Notes under the pieces: model-generated | Databases searched by the model: none | What the model saw: the letters and a program-made list of their open reading frames with translations, nothing else | What the model was told of the DNA's origin: nothing | Shown: one piece after another, positions 1-64,000 of the stretch | How positions within the stretch are numbered: position 1 is the stretch's first letter | How the letters are laid out: the number at the start of each line of letters is the position of its first letter | Assembly (NCBI GenBank): GCA_963748825.1 | Contig: CAVVKN010000010.1 | Location: 1-64,000 of the forward strand | DNA from: Methanotrichaceae archaeon | GTDB lineage: Archaea > Halobacteriota > Methanosarcinia > Methanotrichales > Methanotrichaceae | Length of the DNA stretch: 64,000 nucleotides | Direction of reading: 5' to 3' | Program-made: the position numbers and the translations under genes

Positions 1-373
1 TCGCCTATTTTATTGAAGTTTTTCATTATCCTCACTGCATCATCTTTGCTTATCTGGGTCTTTATCATCTTGGATGATATGCAGCGCAGAGACTTCTTCT
101 GCCTTTTAACTGCATCGTTGTCACTGACCTTATCATTAAGGCCGAAATCTTTAAACAGATGTTCCTTATCAGTCTTGGCCCTAGCATATACCGGCAATAA
201 CATATATGTGACCATTTTGCTTTAGTCCCCGAGATACATGACATAGTAAATTATAAAATATTTCGCTAATATTCCAGCTTCGTGCGAGATGGGATCTGCC
301 ATCGGCATTGGACTGCAAGTGTAAAAGACATGATCTGAGGAGTCAGGCACAGTTTTATTTATCCTCTCCATAT

Positions 374-1351
374 TTATTTAGGCTTGCAGCCGTTAGCTGA
401 TTTTACCAGGCCGTATAATGCCTCGTTTACGGGAACCTCTATATTATGCTTCTTTGCCAGGCGAATGATGTAGCCGTTTATGGAGTCGATCTCCGTCGTC
501 CTCCCCTTTAAAACATCCTGGAGCATGCTGGAAGTATTTCCAAATGTCTTCTCGGCCACGGAATATACCACCTCAATAACACTCTTTTCGTCCCTCGTTA
601 TGCCTTCCTTTGCGGCAACGTTCACTACTTCTCTGACCGCGCTCTCCACAGTGTTTTTGAGGACGGAGGATAAAACAACCCCGTTCTCCCGGCGGGTTAT
701 AGCGGTTATGGGATTAATCACGGAGTTGACGAAGAGCTTACTGTATTGATGCTCCTTAAAATCCGGGGCAAATTCCATCTCAAAGCCATTCTCCAAAAAC
801 CGATCCCTCATAAATTTCTTATTATCCTCACCGATTTTTCCCTCTAGAATGGTTTTTCCCTTTCCTTTCAGCTCCACCATGCCGTCCTCTGAGAACTTGA
901 CTCCCAGAGAGGTGATGCCTTCTAATACTCTAGAATCGGGCAGATCAAGCTCATCAAAGACTTCCCTATTTCCCATGCCATTCATCAACAATATGAAGAG
1001 GGCATTCTTCAGCCGTCCTTGCAGCAGGCCAGACTTTTTCAATTCATCGCAGACAGCGGGCAGAGAGTAGGTCTTAACACATACTATTATGATCTCAGGA
1101 CAAAAATCCGATGCTTTCAGGTCATCAAGGTCTGCAAAGCAGTGTTTGAATTTCAAAAGCTTTCTGCCTTCGGGAAGACATATCTGCAGGCCGAGATTTT
1201 TTATTCTATTCATATGGCTCTTTCTTCCCAGGAGAGCCACGTTTTCGATTTTGCTTCCGATTAAATCAAGAGCATCTGAGAGAAGATATCCCATGAAAGA
1301 GCCAATGGCTCCCGCCCCGTAAATCAAGACATATGCCATTTCATTCATCAA
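374..1351 (-). CDS. panE: 2-dehydropantoate 2-reductase (ketopantoate reductase)
   Basis: N-terminal Rossmann motif IYGAGAIG, VKTY, MNGMGN, KLFVNSVINPITAI and C-terminal SSMLQD...TEIDSING motifs of the ApbA/PanE family. Confidence 0.9.
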   Translation of the reverse strand: MMNEMAYVLIYGAGAIGSFMGYLLSDALDLIGSKIENVALLGRKSHMNRIKNLGLQICLPEGRKLLKFKHCFADLDDLKASDFCPEIIIVCVKTYSLPAVCDELKKSGLLQGRLKNALFILLMNGMGNREVFDELDLPDSRVLEGITSLGVKFSEDGMVELKGKGKTILEGKIGEDNKKFMRDRFLENGFEMEFAPDFKEHQYSKLFVNSVINPITAITRRENGVVLSSVLKNTVESAVREVVNVAAKEGITRDEKSVIEVVYSVAEKTFGNTSSMLQDVLKGRTTEIDSINGYIIRLAKKHNIEVPVNEALYGLVKSANGCKPK

Positions 1352-1444
1352 TCACTTGCCCCTATAAAAAATCTTTTTCGAGCGTCAAGCTGATAATTCT
1401 GCAAAAATACAATTAGAATAAAAAAAATGGTTAAGCGGCCAAGC

Positions 1445-2797
1445 CTACACATTGAGCTGGTAAGCGTAGCCGGCCTTGAAGTACTTGTAATCCGAGAACG
1501 TAAGCCCGCTGCCATCTATGGCGATGTTATGATACTGATTTCCCGGCACATTGATTGTCACGGTACCGTCGGGATCTCCTGTCATTCCCTCGGTGGCCTG
1601 ATAGCTGCCGTCGACATAGACATTATACCCTCGCAGCCAGGCTGAACTGATGGTGACTGCCGCGAAATTATAGACCGGCTGGGCAGGAGGCTGGTAGGGC
1701 ACTACATCTATTACTATCACATTGCTGGGCTGGCCGTCAATATTGAAGAACAACTGATGCTGCCCCACCGCATCAGCATAGAATCCTATCTGGTTGTAGG
1801 GATAGAAGTAGTAGCTGTTCATATCCAGGCTTCCGTCCGGATATACTTCGTAGAGATAGCCATTACCTCCGGCGGACGACATGGTGACCATATTGAGCAT
1901 AGAGCCCAAAGGAACCATGGCATACTGAGTCCAGCTGGTGGCTCCAGAAATCCAGAGAGAGTTTGTGCCGGTGCTGAGAGCATAGGTCTGATACTGCGCG
2001 TAGGGCACAGCCTTTTGCGTGGAGCCGAAGTAGAGCATGGCTGGCTCCACCTCCTTCAAATCGATTTTAGTAGGTGCCGTGAGCTGACCTTCAGGAGTCC
2101 CGGAGGTAGAGCGGTAGTACTGGGAGAACTTCTGCAAAGCAACCTGGCTGGAAGTAGTCTGGCTGGAAGTCTGACTGGGCGCCTGACTGGATGCTTGGCC
2201 TAATAACTGGCCAGCGCTCTGGTCAATTGCTGGATTGGACTGTAGCTGAAAGCTATTGGCCCTAGTCATACCCTGAGTTTCAGACTGCAAACCCGCAGAC
2301 ATCGTCTGCCCACTGAGGCTGAGGGGCTTTTCACTCCAGGATGCAGATCCTGCTCCTTTCGAGCCAGTCATTTCCGATCCCGAGGATGGCGAACCCTGCA
2401 ACACAGCAGTACCTTTTACAGTGATCGTCCCTTGCATGCCTGAGTGAATGCTGCAATGATAGCCGAAGCTGCCAGGAGCATTGAATTTGAAGGCGAACTT
2501 CTTTCCCGGCATTAGCACCCCTGAATCAAATAAGCCTTGATCGCTGGTAACAGTATGCTGCACGCCATCCTGATTGTGCCACTCTACAGTTGCTCCAACG
2601 GGCACGGTCAAGGTTGAAGGCATAAACGAGTTGTCCTTGATATTTACCGTGGTTGCAGAGCCGGATGTATCGTCAACCTGATTGAGTTTCACACCACCGA
2701 AATTGTACCCAACTTGCTGTTCGAGCTTTATTTCGGATACAGCGCCTGATAAGCTGATCAGGGTTAACAGGATCAACGTTACTACATATATTTTCAT
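1445..2797 (-). CDS. Secreted protein with plastocyanin/cupredoxin domain, S/Q-rich linker and C-terminal beta-rich domains
   Basis: Signal peptide MKIYVVTLILLTLISLSGA; type-1 Cu ligand pattern QHTVT...YHCSIHSGM; low-complexity linker; C-terminal YNVYVDG (PEGA-like). Confidence 0.8.
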   Translation of the reverse strand: MKIYVVTLILLTLISLSGAVSEIKLEQQVGYNFGGVKLNQVDDTSGSATTVNIKDNSFMPSTLTVPVGATVEWHNQDGVQHTVTSDQGLFDSGVLMPGKKFAFKFNAPGSFGYHCSIHSGMQGTITVKGTAVLQGSPSSGSEMTGSKGAGSASWSEKPLSLSGQTMSAGLQSETQGMTRANSFQLQSNPAIDQSAGQLLGQASSQAPSQTSSQTTSSQVALQKFSQYYRSTSGTPEGQLTAPTKIDLKEVEPAMLYFGSTQKAVPYAQYQTYALSTGTNSLWISGATSWTQYAMVPLGSMLNMVTMSSAGGNGYLYEVYPDGSLDMNSYYFYPYNQIGFYADAVGQHQLFFNIDGQPSNVIVIDVVPYQPPAQPVYNFAAVTISSAWLRGYNVYVDGSYQATEGMTGDPDGTVTINVPGNQYHNIAIDGSGLTFSDYKYFKAGYAYQLNV

Positions 2798-2938
2798 AAA
2801 CTAAACCCCCATTTCTTCATAGATACGGACCTATAAGAATAAATATTTTTTCGAGGAAAACGGTTACAAAATAAGGGACATAAAAACAAATGAGCCGCAA
2901 CACATAGTCACGGCTCATCGTCCTTCAAAACAATGGCT

Positions 2939-4231
2939 TCACTCTTCCGGCTCATCCCGGAAGATGGTCTGCTCCCTTCCCGGCCCCACGGAAACGGCAG
3001 AAATGCAGTTATCCAGCGGCTCAATATAGAGCAGATCCTCCAGCCGCTCAACATAAGCCCGGGCATTGGCCGGCAGATCGTCATACTCTTTGATTTCAGT
3101 AATATCCTCTGTCCAGCCAGGCATGTCCTCATAAATGGGCTTGCATCTGGCCAGGTCAATTGTGCTCTCCGGGGGATAACCTATGGTCTCGCCATCGAGC
3201 GTATAGCCGACGCAGATTTTTATGGGATTTATGCCCGTCAGCACATCCAGCTTGGTTAGAGCCAGCTCCGTGTAGCCGTTCAAGTGTACGGACTTCAGGC
3301 CCAAGACGGCGTCAAACCAGCCGCAGCGTCTGGCTCTGCCCGTGGTCGTGCCGTACTCTGCACCCTTCTCTCGCATCATCACGCCCAGAGCATCTTTTAG
3401 CTCCGTGGGCATGGGACCTTCTCCGACGCGGGTGATATAGGCCTTGATCACGCCGACCACGTTGTCCACCATTACCGGGCCGACGCCCAGATTGGCGCAG
3501 GCGCTTCCCGCAGTAGTGAAGCTGGAGGTCACGAACTTCTGCGTGCCGTGGATGACATCCAGAAATGCTCCCTGAGCGCCTTCGGCCAGTACGCTCTTGT
3601 CCTCGATGAGAGCGGTGTTGATCTCACGCGAGACATCAGTCACCCTGTCTTTCAGGCGTTTTCCGATCTCAAGATACTCATCGATGTATGGCGCATACCT
3701 GACCACGGTGGGGTCGCCGCCCATGTCGGCGATGGCCTTCTCCTTGGCTGGACCGATCTCCTTGAGCTTGGCCTCCAGCAGAGCCGGGTCGGTGAGATCT
3801 CCCATCTGCACCTCCTCGCGAGCAATCTTGTCCACGTAGGCAAACCCAATGCCACGGTTGGTGGTGCCGATCTTCTCCGTCCTGGCCTTTTCACGTAGCC
3901 CATCCAGCTCGATGTGATAGGGCATGATGATGGTCGTCTTGGCGTCGATGCCAATATCGACCTTGATGCCCTCTGATTCCAGGGCCTGGATCTCGCTCCA
4001 CAGGACGCGGGGATTGAGCACCACGCCCGGGCCGATAAGCAGCCTTCTGCCGAAGATAGCGCCGCTTGGGACCAGATGCAGCTTGTACTTCTTGCCGCCT
4101 ACAACCACGGTATGGCCGGCGTTGTCGCCTCCCTGGAAGCGAACCACAACATCGTAATTTTCGGCCAGCAGATCAATAACTTTGCCTTTGCCTTCATCAC
4201 CAAACTGTGCACCGGTGAGTATAGTAAACAT
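2939..4231 (-). CDS. purA: Adenylosuccinate synthetase
   Basis: GAQFGDEGKGK, GGDNAGHT, EGAQG, GTTTGRARRCGW motifs; start placed at ATG 4231. Confidence 0.97.
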   Translation of the reverse strand: MFTILTGAQFGDEGKGKVIDLLAENYDVVVRFQGGDNAGHTVVVGGKKYKLHLVPSGAIFGRRLLIGPGVVLNPRVLWSEIQALESEGIKVDIGIDAKTTIIMPYHIELDGLREKARTEKIGTTNRGIGFAYVDKIAREEVQMGDLTDPALLEAKLKEIGPAKEKAIADMGGDPTVVRYAPYIDEYLEIGKRLKDRVTDVSREINTALIEDKSVLAEGAQGAFLDVIHGTQKFVTSSFTTAGSACANLGVGPVMVDNVVGVIKAYITRVGEGPMPTELKDALGVMMREKGAEYGTTTGRARRCGWFDAVLGLKSVHLNGYTELALTKLDVLTGINPIKICVGYTLDGETIGYPPESTIDLARCKPIYEDMPGWTEDITEIKEYDDLPANARAYVERLEDLLYIEPLDNCISAVSVGPGREQTIFRDEPEE

Positions 4232-4241
4232 GAGTCTCACG

Positions 4242-5135
4242 TCAACGGCCACGTAGATAACAATTTTGATGCACGTGCTCGGCGATAGCCTCCGTCACAT
4301 CCACGCCCAAGACCTCGAAGATGCCCTTTCCCGAGGGCGTTCCATTCACCTCGATGACACAGAGCCCCTGCTCGGTCTCCAGGAGATCCACGCCGCAGTA
4401 GATCGCGCCCACTGCCTTTGCGGCCTTTGCAGAAAGCTCCACCAGCTCTTTGGTTACAGGACAGACGACTGCCTGGCCGCCGCGGGCCAGGTTGCTGATC
4501 CACTGGCCTGGAGGAGCAACGCGATAGATGGCGCCCAGAACCTTTCCGTCGACCACAAAGGCGCGGATATCGCGGGGAGAATCGATAGCGATGAACTCCT
4601 GCAGGTAGACCAGCCCCTGTTTCTCCACGGTATCCTTGAGCAGGGCAATGTCGGCCTCAATGCCGTCCTCCAGAAGAATTATGTCTCTGCCCTTGTAGCC
4701 GAAGAGGGGCTTGGAGACGGCTTTTTTAAAATCCTGCAGGGCATTTAGGGCCTCCTTGAGGCTGTTGGTGACAAAAGTCCTGGGAGTGGCAGCTCCGGCA
4801 TCGTGCAAAGCCCTGGAAGTGGCGAACTTGTTGGCCGCCCGGGCGATGGCCTGGGGCGGGTTGATGATGGCAATGCCTCTCTCTTGCAGGGCTTGCAAGG
4901 CCTCAAAGCGGAAGGCGACATCGCTTGCCCCCCTTCGGCCCAGGTCCCGCACGACTATGGCATCCAGGTTCAGGAGATCGACTCCAGCGCAGCTAAAAGA
5001 CTGACCGCTGTTGATGGCGGCGGCAAGCTCTGAGAAGTTCAGGAAGAAAGCATCTATACCCTTTTTAGAGAAGGAGGCGAGGAGTGCCTGGGCCGTCCAA
5101 TCCAGGGGGTCGGAGACCACAATTGCAATCTGCAT
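4242..5135 (-). CDS. mptN: RimK-family ATP-grasp ligase, probably tetrahydromethanopterin:alpha-L-glutamate ligase
   Basis: ATP-grasp motifs KPLFGYKG, YLQEFI, DIRAFVV, WISNLARGG, GVDLL, EVNGTP; methanogen context. Confidence 0.8.
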   Translation of the reverse strand: MQIAIVVSDPLDWTAQALLASFSKKGIDAFFLNFSELAAAINSGQSFSCAGVDLLNLDAIVVRDLGRRGASDVAFRFEALQALQERGIAIINPPQAIARAANKFATSRALHDAGAATPRTFVTNSLKEALNALQDFKKAVSKPLFGYKGRDIILLEDGIEADIALLKDTVEKQGLVYLQEFIAIDSPRDIRAFVVDGKVLGAIYRVAPPGQWISNLARGGQAVVCPVTKELVELSAKAAKAVGAIYCGVDLLETEQGLCVIEVNGTPSGKGIFEVLGVDVTEAIAEHVHQNCYLRGR

Positions 5136-5215
5136 GAGCGAGAAGATTGGCGGGCTGATATATCACGGTTGCCTAAGTGAGATCCGGCCATTGGAGAAAA
5201 GCGTCCTCTGAGCCC

Positions 5216-6370
5216 TCACCGCTCGTTATACTCATGCATGTTATTCTTGCTTTTCTGAGTCGATGCCGATGAACTGCCGATGTATTGCCGATAAACTGCC
5301 GATAACGAGTAAGCCCGCCCTCGCCTTGAGGAGTCGGCCACCTCCAGCCAGCCGTCATCCACCCAACCTTTGAGAAGATTTCTGGCCATGCGCTCGGACA
5401 GTCCCAACTCGGAGGCTACCTCGGGAGCTGTGATGCGATCCTTCCCGGCGAAGAGGCCCAGCACTACCCGTGCCCTGTGGTCCAGGCGGCGCATAGCCTC
5501 GGGCTCAATCGGGTGGCCCTCGGCCCCGCACCTTTCAGCCTTAAGTCGAACTGCCTCGAAGACCTCAGCCAAGGTGGAGACGAAATACTCCAGCCATGCT
5601 GTGAGGTCGGCCTCCTCCCTGCCAAAATAGTAGTTGTGATGAGGATGAGATGTTAAGGCGCGGTAGTATCCCTGCAGGTCGCGGGCATAGTGCTCTTCAA
5701 GCGAGAAGAAGCCGTTCAAACCGTAGCCGCATTTGTGCAGGATGAAGGTAGCCAGCAGACGGGCTGTTCTGCCGTTGCCGTCGTAGTAGGGATGGATCGT
5801 TACAAACTGGTAGTGAACCAGTCCGGCCACGAGCGGAGCCGGCAGCTTTGCCTCTTCCGCATCGCTGGCCCACTGAACCAAAGCGGCCATGAGAGCCGGG
5901 ACATCCCTGGCCTCCGGGGGCAGATAGATCAGGCTGCCGGAAATGGAATTACGAATGGCGTTCTGGCCCTCCCGGTAAGGTGTGGGCCTGGCTCTGGGGC
6001 CATATTCTATCAGAGCATGCAGTCTCTTGATCAGATCTTCTGTAAGGGGCTTTTTCTTCCTGGCCCACTCCTCCACGCGCAGGAGAGCGTTCCAGTAATT
6101 ACGGACCTCGGAGACGTCCCTATCTCTGCCTTCGATCTCGGTTTTTTCGTCGCAGATGACGGCTTTTGCCTCCTCAAGAGTCAAGCGGTTGCCCTCGATG
6201 AAAGTGGAGAAGTGGGAGGATCGAACACGGGCGCGGGCGCGCAGGGCGGCCTCCGCCGAAGGCGAGAGCGGCGTGCGGTCCACTAAAGCTCGCGCCGCCT
6301 CGATCTGCATAAGGCCGCGGGCGATGGCGGGGGTGAGGGTGAAACGGGGGGACCAGATGGGGGATGTCAT
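5216..6370 (-). CDS. Fic-domain protein with C-terminal winged HTH
   Basis: Canonical Fic motif HPYYDGNGRTAR; STFIEGN motif; C-terminal ITAPEVASELGLSERMARNLL HTH. Confidence 0.9.
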   Translation of the reverse strand: MTSPIWSPRFTLTPAIARGLMQIEAARALVDRTPLSPSAEAALRARARVRSSHFSTFIEGNRLTLEEAKAVICDEKTEIEGRDRDVSEVRNYWNALLRVEEWARKKKPLTEDLIKRLHALIEYGPRARPTPYREGQNAIRNSISGSLIYLPPEARDVPALMAALVQWASDAEEAKLPAPLVAGLVHYQFVTIHPYYDGNGRTARLLATFILHKCGYGLNGFFSLEEHYARDLQGYYRALTSHPHHNYYFGREEADLTAWLEYFVSTLAEVFEAVRLKAERCGAEGHPIEPEAMRRLDHRARVVLGLFAGKDRITAPEVASELGLSERMARNLLKGWVDDGWLEVADSSRRGRAYSLSAVYRQYIGSSSASTQKSKNNMHEYNER

Positions 6371-6389
6371 TTAGATTTTTCCCAAGGCA

Positions 6390-7412
6390 TCATTTTCTTT
6401 TTGCATTGATTATTTCTGGAATAAGTTTTAGAACAGGATAATGGAATTCTTTTGTTTCTACAAGTCTTCGAATTTTAATGCGTATTACATCTGCCAGTGG
6501 CAAAGAATTTTCTAAGATAAAAAAAAGATCCTGTCCATCAATTCCTATTATTGAAGTTGGCTGAAGCCTCTGAAAGGCATATACACCATCTTTTGAAAAA
6601 CAGCCGCATGTAATAAAAATTCCACGACCGAATGCACAATGCCCTAAAGCGCGACTATGCAACGGCAGCAAATCCTTTTCTTGAATTGGTAGAGTCTGCC
6701 ATTTCGCTTCAATCAGGTAAACCTGATTATCGAACTCAATACTTCCATCAATTTGTTCTCCCTTAATTTTAAAAGATGGCCTTGGATTAAATCCATGCAT
6801 GTCAAATAGGTCATAGAGAAATTTTTCTAATTCATATCCCCTCTGATGGGGTTCAAGCTTTTCAATCTGCCCGAAACGTTGCTTTAGGTCTTTAATTTTT
6901 TCAAAATTAGTCTTTTCTTCCTTTTTTATTTTATCATCTAAATTCGACTTTGATCTAGGCAAACGGGAAATAAAATTTGGATCTACTAGCTCCGGAATTT
7001 TGAATCCGACGCCTACAATCAATTTATTTAATCGAGTCATTTCTTCTTGCGTTATAGGATTGCCTTTCTTGCTTCGATATTTCAGTCCCTCCTTTGTAAT
7101 GCGAATCATTAAAGGGCAGAACTTCTCTCTCCTTGTTCCGAGCGTGGATTCTAGTAATGTTTGAATGGCAGGGAGCTTGCTTCCGCCAGGCCATAGGTTT
7201 CCAATTCCAGTATCTTTGGCAACAGTGCTGAAATCAATTTTAGGCCTTGAGTAGGGGTTTGCATCACCAGGAATAAAAGTGTAGAGGGCATTTGCCAACT
7301 CTGTAATTGCTCTTATTTCATTTAGGGTTAATTCGGGCATCGAGACGTCACCACATCCAATACTTAATATATATTGCAGCATTGTAACCAATTTTGATTG
7401 AGTACACTCCAT
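6390..7412 (-). CDS. Mrr-like PD-(D/E)XK restriction endonuclease with N-terminal helical domain
   Basis: RGYELEKFLYDLF...EQIDG...YLIEAKW catalytic pattern; AT-rich; real start may be ATG at 7340 (MPEL). Confidence 0.75.
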   Translation of the reverse strand: MECTQSKLVTMLQYILSIGCGDVSMPELTLNEIRAITELANALYTFIPGDANPYSRPKIDFSTVAKDTGIGNLWPGGSKLPAIQTLLESTLGTRREKFCPLMIRITKEGLKYRSKKGNPITQEEMTRLNKLIVGVGFKIPELVDPNFISRLPRSKSNLDDKIKKEEKTNFEKIKDLKQRFGQIEKLEPHQRGYELEKFLYDLFDMHGFNPRPSFKIKGEQIDGSIEFDNQVYLIEAKWQTLPIQEKDLLPLHSRALGHCAFGRGIFITCGCFSKDGVYAFQRLQPTSIIGIDGQDLFFILENSLPLADVIRIKIRRLVETKEFHYPVLKLIPEIINAKRK

Positions 7413-7609
7413 CAGGAACTCATAACATTTGCCTCATCGCAATTCTCCTTTGACCGATTTGAGGGTCACATAAGAATATATTAATATCGGTCTTGGAGCT
7501 GTGTCACTTTCGGAAAGAAAGCGACTGTTTGCTCTAATGCATCTCCTCATCTCGTGAACTTTAAATACAAGTACAAAGAATAAATTTCAGCCCTCAAATC
7601 GTAAAGGAA

Positions 7610-8167
7610 TTGCGCATGTCGAAAGGAGATCCCCCTGTCAGGCTAAATCCCGCCGCTTATGAGGCCTGGTTATCTGAGAATCCAAAGATCGTCGATGGCG
7701 GCCCGATCGAACTGGTGGCAGATCTCGATTACGATGATGAAGACGCAGTTATTCTTGAAGCGCATCATGTAAATTCTCAAATTCTGCCCAAGCATTATGC
7801 AGATAAAACCATAATAATAGGTGAGTATAACGAGTTCACGGGATTCAAGATCTATGTCACTCCCCAAGGCTATGATTATTTATTGATGGCCCACCAAAAA
7901 CACCCAGAAGGTGAGTTCATGACGGCTGATGGCGGACGATATGGAAATCACCCTCACTTCCATGAACTGGATCTCTATCGCTCCCGAAGCGAAAACGAGC
8001 CCGAAACCCGCCGCATTGTAACCGATAAGCTTAATGAGGGTATAACTTCAGCAGAGCTATTGGAAGCATTCATGATCAAGTACTACTTAGATGATAATCG
8101 CACACACCCAATTCAGTCGCCAATAAGAAATGGAAGGCAGCGGGGGTTGGACGAGTTTGGTAACTGA
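7610..8167 (+). CDS. Hypothetical protein with H...HPHFH motif (DUF6978-like)
   Basis: AHQKHPEG...GNHPHFHELD His cluster; overlaps the downstream DUF1828-like gene. Confidence 0.5.
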   Translation: MRMSKGDPPVRLNPAAYEAWLSENPKIVDGGPIELVADLDYDDEDAVILEAHHVNSQILPKHYADKTIIIGEYNEFTGFKIYVTPQGYDYLLMAHQKHPEGEFMTADGGRYGNHPHFHELDLYRSRSENEPETRRIVTDKLNEGITSAELLEAFMIKYYLDDNRTHPIQSPIRNGRQRGLDEFGN

Positions 8168-8966
8168 AATACAGTTGGATGTATTTAACAAAATAAAAGA
8201 AAAAATATACAATACGGTTAGATACAACGCCGTATCCAAGAATGCCATCGAAGTAAAAACCCCATTCTTGGACTGGAAAGGAGCACAAATATCGATCTTC
8301 ATCACCGAAGATGGACAAATCACTGACGGCGGGCAGATTCTCAGCCAGCTAAAGTCTCTAAGAGTGATAGAGGATTATAATAATTGGGAATTTAAGCTGG
8401 ATTTCCTGCATCGATCTTGCATAGAGCAAGTCAGGGGAAGCCTTCAGGCAGCCGATGGCGAGGCTCAATCCATCCTGAAATACATTCAAGGAATTGCGAG
8501 ACTTCCTAATTATTTCGAGCCAAGGCCGATTTATTCAACCTCAGATAAATTCCCAATCAAAGTTCGCAGGGTTGCAATTGAGGCACTGATGGCCTTTGCT
8601 CCCCAGGATTCTAGAAAAGATCCTCGTCTTTGGGCATCTGAATTTGTCAAAGAAAGAAAAATTAAGCTTAACGGCATTGAAGTTCAAAGTGACATGTCAC
8701 CTAAAAAGTACCACAGAATGGTTCAAATCATCAGCCACTCCACTTCCGGCTCCTCAGACCGAAAGCAACACGTCTCTGCAAAGGTGCTGGACTTTGTCCT
8801 CTTGAAGAGAAAAAACTCCAAGGCGGAGATGTTCGCCGTCGTGGAAGACATAAGTCCATACCCTCTTGAATCGAGAAACTTGCTCAAAGAAGAATCCGAT
8901 GAAATAATTCAACTGAAACGCGAGAACTCTGCATCACGGCTCACCGAGATCCTCTTAGAAAATTAA
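8130..8966 (+). CDS. DUF1828-like protein with degenerate C-terminal nuclease-like region
   Basis: IEVKTPFLDWKGAQISIFI...ITDGGQILSQL matches the TPF-D...TD-G pattern of DUF1828; start uncertain. Confidence 0.6.
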   Translation: MEGSGGWTSLVTEIQLDVFNKIKEKIYNTVRYNAVSKNAIEVKTPFLDWKGAQISIFITEDGQITDGGQILSQLKSLRVIEDYNNWEFKLDFLHRSCIEQVRGSLQAADGEAQSILKYIQGIARLPNYFEPRPIYSTSDKFPIKVRRVAIEALMAFAPQDSRKDPRLWASEFVKERKIKLNGIEVQSDMSPKKYHRMVQIISHSTSGSSDRKQHVSAKVLDFVLLKRKNSKAEMFAVVEDISPYPLESRNLLKEESDEIIQLKRENSASRLTEILLEN

Positions 8967-9248
8967 ATTAATTTTTAGCCAATAGAATAATATAAATTTT
9001 GCGCCGAATGTGAAAGTTTCTCCAGATCTTTCGCCTCGACGTTCCGCTTTTCCTGCTCCTCGTAAAAGCTCCGTGAGCCTCCGGGCGAAATCAAATATCA
9101 AATCGCTTCTTTGCAAGCTGGTTGCTTTCGTCTTCTATCTCGCGCTCTACCTCCTCGTGATCGATGTCTTTCGCCTTTTCAATGGCCTCTTTCAGAAGAG
9201 ATCGCAGCTTGATCTTTTTAATCGCAAAGACTCCTCCATTTAGGAAGT

Positions 9249-9779
9249 CTAGCCGAGCTCTTGTTTGCAAAATCTCAGCACGCATCTTCCTTCTCCCCGG
9301 CAGATCCTCTCCTCACGCTCGAATCCAATCTCCCGGCCCTCGCCCTCACCTGGCTTCCCCTCTCCTTCCGCCGCCCGAAACTCGCTCGCCCACACCGAGT
9401 TCTCCACCCTGCAGATCAGTTCGCTTACCCGCTCCGACAAATTTCCGCGTCCCGACTTTATCATGATATCATGCCAGGGACACCTCTTGACAATCACAGC
9501 AAAGCCATCCTCCCGCATCTCCATCTCATATTCAAAGCCCTCCAGGGTCAGGCGAGCGGACAGTGCCTCCTGTAGCCCCTGTAGGCCGCCTTCCAAATGC
9601 ATCATTCCCTTGAGGGCGCGGGCCTGAATCTTGGGCAGAACCTTCCAGACAGCCTCGTCCAGCCGCAAGGCTTCATCAAAGCCCAGCCTCTCCTCGACCT
9701 TCATGAACCACAGCCCATCAACAGCTGTGTAGGATCGCCGGAAATACTCCGTCTTCTGCTCATCGGTTAAACCGGTCAT
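9249..9779 (-). CDS. DUF6125-like protein (V4R/H-NOX-like ligand-binding fold)
   Basis: YTAVDGLWFMKVEE, RCPWH, ICR, RCVLRF Cys pattern; ATG at 9779 overlaps the TGA of the upstream TPR gene (ATGA). Confidence 0.65.
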   Translation of the reverse strand: MTGLTDEQKTEYFRRSYTAVDGLWFMKVEERLGFDEALRLDEAVWKVLPKIQARALKGMMHLEGGLQGLQEALSARLTLEGFEYEMEMREDGFAVIVKRCPWHDIMIKSGRGNLSERVSELICRVENSVWASEFRAAEGEGKPGEGEGREIGFEREERICRGEGRCVLRFCKQELG

Positions 9780-11758
9780 TCTCCCGACCTCTCCTGCGGC
9801 GGCGCAGCCGCTCCAGCCTTTCGCCCTGCCTTGAAAGTGGCCTTGCATGACTGCATGGAGCGGTGGCATTTTTCCGCCTGTTCTCGCATCTCATGAGCGC
9901 CTGGATCGCCTTGCCTTTCCAGCTCCTCTGATTTTGTCTGGTAGATCTTGAATGCCTTCTTGTAAGCCTTGAGCGCCTTATTGTAGCACTCCTCTTTATC
10001 CGCCACCGTCGATAAAGTGACATGAGCAAAAGCCAGATCTTTTAAAATTTCGGCATGCTCCAAAGGTGCCGTCTCCAGCGTGTAATACTGCAGGGCACGC
10101 TCATAGGCCTCGATGGCTTTCTGGCAGTTTTCCGCCTTGTCCTCCATCTCGGCCAAAGTGCTGAAGCTGTAGCCCAGATTCTTGAGAGCATCGGCATGCT
10201 CGGCCGGACTTATCCTCTCATAGATTCTAATTGCGGCCTGGCAGGCCTGTATTGCCCGCTGGCAGTTCTCCCGGCAATCCTGCACCTCGGCCAGAGCCGA
10301 ATAAGCCGCCCAGAGCAAAATCTGCGCCTCAGCATGCTCCTCGGGATGACTCTGGACGCTATAGATCTGCAAAGCCTCGAGAGCGGCAGATATGGCCTTC
10401 TTGCAGTCTTCGGCTTTGGCTTCCGCTGAGATTTCCATGTCCGCCAGCATTATGGCCGTCATGGCCAGATCCTTGCAGCAGGAAGCTAACTGCTGCGGCT
10501 GGACGGCCCAGGCCCTGTAAGAATGCAGCCGATCCTCACAGGCCTCCAGGGCAAGAGAGCAGTTCTCGGCCTGAAACTCGATATCGGCTAAGGTAAGATA
10601 GGCCAGCCAGAGGCTGCCTTTGGCTTCGGCATAATCCTCGGGGGAGTCTTCCAGGGAAAAGACAGAGAGAGCCTCCTCTGCTGCCCGGATGGCCTTCATG
10701 CAGTTGCCGACCTTATCCTCTCTCTGCCCCTGGGTAAGATAGACATTGGCCAGATTATTTTGAGCCGTTGCATAAAGCCTGGGAAACTCTTCACGAGAAT
10801 AGATCCGCAGAGCATTGCTGTAAGCCTCCAGAGCTCGCCGGCAGTTTTCCAGGAACCCTTGCCGATCCACCTCATCCCCGTCTTCACCCTCTTCTACTTC
10901 CTCATTCTCTTCGGCTAAGGCGAGGTAAGCATTTCCCAGATTGTTCTGCGTGGCGGCGTAGGCCAGTGGCTGCTCCTCCTCCGTTCTAAAGAGCAGCGCC
11001 TCCCGGCAGGCAGCAAGAGCCAGCCGGCAGTTTCCTGCCTTATCCTCTGTCTCGGAAAGGGAGAGATGGGCTATGGCCAGATTGTTTTTGATAGCTGCAT
11101 ATTGCATGGGACTGCGAACCGGAGAATAAACCTGGATGGCTTCCTGGTAAGCTAGAATGGCTTCTTTGCAGCTCTTTGCATGATCGGCAGCATTTGCCGC
11201 CTGGGCCAGCGTCAGATGGCTGCTAGCCAGGTTGGCCTTGGCACCGGCAAATTGCAGGGGGCTGTCTTTGAGGTTATAGACGCGAAGAGCTGTCTTGCAG
11301 GCCTCTACTGCCCTTCTGCCGTTTTCCTGTCGGCTCTCCAGCTCCGCCAGTTTTCGGTAGGCACAACATAGTTCATTTTGAATGGAAGCATGCTCTTCTG
11401 GAGCGGCGGTTAAAGAAAAGAAGGGCAGGAATTCTTCCCAGCAAAGGATAGCATGCTTGAGGTTTTTGGCTCGATTTGCATGGTCTGCCAAAGCGGCATA
11501 GACGAAGCCCAGGCTCCTCATGACTTTAGCGCGGAGAATCGGGTAGTTCTCCTGAGTATAAACGAGCAGAGCTTTTTCATAGGCGGCAATGGCGTGCTCG
11601 CAGATCTTCAAATCATTTTTTTGCTTGATTATTTCCAGGCAATTGTCGCCAATCCTTCTTTGTATGTTGCTGCGCTGCACATGGTCCATCTCGAAAGCCA
11701 GCATCTTCTCGTATACGATCAGGGCCTTTTCATATTCCGAATTGTCACCGGCTAGCAT
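9776..11758 (-). CDS. Long TPR-repeat protein
   Basis: Repeated PxxYAxxQNNLxxAYxxL...NCxxAIxAYxxAL units across 660 aa. Confidence 0.85.
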   Translation of the reverse strand: MLAGDNSEYEKALIVYEKMLAFEMDHVQRSNIQRRIGDNCLEIIKQKNDLKICEHAIAAYEKALLVYTQENYPILRAKVMRSLGFVYAALADHANRAKNLKHAILCWEEFLPFFSLTAAPEEHASIQNELCCAYRKLAELESRQENGRRAVEACKTALRVYNLKDSPLQFAGAKANLASSHLTLAQAANAADHAKSCKEAILAYQEAIQVYSPVRSPMQYAAIKNNLAIAHLSLSETEDKAGNCRLALAACREALLFRTEEEQPLAYAATQNNLGNAYLALAEENEEVEEGEDGDEVDRQGFLENCRRALEAYSNALRIYSREEFPRLYATAQNNLANVYLTQGQREDKVGNCMKAIRAAEEALSVFSLEDSPEDYAEAKGSLWLAYLTLADIEFQAENCSLALEACEDRLHSYRAWAVQPQQLASCCKDLAMTAIMLADMEISAEAKAEDCKKAISAALEALQIYSVQSHPEEHAEAQILLWAAYSALAEVQDCRENCQRAIQACQAAIRIYERISPAEHADALKNLGYSFSTLAEMEDKAENCQKAIEAYERALQYYTLETAPLEHAEILKDLAFAHVTLSTVADKEECYNKALKAYKKAFKIYQTKSEELERQGDPGAHEMREQAEKCHRSMQSCKATFKAGRKAGAAAPPQERSGE

Positions 11759-12713
11759 TTCGGCTCCCGTCTAAAAATTCTCCCATGATCGAATTGAGAT
11801 GTGTTTTTTTGTTTTGCATTGGCCGCTTCGCTCCCCTTTGGTTCTCCTGCCAGATTATTCTAATCGCCGCTACTTCTAATCTTCGCCCATATCATCATAT
11901 CCTTTGGTATTTATTAACAATTTTTAAAATTCGCCATAAACTTAGTAAATATACCGAAACAGTTAAATCTCATGAGACCAGATAGTGTAATTGAAAAAAT
12001 TATTATACGCAACAATCAAGTTGATAGAAATCCTGCCAAGAGGGTGAGAGATCAGGTTCTAAACCTCCTTCCTGAACCTCTCCCTCCTCATATAATTCTT
12101 ATCTTAATCGATTTTTGATTTCACACTTCAGCTTGAATGACGAATGACTCCTCGAATATATTTTCGTAAAATTTTAGAAATCATCTAATTACCACGACGT
12201 CCAGGAGGAGCAAGATGGCTCCCAAAAAACCCACTATGGTGATTATAGTCTCAGTATTCATCTCTGGGTTATGCACGGGCCGTGCCCTAAGCAGATCTAG
12301 AATATATAGGTTTCCGGAGATGAGTTAGATTGTGGAGTCCCGCCCAAAACTATATATCTCGGCAATTAACTTGGTCGGCAAAAGTCTTTAGATCTCCCCC
12401 TACATTCTATTTTTTTCCCCTCACGGTTTTTGCCTCCTTCCTATTCCTCTTTGAGTTAAAAATCCACAACTAATTTCCATAGTGTTACTTCTTTCTGAGT
12501 CGTATTACTCACCTGTTATAATTGTCCGATGCGTGGTGTCCGAATGCAAATATCGCTATCCACAACTGTCCAATCGCATTTTGTGCATGTTAATCGAAAA
12601 GCCAATCCTGCCGATCCAATACCTCAAATTTTTTAGAATATCCTCTCCAAGTAAAAGTGTGCCTATAATATATTTCGGTAAGGTATTTAACCTTAAAGTG
12701 AGGTATTATACCT

Positions 12714-12962
12714 ATGGTCGAGGAAAGTTATAGAGAATTTATGTGCAAGCTTGTATACCCCGGATGCGAATTTGCGGTACGCGCGAAGACTGATGATGAG
12801 GTCATTGAGCTTGCGCGTATGCATCAGGAAAGGGCTCACGGAGTGAAGGAGACATCGCCAGATGTGGAAAAGAAAATCAAGGAACATATCAAGGTAGTGC
12901 CGATCAAACCTGGAGATTCAAGGGTAGCAAAGAAAAAATCTCTCCTAGATACTTGCTTCTAG
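12714..12962 (+). CDS. DUF1059-like small metal-binding protein
   Basis: FMCKLVYPGCEFAVRA...EVIELARMHQERAHG (C..C..H..H) pattern. Confidence 0.75.
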   Translation: MVEESYREFMCKLVYPGCEFAVRAKTDDEVIELARMHQERAHGVKETSPDVEKKIKEHIKVVPIKPGDSRVAKKKSLLDTCF

Positions 12963-13511
12963 GCCCTAATTAACTCTTTTTCAAGTTCGGGCGACCGCAG
13001 AGGCTCCTATCTGCTTCTATCTGCTTTATCTCTTCAACAAGTGACACAATTTCTAAACCAAAACAAATTGTATATGCATCATCCTACGCGAATAATAGGA
13101 GGAATAACCCATATGTTTCTCCTTGCACTGAATTCGCTTTAAAAGATTGAATCAATATCCATTGGGCTAAGGCTTTCTTCAGTACCCATCCGTAAAATTT
13201 AAGATCTCCTAAAATGCTTTAAAAGGGCACATTTTCATTCCGACATAAAATTATCACGCTTTTGATTATTTTGCCGTTATCCTTCAAATTTGGAGGGTTT
13301 ATGGGCATCTAAAACGGGTGTTACACCCAGAATTACAGGTTGTATATTGTTCACGAATTCAAGGGGGATTGAGGTCGGAAGCGCACCGTCACCCAAGACG
13401 GGGGCGCTGCAGACCTATCCACCTGAATAAGAATAAAAAATTATTAAAATATCTGCCGACAGATAATTCCGAAATATGGTACATATCAAAAAGAAGAGAT
13501 GGACGCTAGGA

Positions 13512-14089
13512 TCAGCCCTTATACTCCAACTCCTTGGCTTTGGCGTAGGCAGCATTGGCTTCAGCAGTCCTTCCGAGAGCTTTGAAAGCCTCGCCTTTGT
13601 TGTTCTATGCATCAGCGAGATTTGGATCTAGCTTGATAACTCGGTCGCATGCCTGAATGGCATCGGCGTACTTACCTTTGTCATCGAGAGCATCGCCTTT
13701 GTTGCCCCAGGAAGCGGCAAAACTGTTATTAGCCAAATTGCATCATCGCAAGCCTTGATGGCATCATAGTACTTGTCCTGGGCACAGAGATCAACGCCTT
13801 TATTGGACCAATCTTCTGCGGTCACCGACAGCTCTTCTGCCTTGGCGATGGCGGCATCTTCTTCGTCGTTCCTTCTGAGAGCATTGAGAGCATTGCCTTT
13901 GTTGTTCAAGGCTGCGGTATTCCTGGGATCAAGCCTGATAACTTCGTCATAGTACTTGATGGCTTCATCATACTTGTCCTGCATGCAGAGAGCATTGCCT
14001 TCATAGAAGAAATCCTCCGCAGTCTTCTGACATTGTGCTGATGTCATCAATGCCAGAAGAAGAATAAAAACGGCATATATCAATTTCAT
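13512..14089 (-). pseudogene. Secreted TPR protein, frameshifted with premature stop
   Basis: Signal peptide and TPRs (NNKGNAL); TPR text continues in other frames below ~13730, ending DA*NNKGEAFKALGRTAEANAAYAKAKELEYKG* at 13512. Confidence 0.75.
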
Positions 14090-14394
14090 AAGACCGAGAA
14101 AGTGCTTAAAGAAGATATGCTTGTTGCCTTCTACCGCCCTACTCCCAATCTCTGATTATATCTAAAATAGAAATTGGATCTAACGCCTCCGTCTTACCTC
14201 CTCTCATAGGGCGAGCACTTTTATTCAGCTATGATTTGAGCACTTTTTCCATCGCCATTGACAGGCAGCCTATTGATGTAAAATTTAGCACTTTAGGTGG
14301 TTCAAGGGATTATGATTTATCAATTCAAGAGGACTTGTCTGATGTACCTCGATTTGATTTGGATTAGCCACAGTCTCCTCCTTGTTGTACATCT

Positions 14395-14597
14395 CATATT
14401 CTTCTTCGAGGTGCTTCTTGAAATCGCCTCCTTTGCACTCGCCTCCGCGATATCTTCATAGCGGGAGCGATCTGTTTTGTAGTCACCCCCTTCTGCTTTT
14501 GCCGGATAATCCAATGAATCTTGCGTTTGTCTAATTTCATAACCCGTGTTACGGGTCCAGGGTTAAAGCGTATGCGAAATACTTTCGGGACTACACA
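14395..14597 (-). mobile_element. IS481-family remnant: end sequence plus 5' fragment of transposase
   Basis: ATG at 14540 gives MKLDKRKIHWIIRQKQKGVTTKQIAPAMKISRRRVQ (HTH of archaeal IS481-like transposases), then truncated; upstream end reads TGTGTAGTCCCGAAAGTATTTCGCA. Confidence 0.6.
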
Positions 14598-14817
14598 GGA
14601 GATTGGTTAGATTGTAGAGTCCTGATTCCGAACGGACGCGAAATAATTTCAGGACTCCACGCCTTTCCTCATTACGGATGGGATTCTTGATAGCAGGAGA
14701 GGATAATCGAAATGATAGTCTGTCCACACCCCACTACCGTATTCAAGAGTGACCTTTCTTACTTAGTCGTGCCCACAGATAGGTGGCATCATCCTTTTCG
14801 GAAAGGTCTTCCTCACT

Positions 14818-15210
14818 TCAAAAATGTATCCCGGCACCGCTCAATTTCCGGCGAATGTTCCTGATGGCCACCAGGCCAAGGCCATTAGAGCCGAACTTCT
14901 CCTGCCATTGATCCAAAGTCATTAGAGCATTTCCATTGGCCTCTCTGATCTGGTAGAATCCCCTGCCATACATGGTAATGATCATTTCTATGCTGTTGGT
15001 GTTCATCGTGACGCCAATAATGATATCGTCGGCCATCAGCTCTGATGTCTTTTTCTCTACAGATCCTTCATCTGATTCCGCATCGAGAACCGTCCAAGAT
15101 TTAGCCAGCTTCTCAGGTCCCCAGTTCGGTATCATCGAATAGCCACCGAGAGGCAAATCATAGCCTGGCCCAGTGTACTTACAGATCCCACTTAGCCAAT
15201 TTTCAGTCAT
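14818..15210 (-). CDS. Hypothetical protein
   Basis: 130-aa ORF with GGTGA ribosome-binding site upstream of ATG; no recognised motif. Confidence 0.6.
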   Translation of the reverse strand: MTENWLSGICKYTGPGYDLPLGGYSMIPNWGPEKLAKSWTVLDAESDEGSVEKKTSELMADDIIIGVTMNTNSIEMIITMYGRGFYQIREANGNALMTLDQWQEKFGSNGLGLVAIRNIRRKLSGAGIHF

Positions 15211-15744
15211 ACGTTTTCACCTTCTTTTTAGATATCGGCGGGCTGCAAGGCCCGCTTCATTGCAGCGTCACGATCTCCGTGTTATGTAAGTAGGGTTGAG
15301 TCGTAACAATGATTTGATAACTATTTTCCGTATTGTTCTCTTATGAATTATGATACCTTGAATTTTGACAACTTGCGACCTCTGAAACTTGGATATTCTG
15401 GACTTCTCAATTGCATAAGAATGGGTCGTTCGTTCAATCTATTCTGATCATCGATGAGTAAGTCTTGCCATCTTCCAACTGCACCATTTCCAGAATTATC
15501 TGACTTAATTTGTAGTTGCTGTTTGCGTTCCAAATATATATATAGCTTTTCTATTTCATGTTCTGTATTTAGTTCCGAAACTTTATTAGCGTACCATAAT
15601 ATGAGTATTAGTGATAGATTCTTTTTTTATTCTCCTTAAACGGGAGTTTATTATAGTGAGGATTTGGAAAAGAAGGTTAAGAATGAACTACCTCAAAAAA
15701 TGTGTGCCAGAAAAGAAAATATAAGGGCGCTGGGGCTGGAAGCC

Positions 15745-16188
15745 CTAGACCCCGCCCAGGTAACCTTCACCTTCATTTGGATTCAGCGTAACCCACTGCT
15801 CGGCTACACCTTTTGGCAGCAAATTGATGTCATTGGTCGTGTAGCTCGCCCCGCCTACCTTGTTGTTGCCGTCGATCTGATGAATAATGCCCTTTGGTGT
15901 GGTTGTGTTGTTGGCTATCATTACCGGTTTGCTCAGGTCAACAGGAGCACTGCCCATCTTCTGCATGAGCAGCAAGCGATCTTCTCCGAAGTGCTCTCTA
16001 ACCCAGGCGTTGTAGACGTCCACCTGTGCATTAAAGCCGGTGACATTGATTCCTTTCTGTGCCTGCTCGTATGCCTGGCCCATCTTAAAGCCGATATTGA
16101 GGCCCTCTGCGGCACCTTGCTGCCAGTCGGTATAACCTACGGCCAAGCTCAGGCCCACTACGCATAAAAATATCGCAATATACTTCAT
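15745..16188 (-). CDS. Secreted hypothetical protein
   Basis: Signal peptide MKYIAIFLCVVGLSLAVG; GGAGTGA RBS-like sequence upstream. Confidence 0.7.
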   Translation of the reverse strand: MKYIAIFLCVVGLSLAVGYTDWQQGAAEGLNIGFKMGQAYEQAQKGINVTGFNAQVDVYNAWVREHFGEDRLLLMQKMGSAPVDLSKPVMIANNTTTPKGIIHQIDGNNKVGGASYTTNDINLLPKGVAEQWVTLNPNEGEGYLGGV

Positions 16189-16295
16189 CTGTCCATCACT
16201 CCTTTGTTTTATCACATATTAGGATTTCAGATACCTTTACGAGGTAAGGGGTTGCATCAATTGGACTGCCTGCAAAATCCGGCTCGGAGAGCCCT

Positions 16296-16778
16296 CTAGC
16301 GGAACACTGACGGCAGTGCGTAGCTTGTTCTACTGACACCATTTGCAGTAGCGATAGCATTGCTTCTCTCCACATAGATCGGCTCACCGGTGTAAGGATC
16401 CAGGTAGAAATACTTGGTCTCCCCGGTATTGGGAATTTTGTATGCATAGATCGGATATCCTGTGAAGGGATCCTTCTCAACTTCTCCTATCCAGCCATCG
16501 GTATAATTGAGAGATTTCCATGTATTAAATGGATCAGTTACCAGCTTTCCATTCTGAATTAGGCTTCCCTTGGGCGCGCTTCCCCAGTTCCACAGGCTGT
16601 TATTGCTACTATTGCCGCTGACGGGGGCCGGCTGTGTATCATTGGCCTTTAAGGTGCCAATCACATTCCTGCCGAAATCTCCGCCCACGTTCTGGAAACG
16701 GCTCGTGCTCTGTGCATAGCAATCCACCGCCAAGAGACAAGCTATTAGTACTACCATTACTGCCAATGCAGTCTTCAT
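16296..16778 (-). CDS. Secreted DPxTG-repeat family protein (paralogue 1)
   Basis: Signal peptide; FQNVGGDFG, LWNWGSAPKG and DPxTG repeats shared with 16889..17434 and 19884..20483. Confidence 0.8.
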   Translation of the reverse strand: MKTALAVMVVLIACLLAVDCYAQSTSRFQNVGGDFGRNVIGTLKANDTQPAPVSGNSSNNSLWNWGSAPKGSLIQNGKLVTDPFNTWKSLNYTDGWIGEVEKDPFTGYPIYAYKIPNTGETKYFYLDPYTGEPIYVERSNAIATANGVSRTSYALPSVFR

Positions 16779-16804
16779 ACTGACCCCACCAAGCTTACAT
16801 TAAT

Positions 16805-16830
16805 GCAGAGCGATAAAAGGCTTTCGCGTG
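16805..16830 (-). promoter_or_regulatory. BRE/TATA-like promoter of paralogue 1, duplicated at 17462-17487
   Basis: Minus strand CACGCGAAAGCCTTTTATCGCTCTGC versus CACGCGAAAGGCTTTTATTTCTCTGC at the same distance upstream of paralogue 2. Confidence 0.6.
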
Positions 16831-16888
16831 TCTGAGTCATTCTCGCTGCTCCGGGTTAATTTTCCAATCGGCAAATTTTCTTTCCAAT

Positions 16889-17434
16889 CTAACTGAAGAT
16901 CGGTGGCAGAGCGAATTTCTTCTCTTCTACGTACTGGCCGGAAACGGGCGTAAAGCTGGCATAGGTCGGCACTCCTGTTTCAGGATTAAAGTAGACGTAA
17001 ATCAGCCTTCCCGTCTTGGAATCCGTGTATGTATAGTAAGACTGGCCTGAGATTGGGTCCACATAAGTTTTAACCGGTTCACCAGTTTGGGCATCCGTGT
17101 AAGAATTTGCTGAAGTAGCAGTACCGTAGGGATCCACGAAAGAATCTTCCAGCCAATTGCTGGTAACATTTAGCTTTTTCATTGTATATTTAGGATCGCC
17201 GATAAGGTTACCATCAACAACCAGGGTTCCCTTGGGCGAACTTCCCCAGCTCCACAGGCTGCTCTTATTATCGCTTGCATCAGCCGGCTTTGTATCATTG
17301 GCTTCTATGGTGCTGATCATCTTTTTGCCAAAATCTCCGCCCACACTCTGGAAACGGCTGGAACTTTGGGCATAGCAGCCTGCGGCTAATAGGCATACTA
17401 CCAGCACTACCACTACTGCAAAAGCAGTCTTCAA
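16889..17434 (-). CDS. Secreted DPxTG-repeat family protein (paralogue 2)
   Basis: Near-identical N-terminus and leader (gtggggtcagta) to paralogue 1; TTG start at 17434 by alignment. Confidence 0.8.
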   Translation of the reverse strand: MKTAFAVVVVLVVCLLAAGCYAQSSSRFQSVGGDFGKKMISTIEANDTKPADASDNKSSLWSWGSSPKGTLVVDGNLIGDPKYTMKKLNVTSNWLEDSFVDPYGTATSANSYTDAQTGEPVKTYVDPISGQSYYTYTDSKTGRLIYVYFNPETGVPTYASFTPVSGQYVEEKKFALPPIFS

Positions 17435-17520
17435 TACTGACCCCACGAGCAAAAGAAGGCCGCAGAGAAATAAAAGCCTTTCGCGTGCTCCTATCTATAT
17501 GCTTTTTTCGCGCTTCATTC

Positions 17521-17561
17521 TTAAATGAATAACCCGCAGCTCGCTGCGGCTATTCATTTAA
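17521..17561. repeat. Imperfect palindrome (REP-like hairpin or terminator)
   Basis: TTAAATGAATA-AC-CCGCAGC-TC-GCTGCGG-C-TATTCATTTAA directly after the sulfatase stop. Confidence 0.6.
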
Positions 17562-17569
17562 AAAAAGGG

Positions 17570-19564
17570 TTAGGGAAGGACAATATTAAAACCTGGATCG
17601 AACACATCGAGCATCCCGATAAACCGCTCAAACACAGAGGAATCTCCGGTAGTAATCACGTCTGCCGGAAGAACGGATGGGTCAAGTGCCAGTTGTTCAA
17701 GAGTCTTACGGGGCATATAGACGGTAACATTTGCTTCTGTCGAGGGTTCTTCATTAACCCAGAAATTAAGCACACTATTCTTCACCAGAATTACTGCTTT
17801 GTCTGATGTATCGTTAATTATCAGGTCCATCTTGAAATTTTCTCCATCAGCTTCTGATCCATTGAGCCTGACTGCTAGATAATCAAGGAGCTGACTTAAA
17901 GACATCCCAGACATCACATCTGCAGATATCATCATCCTTCCCTGTACCGGTTCGGTGCTGCGAAGTTCCTGTGCTCCAACCAGGTATGCATTCCTTGCAG
18001 GACCTGATTCTGCCTGATATCCGAGCTGTTCAAGAGCAGCAGCTTCCATCTCCCTGGCCTCCCTATTGGCAGGATCTGCAAAGACCAGATAATTAGCGAT
18101 AGAGGCTACCAGTTCATACTGTCCATTATCATAATCTTTGGCAAGTTTCTGCAGGACAGCATCTGCTCCTCCCATGTACTCGGTGATATTCTGGGCAAAC
18201 TCCTCCGGAGGAAGCCGCTTAAGGTTAATGGGATTTGCATCGTAAAATCCAAGATATTTCTGGTATGTTGCTTTCACACCCATGTAGATCTGGCCGTAAA
18301 ACCCATGGGTATACCAGTATTCCTGTAAGGACTCGGGAAGAACGATCATATTAGAGATCTCATCCATGGTATAGCCTTTATTCATGAGATTCAGCGTCTG
18401 GTCATTGATATACTTGTACATGTCACGCTGGTTTTCGAGCAGTTCAATAACCTTATCATTCCCAAACCTGGGCCAGTTATGGGCTGTAAACACGACATCA
18501 GCCTTATCGCCGTACAATCTTCGTGCTTCGTCAAGGAATTCAGCCCACGAAAGCGGGTCTCTGACCTGTGCTCCGCGAAGGGTCAGGATATTATGGAGCG
18601 TCCCTACGCAGTTTTCAGCCATAAAAAGCGCCTTATGATCCGGGAACCAGATGTTCAGCTCAACCGGGGCTTCGGTATTTGTGGTATACTGAAACTCCAT
18701 TTTGACTCCGTCAATAGTCAGTGTCTGACCGGTGCTGTTAATATCAATCGTGGGTGCGATAAGAGATGACCTCCCAACTGAGGGATACTTGCCAAGACCG
18801 TTATCGACAAGACCTTTCTCATCACGGGGAAGGCGTGATCCGTACATGTACGTAGCCCGCCGTTGCATTGCAGTTCCGGCATACACGTTCTCACTGACTG
18901 CATGCTCCATGAACCCAACAGGTGCGATGATCTCGACGTCACCGGCAGCAACTTCCTCATCAGTAACTACTCCTTTCACTCCCTGGTAATGGTCTGCATG
19001 AGGGTGTGAATAAATGACTGCCTTCACCGGATAATACCCTAATGTCCTGTTTACCAGGTCCATTGCAGCACGTGCAGTCTCAACTGAATGCATGGGATCA
19101 ATGACTATCCAGCCGTTATTACCCTTAATGAGGCTCATTGTTGTCATATCATATCCTCTGACCTGGTAAATTCCCGGGACGACTTCGAATAACCCGTTAA
19201 TGTTATTCAATCGTGCATGCCTGCACAGAAGTGGATTTATCGTGTCAGCACAAGTCCCATTATCCAGGTACGAAAATACTTCCATATTCCAGGAGGTATA
19301 ATTCGGGTAATCAGAGGGAATAATCAGGGGATCATCGGTTGCGATAAATCCCTGAGTGGCAAAATTAAAGTCTTCCTCATTATTATTCCATGCAGGAGTA
19401 TTGTTTGCCTTCAGGTTGGCAGCAATGGTGTATTCAGTTGCATCGTTCCTGATAGAGCTACTAGATGCCCCACCAGCGACTGAAATTTCGCTACCACATA
19501 CTCCCGGTATTACTGCTATCAATACGATGGCAGCTACTAGTAGTGCCTTTAAATATATTTTCAT
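17570..19564 (-). CDS. Secreted alkyl/aryl-sulfatase (BDS1/SdsA1 family, metallo-beta-lactamase fold)
   Basis: Signal peptide; GLFEVVPGIYQVRGYD, SHPHADH, TEAPVE, HNILTLRGAQVRD, HNWP motifs; C-terminal SCP2-like domain ending FNIVLP. Confidence 0.9.
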   Translation of the reverse strand: MKIYLKALLVAAIVLIAVIPGVCGSEISVAGGASSSSIRNDATEYTIAANLKANNTPAWNNNEEDFNFATQGFIATDDPLIIPSDYPNYTSWNMEVFSYLDNGTCADTINPLLCRHARLNNINGLFEVVPGIYQVRGYDMTTMSLIKGNNGWIVIDPMHSVETARAAMDLVNRTLGYYPVKAVIYSHPHADHYQGVKGVVTDEEVAAGDVEIIAPVGFMEHAVSENVYAGTAMQRRATYMYGSRLPRDEKGLVDNGLGKYPSVGRSSLIAPTIDINSTGQTLTIDGVKMEFQYTTNTEAPVELNIWFPDHKALFMAENCVGTLHNILTLRGAQVRDPLSWAEFLDEARRLYGDKADVVFTAHNWPRFGNDKVIELLENQRDMYKYINDQTLNLMNKGYTMDEISNMIVLPESLQEYWYTHGFYGQIYMGVKATYQKYLGFYDANPINLKRLPPEEFAQNITEYMGGADAVLQKLAKDYDNGQYELVASIANYLVFADPANREAREMEAAALEQLGYQAESGPARNAYLVGAQELRSTEPVQGRMMISADVMSGMSLSQLLDYLAVRLNGSEADGENFKMDLIINDTSDKAVILVKNSVLNFWVNEEPSTEANVTVYMPRKTLEQLALDPSVLPADVITTGDSSVFERFIGMLDVFDPGFNIVLP

Positions 19565-19797
19565 CTTTCTTCCACTCCTCTTCCTTCACATTCAGACTCT
19601 AAAAAATTCTCTGATTTAAGTGTAATAATTTTCCCAACTTTGTTCCCGATGGTGGAATTGGCTTCCATTTTGCCTATTTCTTGACCTCAAAATGCTTGTT
19701 GGGGCTATCTTCCTCCTTAAAACGTGTATGCAATATTTAACTATTTAAGTTTAATTTTTTGACTTCTCAACAATAGTGAAACTTAAGCAGCGACTTG

Positions 19798-19824
19798 GAT
19801 GCCCTGCCGCTTGCAGCGGGGTAC
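19798..19824. repeat. REP-like / IS200-IS605-end-like hairpin
   Basis: GATGCCCTGCCGC-TT-GCAGCGGGGTAC imperfect GC-rich hairpin in AT-rich intergenic DNA. Confidence 0.5.
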
Positions 19825-19883
19825 ACTGTTTGACTTAAAAAGATTTTATATTTAATCTTAAACATAATATAGGCCCCCCCATT

Positions 19884-20483
19884 CTACAGCCTGGTCCACG
19901 GCCCGTTCTGGTTGTAGGTCGTCTGGTCAGCCATTTTGCCCGCCAGGGCATTGATGATATCAATGGGGGCCGAGCTGGCATAGACCTCCATTCCCGTCAT
20001 GGGGTCCAGATAGGCGTAGACAAGATTGCCTGTCTTGGCATCCGGATAGGTAGAATATGTAAAGAAGGGCTTTGACGTGGTGGGACTCAGGAAGCGGTAG
20101 ATCTTTTTCCCGGTCAAAGGATCGGAGTAGGTCTCCATGGGAAAACCGGTATCAGGATCTGTGTAGGTCTCACCGAGCCAGTTGCTGGACAGATTCAAGA
20201 GCGGCCGGAGGTAGTAGGGATCTGTTACCAGATTGCCATCGACTATCTTGCTGCCCAGAGGAGCATTGCCCCAGTTCCATAAGTCGCTGCCGTTCTCTTC
20301 GCTCTTATTGCCTTCCATCACCGGAACGGGCTTTGCATTTGCATTCTTATCCTTAAAATCCTTTATCCATTTCTGGGCAAATTCACCACTCACGCTCTGG
20401 AAGCCGGGTGGGGTGCTCTGGCTGCTTGAGACCGCTAAGAAAAGACATAATATAATAGCTGCAGATTTGACGCTCATACTCAT
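19884..20483 (-). CDS. Secreted DPxTG-repeat family protein (paralogue 3)
   Basis: Signal peptide; FQSVSGEFA, LWNWGNAPLG, DGNLVTDP and DPDTG/DPLTG/DAKTG/DPMTG repeats. Confidence 0.8.
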   Translation of the reverse strand: MSMSVKSAAIILCLFLAVSSSQSTPPGFQSVSGEFAQKWIKDFKDKNANAKPVPVMEGNKSEENGSDLWNWGNAPLGSKIVDGNLVTDPYYLRPLLNLSSNWLGETYTDPDTGFPMETYSDPLTGKKIYRFLSPTTSKPFFTYSTYPDAKTGNLVYAYLDPMTGMEVYASSAPIDIINALAGKMADQTTYNQNGPWTRL

Positions 20484-20526
20484 CCCTACTCATCCCTTTC
20501 CTGCCCTTGGCAAATGCCAGGCGATA

Positions 20527-21042
20527 CTATTCAATCTTTCTGGCCGCAACCTCAATGGCCCGGATGACGCTGTCTCTGGGAATTATGGTGGCCACGGGAA
20601 TGGAGAGCAGCTTCTCCACGGTAGGGCTGACGATGGGGGCGCAAACCAGGGCGGAGGCTCCATCTCGCTCTGCTCTTATGGCAGCGATGATGGCCTCCTC
20701 GATAGTGGTGGCCGAATACTCCCGCAAGGTTAGCATCTTGTCTCCAATCTTCATCTTCTTCTCGCTGATCTTGTCCAGAACAGGCCGGGCAGCGATAATG
20801 GCTATGAAGTTTCCTTCCGAGCCTTCCAGCTGGCGAATCGTCTTCACAATCTGGCGCAATGTAGTGATATTTGGGTCTCTGTGGCCGGAGAGGATCTTGT
20901 AGAGAGTGCTCTGCGGAATTGTCGAGACCTTGGAAAATTCCCGAGCGGAAAGCCCCAGCTCCCTGAAGACCTCTTTCAAGGTCTCCCGCAGTCTCTCGTC
21001 CGACTGGAAGGCCGCCCTCATCACCCTCTCCACATTTGGCAT
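20527..21042 (-). CDS. XRE-family HTH transcriptional regulator with C-terminal alpha/beta domain
   Basis: LSAREFSKVSTIPQSTLYKILSGHRDPNITTL HTH; divergent from cysteate synthase. Confidence 0.85.
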   Translation of the reverse strand: MPNVERVMRAAFQSDERLRETLKEVFRELGLSAREFSKVSTIPQSTLYKILSGHRDPNITTLRQIVKTIRQLEGSEGNFIAIIAARPVLDKISEKKMKIGDKMLTLREYSATTIEEAIIAAIRAERDGASALVCAPIVSPTVEKLLSIPVATIIPRDSVIRAIEVAARKIE

Positions 21043-21162
21043 ACTATTGGACAATGTATCTCAAATATTTCTACTTTTGGGTTGAGAGACCTTCACCCAG
21101 GGAAAGCATTAATATCCAGTATGGCTAACATTTAGGCCAATGGTATTATTCCTGATATCTAT

Positions 21163-21223
21163 TTTCCCAATTAGGACAAACTTTGTCCCCAAATAGAAAA
21201 CGTTATATTCTCCATTTGGAGAA
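21163..21223 (+). promoter_or_regulatory. Cysteate synthase promoter with three palindromic operator-like boxes
   Basis: TTTCC-N6-GGACA (21163-78), TGTCC-N6-AGAAA (21184-99), TTCTCCATTTGGAGAA (21208-23) around BRE/TATA-like GAAAACGTTATATTC. Confidence 0.55.
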
Positions 21224-21232
21224 GTTGCCTCT

Positions 21233-22462
21233 ATGGGCGAATATCTGCTCCGATGTGTGAGCGACAGATCTGTGCAGCCAGCCTATTCCCTCAGTTGTCC
21301 CCATGACAATTCGCTTCTGCGCGCCGATTACCTGGCTAAGCAGATAGAGCTGAAGAGCCTGCCCGGCATCTGGCGCTTCCTGGACTGGCTTCCCGTGCAG
21401 GGAATCATAGCCGAGGCACAAGGCGTGCCTGTGACCTACAAGAGCCGGGGACTGGCAGAGGAGCTGGGACTGGAAAACCTTTACATCAGCTTCAACGGCT
21501 ACTGGCCGGAGCGCGGGGCAACGATGCCCACCTGCAGCTTCAAGGATCTGGAGGCCGCGCCTAGCATGCAGATGCTGTTGGAGCGCGGCGACAACCCCAC
21601 GCTGGTAGTGGCCTCGGCAGGCAACACCGCCCGCGCCTTTGCCCACGTGGCTTTTCTCACCGGCCAGCCTCTGGTTCTTTTCGTTCCGGAAAAAGCCCTG
21701 GCCAGAATGTGGACAACCGCGCCCGCAGGGGCAGGCACGAGCCATGTGACTCTAATAGCCGTGCAGGGCGATTACTACGATGCCATTCAAATAGCGGAAA
21801 AGGTGCAATCCCTGCCCGGCTTTGCGGCAGAGGGCGGGGCGAGAAACATCGCCCGCCGGGACGGCATGGGCACAGTGATGCTCGACGCCGCCCTGAGCCT
21901 GGGCAAAATTCCCCAGCACTACTTCCAGGCGGTGGGAAGCGGCACGGGCGGCATATCCGCCTGGGAGGCCGCTCTTCGCCTGAACAAGGACGGCCGTTAC
22001 GGCTCTCATCTTCCCAGGCTTCATTTGGCCCAAAATATTCCCAATGCGCCCATCTACTGTGCCTGGACGGGAAAAGAACAACAGCCCCCCTGCAGCGATA
22101 TGTTCGATGATGTTCTCTTCAACCGAAAGCCGCCCTATGCCATCCCAGGCGGTGTAAGAGACGCTCTGCAAGAAACCCGTGGCGAGGTCTACGGCATAAC
22201 AGACAGCCAGGCAGCAGCAGCCAAGAAGCTCTTTGAGCAGTCTGAGGAAATCGACATTCTCAATGCTCCGGCAATAGCCGTGGCAGCGCTAGAGCAGGCG
22301 GCAATATCAGGCAGCATTCAACCCAAAGATATCATTCTTCTTAATATCACAGGTGGAGGCAAAGCCAGGATCAGAGAGGAGCATACCCTGCGCAGGCTTA
22401 CGCCGCAAATCACCGTCTCCCACTGGGAGCAGGCAGTGCAATTTCTGGAGGGCAAGAAATGA
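21233..22462 (+). CDS. Cysteate synthase (threonine synthase-like PLP enzyme, coenzyme M biosynthesis)
   Basis: [19 protein letters not shown] (PLP Lys), [36 protein letters not shown]. Confidence 0.92.
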
Positions 22463-23295
22463 GCCAGGCAATCAGCCAGAGTATGAGCGAGGCCATGGGC
22501 CCGACGCTCAGCCAGACAATCAATCCGATGATCAATACTGCAATCAAGCCCCTGACATTAACCATTCAGGGCGGCGTGGACAAGGACGGCCATACCGATG
22601 CCGTATCCGAGATCGAGATAGCTCATGGAGAGATAATAGGAATAGTAGGACCCACCGGTTCAGGCAAGAGTACTCTTATTGCCGACATTGAGCAGTTCGC
22701 CTCAGGCGACACGCCGTCAGGCAGAAGGATTCTTATAAACGGTCTTGAGCCTGCGGCGGAGCTACGAAGCGATCCCCGGAAGAAGCTGGTGGCCCAGCTC
22801 TCCCAAAATATGCACTTTCTGGCCGATATGTCTGTGGGCGAATTTTTGAGAATGCATGCCAAATCCCGGGGCAAGGACCCCAGGCTGGCAGACAAGGTCA
22901 TAGCTCTGGCCAACACCCTGACGGGAGAGCCGGTCAATCCCGCCTTCCAGCTCACCATTCTCAGCGGCGGCCAGTCGAGGGCTCTCATGGTTGCAGACAT
23001 TGCAGTCATCAGCGACTCGCCCATCGTGCTCATAGACGAGATTGAAAATGCAGGCATAAAGAAGCAGGAGGCGCTGCGGCTCCTGTCCGGCGAGGGGAAG
23101 ATTGTGGTAGTAGTAACTCACGATCCCATGCTGGCCCTCATGGCCCCCCGTCGCATTGTCATGAAGAACGGAGGCATGACCAAGGTCATCAGCACCAACG
23201 AGGATGAGCAGAGGATCTTCAAGGATGTCGAGCGGGTGGACGGTTGGCTCACAGCGTTGCGGGAGACCATTCGTCAGGGCGAGGTAGTAGCTTGA
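22459..23295 (+). CDS. ABC-type ATPase with no adjacent permease
   Basis: Walker [14 protein letters not shown] signature, VLIDE Walker B, VTHD switch; ATGA overlap with cysteate synthase. Confidence 0.88.
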
Positions 23296-23990
23296 AGATG
23301 GTGGTAGTGGCCGGCACGCCAGGCTCGGGCAAGACCTCAGTGCTCATGCATGCCGTGAAGGATCTGGTCCGGGCCGGCCATGCCCCGGCGCTCGTCAAGA
23401 TCGACTGCATGTGGACCGAGGACGACGCCCGGTTCAAGCGGCTGAAGGTGCCCGTGGCCGTGGGACTCTCCAAGGATATGTGCCCGGACCACTACGCCAT
23501 CTACAACTTTGACGAGATGCTGGAGTGGGCGGCAGCTCAAGGAGCGGACATCATGCTCAATGAGACTGCCGGGCTGTGTCTGCGCTGTGCTCCTTACCCG
23601 GACAAGGCTCTGGCCATCTGCGTGATCGACGTTACAACGGGCCCCAACAGCCCCTTAAAAGTCGGGCCGCTGCTCACCACTGCCGATGCTGCGGTCATGA
23701 CCAAGGGCGATCTCGTCTCCCAGGCGGAGAGGGAGGTCTTCCGGGAGCGCATTTTGGAGGCAAATCCCGGATGCCGGATCATCGAGGCCAACGGGCTCAC
23801 GGGCAAGGGCTCGGGGGAGCTGGCGGAATTGATGGCAAGCTGGCCGGACATCTCCGGGGAGATGGTCTTGCGGCACAATCCGCCTCTGGCCATCTGCACT
23901 TTATGCACGGGGGAGCTTCGTGTCTCCAAGGAGCATCACCGGGGAGTGCTGCGGCATTTGGACGGCTTCATGGAGTACACCGGCGAGTGA
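23292..23990 (+). CDS. HypB/UreG/CobW-like G3E GTPase (metallochaperone)
   Basis: [27 protein letters not shown] motifs; C-terminal CTLC. Confidence 0.85.
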
Positions 23991-24076
23991 GGAAGAAGTC
24001 TAAAGAATAGGCTCTTCGCTATCTATGGTTGTGAATAGTCGTTAGCCACTGGCGATAACCTATGGGCTGCGGAAAA

Positions 24077-24186
24077 TAACCGCAGAGTCGCAGAGAGCAC
24101 AGAGGACGAACGGACGGAGACGACTATATCTGGTCTGATAATGAGGTAAATTTCACGTCTCTGCGAACTCTGCGCCTCTGCGGTTA
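24077..24186. repeat. 110-bp inverted-repeat element with (CG)CAGAG-repeat arms
   Basis: TAACCGCAGAGTCGCAGAGAGCACAGAG (24077-104) pairs with 24159-186 at 24/28 positions. Confidence 0.8.
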
Positions 24187-24255
24187 ATAATCATTGCCTA
24201 TACAAAATAAAGAAGAAACAAGGAATCGAGCTAGAGAATATCTGAGGAGATAAAA

Positions 24256-24882
24256 ATGTTGCAGATCGAGAAGCTCTTGCCAGGCTACAACTGCGGGGAG
24301 TGCGGCCTTTCCAGTTGCCGGGAGTTTGCCGCCAAGCTGGTGGACGTGGCCGGGCTGGACAGGTGCACTATTCTCAAGCAGGAGAGATTCAAGGGCCGGT
24401 CGGAGCAGATTGCCAAGCTGCTGGCCTGCTCGGAGAAGACCGAGGATATCATCGGCGTTCTGGACGGCCTGAGGGCGGACTTTGCCTTAGCGCCGCTGCC
24501 GGGCGAGCCCTCCTGCCGGGAAGATCTGCATCCCTTCAATCCCGAGGCGCATCTCAAAGAGGGCGACATCTTCCGCTACCGGCCTTTGGGCTGTCCCATC
24601 ACTCATTTTGCTAAAGTGCTCAAGAACGACCGGGGAATTGTCACTGTGCATCTGGTGGGGCCGGTGCACCTGCTACAGGGGCTGCCCGCGCCGGAGGACA
24701 TCGGCATCTGCATGGTGGCCGCCTTCGAGGGCGTGGTGAGCCGGGGCAAGAGGCCGGAGGTAGGCGAGACGGTGCGATTTCTGCCCGAGCACTGCATGAT
24801 GCAGAAGGTGCACTCGGGAGTGGTGGTGCACTCCGAGGGGATGATGGTGAGGATCGAGGGGATCGATTTGAAGGTGTGGTAG
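24256..24882 (+). CDS. Fe-S cluster-binding protein
   Basis: LLPGYNCGECGLSSCREFA...RC N-terminal FeS domain; RPLGCPITH, HCMMQKVHSG. Confidence 0.85.
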   Translation: MLQIEKLLPGYNCGECGLSSCREFAAKLVDVAGLDRCTILKQERFKGRSEQIAKLLACSEKTEDIIGVLDGLRADFALAPLPGEPSCREDLHPFNPEAHLKEGDIFRYRPLGCPITHFAKVLKNDRGIVTVHLVGPVHLLQGLPAPEDIGICMVAAFEGVVSRGKRPEVGETVRFLPEHCMMQKVHSGVVVHSEGMMVRIEGIDLKVW

Positions 24883-25725
24883 AGTTGATATCAGCTATCC
24901 TTAAAATTTAATTTTGGTTGAGTGGACACTTTTATTAGCACACGGAATAACCGATCTGATGGTGAGAACTTGAGCACTTGTGAGCATAGTGAAATTTATT
25001 GCATAAATGCATACGAATATATTAGAAAATATAAATGTAAATCTTGTGGCGAAGTGATGATGTGCAAATGCGAAGAAGACTTTGGTCGATGCTTTTTGCC
25101 CCATCAATTGAATTCTGGCACAGACCTTGTTACAAAAGAAGAGACAAAGGTTACTTTAGGATTCCAGGAAGGTGTTTGTAACAAGTGCCGAGGCATTCCA
25201 GAAGAGGCTCATCCTAGAGCTGAAATCTACGGATGTAGCACAAAGATACGTAGATATTATTGGCGAGAGATCGAATGTGAGACTATAAGAAGGTTTGGTG
25301 AATGGGCTGAAAGGCATGGTTATTCAAAATGGCTTGATGCTCGTTTCAAACATAAGGACATTTATGAATCGATAGAGAAGAAAATCATAGAAGAAGTCAA
25401 AGAACTACACCAGCATCGCCCCAAATACACTTATAATGAAGAATCTCAAAACGATATCATTGTTAATAATAATATTGATATAATTAATATAAAAGGTGTT
25501 TATATCAAAGATAGTGGAAAAGGCGTAAAAATTCTTGATGGAACTGAACCGTCTTCAGCAGAAGATTTTGCAGCTCATTATTTCGAAGGACTGGGATTTA
25601 ATGTAGTATTTATGGAAAGCATCCCTTTGCATGCTTTATTCGGCGTTCTCATGTTCTTTCTTTTATAGGACCCACTTGATCCCAAGATAAGGATGGTAGG
25701 GTTTGGTAGTCGCGAAGCTTTCGAT

Positions 25726-27374
25726 CCTGACCTCCCCATGATTTAGGCATATTTAAACAATTTTCGTTATCTATAGCCGAAATCTATAAATAATATTATG
25801 TGCATAAATATGCACATGAAATCGTTTAATCGAATAAAAAATATAAGTGGAATTGAATACATATACAAAATCACTCCTTACTACGACAAAGAAAAGAAGA
25901 AAATTCGCCAGAAGAGCAAGTACCTCGGCAAGAATGTTAATGGAGTTCCTGTCAAGGTCCGATCTCAGGGAAAAATACCAAAGAAAGTTCTATCACATGG
26001 CGAATTCGTTCCACTGAAAAAGATAACAGAAGACCTTAAACTAGACGAAATTCTCTCTGGAGTCTTGCCCAGCAAAGAAGTCTGGCCTGTTTTAACTCTG
26101 GCTATGAATTTTGCTTTGCGTCCCCGAGCATTAACCCATATCCAAAGCTGGTATGAAGGCACAATTCTATCGGAAGACCATCCTGATCTTCCCCTATCCT
26201 CTCAGAGCCTTTCTCGAATGCTAAGCCGTATCGGTGAGAGCACCGCGAATCTGGAATTCGCTCATCGACTAATCCAAAGAATCTCAACATGCAGCACTCT
26301 GGTTTATGATATCACTTCTTTGTCCTCTTACTCTCAAAACATAGGCCTACTGGAATACGGTTATAATCGAGATGGTCTCGATCTGCCTCAGATCAACCTG
26401 TCTCTGATTGTGGACAAGGATCTAGGCATACCGGTAATGTATGATCTATATCCAGGAAGCATCTCGGATGTAACTACCCTCACGAATACAGTCAAAAAAA
26501 TAAAGGCCCTGGGTGTTCAGAATTATACTATGATCATGGATCGTGGTTTCTTCTCGACTGCCAATATCCATGAGATGGTCTCAGCGGATTTGTCGTTCAT
26601 CATCCCCCCAACAAGTACTCTCAAAAATGTCAAAGAGGCGATATCCGCCATCCATAGCAGCATCGATGATCCTGAGAATTTGGAACTCTACGAGAAAGAA
26701 CCGCTTTTTGTCATGCCTGTGGACATCGAGGTAGGCAAAAACAAGCTGAAAGGATACGCATATTACGATCAGAAGCGAGAGCAGTTGGAACGAAGTACTC
26801 TCTATAAGCGGCTATACGATTTAATGGAACGGCTCAAGGCTGTGACCTTAAAGAGCTGGATGATTCCGAGTGTGGTTTTCAGGGAAACGGCAAAAAAGGA
26901 TGCCAAGTTCATCGAATGGAAAGCAATTGACGGAAAATTTGAGGTCTCCCTCAGAAAAAATGCCGTCTCTCAGGCCATCAATAAGATGGGTAAGTTTATT
27001 CTGCTGTATCGGGGCGAGTTTTCTTGGAATGATTGTCTTTCACTTTACAGAAGCAAGGATGTCGTCGAGAAAGGATTCGATGTATTGAAGAACGACATTG
27101 AACTGATGCCAACAAACCTAAGAACCAATAACAGTTTGAGTGGCTATCTGTTCGTCGCTTTTCTTGCTCTGATCTTAAGAATGAAGCTGACCAGGCTCAT
27201 GGTCAATGCCGAGCTGAATAAACGATATTCAGTGGAAGGACTGCTCACTGAACTAGAAAAGATCAAGCTAATGATCTTGCCGGATGGCGAGAAAATCACA
27301 ACTGAGATTACCAAGAAACAGCGAGAAATCCTGGATGCACTTCATATGTGTGCCTAAACTTTGGGGAGGTCAGG
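25726..27374 (+). mobile_element. IS1634-family insertion sequence
   Basis: Terminal IRs CCTGACCTCCCCATGATTTAGGCA / TGCCTAAACTTTGGGGAGGTCAGG; 6-bp target duplication TTCGAT at 25720-25725 and 27375-27380. Confidence 0.93.
25798..27357 (+). CDS. IS1634-family DDE transposase
   Basis: YDITS, YGYNRDG..LPQINL, MDRGF, YRSKDVVEKGF motifs; intact 519-aa ORF. Confidence 0.93.
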   Translation: MCINMHMKSFNRIKNISGIEYIYKITPYYDKEKKKIRQKSKYLGKNVNGVPVKVRSQGKIPKKVLSHGEFVPLKKITEDLKLDEILSGVLPSKEVWPVLTLAMNFALRPRALTHIQSWYEGTILSEDHPDLPLSSQSLSRMLSRIGESTANLEFAHRLIQRISTCSTLVYDITSLSSYSQNIGLLEYGYNRDGLDLPQINLSLIVDKDLGIPVMYDLYPGSISDVTTLTNTVKKIKALGVQNYTMIMDRGFFSTANIHEMVSADLSFIIPPTSTLKNVKEAISAIHSSIDDPENLELYEKEPLFVMPVDIEVGKNKLKGYAYYDQKREQLERSTLYKRLYDLMERLKAVTLKSWMIPSVVFRETAKKDAKFIEWKAIDGKFEVSLRKNAVSQAINKMGKFILLYRGEFSWNDCLSLYRSKDVVEKGFDVLKNDIELMPTNLRTNNSLSGYLFVAFLALILRMKLTRLMVNAELNKRYSVEGLLTELEKIKLMILPDGEKITTEITKKQREILDALHMCA

Positions 27375-27479
27375 TTCGATATGGGTGTCACTGAAAAGCC
27401 TATAAATACCTTGCTTCCTCAGGATTTACATCACCGCTATATGCCGCAATATTTAATTTCACAGGCCCCATATGGAATA

Positions 27480-28310
27480 ATGGGTGTAACGATGCCAGCC
27501 GCCGGAACAGACACCAAATCATTGAGCAATGCCTGGAAGAAAACCAATGAACAGGAACTCTTCAATAACCTGAAAATAGACTATGGCTTCTCTCAGGCTC
27601 TTGCCAGATCACTTGTACAGCTCATGCATGAGCATATCGAGACCAGCTATGGCAATCTCCGAGGAGACTCACAGGTCGTCTATCATGCAGTCAGTGTTCA
27701 AGAGGGTCCGGGAAAGTCATTAGACCACCTTCGTCTTGTACCGGTTACACTCACGATATCCCATCCTGATGATGCAAAGGTTCTGAAAGAACAGGGTGTT
27801 CCAGGCCTGCGCAAACACAAGCTCCTCAGATTTGCGAATGAAGCATATGATCAGGGCGGTCTTCTCATCCAGGAAGATCTCGCATTGCTCCTTACAACCT
27901 GCATCCGTACCATTCAAAGAGATATGCATGAGATGCGGCAGCAGGGTATCGTGGTTCCGACTCGTGGCGAGATCCAGGATATCGGACCGACCGTCTCCCA
28001 TAAAACGAAGATCATTGAGCTTTATCTCAAAGGATACGAATACACTGAGATCGAACAGAGAACTCGTCATACCGGGGAGTCCATCAAAAGGTACATCAGT
28101 GGATTCTCAAAGGTAGTTCTTCTCTCAGATCAGGGATACTCTATCTTCCAAATCCGAGAACTAACCAATTCTTCGGAAAAAGTCATCACTGAGTATCTCT
28201 CATTGTACGAGACCTATAAAGTGATCGGCTCTGATCGACTCGCACAGATCACCTCCACCTCGATTGAAAAGCTCGATTCGAAAAAAGGGGGTCTGGGGGT
28301 AAGACAATGA
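27480..28310 (+). CDS. DUF1670-like protein (copy A)
   Basis: EAYDQGGLLIQEDLALLL...TIQRD...PTRGEIQDIGPTVSHK...HTGESIKRY; start ATG 27480 or 27492 (upstream in-frame part belongs to the IS end and VRR-NUC remnant). Confidence 0.8.
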   Translation: MGVTMPAAGTDTKSLSNAWKKTNEQELFNNLKIDYGFSQALARSLVQLMHEHIETSYGNLRGDSQVVYHAVSVQEGPGKSLDHLRLVPVTLTISHPDDAKVLKEQGVPGLRKHKLLRFANEAYDQGGLLIQEDLALLLTTCIRTIQRDMHEMRQQGIVVPTRGEIQDIGPTVSHKTKIIELYLKGYEYTEIEQRTRHTGESIKRYISGFSKVVLLSDQGYSIFQIRELTNSSEKVITEYLSLYETYKVIGSDRLAQITSTSIEKLDSKKGGLGVRQ

Positions 28311-29068
28311 CATCATCAGCTGCACCTCAAGGAAAGGGGATTCATGGTGCAATAAAGCACCTCCTGGAAGAACAATATGCATTTGTCGGCGGCGATCGTG
28401 TCCAGGACATGCTTATCGGAGATTTAATTAAGATTTTTCAGCAGTACTCGCGAGACCCATGGAATCTTGAAGTGGGACAGACACTCTGGTTCGCCGTTCA
28501 TATAGATGAAAAACCAGGTCCAGGGAAGACACTTGCCAAAATGAGAGTTGTTCCGACTATTCTCTCCTTAACACACGAGGAAGATAAGCAGATGCGAACC
28601 AATGGCTATTCCCATCAGGAAGTGAGGAGATATCGTGTGGCCAGAATGCTAAAGGAGGCATATGCTCAGAATGGAGTGCTAACACAAGCGGATGTTGCTG
28701 AATTGATTGGAGTGAGTGCCGGAACTATTGGCAAGGATATCAAAGCATATCAGACTGAGCAAGGCGTTATCTTGCCATATCGAGGAACTGTCCATGATAT
28801 CGGACCATCAATGACTCACAAGAAGGTAATTATCGCCAAGTTCCTACAGAATATTCCGACACCAGATATCGCACGTATGACACAGCATACAGAAGAAGCA
28901 TGTGATCGATATATCAAGGCATTCAAGAAAGTCAGTATGGTGCACGGGAAGATGAAGCCATTAGAGATCGCTCGAATTCTTGGGATGAGTGAGAGATTGG
29001 TAAATGAGTATATTGCACTTATCGAAGAGCAGAGAACTATTGAAGGAGAAGGTAATCATGTTAGCTGA
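28307..29068 (+). CDS. DUF1670-like protein (copy B)
   Basis: EAYAQNGVLTQADVAELI...TIGKD...PYRGTVHDIGPSMTHK...HTEEACDRY; ATGA overlap with copy A. Confidence 0.82.
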   Translation: MTSSAAPQGKGIHGAIKHLLEEQYAFVGGDRVQDMLIGDLIKIFQQYSRDPWNLEVGQTLWFAVHIDEKPGPGKTLAKMRVVPTILSLTHEEDKQMRTNGYSHQEVRRYRVARMLKEAYAQNGVLTQADVAELIGVSAGTIGKDIKAYQTEQGVILPYRGTVHDIGPSMTHKKVIIAKFLQNIPTPDIARMTQHTEEACDRYIKAFKKVSMVHGKMKPLEIARILGMSERLVNEYIALIEEQRTIEGEGNHVS

Positions 29069-29194
29069 ACAGATGTTTGGGGCAGGCGACATATGCCGTC
29101 ATTTTTGTAATCTGTATGGATACTGAAAACAATTCGTTTGGTATCTGGGAGATGAATCCCGCCGCGAAGTAACGGCGCGAGGAAGCAGGGTTGT

Positions 29195-29606
29195 GGTGAG
29201 CACGGCAGCGATCTGCAGCTTGGCATTTTAGGGCGCATAGGAGCTCTATCGACCATGCAGCATGGCTAAGTAGTAAGAATAATCCAATAATTTTCCATCA
29301 ATTAAATCAAGCTTTGCGAAAATAGAAAGTTAGGTGAGCACGGCAGCGCTCTGCAGCTTGGCCTTTTAGGGCGCATAGCAGCCCCATCGACCGTGCAGCA
29401 TGGCTAAGTGGTAATAGCAATCCAATAAATTCAAGCTTTGCTAAAATAGAAAGATTAGGTGAGCACGGCAGCGATCTGCAGCTTGGCCTTTTAGGGCGCA
29501 TAGCAGCCCCATCGACCGTGCAGCATGGCTAAGTGGTAATAGTAATCCAATAATTTCAAGCTTTGCGAAAATAGATAAATTAGGTGAGCACGGCAGCGAT
29601 CTACAG
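29195..29606 (-). repeat. Tandem array of three 125-138 bp units, each carrying a copy of the 5S rRNA 3' end
   Basis: GGTGAGCACGGCAGCG(A/C)TCT(G/A)CAG starts at 29195, 29333, 29458 and 29583 (the last is the real 5S end); intervening ~100 bp also conserved. Confidence 0.93.
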
Positions 29607-29712
29607 TTCCCGAGAGCTCGCGCATCTGAGTACAGTGCAGAACGTGGACAGGCTTATCTTCTGAGTTCGGAATGGGTTCAGGAGTTTCCCTGTCGCTCTG
29701 GCCGCCATGCTC
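29583..29712 (-). rRNA. rrf: 5S ribosomal RNA
   Basis: Minus strand GAGCATGGCGGCC...CCCATTCCGAAC...GATCGCTGCCGTGCTC with terminal helix pairing. Confidence 0.95.
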
Positions 29713-29821
29713 GATTCCAAGTACCGGAATCGAACCGGTTTAGTGCCTCCCCGGGCCGTAACCCGGGGTCTTGGGTTAAGTGCCTTAAGCTTTGCGACCA
29801 GATTTCGCCCGAGTTTAGTGG

Positions 29822-32715
<2,894 letters not shown>

Positions 32716-32842
32716 GCTTATGCCCCACTAAACTCAGTGAGCGTCTGGTCGCAAAGCTTGTGCACGGCATCATCGGACCGCTCCGTCAAGAACGGACCTT
32801 CGCCCTTCCACATCGAGTCTGCCTCAATGTGTGCATTGTAAT

Positions 32843-32915
32843 TGGACTTGCTGGGATTCGGACCCAGGGCCTCCGCCTTGCAAAGGCGGCGCTCTACCAG
32901 CTGAGCTACAAGCCC
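32843..32915 (-). tRNA. tRNA-Ala(TGC)
   Basis: GGGCTTGTAGCTCAGCTGGTAGAGCGCCGCCTTTGCAAGGCGG...CAAGTCCA cloverleaf in the 16S-23S spacer; CCA not encoded. Confidence 0.95.
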
Positions 32916-33036
32916 GGGTACTAGCCCCAGCTAATAATCAGAATAGCTGGCTAATTGGTTCTCTTTTTGGTCTCGGTCGACATTTTCAGCTTCCAACTGG
33001 TTACGGGTGGGTATGCTTGTGCATACCCATAACGTT

Positions 33037-34507
<1,471 letters not shown>

Positions 34508-34701
34508 TCACTAGGAAGTATTTCACTTAATATGTTATTCCGAACCAGTCGGAATTGGCTGAGTCGCCAAGACCAATGTCAGACACGAAAAAACTCGCGT
34601 CTCCATCTTTGTTATATCGCAACTTTATAGCTCGACCCTTCAATGATATCGGGGCCCAGCTTTTGGGTTACGACGCCTCATCGGCCCATTAAGGTTGTCA
34701 G

Positions 34702-34880
34702 CCGAGGTATTTAAGCATTTCCCCCTCAACTCATTTTCGGAGAAGACAAGAGAAAACCCGGGCTTTCTTAAACCGATGTCATACTCAGGCCCTATAATCA
34801 CTATCTACAGGACCCGTTGCCCCACCCTTCCAGGCGGGCCGAACTCATCCAATAACTCAGACATATATAACCTTTTTGCT
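34702..34880 (-). promoter_or_regulatory. Two candidate BRE/TATA promoters of the rRNA operon
   Basis: Minus strand GCAAAAAGGTTATATATG (~34862-34879) and GGGAAATGCTTAAATACC (~34706-34723). Confidence 0.6.
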
Positions 34881-34974
34881 CTATTGATTCACGCTATCGC
34901 TTAGTTTTAATATGATCGTAACCGAAAATCCAGGAATAGCAATCCAGGATTAACACGCCTGCTGGAGGTCTTTT

Positions 34975-36927
34975 ATGGGTTATACATTGACTGAGAAAAT
35001 CCTGAGGCAGCACCTCGCGGATGGCTTCTACGAGCCCGGCAAAGAGATCGGCATAAAGATAGACCAAACCCTTACCCAGGACGCAACAGGCACCATGGCC
35101 TATCTCCAATTTGAGTCCATGGGGCTTTCTGATATTGCCACCGAGCTTTCCGTCAGCTACGTTGATCACAACACCATCCAGGTAGGATTCGAAAATGCAG
35201 ATGATCACGCCTACCTGGAGTCGATCGCGAAGAAGTATGGCATCTACTTCTCCCGACCTGGGAACGGCATTTGCCATCAGGTCCACCTGGAGAGATTCGC
35301 CAGGCCCGGCAAAACCCTGTTGGGGTCCGACAGCCACACGCCCACTGCAGGAGGCGTGGGCACCCTGGCTATGGGTGCAGGAGGACTTGATGTAGCCGTT
35401 GCTATGGGTGGGGGCGCATACTACCTTACCGCTCCGCGCGTGATCAATGTCCACCTTACAGGCAAGATGCAACCCTGGGCTACAGCCAAAGACGTAGTCC
35501 TGAAAGTCCTCTCCATCCTGAGCACGAAAGGGAACGTCGGCTGCGTCTGCGAATACACTGGTGAAGGCATTGCCGCACTAACTGTGCCGGAGAGAGCAAC
35601 CATCACCAATATGGGAGCCGAGACAGGCGTCACCACATCCATCTTCCCCAGCGATGAGCAGACGAAGAGATTTCTACAAGCGCAGGAAAGAGGAGAGCAG
35701 TGGACAGCTCTGGCAGCCGACAAAGATGCAGTCTATGATCGCACCATAGAAATCGACCTATCAGAGATCGAGCCACTTGCGTGTGCGCCTCACAGCCCGG
35801 GAAACATAGCCAGAATCAAAGACCAAAATCATCTCGTGGATCAGGTGATGATCGGTTCATGCACCAACTCCTCTTATGTAGATCTCATGACTGTGGCGGC
35901 GATGCTAAAGGGCAAGCATCTTCCTGCTGGCGTATCTTTAGGCATTGCGCCCGGCTCGCGACAGGTGCTGAGCGCTATAGCCAGGAACGGCGCTCTAAGC
36001 GACCTGATAGCCTTCGGAGCCAGAATCCTGGAGTCTTCCTGCGGCTTTTGTATCGGCAACAGCATGTCACCGTGCACGGACTCTGTTTCCGTGCGCACCA
36101 GCAACCGCAATTTCTTAGGTCGATCCGGCACGCCCAGTGCGAGTGTCTACCTGACCAGCCCACTAGTCGCCGCCGCCTCTGCTCTCACCGGCAAGCTAAC
36201 GGACCCTAGAGAACTGGGGATGGACTTTCCCAGAATAGATATGCCGGCGCATTTTGAGATTGATGATAGTATGATTATTCCGCCCCTTCCAGCAACGGAG
36301 CGAGCAAAAATAAAAATCTGCCGCGGCCCCAATATCGGCGAGCCTCCCATTAACGGACCTATGCCGGAGGAGATCTCAGGACAAGTAACCATAAGGGTAG
36401 GAGATCTGGTGACCACGGATCACATAATGCCTGCCGGCTCTCGCCTCAAGTACAGATCCAATGTCCCCAAGTACTCTGAATTCGTCTTTGAGCCGCTGGA
36501 CAAGGAGTTCTACAGCAGGGCATCCGCACTGCGCGATCAGGGCGCGCATAACCTGATCGTGGCAGGTCTTAGCTATGGCCAGGGCTCTTCCCGAGAACAC
36601 GCCGCTCTTTGCCCCATGTACCTGGGAGTGAAAGGGGTGATCGCTAAATCCATAGAGAGGATACATGCGGCCAATCTGGTGAACTTCGGCATAGTACCCT
36701 TCAGCTTTGCCCAGGAATCGGATTGGGACAATTTGCCGGAAAGAACCGAGGTTCGAATACCAGGCATTCGTAAGGCACTGGAGACTGGCAAGGAGAATAT
36801 CATGGCCCTGGCCGGAAATAAGCAGATCACCCTAAATATGAACCTCTCCAAAAGGCAGAGAAACATACTGCTGGCAGGAGGACTATTACCGTTCACCGTG
36901 CAGGCAAGCAAAGGAGCTAAAAAATAA
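34975..36927 (+). CDS. Aconitate hydratase (single-chain aconitase family)
   Basis: QDATG, DHN, GICHQ, GSDSHT, GSCTN, CGFCIG, NRNF, TTDHI, YGQGSSREHAA. Confidence 0.92.
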   Translation: MGYTLTEKILRQHLADGFYEPGKEIGIKIDQTLTQDATGTMAYLQFESMGLSDIATELSVSYVDHNTIQVGFENADDHAYLESIAKKYGIYFSRPGNGICHQVHLERFARPGKTLLGSDSHTPTAGGVGTLAMGAGGLDVAVAMGGGAYYLTAPRVINVHLTGKMQPWATAKDVVLKVLSILSTKGNVGCVCEYTGEGIAALTVPERATITNMGAETGVTTSIFPSDEQTKRFLQAQERGEQWTALAADKDAVYDRTIEIDLSEIEPLACAPHSPGNIARIKDQNHLVDQVMIGSCTNSSYVDLMTVAAMLKGKHLPAGVSLGIAPGSRQVLSAIARNGALSDLIAFGARILESSCGFCIGNSMSPCTDSVSVRTSNRNFLGRSGTPSASVYLTSPLVAAASALTGKLTDPRELGMDFPRIDMPAHFEIDDSMIIPPLPATERAKIKICRGPNIGEPPINGPMPEEISGQVTIRVGDLVTTDHIMPAGSRLKYRSNVPKYSEFVFEPLDKEFYSRASALRDQGAHNLIVAGLSYGQGSSREHAALCPMYLGVKGVIAKSIERIHAANLVNFGIVPFSFAQESDWDNLPERTEVRIPGIRKALETGKENIMALAGNKQITLNMNLSKRQRNILLAGGLLPFTVQASKGAKK

Positions 36928-36996
36928 AAATAAATCTGCCGCCCTGGCAGAGCTTTTCTTTTTTCTATCGTTTCTATCTTTTACAAGCTGCTGCTT

Positions 36997-37479
36997 TTAG
37001 TTAAAGAGGGTTATGATATTTTGCGATAACATTTGTCCTTTTGCATCCTTGCTCGGAGTGCCTGTGCTATTGGATACCACTAAGCTCCCACTTGTCTGGG
37101 GATACGACCAGATTTGATTGATGCCGAACTGACTGTTCACATTTCGGGTCAGAAACTGGCTGTTTCTCTCCGTAGCAGTAAGAGTGAGACCTGCAGTATT
37201 TGCGGCAAAGCTCGTGGCCTTGAATTGCAGTGGAGTGTCAAACCTCAAGGGGAAGGTGTTCATCCAGATGTCCATGTTAGATGTCGCACTCTTGATGCTC
37301 AGATTTTGCTGGTTGGCGATATAGTTGCCCCAGTACGTCTGGACATTGGGTTCAAAGGTAGATGAGCTGGGTGCATTGAAGAATGCAAGCTGAGTGCTGC
37401 TGTAGCCCTCACCCATCATCTGGGCACCGGCCAGGCCCAAGAGGCAGGTTAATGCTATTAGTACTACAATCGTTTTCAT
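36997..37479 (-). CDS. Secreted hypothetical protein
   Basis: Signal peptide MKTIVVLIALTCLLGLAGA; S/T/N-rich. Confidence 0.7.
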   Translation of the reverse strand: MKTIVVLIALTCLLGLAGAQMMGEGYSSTQLAFFNAPSSSTFEPNVQTYWGNYIANQQNLSIKSATSNMDIWMNTFPLRFDTPLQFKATSFAANTAGLTLTATERNSQFLTRNVNSQFGINQIWSYPQTSGSLVVSNSTGTPSKDAKGQMLSQNIITLFN

Positions 37480-37565
37480 ATTAATACATCCTTTTTTATT
37501 CAGTAGTTATCCTCTGCTGAAAATCTGTCCCAACCTATTTATTCCTTATTGGTAAGGGAGAACTT

Positions 37566-38990
37566 ATGCCGGACCGCTTCGAAATACTGCATAAAGATCT
37601 GGCCGGAAGGATCGGCCGGCTTTCCACAATGCATGGCACCATCGAGACTCCCGCGCTCATGCCAGTAGTCAATCCCCATCTCCCCCTCATCCCGCCGGGT
37701 GAGATGGCGAAGATGGGAGCCGATATGATCATCACCAATAGCTACATCATTCACCAGGATCCGGAGCTAAAAATGCAGGCAATTGAGCGTGGGCTGCACG
37801 ACCTCCTGGGATTTTCCGGGCCGATTATGACCGACTCGGGCGCCTTCCAGCTCTCCGTCTATGGAGATATCGATGTTTCTCCCCTGGAGATCTTAAACTT
37901 TCAATTCGCCATAAAATCGGACATCTCTGTGCCCCTGGACATACCAACCCCTCCTGACGTCAGCAGAGAAAGGGCTGAATCTGAGCTGAAAATAACAGAG
38001 GAGCGACTGGTGCAGGCTGCCGCCCTGGAAAGATCGGCCCTTCTCGCCTGCCCAATCCAGGGCTCAACCTATCCCGATCTCAGAGAGAAAGCAGGCCGGT
38101 TCGCCAGAGATCTTCCTTTTGATGTCTATCCCGTGGGCGGGGTGGTTCCGCTCATGGAAGCCTACCGCTATAGCGATCTTGTAGATGTAGTGACATCTGC
38201 CAAGAAGGGGCTCGGCTCGGGCCGGCCCGTGCATCTCTTTGGCGCCGGGCATCCCATGATCTTTGCACTCGCGGCAGCCATGGGCTGCGATCTCTTTGAC
38301 TCGGCGGCATACGCCCTCTACGCCCGACAGGACCGGTACCTGACAGTGCATGGAACCGGCAAGCTGGAGGAGATGAGCTACCTTCCCTGCTGCTGCCCCG
38401 TCTGCCAGGAACATACCTTAAAAGAGCTGATGGATAGCCCCCAAAAGACCAAGCTTCTAGCCCGACACAATCTTTACGTCTCACTGCAGGAGATGAAACA
38501 GGTTAAGGAGAGCATTCGCGAGGGCTCCCTCTGGGATCTCCTGGAGACGCGCTGCCGGTCGCACCCTCGTATGCTGGACGGGCTAAAGAGGCTGGGCGCC
38601 CAGGGCCAGTGGCTGGAGAGCCTCGACACCGCCAGCAAGTCCACATTCTTCTACCTGAGCCCCGAGTGCGCCAGCCGGCCAGAGGTAATGCGCTATGCGC
38701 GAAGGATAGACCGCATCGTTTTGCAGGGCAATGTCCTGATCACCGACGATCCCCAGGCAGACACGTCCGGCTTTGGCCACGTTTTGCACTTCAAGCCGCC
38801 ATTCGGGCCTTATCCTGTGGAGCTGTCCGAGACCTATCCCTTCAATGCTGAGGTTCCGCAGGAGGCAGATGATGCGGCAATGAAGCAAGCTGCGAAAAAC
38901 ACAAAATATCTGATGCGAGCCAATCCTGAGGCCGTGTTCAGCATCCGGCTAAAAATCGGTGATTTAGGAGAACGATTGGAGCAGATGTAG
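37566..38990 (+). CDS. tgtA: tRNA-guanine(15) transglycosylase
   Basis: ETPALMPV, MTDSGAFQ, LDIPT, HLFGAGHP, DLFDSAAY, CCCPVC zinc site. Confidence 0.95.
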   Translation: MPDRFEILHKDLAGRIGRLSTMHGTIETPALMPVVNPHLPLIPPGEMAKMGADMIITNSYIIHQDPELKMQAIERGLHDLLGFSGPIMTDSGAFQLSVYGDIDVSPLEILNFQFAIKSDISVPLDIPTPPDVSRERAESELKITEERLVQAAALERSALLACPIQGSTYPDLREKAGRFARDLPFDVYPVGGVVPLMEAYRYSDLVDVVTSAKKGLGSGRPVHLFGAGHPMIFALAAAMGCDLFDSAAYALYARQDRYLTVHGTGKLEEMSYLPCCCPVCQEHTLKELMDSPQKTKLLARHNLYVSLQEMKQVKESIREGSLWDLLETRCRSHPRMLDGLKRLGAQGQWLESLDTASKSTFFYLSPECASRPEVMRYARRIDRIVLQGNVLITDDPQADTSGFGHVLHFKPPFGPYPVELSETYPFNAEVPQEADDAAMKQAAKNTKYLMRANPEAVFSIRLKIGDLGERLEQM

Positions 38991-39057
38991 AGCTACCCAA
39001 GCCTGGCGAATCTTACCAGGGAGGACCCCTAAGATCGCAATGCATCAACATGAATTG

Positions 39058-39606
39058 TTATGCCTCTGCTTTCGCTTCCGATGATAAGATATCTCGGAAC
39101 GATTCAAGACGACCAGCCAAACGTCTGAGATACGGTAGACCCATGCCAATTCGGTTTCCCAATTCATCATATGAAATATCTAATAATTCGCTTTCATTAG
39201 TGGCAAGAATCTTAACACGATTACCAGATTTCATTAGATATGAAGCGATACCGCTACCAATATTCACGAAGGGAGACAAGTCCCGCATCGTTTCGGGCTT
39301 CATAGGTAAAGGCCTCCAGCTATCAATAATCCTGTTTATTTCATCTATCTTTCTCGCAGCGAGCAGAGAGAGAATAACTCCAACATCAGATAATCGGATT
39401 CCTATCTCATTCTCTAATTTGGGAACATACTCATTAGGAGGATAGTTTATCAAAAGATCTTCTAAATCTTCAATATTGTTGATACCTTCTTTTGACAATT
39501 CGTATATTATCTCCGAAACATACTTGGCCTGAGCATGGACCCTATCGGGAAAATGTATCTTTAGATAATCTACCAATATTTCCAGGTCAATCTTCGTATT
39601 AGGCAT
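39058..39606 (-). CDS. Hypothetical protein downstream of the RelA/SpoT gene
   Basis: GGAGG RBS upstream of ATG 39606; N-terminal LVDYLKIHFPDR...ELSKEGINNIEDL helical segment. Confidence 0.6.
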   Translation of the reverse strand: MPNTKIDLEILVDYLKIHFPDRVHAQAKYVSEIIYELSKEGINNIEDLEDLLINYPPNEYVPKLENEIGIRLSDVGVILSLLAARKIDEINRIIDSWRPLPMKPETMRDLSPFVNIGSGIASYLMKSGNRVKILATNESELLDISYDELGNRIGMGLPYLRRLAGRLESFRDILSSEAKAEA

Positions 39607-39633
39607 TATTTCAGGTCCTCCAAATCCCACTCT

Positions 39634-40467
39634 TCACTTAATTTCTCGTTCTAACCGCAAGTTTAAATCTTTGAGAGCTTCAATGGCATATTCTTTGTCA
39701 CTAGTCGATCCTTCTGCAAGTGATTTACGTAAATTTGCAATATGCTCTTTTATTTTAGTTTCTTTTTGATGTCTTATGCATTCATTTTCATCTTGCAGCA
39801 TTTGGAACTCCCGATCGGCAATCTCTAATAACCCCGCAAGGGCAATGAATCTCCTCTGGAATAGGGCAGGAATTTCCAATGTGCTCTTGTATTGGATGTC
39901 ATGCTCCATTTCCGCCCAAGCATGCTGCAATATGGTTCGCACTTGAATCTCTAATTTAAGATCACTATAGTGCATATATTTAGAATGCGCTGCGCGATCC
40001 GGCCGCATCATTACAATGAAGTGAACGCTTTGGTAACCGAACTTACCTTCACCTATTAGCTTTTCAGATTTATCTTCCTTTTTCGAAATAGTAAATTCCT
40101 GCTCGATGAGGCTGCAAACGACCTCCACTGTTCGAGGAAAATACGTGATCACTCGGACGCCAGCCATGTCCTCAATATTTTCCAAAGGATTTGCGTACTT
40201 TGGTTTCGTCGGATCCGACTCAGAGGGCTTGACAGCTTTCTCGCCGAAATGATCAACCTCTTTAGCTCGCGAAACGATAGCATGATATTTAACATTGCAG
40301 CCATCTAAAATGCCTTTAAGTATGCTCTCGGCTGTTTTTGCAAATTCCTCATAAAGTGGACGCATTACTCTGTATTTCGCGACAGCAGATTCTCTGTGAG
40401 CAATAAAATCGAACTCAGACACTACTTCCGCCTCATCCGCCATTTCCACGACCTTATCTGTGTCCAC
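39634..40467 (-). CDS. RelA/SpoT-domain small alarmone synthetase
   Basis: RAKE..HF.EK, DMAGVRVI, GYQSVHFIV, EIQVRTILQHAWAEMEHDIQYK. Confidence 0.9.
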   Translation of the reverse strand: MDTDKVVEMADEAEVVSEFDFIAHRESAVAKYRVMRPLYEEFAKTAESILKGILDGCNVKYHAIVSRAKEVDHFGEKAVKPSESDPTKPKYANPLENIEDMAGVRVITYFPRTVEVVCSLIEQEFTISKKEDKSEKLIGEGKFGYQSVHFIVMMRPDRAAHSKYMHYSDLKLEIQVRTILQHAWAEMEHDIQYKSTLEIPALFQRRFIALAGLLEIADREFQMLQDENECIRHQKETKIKEHIANLRKSLAEGSTSDKEYAIEALKDLNLRLEREIK

Positions 40468-40475
40468 TCACGGAA

Positions 40476-40676
40476 TCAATTATCGCCATAGAAGCCCCAG
40501 GCCACATCCTGACGTATGAACTGCCCCTTCAGCTCACCATGATGAGTCTCAAGGTACCAACGCACCGCTTCTACTACCAGGCTGTTGAGATCAGGAAACC
40601 AGCCAGCTTTGACCTGAGCCTGCACGTCTTCAGCTAAGCGTTTCGGCAAGGAGATCTCCGCCTTCAACTCAGACAT
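40476..40676 (-). CDS. CopG/ribbon-helix-helix protein
   Basis: AEISLPKRLAEDVQAQVKAGWFPDLNSLVVEAVR RHH pattern. Confidence 0.7.
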   Translation of the reverse strand: MSELKAEISLPKRLAEDVQAQVKAGWFPDLNSLVVEAVRWYLETHHGELKGQFIRQDVAWGFYGDN

Positions 40677-40826
40677 GAGAGGATAACAAGTCACTTTTTA
40701 TAGTTGAACATATCGACTCAAATCTTCTTTTTATATGATTAAGTCACCATTGGTTAATGATATGCTAAAGACCGCCACTTGCCATTCCAGACCACTTGCA
40801 TCGATAAGAAGAGAGGCACAAAAGGC

Positions 40827-42569
40827 ATGACCAAGTACTTCGAGGTAGTCCGGCGCGACGGACCGGCCCGCATGGGAAAGCTGCTAACAGAGCCGCAGAT
40901 CAGCACCCCGGCCCTGATCACAAAGGACGATTACGTCTCGACGGGCAGCGTCTACAGCTACGCATCTCTCTCGGATGCCACAAATGCCGCCGAGGCATTC
41001 AGGGATCAAAAGAAGCTGGCTATACTTCCCTACGTGCCCGCTGCCCTACGCTCCGAGCCGGCCCTGGAGCTGCCACCCCTGGATTTGACGGGCCCCAAGG
41101 GTGTACTGGTCCACCCATTCAGCGTAAAAGAGCCGGAGAAAGCCGATGTCTATGTTCTGGGCAACGCTGGTGCCCTGAGAAATCCCAGAGATCTGGTGGC
41201 AGCCATTGTGGGCGTGAGAGAGAAGATCGCCCCAGACACGGCTCTTTATGCTCCCGCCCTGGCCACACCTGCCAACCTGGCTCTGCTGGTATACCTGGGC
41301 GTCGACCTGCTGGACGGGACGCGCGTCTTAGCCGACGGCCTGTTGGGCCGCTACCACACCCGCGATGGCGTTTGGAAAGCGTCGGAGCTGGTCGAACTGC
41401 CCTGCCTCTGCCAGCATTGCCAGGAGATGGCAGCGAGCGGAAGGAAGACACAGCTGCTTGTTACCCACAATCTGCAAAAGCTGGAAGAGGAGCTGCTCGC
41501 GGTTCGAGAAGCCATTCGCTCGGAGACAATACGCGAATACATCGAGCGGCAGGTGCGGGTGACGCCTGAGCAGACGACGGCTCTACGCCTCCTGGATCAG
41601 GAGCACCAGTACCTGGAGAAGAGGACGCCCCAGAGCCGCCGCAGCACCTTTTATGCCAATTGCGCCGAATCGCTGGGCCGAGTCGAGGTCACTCGTTTTG
41701 CCGAGAGGGTGATCAACCGCTACAAGGCTCCCCAAAGCGATGTCTTGCTGCTCTTGCCCTGCTCGGCAAAAAAGCCCTACTCACTCTCCCGATCGCATCG
41801 GCTCTTCGCGGAGTCTATTGGATCGCACCGCCGCTATCTGCATGAGCTGATATTGACCTCGCCCCTGGCCCTTGTGCCGCGCGAACTGGAGGAGGCCTAT
41901 CCTGCCGCCAGCTACGACGTTCCCGTTACCGGCCACTGGGACAGAGAAGAGAGAGCGTGGCTGTGCAGTTGCCTGGACGCCTATCTCAAGAGGAACAGGT
42001 ACGCCAGGATCGTGGCCCATCTCGATGGAGAGCTGGAACAGGCGGTAAAAGGCAGTGGCATTGAAGCCACATTTACCGGAGGCGGCACCAAAGGCCCGGC
42101 TCTGGACCGCCTCAGTGCGGCTGTAGCCGAAGCCTGCCATGGAGCCATGCGCCTGCCCGATCTGCGCCTCCTTCGCTACCGGGCCCATGCCGATTACTAC
42201 TTCGGCCAGGGAGCCGGCGATCTTCTCCTGGAAGGAAAGATCATAGTGAAGGGGAGGGAGATTCAGGACGAGCAGAAGAGGCCCCTGGCAGCGACAACGC
42301 CCAGCGGCATGATCGCCCTCTCCTTGGCCGGAGCCCGGCGGCTGGAGCCCCTCGGAAAATACATCGTCAAGATTGGCGACTTCCTGCCCAAGGGCTCCTT
42401 GCTGGCGCCAGGTGTGTTGGACGCAGACGAGCAGATCCGGCCGGGAGACGAGGTAATAGTGGTAGGAGAGAAGGCCTTCGGCATAGGCAGGGCCAAAATG
42501 TCCGGCTGGGAAATGATCGCATCCCGCCGGGGAGTGGCTGTGGAGATCAGGCATATCAAGGGAAGGTAG
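40827..42569 (+). CDS. arcS: Archaeosine synthase subunit alpha
   Basis: YFEVVRRDGPARMG, LLLPCSAKKPYS.SRSH, SPLALVPRELE..YPA..YD.PVTG.W, C-terminal PUA domain. Confidence 0.92.
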   Translation: MTKYFEVVRRDGPARMGKLLTEPQISTPALITKDDYVSTGSVYSYASLSDATNAAEAFRDQKKLAILPYVPAALRSEPALELPPLDLTGPKGVLVHPFSVKEPEKADVYVLGNAGALRNPRDLVAAIVGVREKIAPDTALYAPALATPANLALLVYLGVDLLDGTRVLADGLLGRYHTRDGVWKASELVELPCLCQHCQEMAASGRKTQLLVTHNLQKLEEELLAVREAIRSETIREYIERQVRVTPEQTTALRLLDQEHQYLEKRTPQSRRSTFYANCAESLGRVEVTRFAERVINRYKAPQSDVLLLLPCSAKKPYSLSRSHRLFAESIGSHRRYLHELILTSPLALVPRELEEAYPAASYDVPVTGHWDREERAWLCSCLDAYLKRNRYARIVAHLDGELEQAVKGSGIEATFTGGGTKGPALDRLSAAVAEACHGAMRLPDLRLLRYRAHADYYFGQGAGDLLLEGKIIVKGREIQDEQKRPLAATTPSGMIALSLAGARRLEPLGKYIVKIGDFLPKGSLLAPGVLDADEQIRPGDEVIVVGEKAFGIGRAKMSGWEMIASRRGVAVEIRHIKGR

Positions 42570-42573
42570 GGAT

Positions 42574-43035
42574 ATGAGAGGAATGAGGGGGAGAAGAAAA
42601 GAGAAGACAGGTCTGGACATGATCAAACCGATCTCGTTTTATTCTAGCGAAAGCGAGAAGGTCAAACTTAACTGGTTCTGCTATGAACTCTCCTTGTCGA
42701 TATACGATAGCATGAAAAATAAAATTGCAATCCTTCTCAAGAGACGGAAGATCAGCAATGAAACCCTTGCGGATTTTTCGATTTACTATGCAAAGGGAAT
42801 GAAGGATGTTGTCCTCCAGCAATTATCCGGCAAAATCGAAAAGGTCTGCATCTCATACGAGCCGATAGAATCATACTTTCCCGATATCGGCGATGAGATG
42901 ATCAATAAAATGACGGATGTAATCTCTGAAGCATGGGATGAGATGCTCAGTTTTTGTGAAGTATGCCCGAATCGATGCATCAGCGAGAAGGATGCATTCT
43001 GTACCCTGTTTGATGACAGGCATCTCTTCGATTGA
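42574..43035 (+). CDS. Hypothetical protein with C-terminal Cys cluster
   Basis: CEVCPNRC...C motif; start may be ATG 42619. Confidence 0.6.
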   Translation: MRGMRGRRKEKTGLDMIKPISFYSSESEKVKLNWFCYELSLSIYDSMKNKIAILLKRRKISNETLADFSIYYAKGMKDVVLQQLSGKIEKVCISYEPIESYFPDIGDEMINKMTDVISEAWDEMLSFCEVCPNRCISEKDAFCTLFDDRHLFD

Positions 43036-43400
43036 GGAGATTTTATTGCTGCTTAAAGTGCCTTTTGCATATTGAAGAGGTGAGCGACACGGAGCTAATT
43101 GATGAGATGAAAGTCCATTTGCCAATTCCCGCTTATGCAAGCCGGGATTTGAGCATACTTTTCATCAAGAATAGTTTGGACATCACACAGGAAAAGGAAT
43201 TGAAGATCATCGAGGTAGCGCAATCCGGAGAGGAGGGAGGCATAGCCTGTTTCCTGGATATTCCTGAGCACTTTATCGTCTCATTAACGCTGCTCAGGAT
43301 AAAGCCGGATCACCCTCTGTACGACAAGATCTCTGCCTATCAAAAGAAAAGGATTAGAAGCATCTTCAGGGCGAAAGGTCTGAGCCCGAGAAGACTATAG
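43032..43400 (+). CDS. Hypothetical protein
   Basis: ORF with EEGGIAC...VSLTLL..KPDHPL..KI.AYQKKR; start uncertain. Confidence 0.5.
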   Translation: MRRFYCCLKCLLHIEEVSDTELIDEMKVHLPIPAYASRDLSILFIKNSLDITQEKELKIIEVAQSGEEGGIACFLDIPEHFIVSLTLLRIKPDHPLYDKISAYQKKRIRSIFRAKGLSPRRL

Positions 43401-43494
43401 GAGGCAGGGCGCACGCACTGGGGCTTGCCCCGGCATGCTTGATGATGCACATTATCAGATCTGGCCAAGAGGTACATTATTGGAGAAATAAAAT

Positions 43495-44709
43495 CTACCT
43501 CAGATTTAACCTGTATCCAGCGCGCTTCATCGCCTCCTCGATCTCTTTGATGTGCCCAAATCCTTTCGTCTCCAGCTCCAGGTCCACTTGGGTGAAGTTG
43601 ATGGGCAGCCCCCACTGATTGCGAGCGTGATGGATATGAACCACATTGGCCTGGAGACTCGCTATCAGGCCGAGTAGCCTGGCCAGGGATCCAGGCACAT
43701 CCGCCAGGCAGACGGAAAAGCGCATCATCCTGCCCTCCTGGAGAAGCCCTTTGGCGATAATTCTGTCCAAAATCAAGCTATCCACGTTGCCGCCGCTGAT
43801 GACCAGCACAACCCGGCTCCCTTTTGCAATTTCAAGCGCCCCGCCAAGAAGAGCGGCAAGTGGCACAGCGCCTGCTCCTTCCGCAAGGATTCGCTTTCGT
43901 TCCAGAAGCATCAGGACTGCAGACGCGATCTGGTCCTCGTTTACCATCACTATCTCGTCCACCAACCTTTGAATGATGGAAAAAGCAGCATCTCCCACCC
44001 GGGTAACCATGATGGCATCGGCGAGAGAGCCCCTCTCCTCCGCTTTCAGCTCCACCGGCCTTCCAGCCTTAACAGCCTCAATAGCAGAAGAGCAGGCAGA
44101 GGACTGAACCCCAACCACGCAGATAGCAGGACGAATGGTTTTAGCTGCCGTGGCTATGCCGGCAATCAGTCCGCCGCCACCCACGGGAACGAGGATGTAG
44201 TCCGCATCGGGCAGATCCTCCAGGATCTCCAGGCCGATGGTCCCCTGGCCGGTGATTACCTCTTCATCATCATAGGGATGTACGAAGGTCCTTCCCGTCT
44301 CGGTGGCCATTCGCTGCCCCACACTTATGCTCTCCACCAGGCTTTGCCCTTCCAAAATCAGCTCTGCACCGTAACCTCTGGTTGCCAGCTGCTTGGTTAA
44401 TGTGGCCCAGACAGGCATGATAATAGTAGCAGGCACGGAGACGGCGCGTGCGGCCAGGGCCACACCCTGGGCATGATTGCCCACAGACGCTGCTATCACA
44501 CCGTTGTCTTTTATCTCATCAAGATGGGAAAGGATCTTGAAAGTCGCTCCGCGAATCTTGAACGATCCGCCCTTTTGCAGGTTTTCGAGCTTGAGATACA
44601 CCTGCGCCCCAGTCATTTCGCTGAATGTTGGCGAATAGACAAGAGGAGTGCGCAGGACTCTGCCATGAAGAAGCTTTCCTGCACTTTGAATATCGGCCAG
44701 GGAGATCAT
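43495..44709 (-). CDS. ilvA: Threonine ammonia-lyase with C-terminal ACT domain
   Basis: KLENLQKGGSFKIRGA, GNHAQG, VPVGGGGL, ISGGN, DVPGSL ACT motif. Confidence 0.92.
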   Translation of the reverse strand: MISLADIQSAGKLLHGRVLRTPLVYSPTFSEMTGAQVYLKLENLQKGGSFKIRGATFKILSHLDEIKDNGVIAASVGNHAQGVALAARAVSVPATIIMPVWATLTKQLATRGYGAELILEGQSLVESISVGQRMATETGRTFVHPYDDEEVITGQGTIGLEILEDLPDADYILVPVGGGGLIAGIATAAKTIRPAICVVGVQSSACSSAIEAVKAGRPVELKAEERGSLADAIMVTRVGDAAFSIIQRLVDEIVMVNEDQIASAVLMLLERKRILAEGAGAVPLAALLGGALEIAKGSRVVLVISGGNVDSLILDRIIAKGLLQEGRMMRFSVCLADVPGSLARLLGLIASLQANVVHIHHARNQWGLPINFTQVDLELETKGFGHIKEIEEAMKRAGYRLNLR

Positions 44710-44802
44710 GGTATCATATCCATGGGCAAGAACTTAACCATTTTGTAGATGTTATGGATGGTAGGAATTGGTTTATTTTCATGGAGATGAAATAGCATAC
44801 TG

Positions 44803-45675
44803 ATGAATGGCCTACAAAGCCCAGCCTGGCAGGCTAAAGATCCGGCTCGATCCCGGACCGTTCGAGAGGTTGTCGAGTTCTACATGATCGATTTTAAAAC
44901 ATCCCTGGGAAGAGCGATAGATATCACCATCATCTTTCTCAACCTCTTGCTTGTGGCCATCTTTGTAATCGATACATATAGAATTTCCGACAGCCTGAGG
45001 GACCTGCTCTGGAAGCTTGAGATACTTATCGTCGGCATCTTCATTTTTGAATATTTACTCAGGCTTTACGGCGCGCCCAACAGATTGTCTTATGTCAAGG
45101 ACATTTACAGCATCATCGACCTATTGGCAATAATGCCCACCCTCATACTGCTGGCTCTTCCCCCATCCTACTTCATTTATGATATCAGAGTCATCCAGAC
45201 TATTCGAGTCCTAGCCGTCCTCCGTATCTTCAGGTTCCTCAGGTTCATCGCCCAAAACCATCTTTTCTTCGGATTCATTAGCCGTGGGATGGTGAATGTC
45301 GCCCGGCTCGTGGTGAGCATAATCATAATTTTCTTTGTATACTCAGGACTGTTCTATTTTGTAGAAAGCCCAGTGAACCCAGGTGTTCAGAATTTTGGAG
45401 ATGCGTTCTACTTCACAGTAGTCGCCATATCCACCGTAGGTTTCGGAGATATTGTACCTGTATCTGGGGCAGGCAGGTTTGTTACCGTGGCTATGATAAT
45501 CTCTGGCATCATCCTCATTCCCTTTCAGGCAGCCAGGATCTTTCGGGCCTGGCTTATGACTGGGCGCGAAAAAAAGGTGCTGATCTGCCCCAGTTGCGGG
45601 CTGGATAGGCATGATGAAGATGCAAAATACTGCAAAAATTGTGGTGAGATTCTTCCTGGCGGCACCGACGGCTAA
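44803..45675 (+). CDS. Potassium channel (6-TM ion transporter) with C-terminal zinc ribbon
   Basis: Pore motif STVGFGD, S4-like RVLAVLRIFRFLR, CPSCG...CKNCG. Confidence 0.9.
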   Translation: MNGLQSPAWQAKDPARSRTVREVVEFYMIDFKTSLGRAIDITIIFLNLLLVAIFVIDTYRISDSLRDLLWKLEILIVGIFIFEYLLRLYGAPNRLSYVKDIYSIIDLLAIMPTLILLALPPSYFIYDIRVIQTIRVLAVLRIFRFLRFIAQNHLFFGFISRGMVNVARLVVSIIIIFFVYSGLFYFVESPVNPGVQNFGDAFYFTVVAISTVGFGDIVPVSGAGRFVTVAMIISGIILIPFQAARIFRAWLMTGREKKVLICPSCGLDRHDEDAKYCKNCGEILPGGTDG

Positions 45676-45699
45676 TGCAATTTTTCCATTTGCTTAGCT

Positions 45700-47643
45700 T
45701 CAGGAGGAATTCGCGGAATTCTCCTTTATCCTCGATCCGCCCGGGGGCAGGAACTGCACCAACTGATCTACAGAGGCGACAGACTTCAGGAATGCTCTGT
45801 CATCCACCTTATCAGAAAACTGTCGGTAAATCTTCTTAGCCAAATCATCGGCATTCAGCTCGCCCGGCTCGATCTCCACCACGGGATCGGCTTTGGGCTT
45901 TACTGCCGAGACCGGCCCACCTACGAGTATGCCTTCTGATATGCCCAGGGCCAGGCCCAGAGGCGTATCTTTAAAGTAAGTACGCTCCCCACGAATGACA
46001 AAAGCGCCCTTCTTCAAAAATTCACCCGATTCAGGAGTCTTGCTGACCTGATCACCCGTGATCATGTAGCAATCGGCAGCCACAAGTCCACCTTTCCAGA
46101 CAGAGGAGTAGCTCACAGCAAACTGGGCCGCCTCCAGAAGAGTGCTCTCGGGGACAGGCTCGCCCTCCGTCTTGATCACGGTGAGGGGCGCTCCGGGAGC
46201 GTCCGTATGAAGAACGAGGTCGCGCCGTTCCATATATTTGGTGTAGATCTCCTCATTAGTATCCGAATCCCTTCCCCCCAGCACCATGAATCCATCGGAG
46301 GAGAAAAACCAGCGGAACCTCTCATACCACTTGGGCTTCCTCCTCCGGTAAAAGGAAACCGGGCGAGGCTTCTTTAGCGCGACCTTCCCCGCCCGAAGCA
46401 GCTTCGTGATGGCCAGGGCTTCTTTTGCGCCGCTCGCTTTTCTGGCCATCTCCTTGGCCTTCTCGTAGTACCTTTGCGCATTCTGGGGAACAGTCAGGCC
46501 GGCATGTAGCTCCAGCTCCACTCCTTCCAGGAGGACACGCATCTCGCCCTGCCCATCCAGGTAGAGGATGGTCCTGGCCTGAGAAAGGCCAGAGCCGCTG
46601 ATCTTCTCCCAGATCTGATTGTAGGAAAACCCCTTGGCTTTGGCATCGGCCACCACCCGAAGAATCTGCTCCACGCTGCCGTAAATCTGGTAGACCAGCT
46701 CCCCCTTGCAAACGAATGCCTTCTCCTGGGACTCGAACTCCTCAATCGCTTTTTGCTGCACATCGATCCTGCGATCCAGAGGGTTTTTCTTCTCCGATTC
46801 ATCCCCCTCTTTTTCTACGAAGAATGCATCAAGAGCTTCGCTGAAAGTGGCAAAGCGCTTTTTCTCCAGGCCCTCGTAGATCTTAAGAGGCCGGGAGAGA
46901 ACATCCACCGGCTCGCCCGTATCGAGAACTATGTGCGGGTCCAGGGTTTCATCAAGAAAGACTTCTCGCAGGGCCTGAAGGACCCGCTCAATCTCGCCGG
47001 GGTCCAGATCGGCGGCAGGCTTATTCTTATCCACTCCAGCAACCAGGCAGACCTCTTCGCCGTAGGTTCCGCCCATGTTCAGTCCCCGCACGATAGATCG
47101 GACCAGGTCCTGGCCGGCTGTAGCCAGCCAGGCAGAGAGATCCTCCAGAGAAATGGTTCTGGGGTCGAGCTGGCCGGGATGGTAGAGGTATTTCTCGCCG
47201 GCGGCCATTTTGCTGCCCCGGTAGACCATCTTTTTGAGCATGGAGAGAATCTGCCTGTTCTCATCGAGCAGAATCATGCTGCCTTTGGGAAACAGCTCGA
47301 TAACGAGATAATGGCGAGCGCCGCTGCGCTCCACTGCGATCTCCAGGACCCGGTCCAGGTCGTGCTGCAGGACTTCGACAATCCTGCCCCCGGAAATACG
47401 GTTCCGAAGCATGGTGGGAAATTGGGGAGGCGTTTTGGAGGCGGGACGCTCGGCTTTGGTGATATTGACCCTCTTGCCAGCCACAAGGAGCAGATCCAGC
47501 CGTCCTTCCGCCGGAGTCTGAACCGACAGCCAGATCTTGTCCGAGGACTGCTGGTAGGCCTTGCCCATAAAGCCGCCCAGGATCCTGTCGGATAGCTCCG
47601 CAGCCATGGCGGCGACGTCCACATTGCTCATCGCCTTCTTCAT
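45700..47643 (-). CDS. rqcH: Ribosome rescue protein RqcH (NFACT/Rqc2 family)
   Basis: MSNVDV, DRV, IELF, NAQRYYEKAK, WYERFRWF, GGRD...NE, KTPESGEFL.KGAFVIRG. Confidence 0.93.
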   Translation of the reverse strand: MKKAMSNVDVAAMAAELSDRILGGFMGKAYQQSSDKIWLSVQTPAEGRLDLLLVAGKRVNITKAERPASKTPPQFPTMLRNRISGGRIVEVLQHDLDRVLEIAVERSGARHYLVIELFPKGSMILLDENRQILSMLKKMVYRGSKMAAGEKYLYHPGQLDPRTISLEDLSAWLATAGQDLVRSIVRGLNMGGTYGEEVCLVAGVDKNKPAADLDPGEIERVLQALREVFLDETLDPHIVLDTGEPVDVLSRPLKIYEGLEKKRFATFSEALDAFFVEKEGDESEKKNPLDRRIDVQQKAIEEFESQEKAFVCKGELVYQIYGSVEQILRVVADAKAKGFSYNQIWEKISGSGLSQARTILYLDGQGEMRVLLEGVELELHAGLTVPQNAQRYYEKAKEMARKASGAKEALAITKLLRAGKVALKKPRPVSFYRRRKPKWYERFRWFFSSDGFMVLGGRDSDTNEEIYTKYMERRDLVLHTDAPGAPLTVIKTEGEPVPESTLLEAAQFAVSYSSVWKGGLVAADCYMITGDQVSKTPESGEFLKKGAFVIRGERTYFKDTPLGLALGISEGILVGGPVSAVKPKADPVVEIEPGELNADDLAKKIYRQFSDKVDDRAFLKSVASVDQLVQFLPPGGSRIKENSANSS

Positions 47644-47697
47644 GAGAGAAGTGTCCGAGATCAATCGATAAATAGTTGCGGATGCCTATGGAGATAG

Positions 47698-48174
47698 GTG
47701 CAGCGCTTTTTGGTGGATCTGATGCTAATGCGCCTGGGAAGGTGGCTTCGGCTCCTGGGGCAGGATGTGGCCCGCCCGGAAGGTGAGAGCGATGCCGAGT
47801 TGCTGCACCAGGCAAAAAAAGAGAGCAGGACTATTATTACCAGGGACAAAAGGCTCTCCCAGGCCTGCTTGAGCGCAGGCGCGTCGTGCCTGCTCATCCG
47901 GTCCTCGAAAATTTCCGATCAGCTACTGGAGATGGCCGATGCGGGGGTGCCCCTGCGGCTTGATCCACAGAGATGCACGCTGTGCAACGGCCTTCTAGAG
48001 GAGAAGGAAATGCGTGGGATGAAGAGGTGGCAGTGCCGGGCTTGCAAGAAGCTCTATTGGGAAGGCGGCCACTGGCAGAAGATGGAAAAGATACTGCAAG
48101 CTATTCGTTCTCGAAGAGAGGGAAATGCCGAGCTGACTGTTGGCGCAAAGGCAAATGAGGACCATTCCAAATGA
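47698..48174 (+). CDS. Mut7-C RNase-domain (PIN-like) protein
   Basis: RFLVDLML.RLGRWLRLLG.D, TRD, RCTLCNG, CRACKKLYWEGGH. Confidence 0.88.
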   Translation: MQRFLVDLMLMRLGRWLRLLGQDVARPEGESDAELLHQAKKESRTIITRDKRLSQACLSAGASCLLIRSSKISDQLLEMADAGVPLRLDPQRCTLCNGLLEEKEMRGMKRWQCRACKKLYWEGGHWQKMEKILQAIRSRREGNAELTVGAKANEDHSK

Positions 48175-48192
48175 ACGCATGACTGCCAGTGA

Positions 48193-48894
48193 TCAAGCTT
48201 TGAAGACCCTCTTTTTGGATGCCTTCTGCCTTACCTGGGTTCTACCCCTCGTTTTCAAATATTCGGCAATCTGCGGATTTGCCGCCCCTATCGACCAGAG
48301 GTGAGAGCCGTTCAGGCAGAACAGGGGCTGGTATTGATATTCATTTCCCGGCACTATAAACGGATCGGCCGGCGTAAGCTGGGAAGGGATGGCATCCAGG
48401 GTGGACTCCAGGAGGCACCAGTGGCCCAGCTCATTCTGGTAGACCACCCAGGCATGACCGTAGGCTCCATCCGGTGTGGAGACCTGGCCCAAAACCACGC
48501 GCACGCAGTGCTCGGAAATGCCGCTGGCCAAAAGAAGAGTGGCCAGCAGGAAAGAGGAATCCTCGCAGTCGCCCTTGTGCAAGACGAGCGTCTCCTCCGG
48601 AAAGAGCCAGAAGTCCTCCAGGCCAAAGGAATTTTTGTCTGTGACATATTGCACGGATCTTGCAGCATAATCCCAGATCTTCCAGGCCCGCAGGTCAAAG
48701 GTGCCCTGCTCGCGAACAGAGGGTAGATCGATATCCTGCAAAGCCCTCTGGATAACCTCGCTATTCGTGGAGGTGAGCCAGGCCCGAATGTCGGTGGGAA
48801 TGTAGATGCCCAAGTTGCCGATGACCGCTCTTTTGTCCCACATAATCGTATCTCTGACAATTGCATCCCCTGCCCAGTTGAAGCCTGTAGCCAT
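48193..48894 (-). CDS. Transglutaminase-like cysteine peptidase
   Basis: FWLFPEETL...GDCED...GHAWV...LLEST catalytic Cys/His pattern. Confidence 0.85.
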   Translation of the reverse strand: MATGFNWAGDAIVRDTIMWDKRAVIGNLGIYIPTDIRAWLTSTNSEVIQRALQDIDLPSVREQGTFDLRAWKIWDYAARSVQYVTDKNSFGLEDFWLFPEETLVLHKGDCEDSSFLLATLLLASGISEHCVRVVLGQVSTPDGAYGHAWVVYQNELGHWCLLESTLDAIPSQLTPADPFIVPGNEYQYQPLFCLNGSHLWSIGAANPQIAEYLKTRGRTQVRQKASKKRVFKA

Positions 48895-49190
48895 CTAGAA
48901 CCACTCCAAATCTAGTATAATAATTTTAGCTAGTTATATTTAAGATTTTTGATCAAGAGATTGCAGAGAATGCAGTTGAAAGTGACTTGAAAAATTTTTA
49001 CCTTAAAATATTTTGTTAAAATTAAGACAGAAATTGCTCGGGTCCAATCAGGAGAGCAGCTCAGTCGGCTGATCAATGAATCTACTTTGTATTCCGGCTC
49101 TTCACTATTTCCATTAACCATCCAAAGCTGCAAGGAATCTGTAATTGCCATGTGGTTAACGCTATATTATTGCAGAGCACTATTGCCTGC

Positions 49191-49538
49191 ATGGCCAGAG
49201 ATCTGAATGAGAGGGACCTGCAGATTTTAATAAAGCTGGTTCCGGAGCTGGAAGCGCTGCAGAAGAAGGGAATTGAGATTGAGTACCTGAATATTCTGCC
49301 TCCTGTGGCCAATCACCACTCCCGGAGCGTGCAGGAGTTCGAGCAGCGCTTGAAAAAGCTCTCTGTCGAGGATATGCGCTATCTGGCCGACCTGGTTTTG
49401 GAGGGGACGGAGAGTACCGGCTGCCTTTATCCCGATTTTGCCGAGGTCTTCTTCACTGTGGCCGGGCAGATGCTTTCAGAGAGCGTGGCCGATCAGCTCC
49501 GGGAGGCATACGAGTCGGGTGAGGGATGCGGAGGATAA
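49191..49538 (+). CDS. Hypothetical protein
   Basis: MARDLNERD...ILPPVANH...ESTGCL; 3' end is duplicated at 50459-50545. Confidence 0.7.
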   Translation: MARDLNERDLQILIKLVPELEALQKKGIEIEYLNILPPVANHHSRSVQEFEQRLKKLSVEDMRYLADLVLEGTESTGCLYPDFAEVFFTVAGQMLSESVADQLREAYESGEGCGG

Positions 49539-49785
49539 AAACATCTGGCTAAAAATGCAATTGGAGCGCCCGGCCAGCTCTCGGGCGGGCCCGCTTGCAT
49601 GCGCACGCGTGGGGACGGCAGCCGGCCTTGGGCAGCTTCTCGACATGTTGCCCCATGCATGCGGGTGGAGCGGTGGCGAAGAAGGCTGGGCTCGTCGGGG
49701 TCAGATGAGTGCTAGCAAGAACGTAAGACTCTAGAAGGCCGATATCTTCGCAATGCTTATAGCCTCGCAGGAAGGAGTAAACATC

Positions 49786-49941
49786 ATGGCAGGAGCTGAA
49801 AGCAAGAAGCTATCACTTACCGTCGAGGATGATCTCAAGATCGTGGCGGGATCCCTTGAAGGCCTGGCAGAACATCGGGCTGGCAAAGGGAAAAGCTTTG
49901 ATAGCGTTGATGATCTTAAAGCCTATCTGGAGAAGCTCTGA
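49786..49941 (+). CDS. Putative antitoxin
   Basis: Short ORF ending GKGKSFDSVDDLKAYL (typical RelB-type tail), GGAG RBS, directly upstream of RelE. Confidence 0.7.
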   Translation: MAGAESKKLSLTVEDDLKIVAGSLEGLAEHRAGKGKSFDSVDDLKAYLEKL

Positions 49942-49946
49942 GGGGC

Positions 49947-50213
49947 ATGGCGTACATCTTACGCCTCACTCCCAGATTTGAGAAGAACTTTCAGCGGCTC
50001 ACTAAGAAGGATCATGTTTTGCGGGATCGCGTCTATAACAAGCTCTCCGAGATCCGCGATAACCCATTCATCGGTGAGACGCTTAGTCATAACCTGGCTG
50101 GCATGATGAGCACCCACGTTGGCAATTGGGTGATTATCTACATAGTTGAGGACGAAATGATCGTCCTTCTGAACTTCGATCACCATGACCGTGCCTACTT
50201 CAGGCCGCTCTAG
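49947..50213 (+). CDS. RelE/ParE-family toxin
   Basis: YILRLTPRFEKNFQRL...NPFIGETL...HVGNWVIIY...FDHHDRAY. Confidence 0.85.
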   Translation: MAYILRLTPRFEKNFQRLTKKDHVLRDRVYNKLSEIRDNPFIGETLSHNLAGMMSTHVGNWVIIYIVEDEMIVLLNFDHHDRAYFRPL

Positions 50214-50458
50214 ACTTTTGGCTGCGCATGTTGGCAAATAAGCCTTTTTGGCTGCTATCCCAAGCCAGTCATTGATGCCAGGCTGCGGCCCCAGGCCCGC
50301 GAGCGCGGGACGCAGGCGCTTGTGCGTCCCAATGGCCACGATTTGCCTCATGGACACAACTGAGCGCACGAGAATGTGGGGCCTAGGCGAGGAATAGCGG
50401 ACAGTAGCGGCATGAGCCGTCTGGACGGACATCTGCTATTTACAGCAAGCATGGCACG

Positions 50459-50545
50459 CTACCGTGGCCAGTCAGATTCTTTCGGAAAACGTGTCCGATT
50501 AGCTCCGGGAGGCGTACGAGTCCGGGGGGGTGCGGGGGATGAAAG
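50459..50545 (+). repeat. Degenerate direct repeat of the 3' end of the 49191..49538 gene (49453-49540)
   Basis: Translates TVASQILSENVSD*LREAYESG versus TVAGQMLSESVADQLREAYESG. Confidence 0.8.
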
Positions 50546-50644
50546 AGCGCCTGTGGTGGTGCTAATATATGCAATTATATATTTTAGTTGCAAGTAAAAA
50601 CCACCAAACGACGACAGATCAATTGGCCTAGACCGCGCTGAATA

Positions 50645-53016
50645 CTATCCTGAGCTACGACGCTGATCGCAGTATTGCTCCAGAGCCTGCTGGACTCTTC
50701 GGCGGTCTCGTTCCTTACGCAAGCGGAGTTGCAGGGCGCGATGCAGGTGTTGGCAGGCCGCCTTTTCATCCCCATCGGGCAACAAACATTCCACCGCAAA
50801 GTGATAATGGTTGAGCGGGTTTGTCTCGTCCAAGCTTAGCGCTTCATTAAAGAATTGCCTGGCTAGGGCGAAATCTTTTCGCCGTGCAAGGAGAACGCCG
50901 AAGGTAGAAAGGATGAGCGCCTGCCCTTGCCGCTTGGATACGCATTTCAAGCCTCGTTCCAGTATCTTCTGGGCTGTGCTATCGTCGCCATGTCTGGCCT
51001 CCATCAGTGCCCAGACCTGATACACCGAAACGCTTTTCGGATCTGTCTGTGCGGCCTGTTGGAAGAGTTCACGCGCCCGCTCGTAGTTGCCCTGCTCCTT
51101 TTCCATCAGTGCCCAGGCCTTATACGCAAAGGCGTTATTGGGATCGGCTTGTGCCGCCTGCTCGAATAGTATCCGCGCCTGCTCATGGTTACCCTGCTCT
51201 TTTTCCATCAGTGCCCAAGCCCTATATACAGGGGCATGTTTGGGATCGGCTTGTGCTGCTTGCTGGAAGAGTTCACGCGCCCGCTCATAGTTGCCCAGCT
51301 CCTTTTCCATCAATGCCCAAGCATGCAAGGCGTGTGCATGTTTGGGATCGACCAGCAAGGCCTGTTGGAAGAGTTCACGTGCCCGCTCATGGTTACCTTG
51401 TTCCTTTTCCATCAATGCCCAAGCCTGAAAAGTGTGTCCATGTTTGAGATCGACCTGTGCAGCCTGTTGGAAGAGTTCACGCGCCCGCTCATGGTTACCT
51501 TGTTCCTTTTCCATCAATGCCCAGGCCTGAAAAGTAACCGGGTCTTTTGGATTAGCCCATGCCCCCTGTTTGAAGAGTTCACGCGCCTGCTCATAGTTAC
51601 CCTGCTCTTTTTCCATCAGTGCCCAGGCCTGATACACAGGTGCATGTTCGGGATCGGCCTTTGCGGCCTGTTTGAAGAGTTCACGCGCCCGCTCATGGTT
51701 ACCCTGTTCCTTTTCCATCAATGCCCAAGGCTGCAAGGTGCGGGCTTTGTTGGGGGCTACCTCTGCAGCCAGCTTGAAGAGTTGGCGTGATTGTTCGATT
51801 TGTCCCCGTCGTTTGAATGCCAATGGTAGCTGACTGAGTAGTTTGCGCTCGGGCAAGAGCGGATTGGACTGGAGCAGACTTCCCAGGGCTTGGTACAGAT
51901 CCTGGTAGAGGTAAGTATCTTCTGGCAGATATCTGCCGCAGAGTAATCCCAGGGCGGCCTCAGCTATCCAGGGGTGGCGGGTATTGAGCAGCTGCTCTTC
52001 CTCGGTACTGATTTCGAGCAGTTCGCCCTGCAAGGGATGAAGCAATCGGTGAGTAATCCTGTCCTCCTTCATGCTAACAAACCCTGCAAGCAGTGGGCGT
52101 GTCATTCCGAAGTTGAAACGGTGCACCAAGGCAATACCGGCATAGCTGCGCAACAGGAATTCTGTTGTTTCTTGACCGTGCCTTTTGGAGAGATCTTCGA
52201 AGACGCTTTCCAGAATTTGCCCAAAAGATTGGCCACGCCGCGCCGTCAGTAGGGCGGGAAGAAGTTGTCCGTCAGCCTCCAGGCGGTCCAAAAAGTGACT
52301 TACACGTTGGTCAGGTGAGAGGCTGGCTAGGGCACCCAGAGCATCGGCCTGATCCAGGCACTGCAAGAGATCTTGCACCTCGTCTTTCTGCAGCCGATCC
52401 AGCCGAAATTCTCGCAAGTAGGCCATGCGCTGGAAGGCGCTCCGAAGTTCGCTATTTTCCCAATCGTGCTGCCGGGCGCTTCCCAGCACGATGAAAGGCA
52501 GGCCGCTTTCGGCCAGGTCGGAGATCAGGTTGGGGAGTTTTTCTTCATAGGCAATCTCGTCAAAGCATATAACCAATCGTTGTTCCCCTGTCAGCGGAAG
52601 AAGGTAACTGCTCAGGACATGGCCGTAATGTCGCCATAAAACTGGGTGGCCGGCCTCAGCCAGTTTCCAGGCAGCGCGCATCAAGAGAGTGGTTTTTCCT
52701 TCCCCGGAAAGGCCGGTGATGATGCCTACGCGTTGAGCAGGCAGCTTAGGGTCGGTAACGAATTTAAGCAGATCGTCAAGCATGCGACGAGGGGAGTCGT
52801 GTTGTGCTGCAATATTCGCCCAATTGGGGCGCGTGCCATTGTAAAAGTCAGAAAGTCAGCAGGGGTGCGCGATCCTTGCATAGTGCGAAAGTCCTCGTCC
52901 AACGGATGATAGGCAAACTCTCCCTGGGCCGAAAGGGAAACCTGGTTGCCGTCCCCGGTGATGATGACCGTTCTGGTGGCATCGCCCTCAATTGTGACCT
53001 GCTGCGCAGTCTCCAT
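50645..53016 (-). pseudogene. NLR-like protein (N-terminal amyloid-type motif, P-loop NTPase, TPR/HAT repeats), frameshifted
   Basis: GLSGEGKTT Walker A, ICFDE Walker B, 34-aa repeats; tandem 8-bp duplication AAAGTCAG at 52844-52859 breaks the frame, and removing one copy gives ...PADFYNGTRPNWANIA...RRMLDD. Confidence 0.85.
50990..51790 (-). repeat. About eight highly similar 102-bp TPR-coding repeats
   Basis: Recurrent TTTTCCATCA(G/A)TGCCCA and GAAGAGTTCACGCGCC at 102-bp spacing; protein WALMEKEQGNxERARELFxQA. Confidence 0.9.
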
Positions 53017-53057
53017 CTTGCTCCTTCATCCGTCTTTAATTCTCGTCGGATATTGCA

Positions 53058-53482
53058 TCATTTGACTTGATTGCTGTCTCCGGTGACAATAACGCTCCCA
53101 CTGACATTCCCGCCAATAGCCACCGATCGCTCACCCCTAGCGATAGCCTTAACATTGCTGGCCTTTGCCTCCTGCCACATGCGGGAAACTTCATCCGCCA
53201 GTTTTTCATCCTCTGCCAGGATTTTCTTAAGCTGCAAGCGCAAGGCCGCCTGTGCGTCTTCATCTTTTGGAGCCGCTACTACATCCGTCACCGCCTCTAG
53301 CGCCGCAGGCTTGGCCTCGACCTTAGGGCGTAGTTTTCCCCACAATCCTTTAGCACTTTCCAGAGCATCTACGCCAAGTTTCTTGCTCGCTTCCTCGGCG
53401 GCCTTCCCGCCCAACTAACCAGATCTGGAAGGAAAGGGGCGAGGAAAGCGGTTATTTCTGTTGCCAATATTGTAACGTCCAT
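53058..53482 (-). pseudogene. Bell-domain-like protein with C-terminal amyloid-type motif, 1-bp frameshift
   Basis: MDVTILATEITAFLAPFLPDLV / LGGKAAEEASKKLG...DEDAQAALRLQLKKIL...RGERSVAIGGNVSGSVIVTGDSNQVK; one base missing near 53416. Confidence 0.8.
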
Positions 53483-53489
53483 CGGACAT

Positions 53490-55004
53490 CCGAACATGCT
53501 CAATACGTTGAATTTTGCATTAAGAATACGACCGCAAAATATAATTAGTTTTGGATACCTATCTAAAACTAATGGCAGCAATTATGGTGGACGGCATAAT
53601 CAATATCGATCCAGATAAGATCGACTTTGATGATAAAGATGCTGTTAAGAACATCATAATCGCTCTTCTTGGTACCATCGAGCATCTCGTTCAAAGGGAT
53701 ACTAAGCATCAAGAAGTGGAACAACAGCTTAGGGACGAGATAGCGATATTAAAAGGAGAAAAAGGAAAACCTAAAATACGGCCAAATGTCCCAGCGAGAG
53801 AACCACCCGTTCCGAAGCCCATAATCCAAAGTATGGTCGAAGGATTCTAAGAAAGACAAAGTAAAAGTAGACAGACAAGTTACTGTTTCTGTGAAAGGCA
53901 CATTACCATCCGATGCCCGATTTATAGGCTATCGAAAGGTAGTAATCCAAGACGTAATTCTGAAAACAGATAATGTCGAGTACCTGTTGGAGAGACATTA
54001 TTCTCCCTCACTGAAGAAATACTATGATGCAAAGCTCCCTGAAGAAGTCAGAGGGTCGCAGTTTGGAGCTAATCTCAAGGCACTTACGGCAATTCTATAC
54101 ATCTCGTGCCGGGTAACTGAGAACAAAATGTGCCAGCTATATAAAGACATAGGCATATCAATATCTGAAGGCCAAATCTCTAATATCATTACCAAAGAAA
54201 AGCACTTTGAACTTGCTCAGGAAAAGCAAGCTATATTTGAGGCAGGAATGAAGCATGCTAAGTTCATCCAGACAGATGAAACCGGAGCAAGACACCAAGG
54301 AAAGAACCAATATGCACATGTGGTGTGCAATCCATACTTCACTTGTTATTTTATACGGCCAGATAAGAAAAGAGATACCTTGAAAGCCATTTTTGGTCTT
54401 GGTAAAGATGAGCGTTTGAATATTCCTTTGATAACTGATGATGCAAAACAGTATTATAACTTGTCTATAATATGTTGTCTATGTTGGATTCACGAAATCC
54501 GCCATTACAAGAAGTTGAATCCGTATTTAGGATATTATAAACAGATACTTGATTCATTCCTAAGTGAACTTTTCGAGCTTTATCGAATTATTCAACTATT
54601 TAAAATTTATCCAAATTACATTCTCAAAGAGTATATTCTATCGAGATTCGAGGCCCTCATCTTCAAGTCTTATGGTTATAACGAACTTGAGCTGAGATTA
54701 ACCGCAACTTGGGGAAATCGAGATCGATTGTTTCAGGTTCTGGATTATCCATATATTCCGCTCCATAATAACGAGTCTGAAATAGCAGCTCGCGAACCTG
54801 TTGTTAAGAGAAAGATCAGCTACGGAACAAGATCAGAATTGGGCAAGTGCGCATGGGAAAACGGTTTATCTATTAAGGATACGTGCAGAAAACTTGGGGT
54901 GAGCTTCTTTCAATATATGCACGATATTTATTCAAAATCATTTGCCATGCCGAGGCTAGCTGAGATACTGACTATTGCCCAATCATAGTATTGAGCATGT
55001 TCGG
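53490..55004 (+). mobile_element. IS66-like insertion sequence
   Basis: Perfect 17-bp IRs CCGAACATGCTCAATAC / GTATTGAGCATGTTCGG; ACAT repeated on both flanks (53486-89, 55005-08). Confidence 0.88.
53584..54988 (+). pseudogene. IS66-like transposase split by a frameshift near 53822
   Basis: LRDEIAILKGEKGKP coiled coil, then TDETG, CWIHEIRH, IPLHNNESE..AR..V.KRKIS.GTRS in another frame. Confidence 0.8.
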
Positions 55005-55232
55005 ACATCCCTCAACATATGTCAAATCATATAAGCTCTAAGCTGCAATCTACGGAGTATTCTGTTGAAGTTGAATTAAAGCTATTCCCAAAAAATAAAA
55101 TAGCCTGCCGCAGATTAAAATATCCTATTCTCTATTGAACCCGGTTTTTTGTATGATAGGAGAAGAAAAAGAAGGCGGGGAATTGCCGCCTTCCCCCCTC
55201 CCACCATTTTGCAGAAAAGTATCAACGGCTTT

Positions 55233-56423
55233 TCAGTAGGTGCTGAGCTCCCCTCTAAACAGCATCTGTTGCAGCTTGGGAATATTGGCCAGCCAATCGT
55301 CCAGGATCTCCGTGGCCCCCGCCTCCAGGCTCTTCATGTCAACGCCCTCTTTGGGCACGATCTGCACGCTGGCAATATGCGGCTCGTCGATGGGCTTGCC
55401 GATCTGCGATAACATTTTGATGTAGACCTCATCAATGCCCGGCACCTCGGCTGCGATCTTGCGGGCCGCCTCCGAGCTCAGCAGGTTGTAAATCTTGCCC
55501 ACATGGTTGATGGGATTCTTGCCGCAGGTGGCTTCCAGGCTCATGGGTCGATTGGGTGTTATCAATCCGTTGGCCCTGTTTCCTCGCCCCACAGCTCCGT
55601 CGTCTCCCATTTCTGCCGATGTGCCCGTGACGGTGATGTAGACAGAGCCCTGCTCGATGTTGTCAGCCACGTTCATCTGCGCGTTTACTTTTCGGGCCGT
55701 GAACTGCTTGGAGTATTCGATGATGTGATCCACGATATCGCTCTTCGTGTGCACATAATCCTTGAGGTTCGCCACATGCCGATCTACCATGGCGCAGGCG
55801 ATTGTCAGATTGATGACATCCCCCTGGCGCATGCCCATGACCTTGATGTCCTCGCCTATGGCCGGGACGCTCTTCTTGAGCCTCATCAGCTCGCGCTCGG
55901 TATTGAAGACGATGTTCTCCGTCTCAGAGAGAGGCGCATATCCCACACCAAAAGAGGTGTCGTTGGCGGAGGGCACTTTGCGACCGAATACATCCCTCAG
56001 ATCCGAGGAGCCCATGCCGATCTTGGCATCAAGGATGACGTGATTGTTGACGTCCAGGTTGGAGAGCGACTCGCTCAAGAGCTTTCTCCCGGCCTTGATG
56101 GCGATGGTGTCTACGGGAATCTCCTCTTCCTTGAAGACCCTGGTGGCACGGCCTGTGAGAAGAATGTAAAGCGGGCAGATGACCTCGCCGCCTCCAAAAG
56201 CGGGCTTGGACCTGCCTGCTACAATTTGCGTCTTGTCGGTATTGTGATGCAGCACCGCTCCAAATCTATCAAGGTATTCCTGGCAAAGGGCCCGGCTGAT
56301 GGACTCAGCGAGACCATCCGCCACGCTGTCCGGGTGTCCAATGCCCTTGCGCTCTACCAGCTCTATTTCTTGCTGCTCCAACGGTCTTTGATTGAGGCGT
56401 TCAACCTTGATATTTCTCTTCAT
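55233..56423 (-). CDS. mat: S-adenosylmethionine synthetase (archaeal type)
   Basis: [58 protein letters not shown]. Confidence 0.96.
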
Positions 56424-56577
56424 GACCAATCCTCTGAATATGATCGTATAACAAATCTCTGGGCTTAACTGAATTACAATCTCATATTAAGGCTTTGCAT
56501 TTGCTTTGCGCTTCGCCATGCAATATCAAAAAATAAAATTGCTTTTAAATAAATAATTGTTTTAAAATTTAAAAAAA

Positions 56578-57369
56578 TTACTGCGTGAGTCCCACGCGCC
56601 ACTTAAGCATCCTGTCCTCTACTACATAGCGGAAGGTGCGATCTATGGCGAGGCCCAGCAGACCCAGCACAATCATGTACATGAATACTTCATCCATTCG
56701 GTAATGGCCGTAAGAGTCCCAGATCTTGAATCCGAGACCATTCTTGCTCACCCCAAACATCTCGGCGGCCACAAGACACATCCAGGCAATTCCCATGGCA
56801 ATCCGTATGCCGGCCGCAATGGAGGGCAAGGCGAAAGGCAGCGCGACATACCTTATCAGATCGATATCTTTAGTTGCACCCAAGACTTTTGCCGATTCAA
56901 CATACACTCGCGGCAGGCTCTTAAAGCCCACGTAGGTGTTGATCAAGATGGGAAAGACCGCTCCTATGAAGATAATAAAACCTGCTGCTGTATTGGTTAT
57001 GCCAAACCAGATAATGGCAAATGGAATCCAGGCCAATGGGGGTATGGGGCGCAATATCTCCACAATGGGGTCCATAATATTGTCAAAAAGCTTGAACCAT
57101 CCCATGATCATTCCGACGGGCAATGCAATTACCAGACCACCCGCCATGCCGATGGCGAAATGAAGAGAGCTGACCGGCAGGTCCTCTGTGAAAATCGACA
57201 GCCAATTTTCCAGAAAAGCAGCAACAACCTGGAAAAAACTGGGCAAAGTCAATTGGTCGTTGACCAGAAAGGCAGCCAACTGCCAGAGAGCTATTAACCC
57301 AAAAATGGAAAGGACGGAAATGCCCTGATTTCTCAGGACATTCAAAGTCCTACTGGCTTTTCTAAGCAC
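56578..57369 (-). CDS. ABC transporter permease (SsuC/TauC-like)
   Basis: LRPIPPLAWIP, ESAKVLGA (EAA loop), WMCLVAAEM. Confidence 0.9.
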   Translation of the reverse strand: MLRKASRTLNVLRNQGISVLSIFGLIALWQLAAFLVNDQLTLPSFFQVVAAFLENWLSIFTEDLPVSSLHFAIGMAGGLVIALPVGMIMGWFKLFDNIMDPIVEILRPIPPLAWIPFAIIWFGITNTAAGFIIFIGAVFPILINTYVGFKSLPRVYVESAKVLGATKDIDLIRYVALPFALPSIAAGIRIAMGIAWMCLVAAEMFGVSKNGLGFKIWDSYGHYRMDEVFMYMIVLGLLGLAIDRTFRYVVEDRMLKWRVGLTQ

Positions 57370-58405
57370 CTTTCACCCTCTCGTAGAGACTGGTATCGAA
57401 GAGATCCTTCTCAGTCAGCTCCCTCTTGGTATACTTCATCTCGTAGTCGACTTTTGCATACTCGACTGTTGAAGGTATCTGGACATTAGGATCGCTGACC
57501 CACTTGCCATCCCAGTTCTTTATGGAATGCTCAATTTCCGTGATATTCGCTTTGGTCTTCTTCGCGTATATCTGTGCGGCCTCATCAGGATGAGCATTGA
57601 TGTAGTCGGTCGCCTTGATATGGGTCTTGATGATCTGCTCTACCAGCTGCGGCTGCTCTTTGATGAGCTTGTCCGTGACTACCAGGCTGCAGCAGGCGTG
57701 GTTCGGGTACATCTCGCCCGAGGCTACTGCATGTTTGCCCTTGCCTTTCAGCTCAATTATTGATGGCGCTGGATGAGGCAAGAAGACACCATCGATCTTG
57801 CCTGCGGACAGAGCACTGATCCCAGGTCCCGGGTCCATGGCTTTGATATCGACCTTGGAGACATCCACCCCGTTCTCCATGAGCCATTTCTTCATGACTG
57901 TGTCCTGAATCGATCCGGGCGGGAATGTGCCGATGGAAAGGCCTGCCAAAGATGCGGGTCCATTGTAGACCAGATCCGGCCTGAGGACCAGATCTGAGCC
58001 GTTGATGTTAACCGCAGCTACGATCTTGGCGGGCAGTCCAGCCGATATGGCAGAAATGGGCGGCGCAGTTCCCACATAAGCGATATCCAGCTCCCCGGCG
58101 ACCATGGCTTGCATCTCCGGAACTCCCGTGGGGAACTCAAACTCCTTGATCTCAGTTATGCCGAAAGGCAACAAGTCTTCTGCCCACCAGCCCTTTTCGG
58201 AAGCGACCATCTCTGCGATCTGATGGGTACTGGGCTGGTACCCTATGCGCAGGGTAGAAATCATGCCGGGCATCTTCTCTTGGAGGGAGACATTCTCCTT
58301 CTTCATATCCGTGGAGACGGCCTCTTTCTTCTCCGGAGCCGAGATGCAGCCCAGCGACATCACTACCACAGCCGCCAGGATGGCCATAATTATGAATTTC
58401 TTCAA
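57362..58405 (-). CDS. ABC transporter substrate-binding lipoprotein (SsuA/NMT1-like)
   Basis: Lipobox SLGC; RIGYQPSTHQ, GELDIAYVG, PPGSIQD, HACC. Confidence 0.9.
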   Translation of the reverse strand: MKKFIIMAILAAVVVMSLGCISAPEKKEAVSTDMKKENVSLQEKMPGMISTLRIGYQPSTHQIAEMVASEKGWWAEDLLPFGITEIKEFEFPTGVPEMQAMVAGELDIAYVGTAPPISAISAGLPAKIVAAVNINGSDLVLRPDLVYNGPASLAGLSIGTFPPGSIQDTVMKKWLMENGVDVSKVDIKAMDPGPGISALSAGKIDGVFLPHPAPSIIELKGKGKHAVASGEMYPNHACCSLVVTDKLIKEQPQLVEQIIKTHIKATDYINAHPDEAAQIYAKKTKANITEIEHSIKNWDGKWVSDPNVQIPSTVEYAKVDYEMKYTKRELTEKDLFDTSLYERVKGA

Positions 58406-58699
58406 ATGCGATCACCTGAGTTGCGACTTTGCTCATTTCGTTGAAAGATCGGTATAAAGCAGTTTCCAGCCAGGGGGCATTATTTTCTTAGAAGGGATAA
58501 TAGATGAAAATAATCCTACAATAGTATTGAAGGGACCTGACGCAGGGCGAAAAGCGTTTCTAGAAATAGATTAATGCCATTTTCAAGTAGCAAGAATTCC
58601 CTCATGAAAAGTGATTTGGATGGCGCAGGTTTGGCTAGCGCGGATTTGACGAGAGCCCGGGTTCGGCATCATGCATCATAATAGAGGCAGCGGATTGTA

Positions 58700-59983
58700 A
58701 TGGTTGGATCTTATTCTGAGATATTGGAACGGATTATGCAGGGCGAGGCTGTTGTTATCACGGCTCAAGAAGTCGCCGAGCTGGTTGAATCAGGCGAATC
58801 GTCCCGGCTCTCCGAGGTCGACGTTGTCACTACGGCCACCCGAGCAGTTATGAGCGGCACCTACGCAGTTCTTTCTTTTCCCGTGGCAAGGCCGGCATCA
58901 TTCCTCCGGGCAAAGAGGGTCTTAATCAACGGCATAGCCGCACAAGTCGGGCCCTGTCCCAACGAGAACCTGGGCGTCTTAGATTTGGTGGTATTTGGAA
59001 CGGCCCACAGTCAGAGCCGGCCCAATTACGGTGGGGGCCATCTCTTTCGCGATCTGGTAGAGAGAAAGAAAGTTCACGTCGAGGTGGAGACTGATGATGG
59101 ACGCACCCTGAAGGCCGAGGTCGGACTGGATGAGATGCCTCATGCCCGGCTCTTTGGATCGCGCCACGCCTTCAAGAACTACTCGGCCTTCGTTAATGCG
59201 GGAGCGGAGCCGGTCAACACCATCTTTCACTCCCGCGGCTTTGCCCCCCACTGCCGGGAGGCGACGTTCTCCGGTTGCGGCCGGATAAATCCCTTGAAAA
59301 ATGATCCTTTTTTGGAGAGCATAGGCATAGGAACGCGCATTCTCATAAACGGCGCAGAGGGCTTCGTCCTGGGCACAGGCACCCGCAGCAGCAAAGAGCG
59401 GCCCAATCTGTCCGGCTTTGCCGATATGCACAAAATGAAGCCGGAGTTCATGGGCGGCTTTGTCACCTCCGCCGGCCCGGAGTGCATCTGCTCCTGGGCC
59501 GTGCCCATACCCGTTATCAGCGAGAATATTCTGGAGGAGATTGCCCGGTCTGATAGAGACATTGCTCTGCCTGTGAACGATGTCAACACCAGGACGGTCA
59601 TCGGCCAGGCCGACTACGGCGATGTCTGGACGGATGTGGACCTGGAGGTCGAGTTTGAACCGGAGAACTGCTCGGGCTGCACCCCTTGCCTGGTGGAGGA
59701 AGCATGCCCCATGAAGGCCGTAAGCCGCGAAGATGACATAGTCAGCCGGGATGAAGCATTATGCTTTCATTGCGGTCTTTGCGCCACAATTTGTCCCTCT
59801 GCAGCCTTCTCGTGCCGCCTGGGGGCCATCCAGCTGAAGACCGCGATGGGCAACGTCAAGACTATCCCCGTGGTGCTGCGCCAGTCGGATCGGCTGCGGG
59901 CCATAAAGCTCGCTGAGGATCTAAAGAGAAGGATTATGGACGGCTCTTTCAAGATGACGGAGCCGGTCGAGCGCATCTCATGA
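58700..59983 (+). CDS. Methanogenesis marker 16 metalloprotein (DUF39-like with ferredoxin domain; candidate ComF)
   Basis: VDVVTTATRAVMSGT, GPCPNENLG, YGGGHLF, FSGCGRINPLKND, CSGCTPC...CP / CFHCGLCATICP. Confidence 0.85.
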   Translation: MVGSYSEILERIMQGEAVVITAQEVAELVESGESSRLSEVDVVTTATRAVMSGTYAVLSFPVARPASFLRAKRVLINGIAAQVGPCPNENLGVLDLVVFGTAHSQSRPNYGGGHLFRDLVERKKVHVEVETDDGRTLKAEVGLDEMPHARLFGSRHAFKNYSAFVNAGAEPVNTIFHSRGFAPHCREATFSGCGRINPLKNDPFLESIGIGTRILINGAEGFVLGTGTRSSKERPNLSGFADMHKMKPEFMGGFVTSAGPECICSWAVPIPVISENILEEIARSDRDIALPVNDVNTRTVIGQADYGDVWTDVDLEVEFEPENCSGCTPCLVEEACPMKAVSREDDIVSRDEALCFHCGLCATICPSAAFSCRLGAIQLKTAMGNVKTIPVVLRQSDRLRAIKLAEDLKRRIMDGSFKMTEPVERIS

Positions 59984-60509
59984 AACGCTCGATAATCTCC
60001 TGCGGAGAGAGGCTGATGATGGGAACATTGGCATTGCCCGCATCAACTTTTACGATTACTACCCCCCGACCCAGGAGCACCTCGGGCAGATCCTCGACCT
60101 TATCGACCTTCTTGACATCCTTGACGCCGGCCGCTTTCGCCAGGGCGAAGAGGTCAGTGCCAAGGTGGGTGCAGGTGGGCTGCGAGCCGGTGGAGCCGTA
60201 GCAGCAGTTGTCTAGAATCACCAGCAGATAGTTCTCGGGCGCATAATTGGCAATGGTGGCCAGCGTCCCCAGGTTCATGAGCACCGAGCCGTCCCCGTCC
60301 AGGACCATCACCTTTCGCTCCGGACGCGCCAGGGCCAGGCCCAGACCCATGGAAGAGGCCAGGCCCATGGAACCGAGCATGTAGAAGTTTTCCGGGCGAT
60401 CTTTTACTGAGAATAGCTCCCGGCTGGGATAGCCGATGTTGCAAACCAGCAGGGCATCCTGGGCCGCAGCTGCCTCTGCCGCCAGGGCGATGACCTCGAT
60501 GCGCAACAT
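59949..60509 (-). CDS. comE: Sulfopyruvate decarboxylase beta subunit
   Basis: NIGYPSREL, NFYMLGSMGLASS, TPP-binding DGDGSVLMN...DN; TAATG overlap with comD. Confidence 0.92.
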   Translation of the reverse strand: MLRIEVIALAAEAAAAQDALLVCNIGYPSRELFSVKDRPENFYMLGSMGLASSMGLGLALARPERKVMVLDGDGSVLMNLGTLATIANYAPENYLLVILDNCCYGSTGSQPTCTHLGTDLFALAKAAGVKDVKKVDKVEDLPEVLLGRGVVIVKVDAGNANVPIISLSPQEIIERFMRCARPAPSS

Positions 60510-61003
60510 TATCCCCTCCAAAACTCCAAATCCAGGAGCACAGCCACGGGACGGCGGGCCGCAGCCGCCTGGCCCCAGGCCTGTGCCACCGTCTCCTCCG
60601 CCTCTCCTGGCAGGGGCGAGAAATGAGGGATGGCCATGGCGTCGAGCAAGGGAGCCGTGAGCTGACCCATGGGCACCTGACCGACTATGCTCTCGCCCTT
60701 GCTCCCCCGGTGGCTGATGATCATAAGCAGAGGAATGCTGTAAAGGATGTCAAGTGAGGCCAGGGCGTTGATGCTGTTTCCCAGGCCCGAATTTTGCATG
60801 AGCAGCGCAGGCCTCCGCCCGCCCATCCAGGCCCCGGCGCAAATTCCTACGCCCTCTTCCTCGCGGGTGACGGGCACGTGGATGATCTCCGGGTCGCCGC
60901 TAACCAGAACGAGCAGCTCTTGCAGGTTGACGCAGGGCACAGAGGTCACGAAGTTGATGCCGGCGCGCTTCATGCCCTGATAGACGGCGAGGCTGGGATT
61001 CAT
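60509..61003 (-). CDS. comD: Sulfopyruvate decarboxylase alpha subunit
   Basis: SVPC, TREEEGVGICAG, MQNSGLGNSINAL, SHRG, QVPMG. Confidence 0.92.
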   Translation of the reverse strand: MNPSLAVYQGMKRAGINFVTSVPCVNLQELLVLVSGDPEIIHVPVTREEEGVGICAGAWMGGRRPALLMQNSGLGNSINALASLDILYSIPLLMIISHRGSKGESIVGQVPMGQLTAPLLDAMAIPHFSPLPGEAEETVAQAWGQAAAARRPVAVLLDLEFWRG

Positions 61004-61170
61004 TTCTCTTCCCCTTATCCTGCCAGGCCAAAAAACCTTCTGCAAGAACCAGGGAGCCATTCCTGGGAAGTGAAGTTTCGATCCATGCTTTTAGTTCGAG
61101 CGATAGGTTTTACATTAAATCAAACTCATCAAGGTCCAAGATCGTAGATAGAGAAAAACGGAGATAGAAA

Positions 61171-63261
61171 TTGCCCCAACTGGAACAGATCGAAGCCATC
61201 GAAAAACGCCTCTGGAAAGCGGCGGACACTCTGCGCGCCAACTCAAACTACGCCAGCAACGAGTACTTTATGCCCGTCATGGGGCTGGTCTTCCTGCGCC
61301 ATGCCTACAGCCGCTTTCTGGCGGTTAAAGAATCGATCGATATCGATGCCAGCCTTCCCAAGCGCGGCGGCAAGACCCGACCGCTGACCAAGGAAGATTT
61401 CTCACAGAAAGGCTCGATCTTCCTGCAACTTAAGGCGCAGTTCGACCATCTCGTCTCACTCCCTGACAGCGAGGACCGCGCCAAGGCCATCATCGAGGCG
61501 ATGGAGTCTATCGAGGCGGATTACGAGAGCCTGCGTGGCGTCCTGCCCAAGAGCGAGTACCAGGAACTCGACAACCAGGTCCTCGGCCAACTCCTCCGCA
61601 CGCTCAATCCCGACGAGCTGAAGAAGGTCTCGGGCGACGTCTTCGGCCGCATCTACGAGTATTTTCTCACCCAGTTCGCCGACCAGAAGGCCCACGACGG
61701 CGGCGAGTTCTTCACCCCCATCTCGCTCGTCTCCTTGATCGCCCACGTGCTCGACCCCGAGCGCGGCACGGTGCTGGACCCGGCCTGCGGCTCTGGCGGC
61801 ATGTTCGTGCAGAGCGCCCGCATCGTCGAGGAACAGGGATCACGTCCCGCTGACCGGCTCACCTTTCGCGGGCTGGAGAAGAACGCCACCACAATACGTC
61901 TGGCCAAGATGAACCTGGCCGTGCACGGCCTGGAAGGCGACATCAAGAAGGCGATCACCTACTACGAAGACCCGCACGAACTGGTCGGCAAGGCCGATTA
62001 CGTGATGGCCAATCCACCCTTCAACGTGGACGAGATCGACGCCGACAAGGTCAAGAGCGACCCGCGTCTGCCCTTTGGGCTGCCGGGCGTCAACAAGAGT
62101 AGCAAGGTCTCCAACGGCAACTATGTCTGGATCAGCTACTTTTACAGCTACCTGAACGAGCATGGCCGGGCGGGCTTTGTCATGTCGTCCCAGGCCTCCA
62201 GCGCCGGAGGTGGCGAGGCCAAGGTGCGGCAAAAGCTGGTCGAGACCGGCGACGTGGACCTGATGATCGCCGTCCGTTCCAACTTCTTCTACACCCGCAC
62301 TGTGCCCTGCGAGCTGTGGTTCCTCAACCGGAACAAGCCCGAGGAGCACCGCGACAAGGTGCTGATGATCGACGCGCGCAACATCTACCGCAAGGTTACA
62401 CGCAAGATCTACGATTTTTCCCCCGAGCAGGAGCAGAACCTGCTGGCCATCGTCTGGCTCTACCGGGGCCAGACCGACCGCTACCTCGACCTCGTCTCCA
62501 GCTATTGCCGCCGCACTCTTGAGGAGGCCGCGGCCTGCTTCAGCTACCGAGGACGAAAACGGCAACTCCATTCAGCCGCTGACGGAATTCACGACTGCTT
62601 TGAAACCTTTCCTGAAGGAAGCTGCAAAGGAAGCCGACCTGCAGAAGGAGCTGATCGAAGCCCTGGCCGCCTTCCAGGCCGACGTCGAGACGTTCCAGAA
62701 GGCTCTTGCCGCACAGCAAGAGACGTGGAAGACGCAAAAGACCGACAACGGCGAACTGAAGAAGGCAGTCGACCGGCTTGCTCCCCTGGCCGAAGCCAGC
62801 CGCAACCTGGTCAAGCAGACCGATCTTCTCTTCAAGCTGGCGGCCGTCAGACCGAAACTCGTGGCAGCAAGAGCGATTCCAAGACAAAGGGCGTCTGGTC
62901 GGCAGAGATACCCTCGCGCCCTCAAGGCGGCAGACGAGGCCCGCCAGAGGGCCGCTTTGCCGCTCAAGCAGGTGCGCTACTTCTGGAAGCAGGCCGCCTG
63001 GCTCACCGAACGCTTCCCGGAGGCGAGGCTTCGGGACGTGGAGGGGCTGGTCAAGCTGGCGAGCATCGAGGAGATCGCCGCCAACGACTGGAGCCTGACC
63101 CCCGGACGCTACGTGGGCGTCGCCCCTGAGGACGAGGATGAGGATTTCGACTTCGAGGAAGCTCTGCGCGGGAGATTCACGTGGAGCTGGAAGACCTCAA
63201 CGCTGAGGCGGTGCGACTGGCGGCGATGATCAAGAGGAACTTCGAGGAGCTGGGGATATGA
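61171..63261 (+). pseudogene. hsdM: Type I restriction-modification methyltransferase subunit with several frameshifts in the 3' third
   Basis: LWKAADTLR, GEFFTP, DPACGSGGM, ANPPFN; frame changes near 62545, 62840-62910 and 63170; natural end REIHVELEDLN...FEELGI* at 63261. Confidence 0.85.
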
Positions 63262-64000
63262 GCGGGGATCTTGAGCCGAAAATCAACAACTATGCCGCGT
63301 TATTGGCTGAGATAAAAGAGCGTGTCCGCACCGCGCAGTATCATGCACTCAAAGCGGTCAATAAGGAACTGGTCGGTTTGTACTGGGATATCGGATGCGT
63401 GATCGTACAAAGACAGGCAGGTGAAACCTGGGGCAAATCGATTGTCCAACAATTGGCCAGCGATTTGCAGTGCGAATTCCCCGGCATCAGTGGATTTTCC
63501 GCTTCCAACCTTTGGCGGATGAAGTCCTTTTACGAAGCCTACAGAGATTCCGAAAGACTCGCACCACTGGTGCGAGAAATCGCCTGGAGCCACAATCTCG
63601 TTATTTTGGAGCGATGTTCCGACCCGCTGGAGCGTGAGTTTTACATCCGCATGACAAAGAAGTTCGGCTGGTCGAAAAACGTCCTCATCCACCAGATCGA
63701 AAACCAGAGCTATGAAAAAATGATTCTCGGCCAGACCAATTTCGACAGGGCGCTTACACCTGAGCTTCGCGCCCAGGCGAAGCTCGCCGTCATGGACGAA
63801 TACACCTTCGACTTTCTTGAACTAGGTGAGAAACACTCCGAGCGTGAGTTGGAACGGGCGCTCATCGGGCGAATCGAAGATTTTCTGCGCTCCCTGGGCG
63901 GTCTTTTCACCTTTGTTGGAAGCCAGTTTCGGTTAGAGGTGGCGGACGAGGAGTACTTCATAGACCTTTTGCTCTACCATCGCCGACTGCACTGCCTGGT
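63258..64000 (+). CDS. YhcG/DUF1016-family PD-(D/E)XK nuclease (runs off window end)
   Basis: ATG overlapping hsdM stop; AVNKELVGLYWDIG, WGKSIV, GFSASNLWRM, WSHN, DEY.FDFL, FTFVGSQ, IDLLLYH. Confidence 0.9.
   Translation, partial: MSGDLEPKINNYAALLAEIKERVRTAQYHALKAVNKELVGLYWDIGCVIVQRQAGETWGKSIVQQLASDLQCEFPGISGFSASNLWRMKSFYEAYRDSERLAPLVREIAWSHNLVILERCSDPLEREFYIRMTKKFGWSKNVLIHQIENQSYEKMILGQTNFDRALTPELRAQAKLAVMDEYTFDFLELGEKHSERELERALIGRIEDFLRSLGGLFTFVGSQFRLEVADEEYFIDLLLYHRRLHCL

Follow-up and report, generated by a model that had tools for sequence, protein, structure and literature searches.

The window, a 64,000-nucleotide stretch of Methanotrichaceae DNA, contains at 27426–29104 a single intact copy of a discrete 1.68-kb mobile element. 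The element carries two genes, A and B, encoding DUF1670 proteins (Pfam PF07900), and lies between the remnant of a VRR-NUC gene, itself interrupted by an insertion sequence, and a repeat array behind a 5S rRNA gene. The features referred to below are:

24922..25725, plus strand: left flank, part 1, the N-terminal part of a VRR-NUC pseudogene; P0270 and P0271 (435 and 442 aa; PF08774) align with it at 57–63% identity
25726..27374, plus strand: IS1634-family insertion sequence, 1649 bp, within the VRR-NUC pseudogene (NCBIfam transpos_IS1634, E 2.8e-91)
27381..27425, plus strand: left flank, part 2, the last 15 codons of the VRR-NUC remnant (...LLPQD) up to the left end of the element; weak collinear match to P0270 residues 272–287, E 0.36
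27426..29104, plus strand: DUF1670 element, subfamily 1 copy, apparently intact, 1679 bp; similarity to copies in other genomes and metagenomes begins at 27424–27426 and ends at 29104–29106, and the flanks are unrelated
27426..27447, plus strand: left end, a 9-nt tip (TTACATCAC) followed by the inverted-repeat core (CGC.ATATG.CGC), kept in place in seven subfamily-1 left ends; subfamilies 2 and 3 have the same plan
27448..27461, plus strand: AT-rich box (AATATTTAATTT) inside the left repeat, about 35 nt upstream of the start of gene A, as read from the sequence
27492..28310, plus strand: gene A, A-type DUF1670 protein by profile, 272 aa (PF07900, E 2.8e-75)
28307..29068, plus strand: gene B, B-type DUF1670 protein, 253 aa (PF07900, E 3.2e-82)
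29085..29104, plus strand: right end, the inverted-repeat core (GGCGACATATGCCG) followed by a 6-nt tip (TCATTT), conserved in 12 distinct subfamily-1 right junctions; metagenome contigs diverge at 29104–29106
29195..29582, minus strand: three tandem units of about 125 nt, 3' of the 5S rRNA gene (29588–29709, minus strand), the right-hand neighbour outside the element

Consistent with the two overlapping paralogues described in an earlier note on this DNA, both proteins are full-length matches to the DUF1670 model (252.9 bits for A and 275.6 bits for B against a cut-off of 25, covering model positions 1 or 2 to 220 of 220), they are 27–28% identical to each other, and the stop codon of A overlaps the start codon of B as ATGA at 28307–28310. 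The open reading frame of gene A spans 27348..28310, within which the true start, the ATG at 27492, was set by comparison with other copies. A lies immediately 5' of B in 65 of 79 loci, the remaining 14 being either cut by the start of the available DNA (8) or broken copies (6). Among the best 150 family representatives there are also long forms, with 18 chains of two modules (502–572 aa) and four chains of four modules (930–952 aa); Pfam assigned nothing to 14 long forms but DUF1670, helix-turn-helix families and a single DnaG-type zinc ribbon. The adjacency of A and B and the existence of single-chain two- and four-module proteins support the view, from sequence comparison, that the two paralogues function jointly. 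A predicted A–B complex had a score of 0.08 and a mark of 0.32, which speaks neither for nor against this view. RNA-library contigs cover parts of both genes, for which DNA carry-over is possible.

The DUF1670 family comprises 2222 clusters at E <= 1e-3, and its members are annotated at source as DUF1670 domain proteins or as XRE, DtxR or Lrp regulators. Nothing in the family name or in these source names implies a function or a link to mobile DNA, and our literature search for DUF1670 or PF07900 found no mention of either; among the top-ranked matches of a broader search on insertion sequences and Methanothrix, titles and abstract openings held nothing relevant. The family is now revealed as the cargo of a mobile element.

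The left arm proposed in the earlier note, 27426–27447, matches the conserved left end exactly. The right arm had been drawn too far, to 29110; the real end is at 29104, and 29105–29110, the source of its 'TTACA', is flanking DNA that differs in all other copies. DNA similarity to copies in three other genomes (G001:C65, 85%; G005; G023) ends at 27420–27426 and 29104–29108, with different flanks, and the five bases AGGAT at 27421–27425 are common only to the window copy and one 100%-identical copy elsewhere (L043). In the window copy taken alone the inverted repeat is no better than chance, there being 48 inverted pairs of similar quality within 1.7 kb; what shows it to be real is solely that other copies and subfamilies keep it at the same position. 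A and B occupy 1577 of the 1679 bp, and antisense and alternative-frame open reading frames are taken as chance because they sit at different places in other subfamilies. Similar AT-rich boxes are present at the equivalent place in subfamilies 2 and 3, and the box at 27448–27461 may be an archaeal TATA box. Folding of the ends of the window copy and of a second copy (L067) is no better than that of shuffled sequence (z 1.57, 0.27, -0.40, 0.20).

The three archaeal subfamilies and the single bacterial one are built alike, with a subterminal inverted repeat that has an ATG-containing core and with unequal tips; elements of the family are 1.68–1.72 kb long. The archaeal subfamilies have the repeat core CA[AT]ATG and tips running from TTAC... 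to ...ATT; subfamily 2 is 1724 bp long, with eight different left flanks and 18 distinct right junctions, and subfamily 3 has a perfect 13-bp inverted repeat. The window copy shows the features by which we define the family, with A directly 5' of B, TTAC... and ...ATT(T) tips, subterminal inverted repeats and flanks that vary between copies. The scan of species genomes confirmed 236 places with an element. Hosts include several methanogen orders, Thermoplasmatota, Actinomycetota, Chloroflexota and others, and occurrence is patchy, with 7 of 24 congeners carrying the element.

To the left, the VRR-NUC open reading frame runs from 24922 to 25668, ending in a TAG stop (25666–25668) where relatives encode Q. 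Full-length VRR-NUC proteins have about 435 aa, and P0270 residues 19–271 align to 24967–25725 of the window at 63% identity. The IS1634 copy is bordered by a 6-bp target duplication, TTCGAT (25720–25725 and 27375–27380), and the VRR-NUC frame resumes once the insertion sequence and one copy of the duplication are removed; two further IS1634 copies in the genome, 99.9% identical, each have a 6-bp duplication of their own. The resumed frame ends exactly at 27425/27426, in agreement with the earlier claim that it breaks off at the element. No empty VRR-NUC allele was found, the gene having no relative in 58 congeners. In the window copy only the left junction resembles a simple insertion, as the VRR-NUC gene is not continued in the right flank. 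To the right, the suggestion that the element generates the array at the 5S end does not hold: the other three rRNA operons of the genome carry the 125-nt unit once, without the element, and another genome (G068:C6) has at least three units with no element nearby. A preference for this region may exist, as a copy of a different subfamily lies behind a 5S gene and the same unit in G017:C6; most insertions, however, are elsewhere.

The proposal in the earlier note of an unclassified mobile element is borne out by conserved ends, near-identical multiple copies, decayed copies and two empty sites. We found 25 distinct left and 43 distinct right junctions. The copy L043, at another locus, is 100% identical to the window over 28292–29104 and 99.3% over 27421–27561, and contigs from a wastewater run and a sludge run contain 27424/5–29104/6 with at most two differences before continuing into other flanks. 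Although the window genome has one copy only, G017 carries a pair of separately located copies that are 99% alike, and an Actinomycetota genome has four 99.7% copies. Contig structure is consistent with a repeated sequence: all four fetched contigs of G050 and both fetched contigs of G063 terminate within the right end of the element, each with a different flank, and of the 120 listed relatives of B, 108 occurred on no contig longer than 5 kb, most of their contigs being 1–2.5 kb.

Empty sites with both flanks matched were obtained for two insertion sites. For the first (L067), five other genomes offer six places where the two flanks join directly, overlapping by 6 nt, and two of these places (L128, L129) were read at sequence level. 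For the second (L081), the flanks are separated by 3–10 nt or share 6 nt in G059, G074, G010, G060 (two places) and G057, with a 12-nt gap in G001; six of these empty sites, when aligned, reveal no duplication. At the two sites there is no target duplication and only a T-rich ambiguity of 3–6 nt, which arises from the tips of the element itself, and no flank sequence is repeated in the printed copies with both flanks, unlike the IS1634 copies in the same analysis with their clean 6-bp duplications. Of 25 left junctions, 20 have T at position -1 of the flank and 23 have A or T at position -2; of 43 right junctions, 26 have T at position +1 of the flank. The element thus inserts without target duplication, into short T-runs whose left side resembles its own right tip. 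Hairpin targets were considered and rejected, since neither the ends nor 21 target sites rejoined by computer showed better folding than the DNA next to them (mean z +0.26). No joined-ends circles or excision joints were found in the contigs of four runs, an assembly product from which rare forms are dropped.

The model of B (pLDDT 91.3, pTM 0.80) comprises a small N-domain, a winged helix and two helix-turn-helix units. Fold searches with the whole model (Foldseek and VIA-align) listed matches to DNA-binding domains only (best Z 6.6), among them the CAP domain of topoisomerase VI-A (residues 100–165, Z 5.8), a region without any invariant tyrosine, and, from Tn3 resolvase, only the C-terminal helix-turn-helix (Z 5.3, 45 residues). 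As judged from the model, B has no recognisable part that is not a DNA-binding module. The N-domain, modelled separately with moderate confidence (pLDDT 74.3, pTM 0.43), gave no significant match, and its assignment to a known catalytic fold was rejected with nothing at Z >= 5. Its order of helix-helix-hairpin-helix is that of IHF/HU-type bending proteins, the matches being non-significant (E 0.8–2.6).

Conservation was assessed in 111 diverse family members, 22–69% identical to B, together with B of the window. The motif R-G..D-I-G-P..H-K ... H-x7-(R)Y singled out in the earlier note is conserved: in B numbering, H171 is invariant, and R113, Q121, D129, P157, R159, G160, D164, G166, K172, H194, Y202 and Y235 are conserved in at least 90% of members. 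Polar residues are kept in both A and B despite 27% identity. The conserved H..RY and S..Y residues sit in recognition helices in the model, and their role could be in DNA binding alone.

The same note had seen no DDE or HUH motif, and neither family is detected in A or B by Pfam at E <= 0.01; nor are Phage_integrase (PF00589) and Resolvase (PF00239) at that threshold. NCBIfam likewise contains no DDE family matching A or B, and the RNase-H-like DDE fold has no match among the fold matches listed. Sequence and profile searches of PADLOC, PHROGs, NCBIfam and PDB gave only short helix-turn-helix touches and no nuclease or recombinase family. Protein Atlas look-alikes of B, with PF07900 left out, were only small helix-turn-helix clusters with scores of at most 0.81, which is chance level, and tblastn of B against plasmid and phage collections gave no match.

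The element can be compared with several known systems, each of which it resembles in part. Like IS630/Tc1-mariner, whose transposases have a bipartite 'paired-like' DNA-binding region, it combines tandem helix-turn-helix units, connected through a conserved linker, with repeats close to both ends for them to bind; the Tc3 structure 1u78 is a weak Foldseek match for B (E 0.41), and one helix-turn-helix of B has a sub-threshold hit to the IS630 model (E 0.011, 15 bits, cut-off 100). No DDE domain, however, is recognised behind the DNA-binding part of the DUF1670 proteins, and the element has no TA target, no duplication and two paralogues rather than one protein. Tyrosine- and serine-recombinase transposons of the Tn554, Tn916, Tn4451 and IS607 types typically cause no target duplication and use targets that resemble the element end, and Tn554 needs two related recombinases. 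The DUF1670 element is like them in the lack of duplication, its unequal ends and insertion sites resembling an element end or joint, but no recombinase domain is recognised in its proteins by sequence or among the fold matches listed, and it is only 1.7 kb long, with clear subterminal inverted repeats. IS200/IS605 elements such as IS608 offer a similar lack of duplication, unequal ends and a TTAC at the left junction, whereas no folding into single-strand hairpins is seen at the DUF1670 ends (z +1.57 to -0.40) and the proteins have no HUH/Y1 transposase match. An IS608-like role of TTAC as target was rejected, since the L067 empty site lacks it: the AC is absent there, so TTAC belongs to the element and not to a pre-existing target, unlike the tetra- or pentanucleotide next to the left end, 3' of which IS200/IS605 elements insert. 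Finally, IS21 and other two-gene insertion sequences are also small elements with two consecutive overlapping genes, both likely needed. The IS21 genes, as outlined in PMC11208146, encode one DDE transposase and one AAA+ ATPase, whereas both genes of the DUF1670 element are paralogues built of DNA-binding modules.

We posit that the element probably represents an undescribed insertion-sequence-like family that has an A-type and a B-type DUF1670 gene as its only genes and is moved by its own A and B proteins, 'undescribed' being judged against Pfam, NCBIfam, PHROGs, PADLOC, PDB and the literature searched, with ISfinder outside the comparison. A and B would act together with two or four modules per complex, the three helix-turn-helix units of each module binding the subterminal inverted repeat at each end. 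Both ends would then be brought together, cut at their unequal tips and joined to the target conservatively, by break and rejoining without repair synthesis and possibly via a joined-ends intermediate. Binding at the left repeat would probably also repress the promoter of the element, because this repeat adjoins the AT-rich box 5' of gene A.

The most speculative step is that A and B themselves do the cutting, against which stands the fact that no catalytic fold or family was recognised. A candidate active site would be the nearly invariant linker block P-x-R-G-x3-D-x-G-x4-H-K, which connects the first helix-turn-helix to the second, plus H194 and R201/Y202. More specifically, we tentatively suggest that A and B could be a new class of transposase or recombinase made of DNA-binding modules only, with the linker and the H194...R201-Y202 helix as active site, a reading that we regard as plausible but doubtful. 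Such an enzyme might have an IHF/HU-like N-terminal bending domain and an active site assembled from R159, D164, H171, K172 and H194...R201-Y202, perhaps shared between A and B subunits, and would cut at the unequal tips and rejoin them to T-runs without repair synthesis. A nucleophilic tyrosine beside an arginine on a winged-helix/HTH scaffold has precedent in type II topoisomerases and Spo11.

It is less probable, though worth serious consideration, that the element is mobile without being self-sufficient, with A and B only binding or bending DNA (end recognition, synapsis, repression) and a host enzyme cutting and joining. The exclusively DNA-binding character of the recognisable parts of B would fit this, as would the IHF/HU-like helix order of the N-domain, weak as its matches are (E 0.8–2.6), and the lack of any nuclease or recombinase family in the Pfam, NCBIfam, PHROGs, PADLOC and PDB profile searches. 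The helper, which might be a Xer-type recombinase, a topoisomerase or a repair nuclease, would be an enzyme present in both archaea and bacteria. Against this reading, it would have to be universal, given hosts as different as methanogen orders and Chloroflexota, and the element inserts at a wide variety of sites instead of at a single chromosomal one such as dif. The near-invariance of P157, R159, G160, D164, G166, H171 and K172, all outside the recognition helices, also exceeds the conservation usual for a linker.

The earlier note had likened the H-x7-Y spacing to the C-terminal catalytic box of tyrosine recombinases. On this idea A and B would be divergent members of that family, and in our reading they would work as a pair like the two recombinases of Tn554. 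Invariant H194 and Y202 with R201, the upstream R159, H171 and K172, the lack of target duplication and the resemblance of target sites to an element end are all in keeping with this idea, which we nevertheless consider very improbable: in the high-confidence model the H-x7-Y box is the recognition helix of the second helix-turn-helix, the 44 residues from R159 to Y202 are far fewer than a recombinase catalytic domain, with its R, K, H-x-x-R, H/W and Y, requires, and no recombinase appears among the 50 matches listed by either whole-protein fold search, in Pfam (no Phage_integrase at E <= 0.01) or in PDB by sequence or profile. That the locus is an ordinary conserved two-gene regulator operon which merely looks repeated is scarcely credible, since the single copy in the window genome and the annotation of relatives as transcriptional regulators are outweighed by ends identical to the base between unrelated flanks, multiple 99–100% identical copies per genome, contigs that break at the element ends and the patchy distribution among congeners, and the empty sites and differing flanks already contradict it.

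DUF1670 elements break metagenome contigs, also beside rRNA operons, and recognising them as a repeat family helps annotation and binning; their small size and duplication-free, orientation-specific insertion make them a candidate tool. To our knowledge, the well-studied prokaryotic transposable elements all use DDE, DEDD, HUH, serine or tyrosine recombinases, or Cas1. Here a widespread element has clean ends, recent activity and empty sites, and neither of its proteins matches any of those enzyme types. Either outcome would be new: a novel chemistry of DNA cutting and joining, or a small element that uses its two DNA-binding proteins to hijack a universal host enzyme.

The DUF1670 genes A and B of this archaeal DNA lie in an element of 1679 bp (window 27426-29104) that is almost certainly mobile:

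27348..28310, plus strand: open reading frame of gene A, a full-length match to Pfam DUF1670 (E 2.8e-75)
28307..29068, plus strand: open reading frame of gene B, a full-length match to Pfam DUF1670 (E 3.2e-82)

The earlier note's proposal of a mobile element is borne out by copies with the same ends in unrelated flanks and by two sites that are empty in other genomes. The window's genome holds a single copy. Similarity to the copies on contig C65 of genome G001 (85%), in G005 (decayed, and missing an internal stretch) and in G023 ends at 27420-27426 and 29104-29108, and the flanks of these copies are unrelated save for one locus common to G005 and G023. A copy from a different assembly (L043) is 100% identical to the window over 28292-29104 and 99.3% over 27421-27561, lacks most of gene A and has flanks quite unlike the window's. 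Fourteen DNA runs from 7 studies each contain 0.84 or more of the words sampled from the stretch 27300-29250, of which the element makes up 0.86. In two of these runs (wastewater and sludge), contigs follow 27424/5-29104/6 with no more than 2 differences before passing into other sequences. DUF1670 genes are present in 7 of 24 congeners (40 relatives were compared), with three pairs in G001, two pairs and a fragment in G017, and only fragments with stop codons in several of the compared genomes. Of the 120 listed relatives of B, 108 were seen solely on contigs no longer than 5 kb (1–2.5 kb for the most part), as is usual for a repeat in assemblies, and all four contigs examined from G050 and both examined from G063 end inside the right end of the element, with a different flank each time.

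Collecting copies and aligning their flanks defined the ends, with 25 different junctions on the left and 43 on the right. The three archaeal subfamilies (the window copy belonging to subfamily 1) and a bacterial group from Actinomycetota have one common plan. Subfamily 1 begins with the tip TTACATCAC followed by the core CG.CATATG.CG, and ends with the same core followed by TCATTT. Subfamily 2 (1724 bp) begins with TTACTAT[CT]CGTC, then CAAATGTCCCCTACAT, and ends with ATGTAGAGG.CATTTG, then CCACTATT; its left flanks are of 8 kinds and its distinct right junctions number 18. In subfamily 3, from Methanoperedens and ANME-2 records, the inverted repeat (GGACAAATGACCT) is perfect over 13 bp and stands 9 nt in from the left end and 6 nt in from the right one, and an Actinomycetota genome holds four copies, 99.7% alike, with a 16–19-bp inverted repeat 10–11 nt from each end. 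Considered singly, the inverted repeat of the window copy is at chance level (48 inverted pairs of like quality were listed), and it is regarded as real because it is conserved in place across copies. The inverted ends proposed earlier are thereby upheld as a repeat, with the right arm trimmed by 6 nt since 29105-29110 are flank.

Some sequence outside the ends also recurs. AGGAT (27421-27425; AGGATT at L043:2847-2852) lies directly outside the left end in the window copy and L043 only, and outside bases are likewise half-conserved around the two copies of G017 and the four from Actinomycetota; such bases could reflect target preference or flank carry-over. The Actinomycetota copies (L111, L112, L114 and L115, each at about 2055-3792) have flanks alike on both sides, about CTGGCGT on the left and about TGCGCG.GTTC.G on the right, and this similarity suggests that a specific sequence is targeted in their subfamily. 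Solo end fragments were observed as well, one of them a left end of 214 bp (L079:1849-2061) directly before a full subfamily-2 copy, and many more of 140–480 bp occur across the genus.

At the first of the two empty sites, that of the subfamily-2 copy L067, five genomes have the left and right flanks joined directly, sharing 6 nt, at six places in all (two of the six reading ...AAATATCTATTTTGG...), and the occupied site reads ...ctat, followed by the element (TTAC through CTATT) and by tcgc.... The flanks of the second, L081, adjoin each other in G059, G074, G010, G060 (two places), G057 and G001, and alignment with six empty sites gives an insertion with at most 3 nt of ambiguity (TTT). From these comparisons it follows that a fixed target duplication is absent; IS1634 copies under a like analysis gave clean 6-bp duplications. 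The base preceding the element is T at 20 of the 25 distinct left junctions and the second base before it A or T at 23 of 25, while the first base past the element is T at 26 of the 43 right junctions. Judged by eye from the sequences, targets tend to be similar, on their left side, to the right tip of the element (CTATT or CATTT). TTAC as a pre-existing target, which it is in IS608, was ruled out: its AC is missing from the L067 empty site, so that here, unlike in IS608, TTAC is part of the element. Folding tests found no single-strand hairpins at the element ends, and 21 rejoined targets folded no better than adjacent DNA. The L067 target (L067:990-2059 and 3784-3971) belongs in turn to a repeated sequence, about 1.26 kb long, with 89–95% identity at no fewer than six places in five congeners, and is possibly another mobile element. 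A subfamily-1 copy (G001:C65; L135, 108290-108520) and a subfamily-2 copy (G063:C59, in the L081 comparison), each in a different genome, entered a single AT-rich intergenic region at points some 60 bp from one another.

To its left the element adjoins a broken gene:

24922-25725 and 27381-27425: remnant of a VRR-NUC gene, in two parts with an IS1634-family insertion sequence between them
25726-27374: IS1634-family insertion sequence, 1649 bp (NCBIfam, E 2.8e-91), with the 6-bp target duplication TTCGAT

The insertion sequence, with terminal repeats CCTGACCTCCCC, has three 99.9% copies in the genome (contigs C10, C3 and C6), the two further ones each with their own 6-bp duplication, and a partial copy on C4. 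Once it and one duplication copy are removed, the VRR-NUC frame gains 15 more codons (27381-27425) and runs right up to the element's left end, where it stops, in agreement with the earlier reading that it breaks off at LLPQD. The full-length relatives P0270 (435 aa) and P0271 (442 aa) have PF08774; residues 19-271 of P0270 align with window 24967-25725 at 63% identity, and the C-terminal ~150 residues, including the nuclease domain, are absent anywhere in the genome. The remnant was thus damaged three times, by a TAG at 25666-25668 (Q in P0270), by the IS1634 insertion and by truncation at the DUF1670 element. Its low GC (36%) and the lack of a relative among 58 congeners suggest that it is probably a leftover of acquired DNA. 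The junction is one-sided, the right flank (29105-29194) not being a continuation of the gene; DNA may have been deleted there afterwards, or two copies may have recombined.

To its right lies an rRNA operon:

29195-29582: array of three ~125-nt units behind the 5S gene
29588-29709, minus strand: 5S rRNA gene
29820-32722, minus strand: 23S rRNA gene
33037-34507, minus strand: 16S rRNA gene

The ~125-nt unit follows 5S genes throughout the genus, and it stands singly behind 5S at the three other rRNA operons of the genome, all element-free, being triplicated only here; on G068:C6 it is present at least three times with the element not nearby. Since units and array occur without it, the element is not their maker, contrary to the suggestion that it generates the array. 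Tandem Repeats Finder places the array at 29299-29606, taking in the final ~19 nt of the 5S gene, and the 3' end of 5S thus seems to be copied in successive units. The unit is not a tRNA and matches no Rfam family; it may act in processing or termination. On G017:C6 a subfamily-2 copy is placed and oriented as in the window, following the 5S gene and then the unit. These are two independent insertions in a very small target region; they could reflect a liking for AT-rich, T-run-bearing, harmless DNA, or mere survival there.

The reading frames of A and B overlap in ATGA, comparison with other copies places the true start of A at ATG 27492, and the two proteins are 27–28% identical. Pairing is common to many archaeal and bacterial phyla, an A-type gene lying immediately 5' of a B-type at 65 of 79 loci; 8 of the other 14 are truncated by the start of the available DNA and 6 are broken copies. 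A profile search gave 2222 family clusters at E <= 1e-3 (413 at E <= 1e-30), whose best 150 representatives include 18 two-module chains (502–572 aa), three of them clear A-B fusions by the A and B profiles, and 4 four-module chains (930–952 aa). Pfam scans of 14 long forms found solely DUF1670 and helix-turn-helix (HTH) families, except for one DnaG-type zinc ribbon. In a Neomarinimicrobiota record (L118:1396-4746) two complete A-B pairs stand tail to tail with ~165 bp between them. The family is mentioned in no paper of the literature collection searched.

In the confident model of B (pLDDT 91.3, pTM 0.80) the N-domain is small, with two helices followed by a long-looped beta hairpin and a further helix; a winged helix spans about 102-165, and residues 166-250 form a bundle of two HTH units. 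H171 is invariant across 111 diverse members, and R113, Q121, D129, P157, R159, G160, D164, G166, K172, H194, Y202 and Y235 reach 90% conservation or more in the same set, A-types keeping the conserved residues as B-types do. The tyrosine-recombinase likeness noted earlier is not supported by this model, where the H-x7-Y box is predicted to form the recognition helix of the second HTH and a recombinase fold finds no support. Foldseek gave no match at E <= 1e-3, and the matches listed by a wide VIA search were all DNA-binding domains (top Z 6.6): TrpR-like, DnaA box-binding, topoisomerase VI-A CAP, Mu Mor/C, LuxR and sigma-4 types and resolvase HTH. Modelled separately (pLDDT 74.3), the N-domain matched nothing at Z >= 5 and had only non-significant IHF/HU rows in Foldseek, and NCBIfam transposase models matched neither A nor B.

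A and B are probably the transposition proteins of the element, whose sole and always-paired cargo they form across domains of life. That they are themselves the enzyme is a tentative reading, judged somewhat less likely than not; alternatively, they would recruit a universal host enzyme.

Follow-up and report, generated by a model that had tools for sequence, protein, structure and literature searches.

Tandem units ending in a copy of the 5S rRNA 3′ end behind the 5S genes of Methanothrix rRNA operons

Why should the 3′ end of a 5S rRNA gene recur several times directly behind that gene? The question is raised by an rRNA operon on the minus strand of the window analysed here, which covers 64,000 nt (positions 1–64,000 of contig CAVVKN010000010.1, assembly GCA_963748825.1, Methanotrichaceae). 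The operon comprises a 16S rRNA gene (34507–33037), a tRNA gene between 16S and 23S (32915–32843), a 23S rRNA gene (32722–29820) and a 5S rRNA gene (29588–29709, feature span to 29710; Rfam RF00001, 89.6 bits), in whose fold helix I is formed by GCAUGGCGGC paired with GCUGCCGUGC.

The array and its distribution

A search of the window with the 24-mer CTGCAGATCGCTGCCGTGCTCACC returned four minus-strand matches, with 1 (the real 5S end), 0, 1 and 0 mismatches, compared with a chance expectation of 0 matches over 100 dinucleotide shuffles. Relative to the real 5S end (CTGTAGATCGCTGCCGTGCTCACC, 29583–29606), the three further copies carry 1, 2 and 1 mismatches and are spaced at 125, 125 and 138 nt, exactly as reported in the preliminary description of this DNA. 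That description had equated the 24-mer with the end of 5S; the last 19 nt of the Rfam-defined gene are indeed included, but the final 5 nt (TCACC) are 3′ flank. Tandem Repeats Finder independently delimited a repeat of period 125 (2.5 copies, 94% matches, score 546).

All parts of the array lie on the minus strand, and a T-rich, AT-rich spacer and a GC-rich segment can be seen in the sequence ahead of every copy, as first described. Spacer 1 (29537–29582) consists of TAA, the T-rich tract TTTATCTATTTT (about 29568–29579) and an AT-rich stretch containing CGCAAAGCTTGAAATTATTGG. It is followed by unit 1 (29455–29536, 82 nt; 109 bits with our covariance model R1), which folds into a stem with its 5′ strand GCACGGTCGAT at 29511–29521 and its 3′ strand at 29463–29475, enclosing a GGGGC/GCCCT hairpin (29506–29510 and 29493–29497), and which carries its 24-mer copy at 29458–29481. 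Spacer 2 (29412–29454), again a T-rich tract with an AT-rich stretch, leads to unit 2 (29330–29411, 82 nt; 107.9 bits), whose 24-mer copy (29333–29356) has GAGCG in place of GATCG. Spacer 3 (29274–29329) is 13 nt longer than spacers 1 and 2, which accounts for the spacing of 138 nt, and precedes unit 3 (29192–29273, 95.6 bits; 24-mer copy 29195–29218). This distal unit is the most diverged, in line with the original observation, with 74% identity over 125 nt (83% by BLAST), and is followed by unique sequence without a T-tract.

The array is genuine and belongs, as a lineage-specific feature, to the 3′ trailer of Methanothrix rRNA operons. The concern that a single true unit had been multiplied during assembly was not upheld: all four 5S loci of the source genome carry at least one unit, and arrays are also present in related genomes. 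The three units of the window are set apart from one another by substitutions and by an indel of 13 nt, differences of a kind that assembly does not create; the array is not an assembly artefact. The source genome (25 contigs, 2.88 Mb) has three units at the 5S locus of the window and a single unit at the remaining three loci each, and the covariance model, built from 40 units, finds 6 matches in it, all behind the four 5S genes. Two of the four rRNA operons of this genome (L003 on contig C5 and L004 on contig C18 of G000) are nearly identical for at least 650 nt past the unit, into a downstream gene, representing either a large duplicated segment or two assembly variants of one region.

Across the family, model matches were found in 41 of 105 genomes, many of which are fragmented and may have unassembled rRNA ends. 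These comprise 36 of 58 Methanothrix genomes and 2 of 3, 1 of 3 and 1 of 16 genomes of three sister genera, while the model detected no unit in the 12 remaining genera. BLAST matched 51 of 101 genomes, some of them through the 5S-derived end alone. Arrays contain 1–5 units and are nearly always positioned just behind 5S (roughly 50–90 nt behind it at the five sister-genus loci checked), with one to three units in the single-contig or few-contig genomes of the genus and five in a single array on contig L008. Among 30 5S loci from the whole class, the model matched 6 (five Methanothrix, one sister genus) and none of the nine that come from two other families. Two Methanothrix 5S loci (L191 and L211) are without units. 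A scan of the collection with a 16-mer gave almost only chance matches in unrelated bacteria, together with one related array (L064). A different way to repeat 5S was observed in several genomes of a neighbouring family, which have tandem pairs of complete 5S genes with start-to-start distances of about 210–620 nt; in L215 (G112 contig C1), one of the nine loci, a second complete gene supplies the later 5S-like end (genes at 13–134 and 438–559), and such pairs also occur in G110, G159, G127 and G147.

The surroundings of the arrays include mobile DNA. In the window, a region adjoining the array (25726–29068) contains a DDE_Tnp_1 transposase gene (25798–27357, plus), the left end of which recurs at 99% identity on contigs C6 and C3. 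Downstream of it, two DUF1670 paralogues carrying helix-turn-helix domains (27348–28310 and 28307–29068, plus) converge on the array end, the last ending about 120 nt from unit 3. A boundary of an insertion sequence at the array itself was considered and rejected, with no link to the array found: the sequence from unit 3 to the DUF1670 genes occurs in one copy, and repetition is confined to the left end of the transposase region. In G049 (L153, 1099–1516), a HicA/HicB toxin-antitoxin pair is located between two units on the opposite strand, flanked by partial copies of the unit 5′ part (CCATGCNGCA), and transposase genes (IS110 family, rve and DDE) follow further on, together with one inverted unit. 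Inserted cassettes and transposases beside arrays thus mark the region behind the rRNA operons as a place of DNA insertion too.

Orphan units, defined by 8 model matches in five loci lacking 5S or 23S, also occur, one of these loci beginning at a contig end where 5S may have been cut off. From their gene context, the orphan loci L162 and L164, from two species, look like the same site, where the units follow an acetyl-CoA hydrolase/transferase gene and share its strand. Another orphan locus lies behind a pair of TIR-domain genes, and in 2 of the 5 loci the units run against the orientation of the flanking genes.

Unit structure and relation to 5S rRNA

Behind 5S or a previous unit, the order of elements is TAA with a T-rich tract, an AT-rich spacer and a conserved core of ~80 nt (CUUAGCCAUGCUGCACGGUCGAUGGGGCUGCUAUGCGCCCUAAAAGGCCAAGCUGCAGAUCGCUGCCGUGCUCACCUAA). 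The AT-rich spacer is of at least three sequence types across species, the type in the window containing CGCAAAGCTTGA. The commonest type elsewhere has a conserved palindrome, GGAGCU-NNN-AGCUCC, after the T-tract and ahead of the following unit (e.g. L012:1582–1637, L014, L024 and L028), which is absent from the spacers of the window. Aligning 40 units left 12 columns without any variation, and conservation reached 90% or more in a further 34. The core has an outer stem of 7 bp, with a 3′ strand GCCGUGC that belongs to the 5S-end copy and a 5′ strand GCACGGU, and an inner hairpin of 5 bp (xGGGC/GCCCy) with the conserved loop CUAUGC, followed by a variable linker. In some units ATGCTGCAYGG is duplicated internally, its two copies enclosing a 20-nt insert that contains a small hairpin (ATGACGGTTTCCGTTTAACG; L010:1603–1775, L013:183–360 and L031:580–755).

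The preliminary description had proposed that GCACGGUCGAU pairs with AUCG(CU)GCCGUGC of the 5S-end copy around a GGGC/GCCC hairpin. Minimum free energy folds contain this stem and hairpin in units 1 and 3, but unit 2 folds differently. The single units are no more stable than their own shuffles (z −0.51, −0.94 and −0.10), the RNAalifold consensus is weak (−2.97), and the 40-unit alignment, which was not fitted to the model, has 86.0% of cells paired compared with 84.1% in shuffles, with slight covariation (4 double-change pairs versus 3.5). A wider alignment of 89 matches (82 distinct units), including diverged units and other genera, was fitted to the structure of the model and so favours that structure; in it, 81.0% of cells pair among the 82 distinct units, compared with 78.6% in shuffles, both sides have changed in 13 of 16 pairs (6.7 ± 1.4 in shuffles) and 35 further pair types occur (25.6 in shuffles), none of 500 shuffles reaching any of these three values. 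Counts of pairs and of pair types are, however, measures rated as rarely misleading by the analysis tool itself. The covariation score for the same units is 0.150, compared with 0.111 in shuffles and at most 0.059 in slid controls.

This signal is unevenly distributed over the structure. The outer stem is paired in 87.3% of cells, with compensatory changes in 6 of its 7 pairs, and the inner hairpin in 84.2%, with a closing pair that varies between G-U, C-G, A-U and U-G, whereas a 4-bp inner extension (CGAU/AUCG) is paired in only 66.5%; half of the units have GAGAG in place of GAUCG. A sister-genus unit has the compensated stem GUGUGGC/GCCAUAU, and a diverged unit has a GAUUAGU/ACUAAU stem (10 of 11 pairs) of which the 3′ strand is no longer 5S-like. 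In G066, the units keep GCACGG/CCGUGC while the helix of its own 5S is AUAUGG/CCAUAU, and the unit stem is therefore kept for its own sake rather than as a mere copy. The covariation check on the 82 distinct units thus bore out that stem and hairpin are conserved through compensatory changes; taken as evidence for folding, this comparison of sequences gives a mixed picture, in which both elements appear to be maintained as pairs.

Other candidate pairings did not hold. A third hairpin in the linker is present in some variants only and not in the commonest one, which includes the units of the window (median z 0.13 over 67 linkers), with some compensatory changes where it does form (GCGGC/GCCGC versus GCAGC/GCUGC). 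The 5′ strand of the unit showed no preference for the upstream 5S end over its own 3′ strand, its own being better in 24 of 56 units, the upstream one in 12 and both equal in 20, with some of the upstream sites picked for this comparison being spurious. A pairing between the leader GCCAUGC and the start of 5S was rejected as well: in genomes in which 5S begins with AUAUGG or UAUGG, inspection by eye revealed no matching changes.

How much of 5S is retained in a unit? The likeness to 5S rRNA (RF00001) consists of an identical 3′ strand and flank, a terminal stem that resembles helix I and an order of stem, hairpin and linker that recalls a cut-down three-way junction; the units differ in having neither the helix II/III arm nor loop C, and in obtaining no score from the 5S model. 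An Rfam search of 29150–29590 gave no family at E ≤ 10, neither 5S nor tRNA, and the units stay short of the gathering score of 38 bits of RF00001, a model with helices I–V and loops A–E. An origin of the whole unit from 5S did not gain support, and the GC-rich segment may, as first described, be without 5S ancestry: beyond the 24-mer, local alignment of the remainder of the unit with the remainder of 5S was no better than shuffles (p = 0.49), and similarity between the unit interior and the 5S tail was likewise not significant (p = 0.13). Two features are no more than suggestive of such an origin. The hexamer AUGCGC is common to the unit and 5S at nearly equal distance from the end, and L013:276–360 is a natural 5S/unit chimera, its 3′ 45 nt being 5S helix IV/V sequence in place of the usual unit interior. 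Elsewhere in the window (14745–14818, minus), Rfam matched the DUF3800-X RNA at 49.5 bits (gathering score 38.2).

Candidate roles and origins

The reading that we tentatively prefer, from sequence comparison, is that the units may be co-transcribed modules of the 3′ trailer, acting in series as stem-plus-U-tract modules for 3′-end formation or termination. RNA polymerase would reach them only by reading past a weak U-tract behind 5S, because the units have no promoter of their own. Each unit would then offer once more the terminal stem of the 5S type with CACCUAA and a U-tract, and the series could serve as back-up sites for termination or 3′-end formation of a heavily transcribed operon. Short, stable by-products protected by the stem and ending in ...GUGCUC(ACC) would result, and copy number would be expected to shift by unequal recombination between the 24-mer copies, as the A-B-A-B-A layout suggests.

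Several observations bear on this proposal. The outer stem is conserved by pairing, as detailed above, and the unit, like 5S, is usually followed by CACCUAA and a U-rich tract. TTTT is present within 25 nt downstream of 57 of 85 units, compared with 9.7% of random genomic 25-mers, and is missing behind the other 28; its usual form, TTTCTTTT, is also found behind a tRNA gene of the source genome. The U-tract begins a few nucleotides (UCACCUAA-type) past the stem rather than directly at it, and in three of the four operons of the source genome the last unit is directly followed by unrelated sequence without a T-tract. A further point counts against a plain terminator, which would need neither a conserved hairpin loop nor the 5′ leader CUUAGCCAUGCUGC.

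For the promoter search, a BRE/TATA matrix was trained on 39 regions lying ahead of tRNA genes in the source genome; 19 of these regions themselves reach at least 11 bits (11–16), and the two 16S promoter sites obtain 11.2 and 16.3 bits. No promoter-like site reaching 9 bits was found in any of 79 regions upstream of units across all genomes, and the mean best score there is 3.9 bits (3.4 in shuffles). The spacers of the window score 7.0 (spacer 1) and 7.7 bits, and CGCAAAGCTTGAAATTA, which looks promoter-like by eye, was rejected at only 7 bits, a score reached by about 1 in 1000 genomic positions. In the sequencing runs that matched, all stored as assembled contigs, about a fifth of the sampled words were found, essentially from the 5S part. 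In four of these runs, one RNA-library contig of 667 nt reaches from the 23S–5S spacer across 5S to a point 83 nt past it, inside unit 1, and two further contigs, of 127 nt each, lie on unit 1, all at low depth. In X14, depth is 3.5–12.7 over unit 1 compared with 16–65 over 5S, values to which DNA carry-over may contribute. Such assembled contigs, which give no readout of RNA starts or ends, neither show nor exclude transcription of the array.

Rather than serving as serial 3′-end modules, the units might be processed from read-through RNA into stable RNAs of 65–80 nt that act in trans as partial 5S mimics, the stem being trimmed like the 5S 3′ end and binding, for example, a factor that recognises helix I and the junction. 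We consider this unlikely, but it keeps some weight because the conserved loop and leader imply more than a hairpin: the loop CUAUGC, the leader and the 12 invariant columns suggest recognition of specific sequence, and stem, hairpin and variable third arm together resemble a small three-way junction. The orphan units away from rRNA genes, at seemingly the same locus in two species (L162 and L164), also point in this direction. Against it stand the absence of a promoter motif from all 79 upstream regions, the lack of the third arm in the commonest variant, that of the window included, and the failure of the Rfam 5S model to see the units even at E ≤ 10. A more specific version is distinctly speculative: the units would form a new "mini-5S" RNA family, freed by the machinery that finishes the 5S 3′ end and binding a 5S-recognising factor through mimicry of helix I and the junction, so that RNA level and factor availability would be tied to the escape of polymerase from the first terminator.

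The units could instead be products of recombination, either remnants of mobile DNA at the 5S 3′ end with att-like cores or a small selfish repeat, an explanation that we regard as improbable. The layout, in which each repeat ends exactly at a 24-mer copy, would fit it, as would the HicA/HicB cassette between units of G049 with its flanking partial 5′ copies, the internal ATGCTGCAYGG duplication of several units, the transposase genes that abut the arrays in the window and in G049, and the orphan units. However, no site-specific integrase or recombinase (tyrosine or serine) was found among 29 proteins flanking arrays and orphan units; the only mobile-DNA genes among them encode transposases (DDE_Tnp_1, rve and IS110 family), and the rest include the two DUF1670 proteins and ordinary genes. 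In some genomes units do bracket inserted cassettes, the HicAB pair of G049 among them. Compensatory stem changes would not be expected in decaying scars, and the units keep one orientation and their place behind 5S in all four genera. The preliminary description had offered small structured RNAs, tandem terminators and integration scars side by side; its structural component, a stem and hairpin with compensatory changes in the genus and three sister genera, has stood, while integration scars are disfavoured because no integrase lies nearby and scars would leave the selection for pairing unexplained.

Still more doubtful is a neutral account, in which the end of 5S was duplicated in tandem together with its flank and the functionless copies were homogenised by gene conversion among rRNA operons. 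The first units of the four operons of the source genome are 93–96% identical, and would accordingly have been homogenised along with their operons, and copy number varies from 0 to 5, including the unit-free loci L191 and L211. This account is opposed by the non-5S part of the unit, which has no other template in the genome (all 6 model matches are units), is nearly invariant within the genus and is recognisable in three other genera, whereas the variable hairpin of the 23S–5S spacer at the same loci has diverged beyond recognition; the compensatory stem changes also speak against it. Integration scars and neutral duplication are both less likely than the terminator and processed-RNA readings. 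A conserved reading frame in the units is not likely, because 125 nt, the period, is not divisible by three and units differ in length. That the units are a functional part of the operon is argued by a non-5S half without a genomic template, its near-invariance in the genus, the compensatory stems, the constant orientation behind 5S and the lack of a promoter.

Significance and comparison with known systems

Methanothrix species are among the most abundant acetate-using methane producers. To our knowledge, very little is known about how the 3′ ends of archaeal rRNA transcripts, and of 5S in particular, are finished and processed. A conserved, structured and lineage-specific element carrying the 5S end behind every rRNA operon would provide a handle on archaeal rRNA 3′-end formation, as it predicts specific RNA ends and an effect on termination. 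Genome annotation gains from it an RNA motif so far missing from the catalogues, and the array is a hot spot, beside rRNA operons, at which copy number changes and DNA is inserted.

Tandem terminators are familiar behind rRNA operons, as in bacterial rrnB T1/T2 and the repeated terminator boxes behind eukaryotic rDNA, and archaeal termination is known to need only U-tracts. The array shares with these systems the repetition of termination-type signals, here a stem and U-tract, behind a very strongly transcribed rRNA unit; it differs in that the repeats copy the end of the gene itself, and termination at them is a prediction.

A second comparison concerns the other side of the gene. In Haloferax, a tRNA-like element upstream of 5S is cut by tRNase Z, according to a passage of PMC3296008 citing Holzle et al. 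2008. As far as that passage describes it, the haloarchaeal element is likewise a mimic of a stable RNA that directs processing in the flank of an archaeal 5S gene, yet it lies 5′ of 5S and mimics tRNA, whereas the units described here lie 3′ and mimic 5S. The window has a T-arm-like sequence of its own (GGTTCGATTCC) upstream of 5S: in the 23S–5S spacer, CCGGTTCGATTCCGG (29724–29738, minus) looks like the T-arm and loop of a tRNA; a variable hairpin (29745–29768) lies ahead of it, and the spacer ends 13 nt after it, at the 5S 5′ end. The T-arm-like motif is kept in most related loci, the preceding hairpin varies, and the element resembles the haloarchaeal one cut by tRNase Z, to the extent that the passage portrays it.

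A full-text literature search, which covered a minority of subscription journals, turned up no account of repeats that follow an archaeal 5S gene. The closest parallel is bacterial. At the tyrT locus of Escherichia coli, the tRNA-Tyr gene is followed by tandem repeats, every one of which finishes with a copy of the 3′ end of the tRNA. The array has the make-up of such a 3′-end repeat: a stable-RNA gene is followed in tandem by units that finish with a copy of its own 3′ end, in an A-B-A-B layout that invites unequal recombination. It differs from tyrT in involving a 5S rRNA gene and an archaeon, in that its units hold a dedicated complement to the copied end, giving a conserved stem, and in the conservation of these units across a genus and its sister genera. 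The array is a 3′-end duplication array with an acquired conserved structure and a lineage-wide distribution.

Follow-up and report, generated by a model that had tools for sequence, protein, structure and literature searches.

Two adjacent genes on the minus strand of the 64,000-nucleotide stretch of Methanotrichaceae DNA analyzed here (the window) appear, with a probability that we put at roughly 0.6, to represent a Bell/BASS-STAND cell-death relay encoded by two genes, of the type that Dyrka et al. (bioRxiv 10.1101/2020.01.06.895854) described, which has decayed in this genome. The match between motifs in the two gene products, the homology of the smaller product to Bell domains, the membership of the motif in BASS cluster C09 and the preference of such motifs for their own neighbors together argue for the known Bell/BASS/NLR relay architecture, in line with the original prediction, which had called the arrangement an already described one.

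In such a relay, the TPR array of the nSTAND5 receptor would sense a signal, most probably a protein of viral or other foreign origin, and NTP-dependent oligomerization would gather the N-terminal motifs of the receptor into a beta-rich nucleus. This nucleus would act as a template for the corresponding motif at the C-terminus of the 141-aa Bell protein, and templating would release the N-terminal hydrophobic helix of the latter for membrane attack and cell death; the pair may in this way have served an immune role. The proposed logic is that of fungal NWD2/HET-S, in which the N-terminal motif of an NLR templates the C-terminal motif of a neighboring pore-forming effector (bioRxiv 10.1101/2020.01.06.895854), but no sequence relation to that system was seen and fold searches gave no HeLo match.

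Matching motifs in adjacent gene products

The Bell ORF and the receptor ORF lie on the same strand, 41 nt apart. A TTG-initiated ORF of 118 aa (53058..53414) ends in ...VAIGGNVSGSVIVTGDSNQVK, and the ORF starting at 53016 opens with METAQQVTIEGDATRTVIITGDGNQV. The C-terminal Bell-side motif, VAIGGNVSGSVIVTGDSNQV (53064..53123, minus strand), is of the BASS C09 cluster type and resides in a region that is disordered in the AF2 model of the protein, and the receptor-side motif, VTIEGDATRTVIITGDGNQV (52939..52998, minus strand), is one that receptor homologues conserve at their N-terminus. These 20-residue motifs align without gaps and are identical at 11/20 positions, and BLASTP likewise returned a gapless alignment with 11/21 identical and 15/21 positive residues (E 1e-5). 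Their Smith-Waterman score of 57 was reached by none of 5000 shuffles (highest score 51). Of the 8451 ORF N-termini in the genome, that of the neighboring receptor matches the Bell tail best, scoring 57 where the runner-up scores 44, and a motif regex run over the 2.88 Mb genome yielded only these two genuine copies. The ungapped 20-aa match between the tail of the small protein and the start of the next gene, on which the original prediction was built, is thus borne out at these positions by alignment, shuffles and genome-wide ranking.

Motifs this short and this rich in G, V, I, T and N could resemble each other by chance or through low complexity, with no functional link between the genes. 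The shuffles and the rank of the neighbor speak against such a resemblance, as does the recurrence of the arrangement in many loci and phyla; the genome-wide ranking and the 35-locus test described below already contradict it, and we regard it as extremely improbable.

Compared with the published BASS sets, the motif falls in cluster C09, which holds RSVAIGGNVSGSTIITGD-type strings from Chloroflexus and Roseiflexus. RSVAIGGNVSGS is present in C09 entries, and the published C09 set also contains strings near-identical to the Bell-side motif, so that the window motif, as judged by these strings, belongs to this cluster. C09 is probably BASS6, as the agreement in set sizes suggests. The G-phi-Q-phi-G core at the center of RHIM, PP and BASS3 motifs, defined in Dyrka et al. 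(bioRxiv 10.1101/2020.01.06.895854), is absent from both window motifs. A complex prediction with the Bell tail (A1 92-141) and the receptor N-terminus (A2 1-60) gave a score of 0.02 (mark 0.32) and speaks neither way on binding. The YadA_head model touched the motif in 14/30 relatives, in every case below cut-off, a mere hint of a beta-roll-like composition.

The small Bell-type protein and its receptor

The Bell-type gene (53058..53482, minus strand) is interrupted. Its ATG (53482-53480) stands in a frame other than that of the 118-aa ORF, which holds the remainder of the gene, and one added base near 53415/53416 joins both. The intact form of the window gene comprises 141 aa and intact relatives 141-142 aa (one of them, P0002, is 94% identical); 141-142 aa is also the typical length in the Bell family, to which 429 of 501 candidates belong at E<=1e-3. 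In hhalign, the window Bell family (A1) matched Bell proteins from genomes of the same family (A4) over 85 columns with a probability of 95.8% and an E value of 6.7e-9, the A4 set being tied to the published Bell record by likeness rather than by accession. The NLR partners of the A4 proteins begin with FDQ.GQ.V.G.Q, the motif printed for AEB69175.1. This profile-profile comparison identifies the small protein as a homologue of the published Bell domains. It also carries their defining sequence features: Bell domains start with a hydrophobic helix in which residue 2 or 3 is acidic (bioRxiv 10.1101/2020.01.06.895854), and the window protein starts with MDVTILATEITAFLAPFLP, a hydrophobic stretch with an acidic residue 2. 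At least 90% of 30 Bell relatives share M1 and D2, and the N-terminal hydrophobic stretch is likewise conserved. The Bell-like nature that had been predicted for the small protein is therefore supported by homology as well as by these features. An AF2 model, with a mean pLDDT of only 65.8, shows helices over residues 3-116 and a disordered tail (pLDDT <50, residues 111-141).

The small protein might instead be a regulator or chaperone that restrains the receptor or relays its signal onward, and not a killer. No Pfam, PADLOC or NCBIfam family matches its helical domain, and a convincing structural match did not emerge: with the AF2 model of mean pLDDT 65.8, Foldseek against the PDB found nothing at E<=1e-3, including no HeLo, MLKL or Bab-like match, the best hit in VIA-align wide (Z 5.5) was among unrelated helical proteins, and a PDB sequence-profile search with the domain gave no usable match. 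The homology to Bell domains argues against a mere regulator, and so do the conserved hydrophobic helix and acidic residue 2 that the preprint ascribes to Bell, HeLo, MLKL and RPW8. Moreover, in 12/80 loci the domain stands at the front of a long fusion protein, which is where effector domains are placed, and in other loci the same motif position holds known effector types. We consider a regulatory function quite improbable. The ESM Atlas yielded only unnamed clusters of about 138 aa from Actinomycetota and Cyanobacteriota, one of them with PF20701 (HetE-N) on 14% of its members.

The receptor gene (50645..53016, minus strand), itself interrupted (ORFs 52726..53016 and 50645..52783), encodes in order the N-terminal motif, a linker, an nSTAND5 NTPase and a TPR array. 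The NTPase domain (52451..52852, minus strand) covers Pfam profile positions 1-140 of 145 and contains the Walker A sequence GLSGEGKTT and the Walker B sequence LVICFDE; with PF25199 (nSTAND_NTPase5), the ORF reached 57.8 bits and the stop-to-stop frame 89.7 bits (cut-off 34). Many Pfam TPR/HAT models match as well, in a region of about 50700-51835 (minus strand), and these profiles confirm the P-loop NTPase with TPRs that had been read from the translation. Within this region, highly self-similar TPR repeats of 34-aa units (51000..51783, minus strand) recur with a period of 102 nt in 7.1 copies with 79% matches; the seven units are near-identical and vary mostly at positions 25-34. Neither NACHT nor NB-ARC was found in the search of the stop-to-stop frame or among the 25 top-ranking Pfam families out of 37. 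By these Pfam profiles, the receptor that the original prediction called "NLR-like" is an nSTAND5 protein and neither a NACHT nor an NB-ARC NLR.

The pairs of Dyrka et al. resemble the window pair in combining a small helical protein of about 120-140 aa, whose N-terminal helix is hydrophobic and whose second residue is acidic, and an approximately 20-residue C-terminal motif that is repeated at the N-terminus of an adjacent, collinear STAND receptor. They differ in that the underlying screen required NACHT or NB-ARC, whereas the window receptor is nSTAND5 (PF25199) and the window pair is broken; strings typical of the window receptor were not found in the part of the PMC8086366 data file that the search covered. 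The preprint shows a Bell domain from Methanothrix soehngenii and reports two archaeal matched pairs (bioRxiv 10.1101/2020.01.06.895854). In the M. soehngenii pair AEB69174.1/AEB69175.1, peptide 5-29 from the NLR side aggregates in an amyloid-like manner (PMC8086366), and the claim that archaeal cases are little studied is therefore only partly true. That pair shares with the window pair the archaeal genus-level group, the two-gene layout and a Bell-type effector. Its motif, however, is FDQRGQKVIGQQINVAGD, described as resembling BASS3 (PMC8086366), while the window motif is of the TGD type; its Bell subfamily is similar to that of the window only at the profile level, and the receptors beside AEB69174.1-type Bell proteins in related genomes are NB-ARC-like rather than nSTAND5.

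In Escherichia coli Bab/Agp, adjacent genes share an amyloid motif and mediate abortive-infection antiphage defense (bioRxiv 10.1101/2024.11.07.622273). By its description, that system resembles the window in its two adjacent genes, its shared motif and the small cell-death executor encoded by one of them, but it is bacterial and has a motif family of its own (BASS11).

Motif matching and receptor exchange in related loci

Linkage of the two genes is also found elsewhere, with a Bell gene directly upstream in 11/26 clear receptor loci and another motif-bearing ORF upstream in 3/26; in 7 of the 21 receptor loci with enough upstream DNA to judge, no motif-bearing gene stood upstream. About 40/47 receptor homologues have the same N-terminal layout. 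Bell partner domains range over NB-ARC, NACHT, nSTAND1, nSTAND5, AAA_35 and CHAT-AAA_16.

An unbiased test took in 35 loci in which a short Bell gene is followed by an ORF of 300 aa or longer. Own pairs had a mean score of 52.7 and non-own pairs one of 31.6, a result reached in 0/20000 permutations, and the own partner ranked first in 12/35 loci. Within the TGD motif type, own pairs exceeded non-own pairs only slightly in identity (0.463 vs 0.424), and among 12 nSTAND5 pairs the difference was not significant (0.478 vs 0.468; 2348/20000 permutations). Of the co-variation expected across pairs, the preference for the own neighbor thus held over the 35 loci but pair specificity among nSTAND5 pairs did not, and Bell and receptor match in motif type.

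The lack of pair-specific co-variation also fits a generic plug. EAD10 (PF19954; PMC8195603) is, like the window motif, a short beta-rich module found on effectors and at NTPase N-termini, and EADs have been described as linkers of effectors to NTPase cores (PMC8195603). The shared motif could accordingly be an EAD10-like homotypic adaptor that recruits the effector to the oligomerized receptor through normal pairing of beta-strands and involves neither amyloid nor prion-like templating. An extension matching Pfam EAD10 is present in 6/30 Bell relatives, at locus L110 a small ORF that bears the motif and lies upstream of an nSTAND5 receptor passes the EAD10 cut-off across the motif (25.6 vs 24.1 bits), and the same motif occurs on a PRTase-CE effector (L117). 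On the other hand, the EAD10 profile did not match either window motif piece at E up to 10, and the two motifs are devoid of the helical N-terminal half of the EAD10 model. In addition, the same motif cluster was collected as BASS, and BASS1 and BASS3 form fibrils and prions (bioRxiv 10.1101/2020.01.06.895854), C09/BASS6 not being among the families reported there as tested. Since adaptor and templating motif differ solely in the physical state of the complex, sequence cannot decide between them; we consider an adaptor without templating unlikely and favor the Bell/BASS-STAND relay.

A sister genome carries the same Bell gene at the same site, beside a methionine adenosyltransferase gene, and there it is paired with a CHAT-AAA_16-TPR receptor. 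In the present genome, the Bell gene at this site is paired instead with the nSTAND5-TPR receptor, suggesting an exchange of the receptor cassette. The named relatives closest to the receptor are from Chloroflexota, and this receptor was found in 0/100 other genomes of Methanotrichaceae. The GC content of the pair (0.547) differs little from that of the flanks and the genome (0.508) and is therefore uninformative on transfer, either way. We tentatively propose, at somewhat below even odds, that the BASS6/EAD10-like motif acts as a universal plug, behind which receptor cassettes exchange next to a resident Bell gene, across STAND clades and domains of life.

Both the architecture and the motif cluster have been published, as has an example from archaea, and the pair does not represent a new kind of biology. 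The nSTAND5 receptor, the swapped cassette and the Chloroflexota affinity go beyond the Bell/BASS literature covered here. The pair adds a second, distinct Bell/BASS type to Methanotrichaceae and indicates that the use of motif-linked Bell effectors extends to STAND clades beyond NACHT and NB-ARC; screens limited to those two Pfam families would therefore undercount such systems. With its exchanged receptor at a conserved site and its bacterial-looking relatives, the pair provides a concrete case for studying the movement and loss of archaeal death-signaling modules.

Lesions in the pair

The original prediction, in speaking of a "repaired pair", implied that repair was needed, and both genes are indeed interrupted. 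An IS66 insertion, a one-base deletion and an eight-base duplication make a functioning relay in this genome unlikely, and the Bell-receptor relay is probably dead here. Perhaps its cost was the reason why three independent lesions came to silence the system.

DNA alignment with two intact relatives places a one-base deletion that breaks the Bell frame at 53415..53416 (minus strand). Related environmental contigs from two sequencing runs have an extra T at this position, their similarity being about 94% for X2 and about 99% for X5; the deletion could be an assembly error, as no covering run at near identity shows the window's own reading. In the receptor gene, a tandem 8-bp duplication, read directly as CTGACTTT twice (52844..52859, minus strand), shifts the frame at ...PADF|YNG and thereby puts the N-terminal approximately 70 residues out of frame with the 712-aa NTPase-TPR ORF. 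All full-length receptor homologues read PADFYNG or a near variant, and the X2 contig is without the additional 8 bases. Programmed or family-wide frameshifts were considered and rejected, given that about 40/47 receptor homologues and the listed Bell relatives are single-frame and that near-identical contigs are without the lesions.

The third lesion is an IS66-family insertion sequence (53492..55000, plus strand) between the Bell start codon and the native upstream region. The element has terminal inverted repeats and is flanked by a 10-nt direct repeat, TCGGACATCC, at 53482-53491 and 55001-55010; its transposase matches PF03050 and NF033517. The native intergenic region upstream of the element aligns with genome G065 up to the direct repeat, and the X2 and X5 contigs have an empty site where the element stands in the window. 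A second copy of the element, 99% identical, is located elsewhere on the contig.

A motif shared by adjacent genes

The motif in question occurs in two minus-strand genes that are collinear. The small Bell gene starts with an ATG at 53482 (MDVTILATEITAFLAPFLPDLV...) and can be read past a stop only with one extra base near 53415/53416; its remainder lies in a TTG-initiated ORF on the same strand (53058..53414), which ends in ...ERSVAIGGNVSGSVIVTGDSNQVK. The receptor gene begins at 53016, 41 bases downstream of the Bell gene, with METAQQVTIEGDATRTVIITGDGNQV... and, after about 70 residues, loses the frame of a 712-aa ORF (50645..52783). BLASTP aligned the Bell tail and the receptor N-terminus without a gap (11/21 identical, E 1e-5), and no shuffle out of 5000 equalled their Smith-Waterman score of 57 (maximum 51). 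Of all 8451 genome ORFs of at least 90 aa, each represented by its first 100 residues, the neighbour was the best match to the Bell tail (57; runner-up, 44), and a loose motif pattern run over the 2.88 Mb genome left these two as the only genuine motif copies. The ungapped match between adjacent genes, at the heart of the original prediction, is thus confirmed.

The description of the second gene as a P-loop NTPase followed by TPRs held as well. Pfam assigned nSTAND_NTPase5 and then many TPR/HAT repeats to the 712-aa ORF, the NTPase profile scored 89.7 bits on the stop-to-stop frame (positions 1-140), and the receptor contains both a Walker A (GLSGEGKTT) and a Walker B (LVICFDE) motif. Its TPR array comprises seven near-identical units of 34 aa, with most of the variation at positions 25-34; fungal NLR repeats display high internal conservation of this sort.

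Affiliation of the small protein and of the motif

The small protein matched no family in Pfam, PADLOC or NCBIfam. Of 501 candidates in a word-seeded HMMER search, 429 were relatives at E<=1e-3; most are 141-142 aa long, and the best intact one (P0002) is 94% identical. Across 30 aligned relatives there is full or almost full conservation of M1, D2, a hydrophobic stretch at the N-terminus and the residues G, V, I, G and T-G-D of the tail. An AlphaFold2 model (mean pLDDT 65.8) has helices at residues 3-116 and a disordered tail. Fold and sequence searches of solved structures yielded no usable match. The family profile aligned with Bell-type proteins of two archaeal genomes of the same family (hhalign probability 95.8%, E 6.7e-9, 85 columns). 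The latter proteins stand in front of NB-ARC-like receptors with the N-terminal motif FDQ.GQ.V.G.Q.N.AGD, as printed for Methanothrix soehngenii AEB69175.1 in the supplement of PMC8086366. Based on this profile match, and on a first helix that is hydrophobic and a second residue that is acidic, both named as Bell features in the Dyrka preprint (bioRxiv 10.1101/2020.01.06.895854), we place the small protein by sequence among the Bell domains, in a subfamily of its own, in line with the Bell-like domain proposed initially.

A scan of species-representative genomes found 139 Bell relatives, and of the best 80 loci, which were retained, a single one is archaeal, from a Methanotrichaceae MAG, and the others belong mostly to Chloroflexota, Acidobacteriota and Cyanobacteria. 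At 12 of these best 80 of 139, the Bell-like domain forms the N-terminus of a long protein of 261-1033 aa (L032, L064, L065, L068, L069, L079, L081, L083, L088, L089, L093 and L094); an "all-in-one" fused form is mentioned in the Dyrka preprint.

Among ten BASS training clusters taken from the PMC8086366 data archive, cluster C09 offers a near match to the motif. It includes AGVNVIASGNRSVAIGGNVSGSTIITGDQNQK (A9WJ48_CHLAA) and LGERSVAIGGDVTGSVIVTGDRNTVQQGKYN... (A7NJM5_ROSCS), so that the Bell-side motif was already catalogued; judging from the set sizes in Table 1 of PMC8086366, C09 should correspond to BASS6. The G-phi-Q-phi-G core of RHIM/BASS3 is absent from the window motif. Earlier publications already cover the architecture, the motif cluster and an example from Methanothrix, for which a peptide was seen to aggregate. 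In the parts of the literature covered by our searches, no nSTAND5 receptor appeared as a BASS partner, and the PMC8086366 data-archive entries listed contain no receptor-typical strings.

By analogy with published systems, the TPR array of an intact receptor would sense a cue, NTP-driven oligomerisation would follow, the receptor N-terminal motifs would nucleate, and the nucleated motifs would template the Bell tail, with the Bell N-terminal helix attacking the membrane; the direct results here concern the anatomy and the family links of the pair. The main rival to such templating is simple homotypic recruitment, as in EADs. Pfam EAD10 (effector-associated domain 10, PF19954) gave no match with either window motif; in six of 30 Bell relatives the motif is followed by a second pseudo-repeat that matches EAD10, a layout that recalls the two repeats of HET-s. 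Pseudo-repeats are reported for BASS1 and BASS6 in the Dyrka preprint, and the objects treated in the BASS and EAD literatures seem to overlap. Tails with a second pseudo-repeat (..TGDQNVVQQGKYNVSIGEAK..IGD..) were noted in the Bell relatives P0015, P0042, P0058, P0076 and P0079 and at the loci L027, L031, L038 and L051.

Linkage and co-variation of the pair

About 40 of 47 homologues of the NTPase part start with M..R.VTIQGNA..TVIITGD.NQV, followed by a linker and then PADFYNGTRPNWANIA, the remainder being N-terminally truncated or different; the named receptor homologues are from Anaerolineae and Roseiflexus. We surveyed the upstream DNA of 26 metagenome loci with a clear receptor relative. 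A Bell gene lies directly upstream in 11/26, so the linked pair recurs elsewhere, and another motif-bearing ORF takes this place in three (two small ORFs and one PRTase-CE effector). No motif-bearing upstream gene was found in seven loci with at least 1 kb of upstream DNA, and in the other five the upstream DNA was too short to judge. The PRTase-CE protein (L117:185-1207; 341 aa; PF24390, E 9e-46) carries the same motif type at its C-terminal end (ASGERSVVVFGNVNGGNITTGNENM) directly upstream of an nSTAND5 receptor, a non-Bell effector with the same plug. The small non-Bell ORFs (L110:2701-2985 and L108:2732-2992; stop-to-stop 95 and 87 aa) likewise have the motif at their end and immediately precede nSTAND5 receptors; that of L110 scores above the EAD10 cut-off over the motif itself.

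For an unbiased set, every locus was taken in which a short Bell gene is followed within 500 bp by an ORF of 300 aa or more, regardless of score (n=35). Bell tails scored on average 52.7 with their own neighbour vs 31.6 with other neighbours, and the own-pair mean lay above all 20000 permutations, a figure that overstates independence because the loci are mutually related. The own partner ranked first in 12/35 loci, and scores of at least 45 were seen in 19/35 own vs 200/1190 non-own pairs. At least five motif types occur, each common to a Bell protein and its neighbour, and the partner NTPases comprise NB-ARC, NACHT with FGE-sulfatase, nSTAND1 with WD40, nSTAND5, AAA_35 and CHAT-AAA_16. Within the window's motif type (27 pairs), own pairs were only slightly more alike (identity 0.463 vs 0.424 for non-own pairs, reached by 19/20000 permutations); among the 12 nSTAND5 pairs, the difference (0.478 vs 0.468) was not significant (2348/20000). 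The co-variation on which the original prediction had been staked is therefore present between motif types (35 loci) and not between individual pairs (12 nSTAND5 pairs), so that the proposal withstands this test at the motif-type level alone.

Archaeal setting, lesions and insertions

The pair adjoins an archaeal methionine adenosyltransferase gene. At L023, a locus in a Methanotrichaceae MAG, both flanks are about 90% identical in DNA (window 58569-55165 and 49592-49154) and the Bell gene matches at 78%, whereas the receptor has no DNA similarity; the L023 receptor is a CHAT-AAA_16-TPR protein with the N-terminal motif IQIGSDVNDSVLVTGSQNVI. Given these conserved flanks and dissimilar receptors, we conclude that the receptor, perhaps the whole pair, was exchanged next to the methionine adenosyltransferase gene. 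The Bell query found matches in 12/101 sampled family genomes (the window's own included), and the receptor NTPase in 0/100 other family genomes at E<=1e-5, many of them incomplete. Taken with the bacterial affinities of the Bell and receptor relatives, transfer between Chloroflexota and Methanotrichaceae is plausible; GC content is uninformative on this point. In G066, a genome of the same genus, two Bell genes are present (L013, L021/L134, L137), and the NB-ARC-like receptor that follows either one shows a third motif type (GGVAVGG.VSGS), so that several Bell systems can coexist in members of this archaeal family.

Three lesions mark the pair. An IS66-family element (53492-55000), with terminal inverted repeats and flanked by the direct repeat TCGGACATCC, lies immediately before the Bell ATG, native intergenic sequence that aligns with a sister genome resuming at 55011. 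One base is missing from the Bell gene near 53415/53416, and CTGACTTT stands in tandem duplicate in the linker of the receptor, at a point where PADFYNG is the reading of all relatives. A contig from sequencing run X2 (1499 nt, ~94% alike) is without the eight extra bases, has the extra Bell base and retains native upstream sequence without the IS; one from run X5 (~99% alike) has the extra Bell base and an empty IS site. The lesions are thus specific to this genome or to its assembly. An assembly error could account for the single-base Bell lesion, but hardly for the IS66 element and the duplication. The Walker A (P-loop) codons of the X2 contig contain a separate 1-base gap (window 52702, depth 4), and a receptor relative (L104:1872-3288) has a frame break at an A-run near ...PEE|KYLYQ; both may be low-coverage assembly errors or further decay.

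The IS66 element, in which a small ORF (53551..53850) precedes the transposase, has 38.6% GC vs 50.8% for the genome. A second copy on the same contig (G000:C10:122131-123430) is 99% identical over positions 205-1509, and distant relatives (66-68% identical) reside on four other contigs. Elsewhere in the window, a ParE-type toxin ORF (49947..50213) lies, along with a small upstream ORF (49753..49941), between the two units of a 70-nt direct repeat (49455-49524 and 50461-50530; 81% identical, spacing 1006 nt) that duplicates the 3' terminus of 49152..49538, a conserved flank gene. As L023 is without this module, it looks like an inserted cassette.
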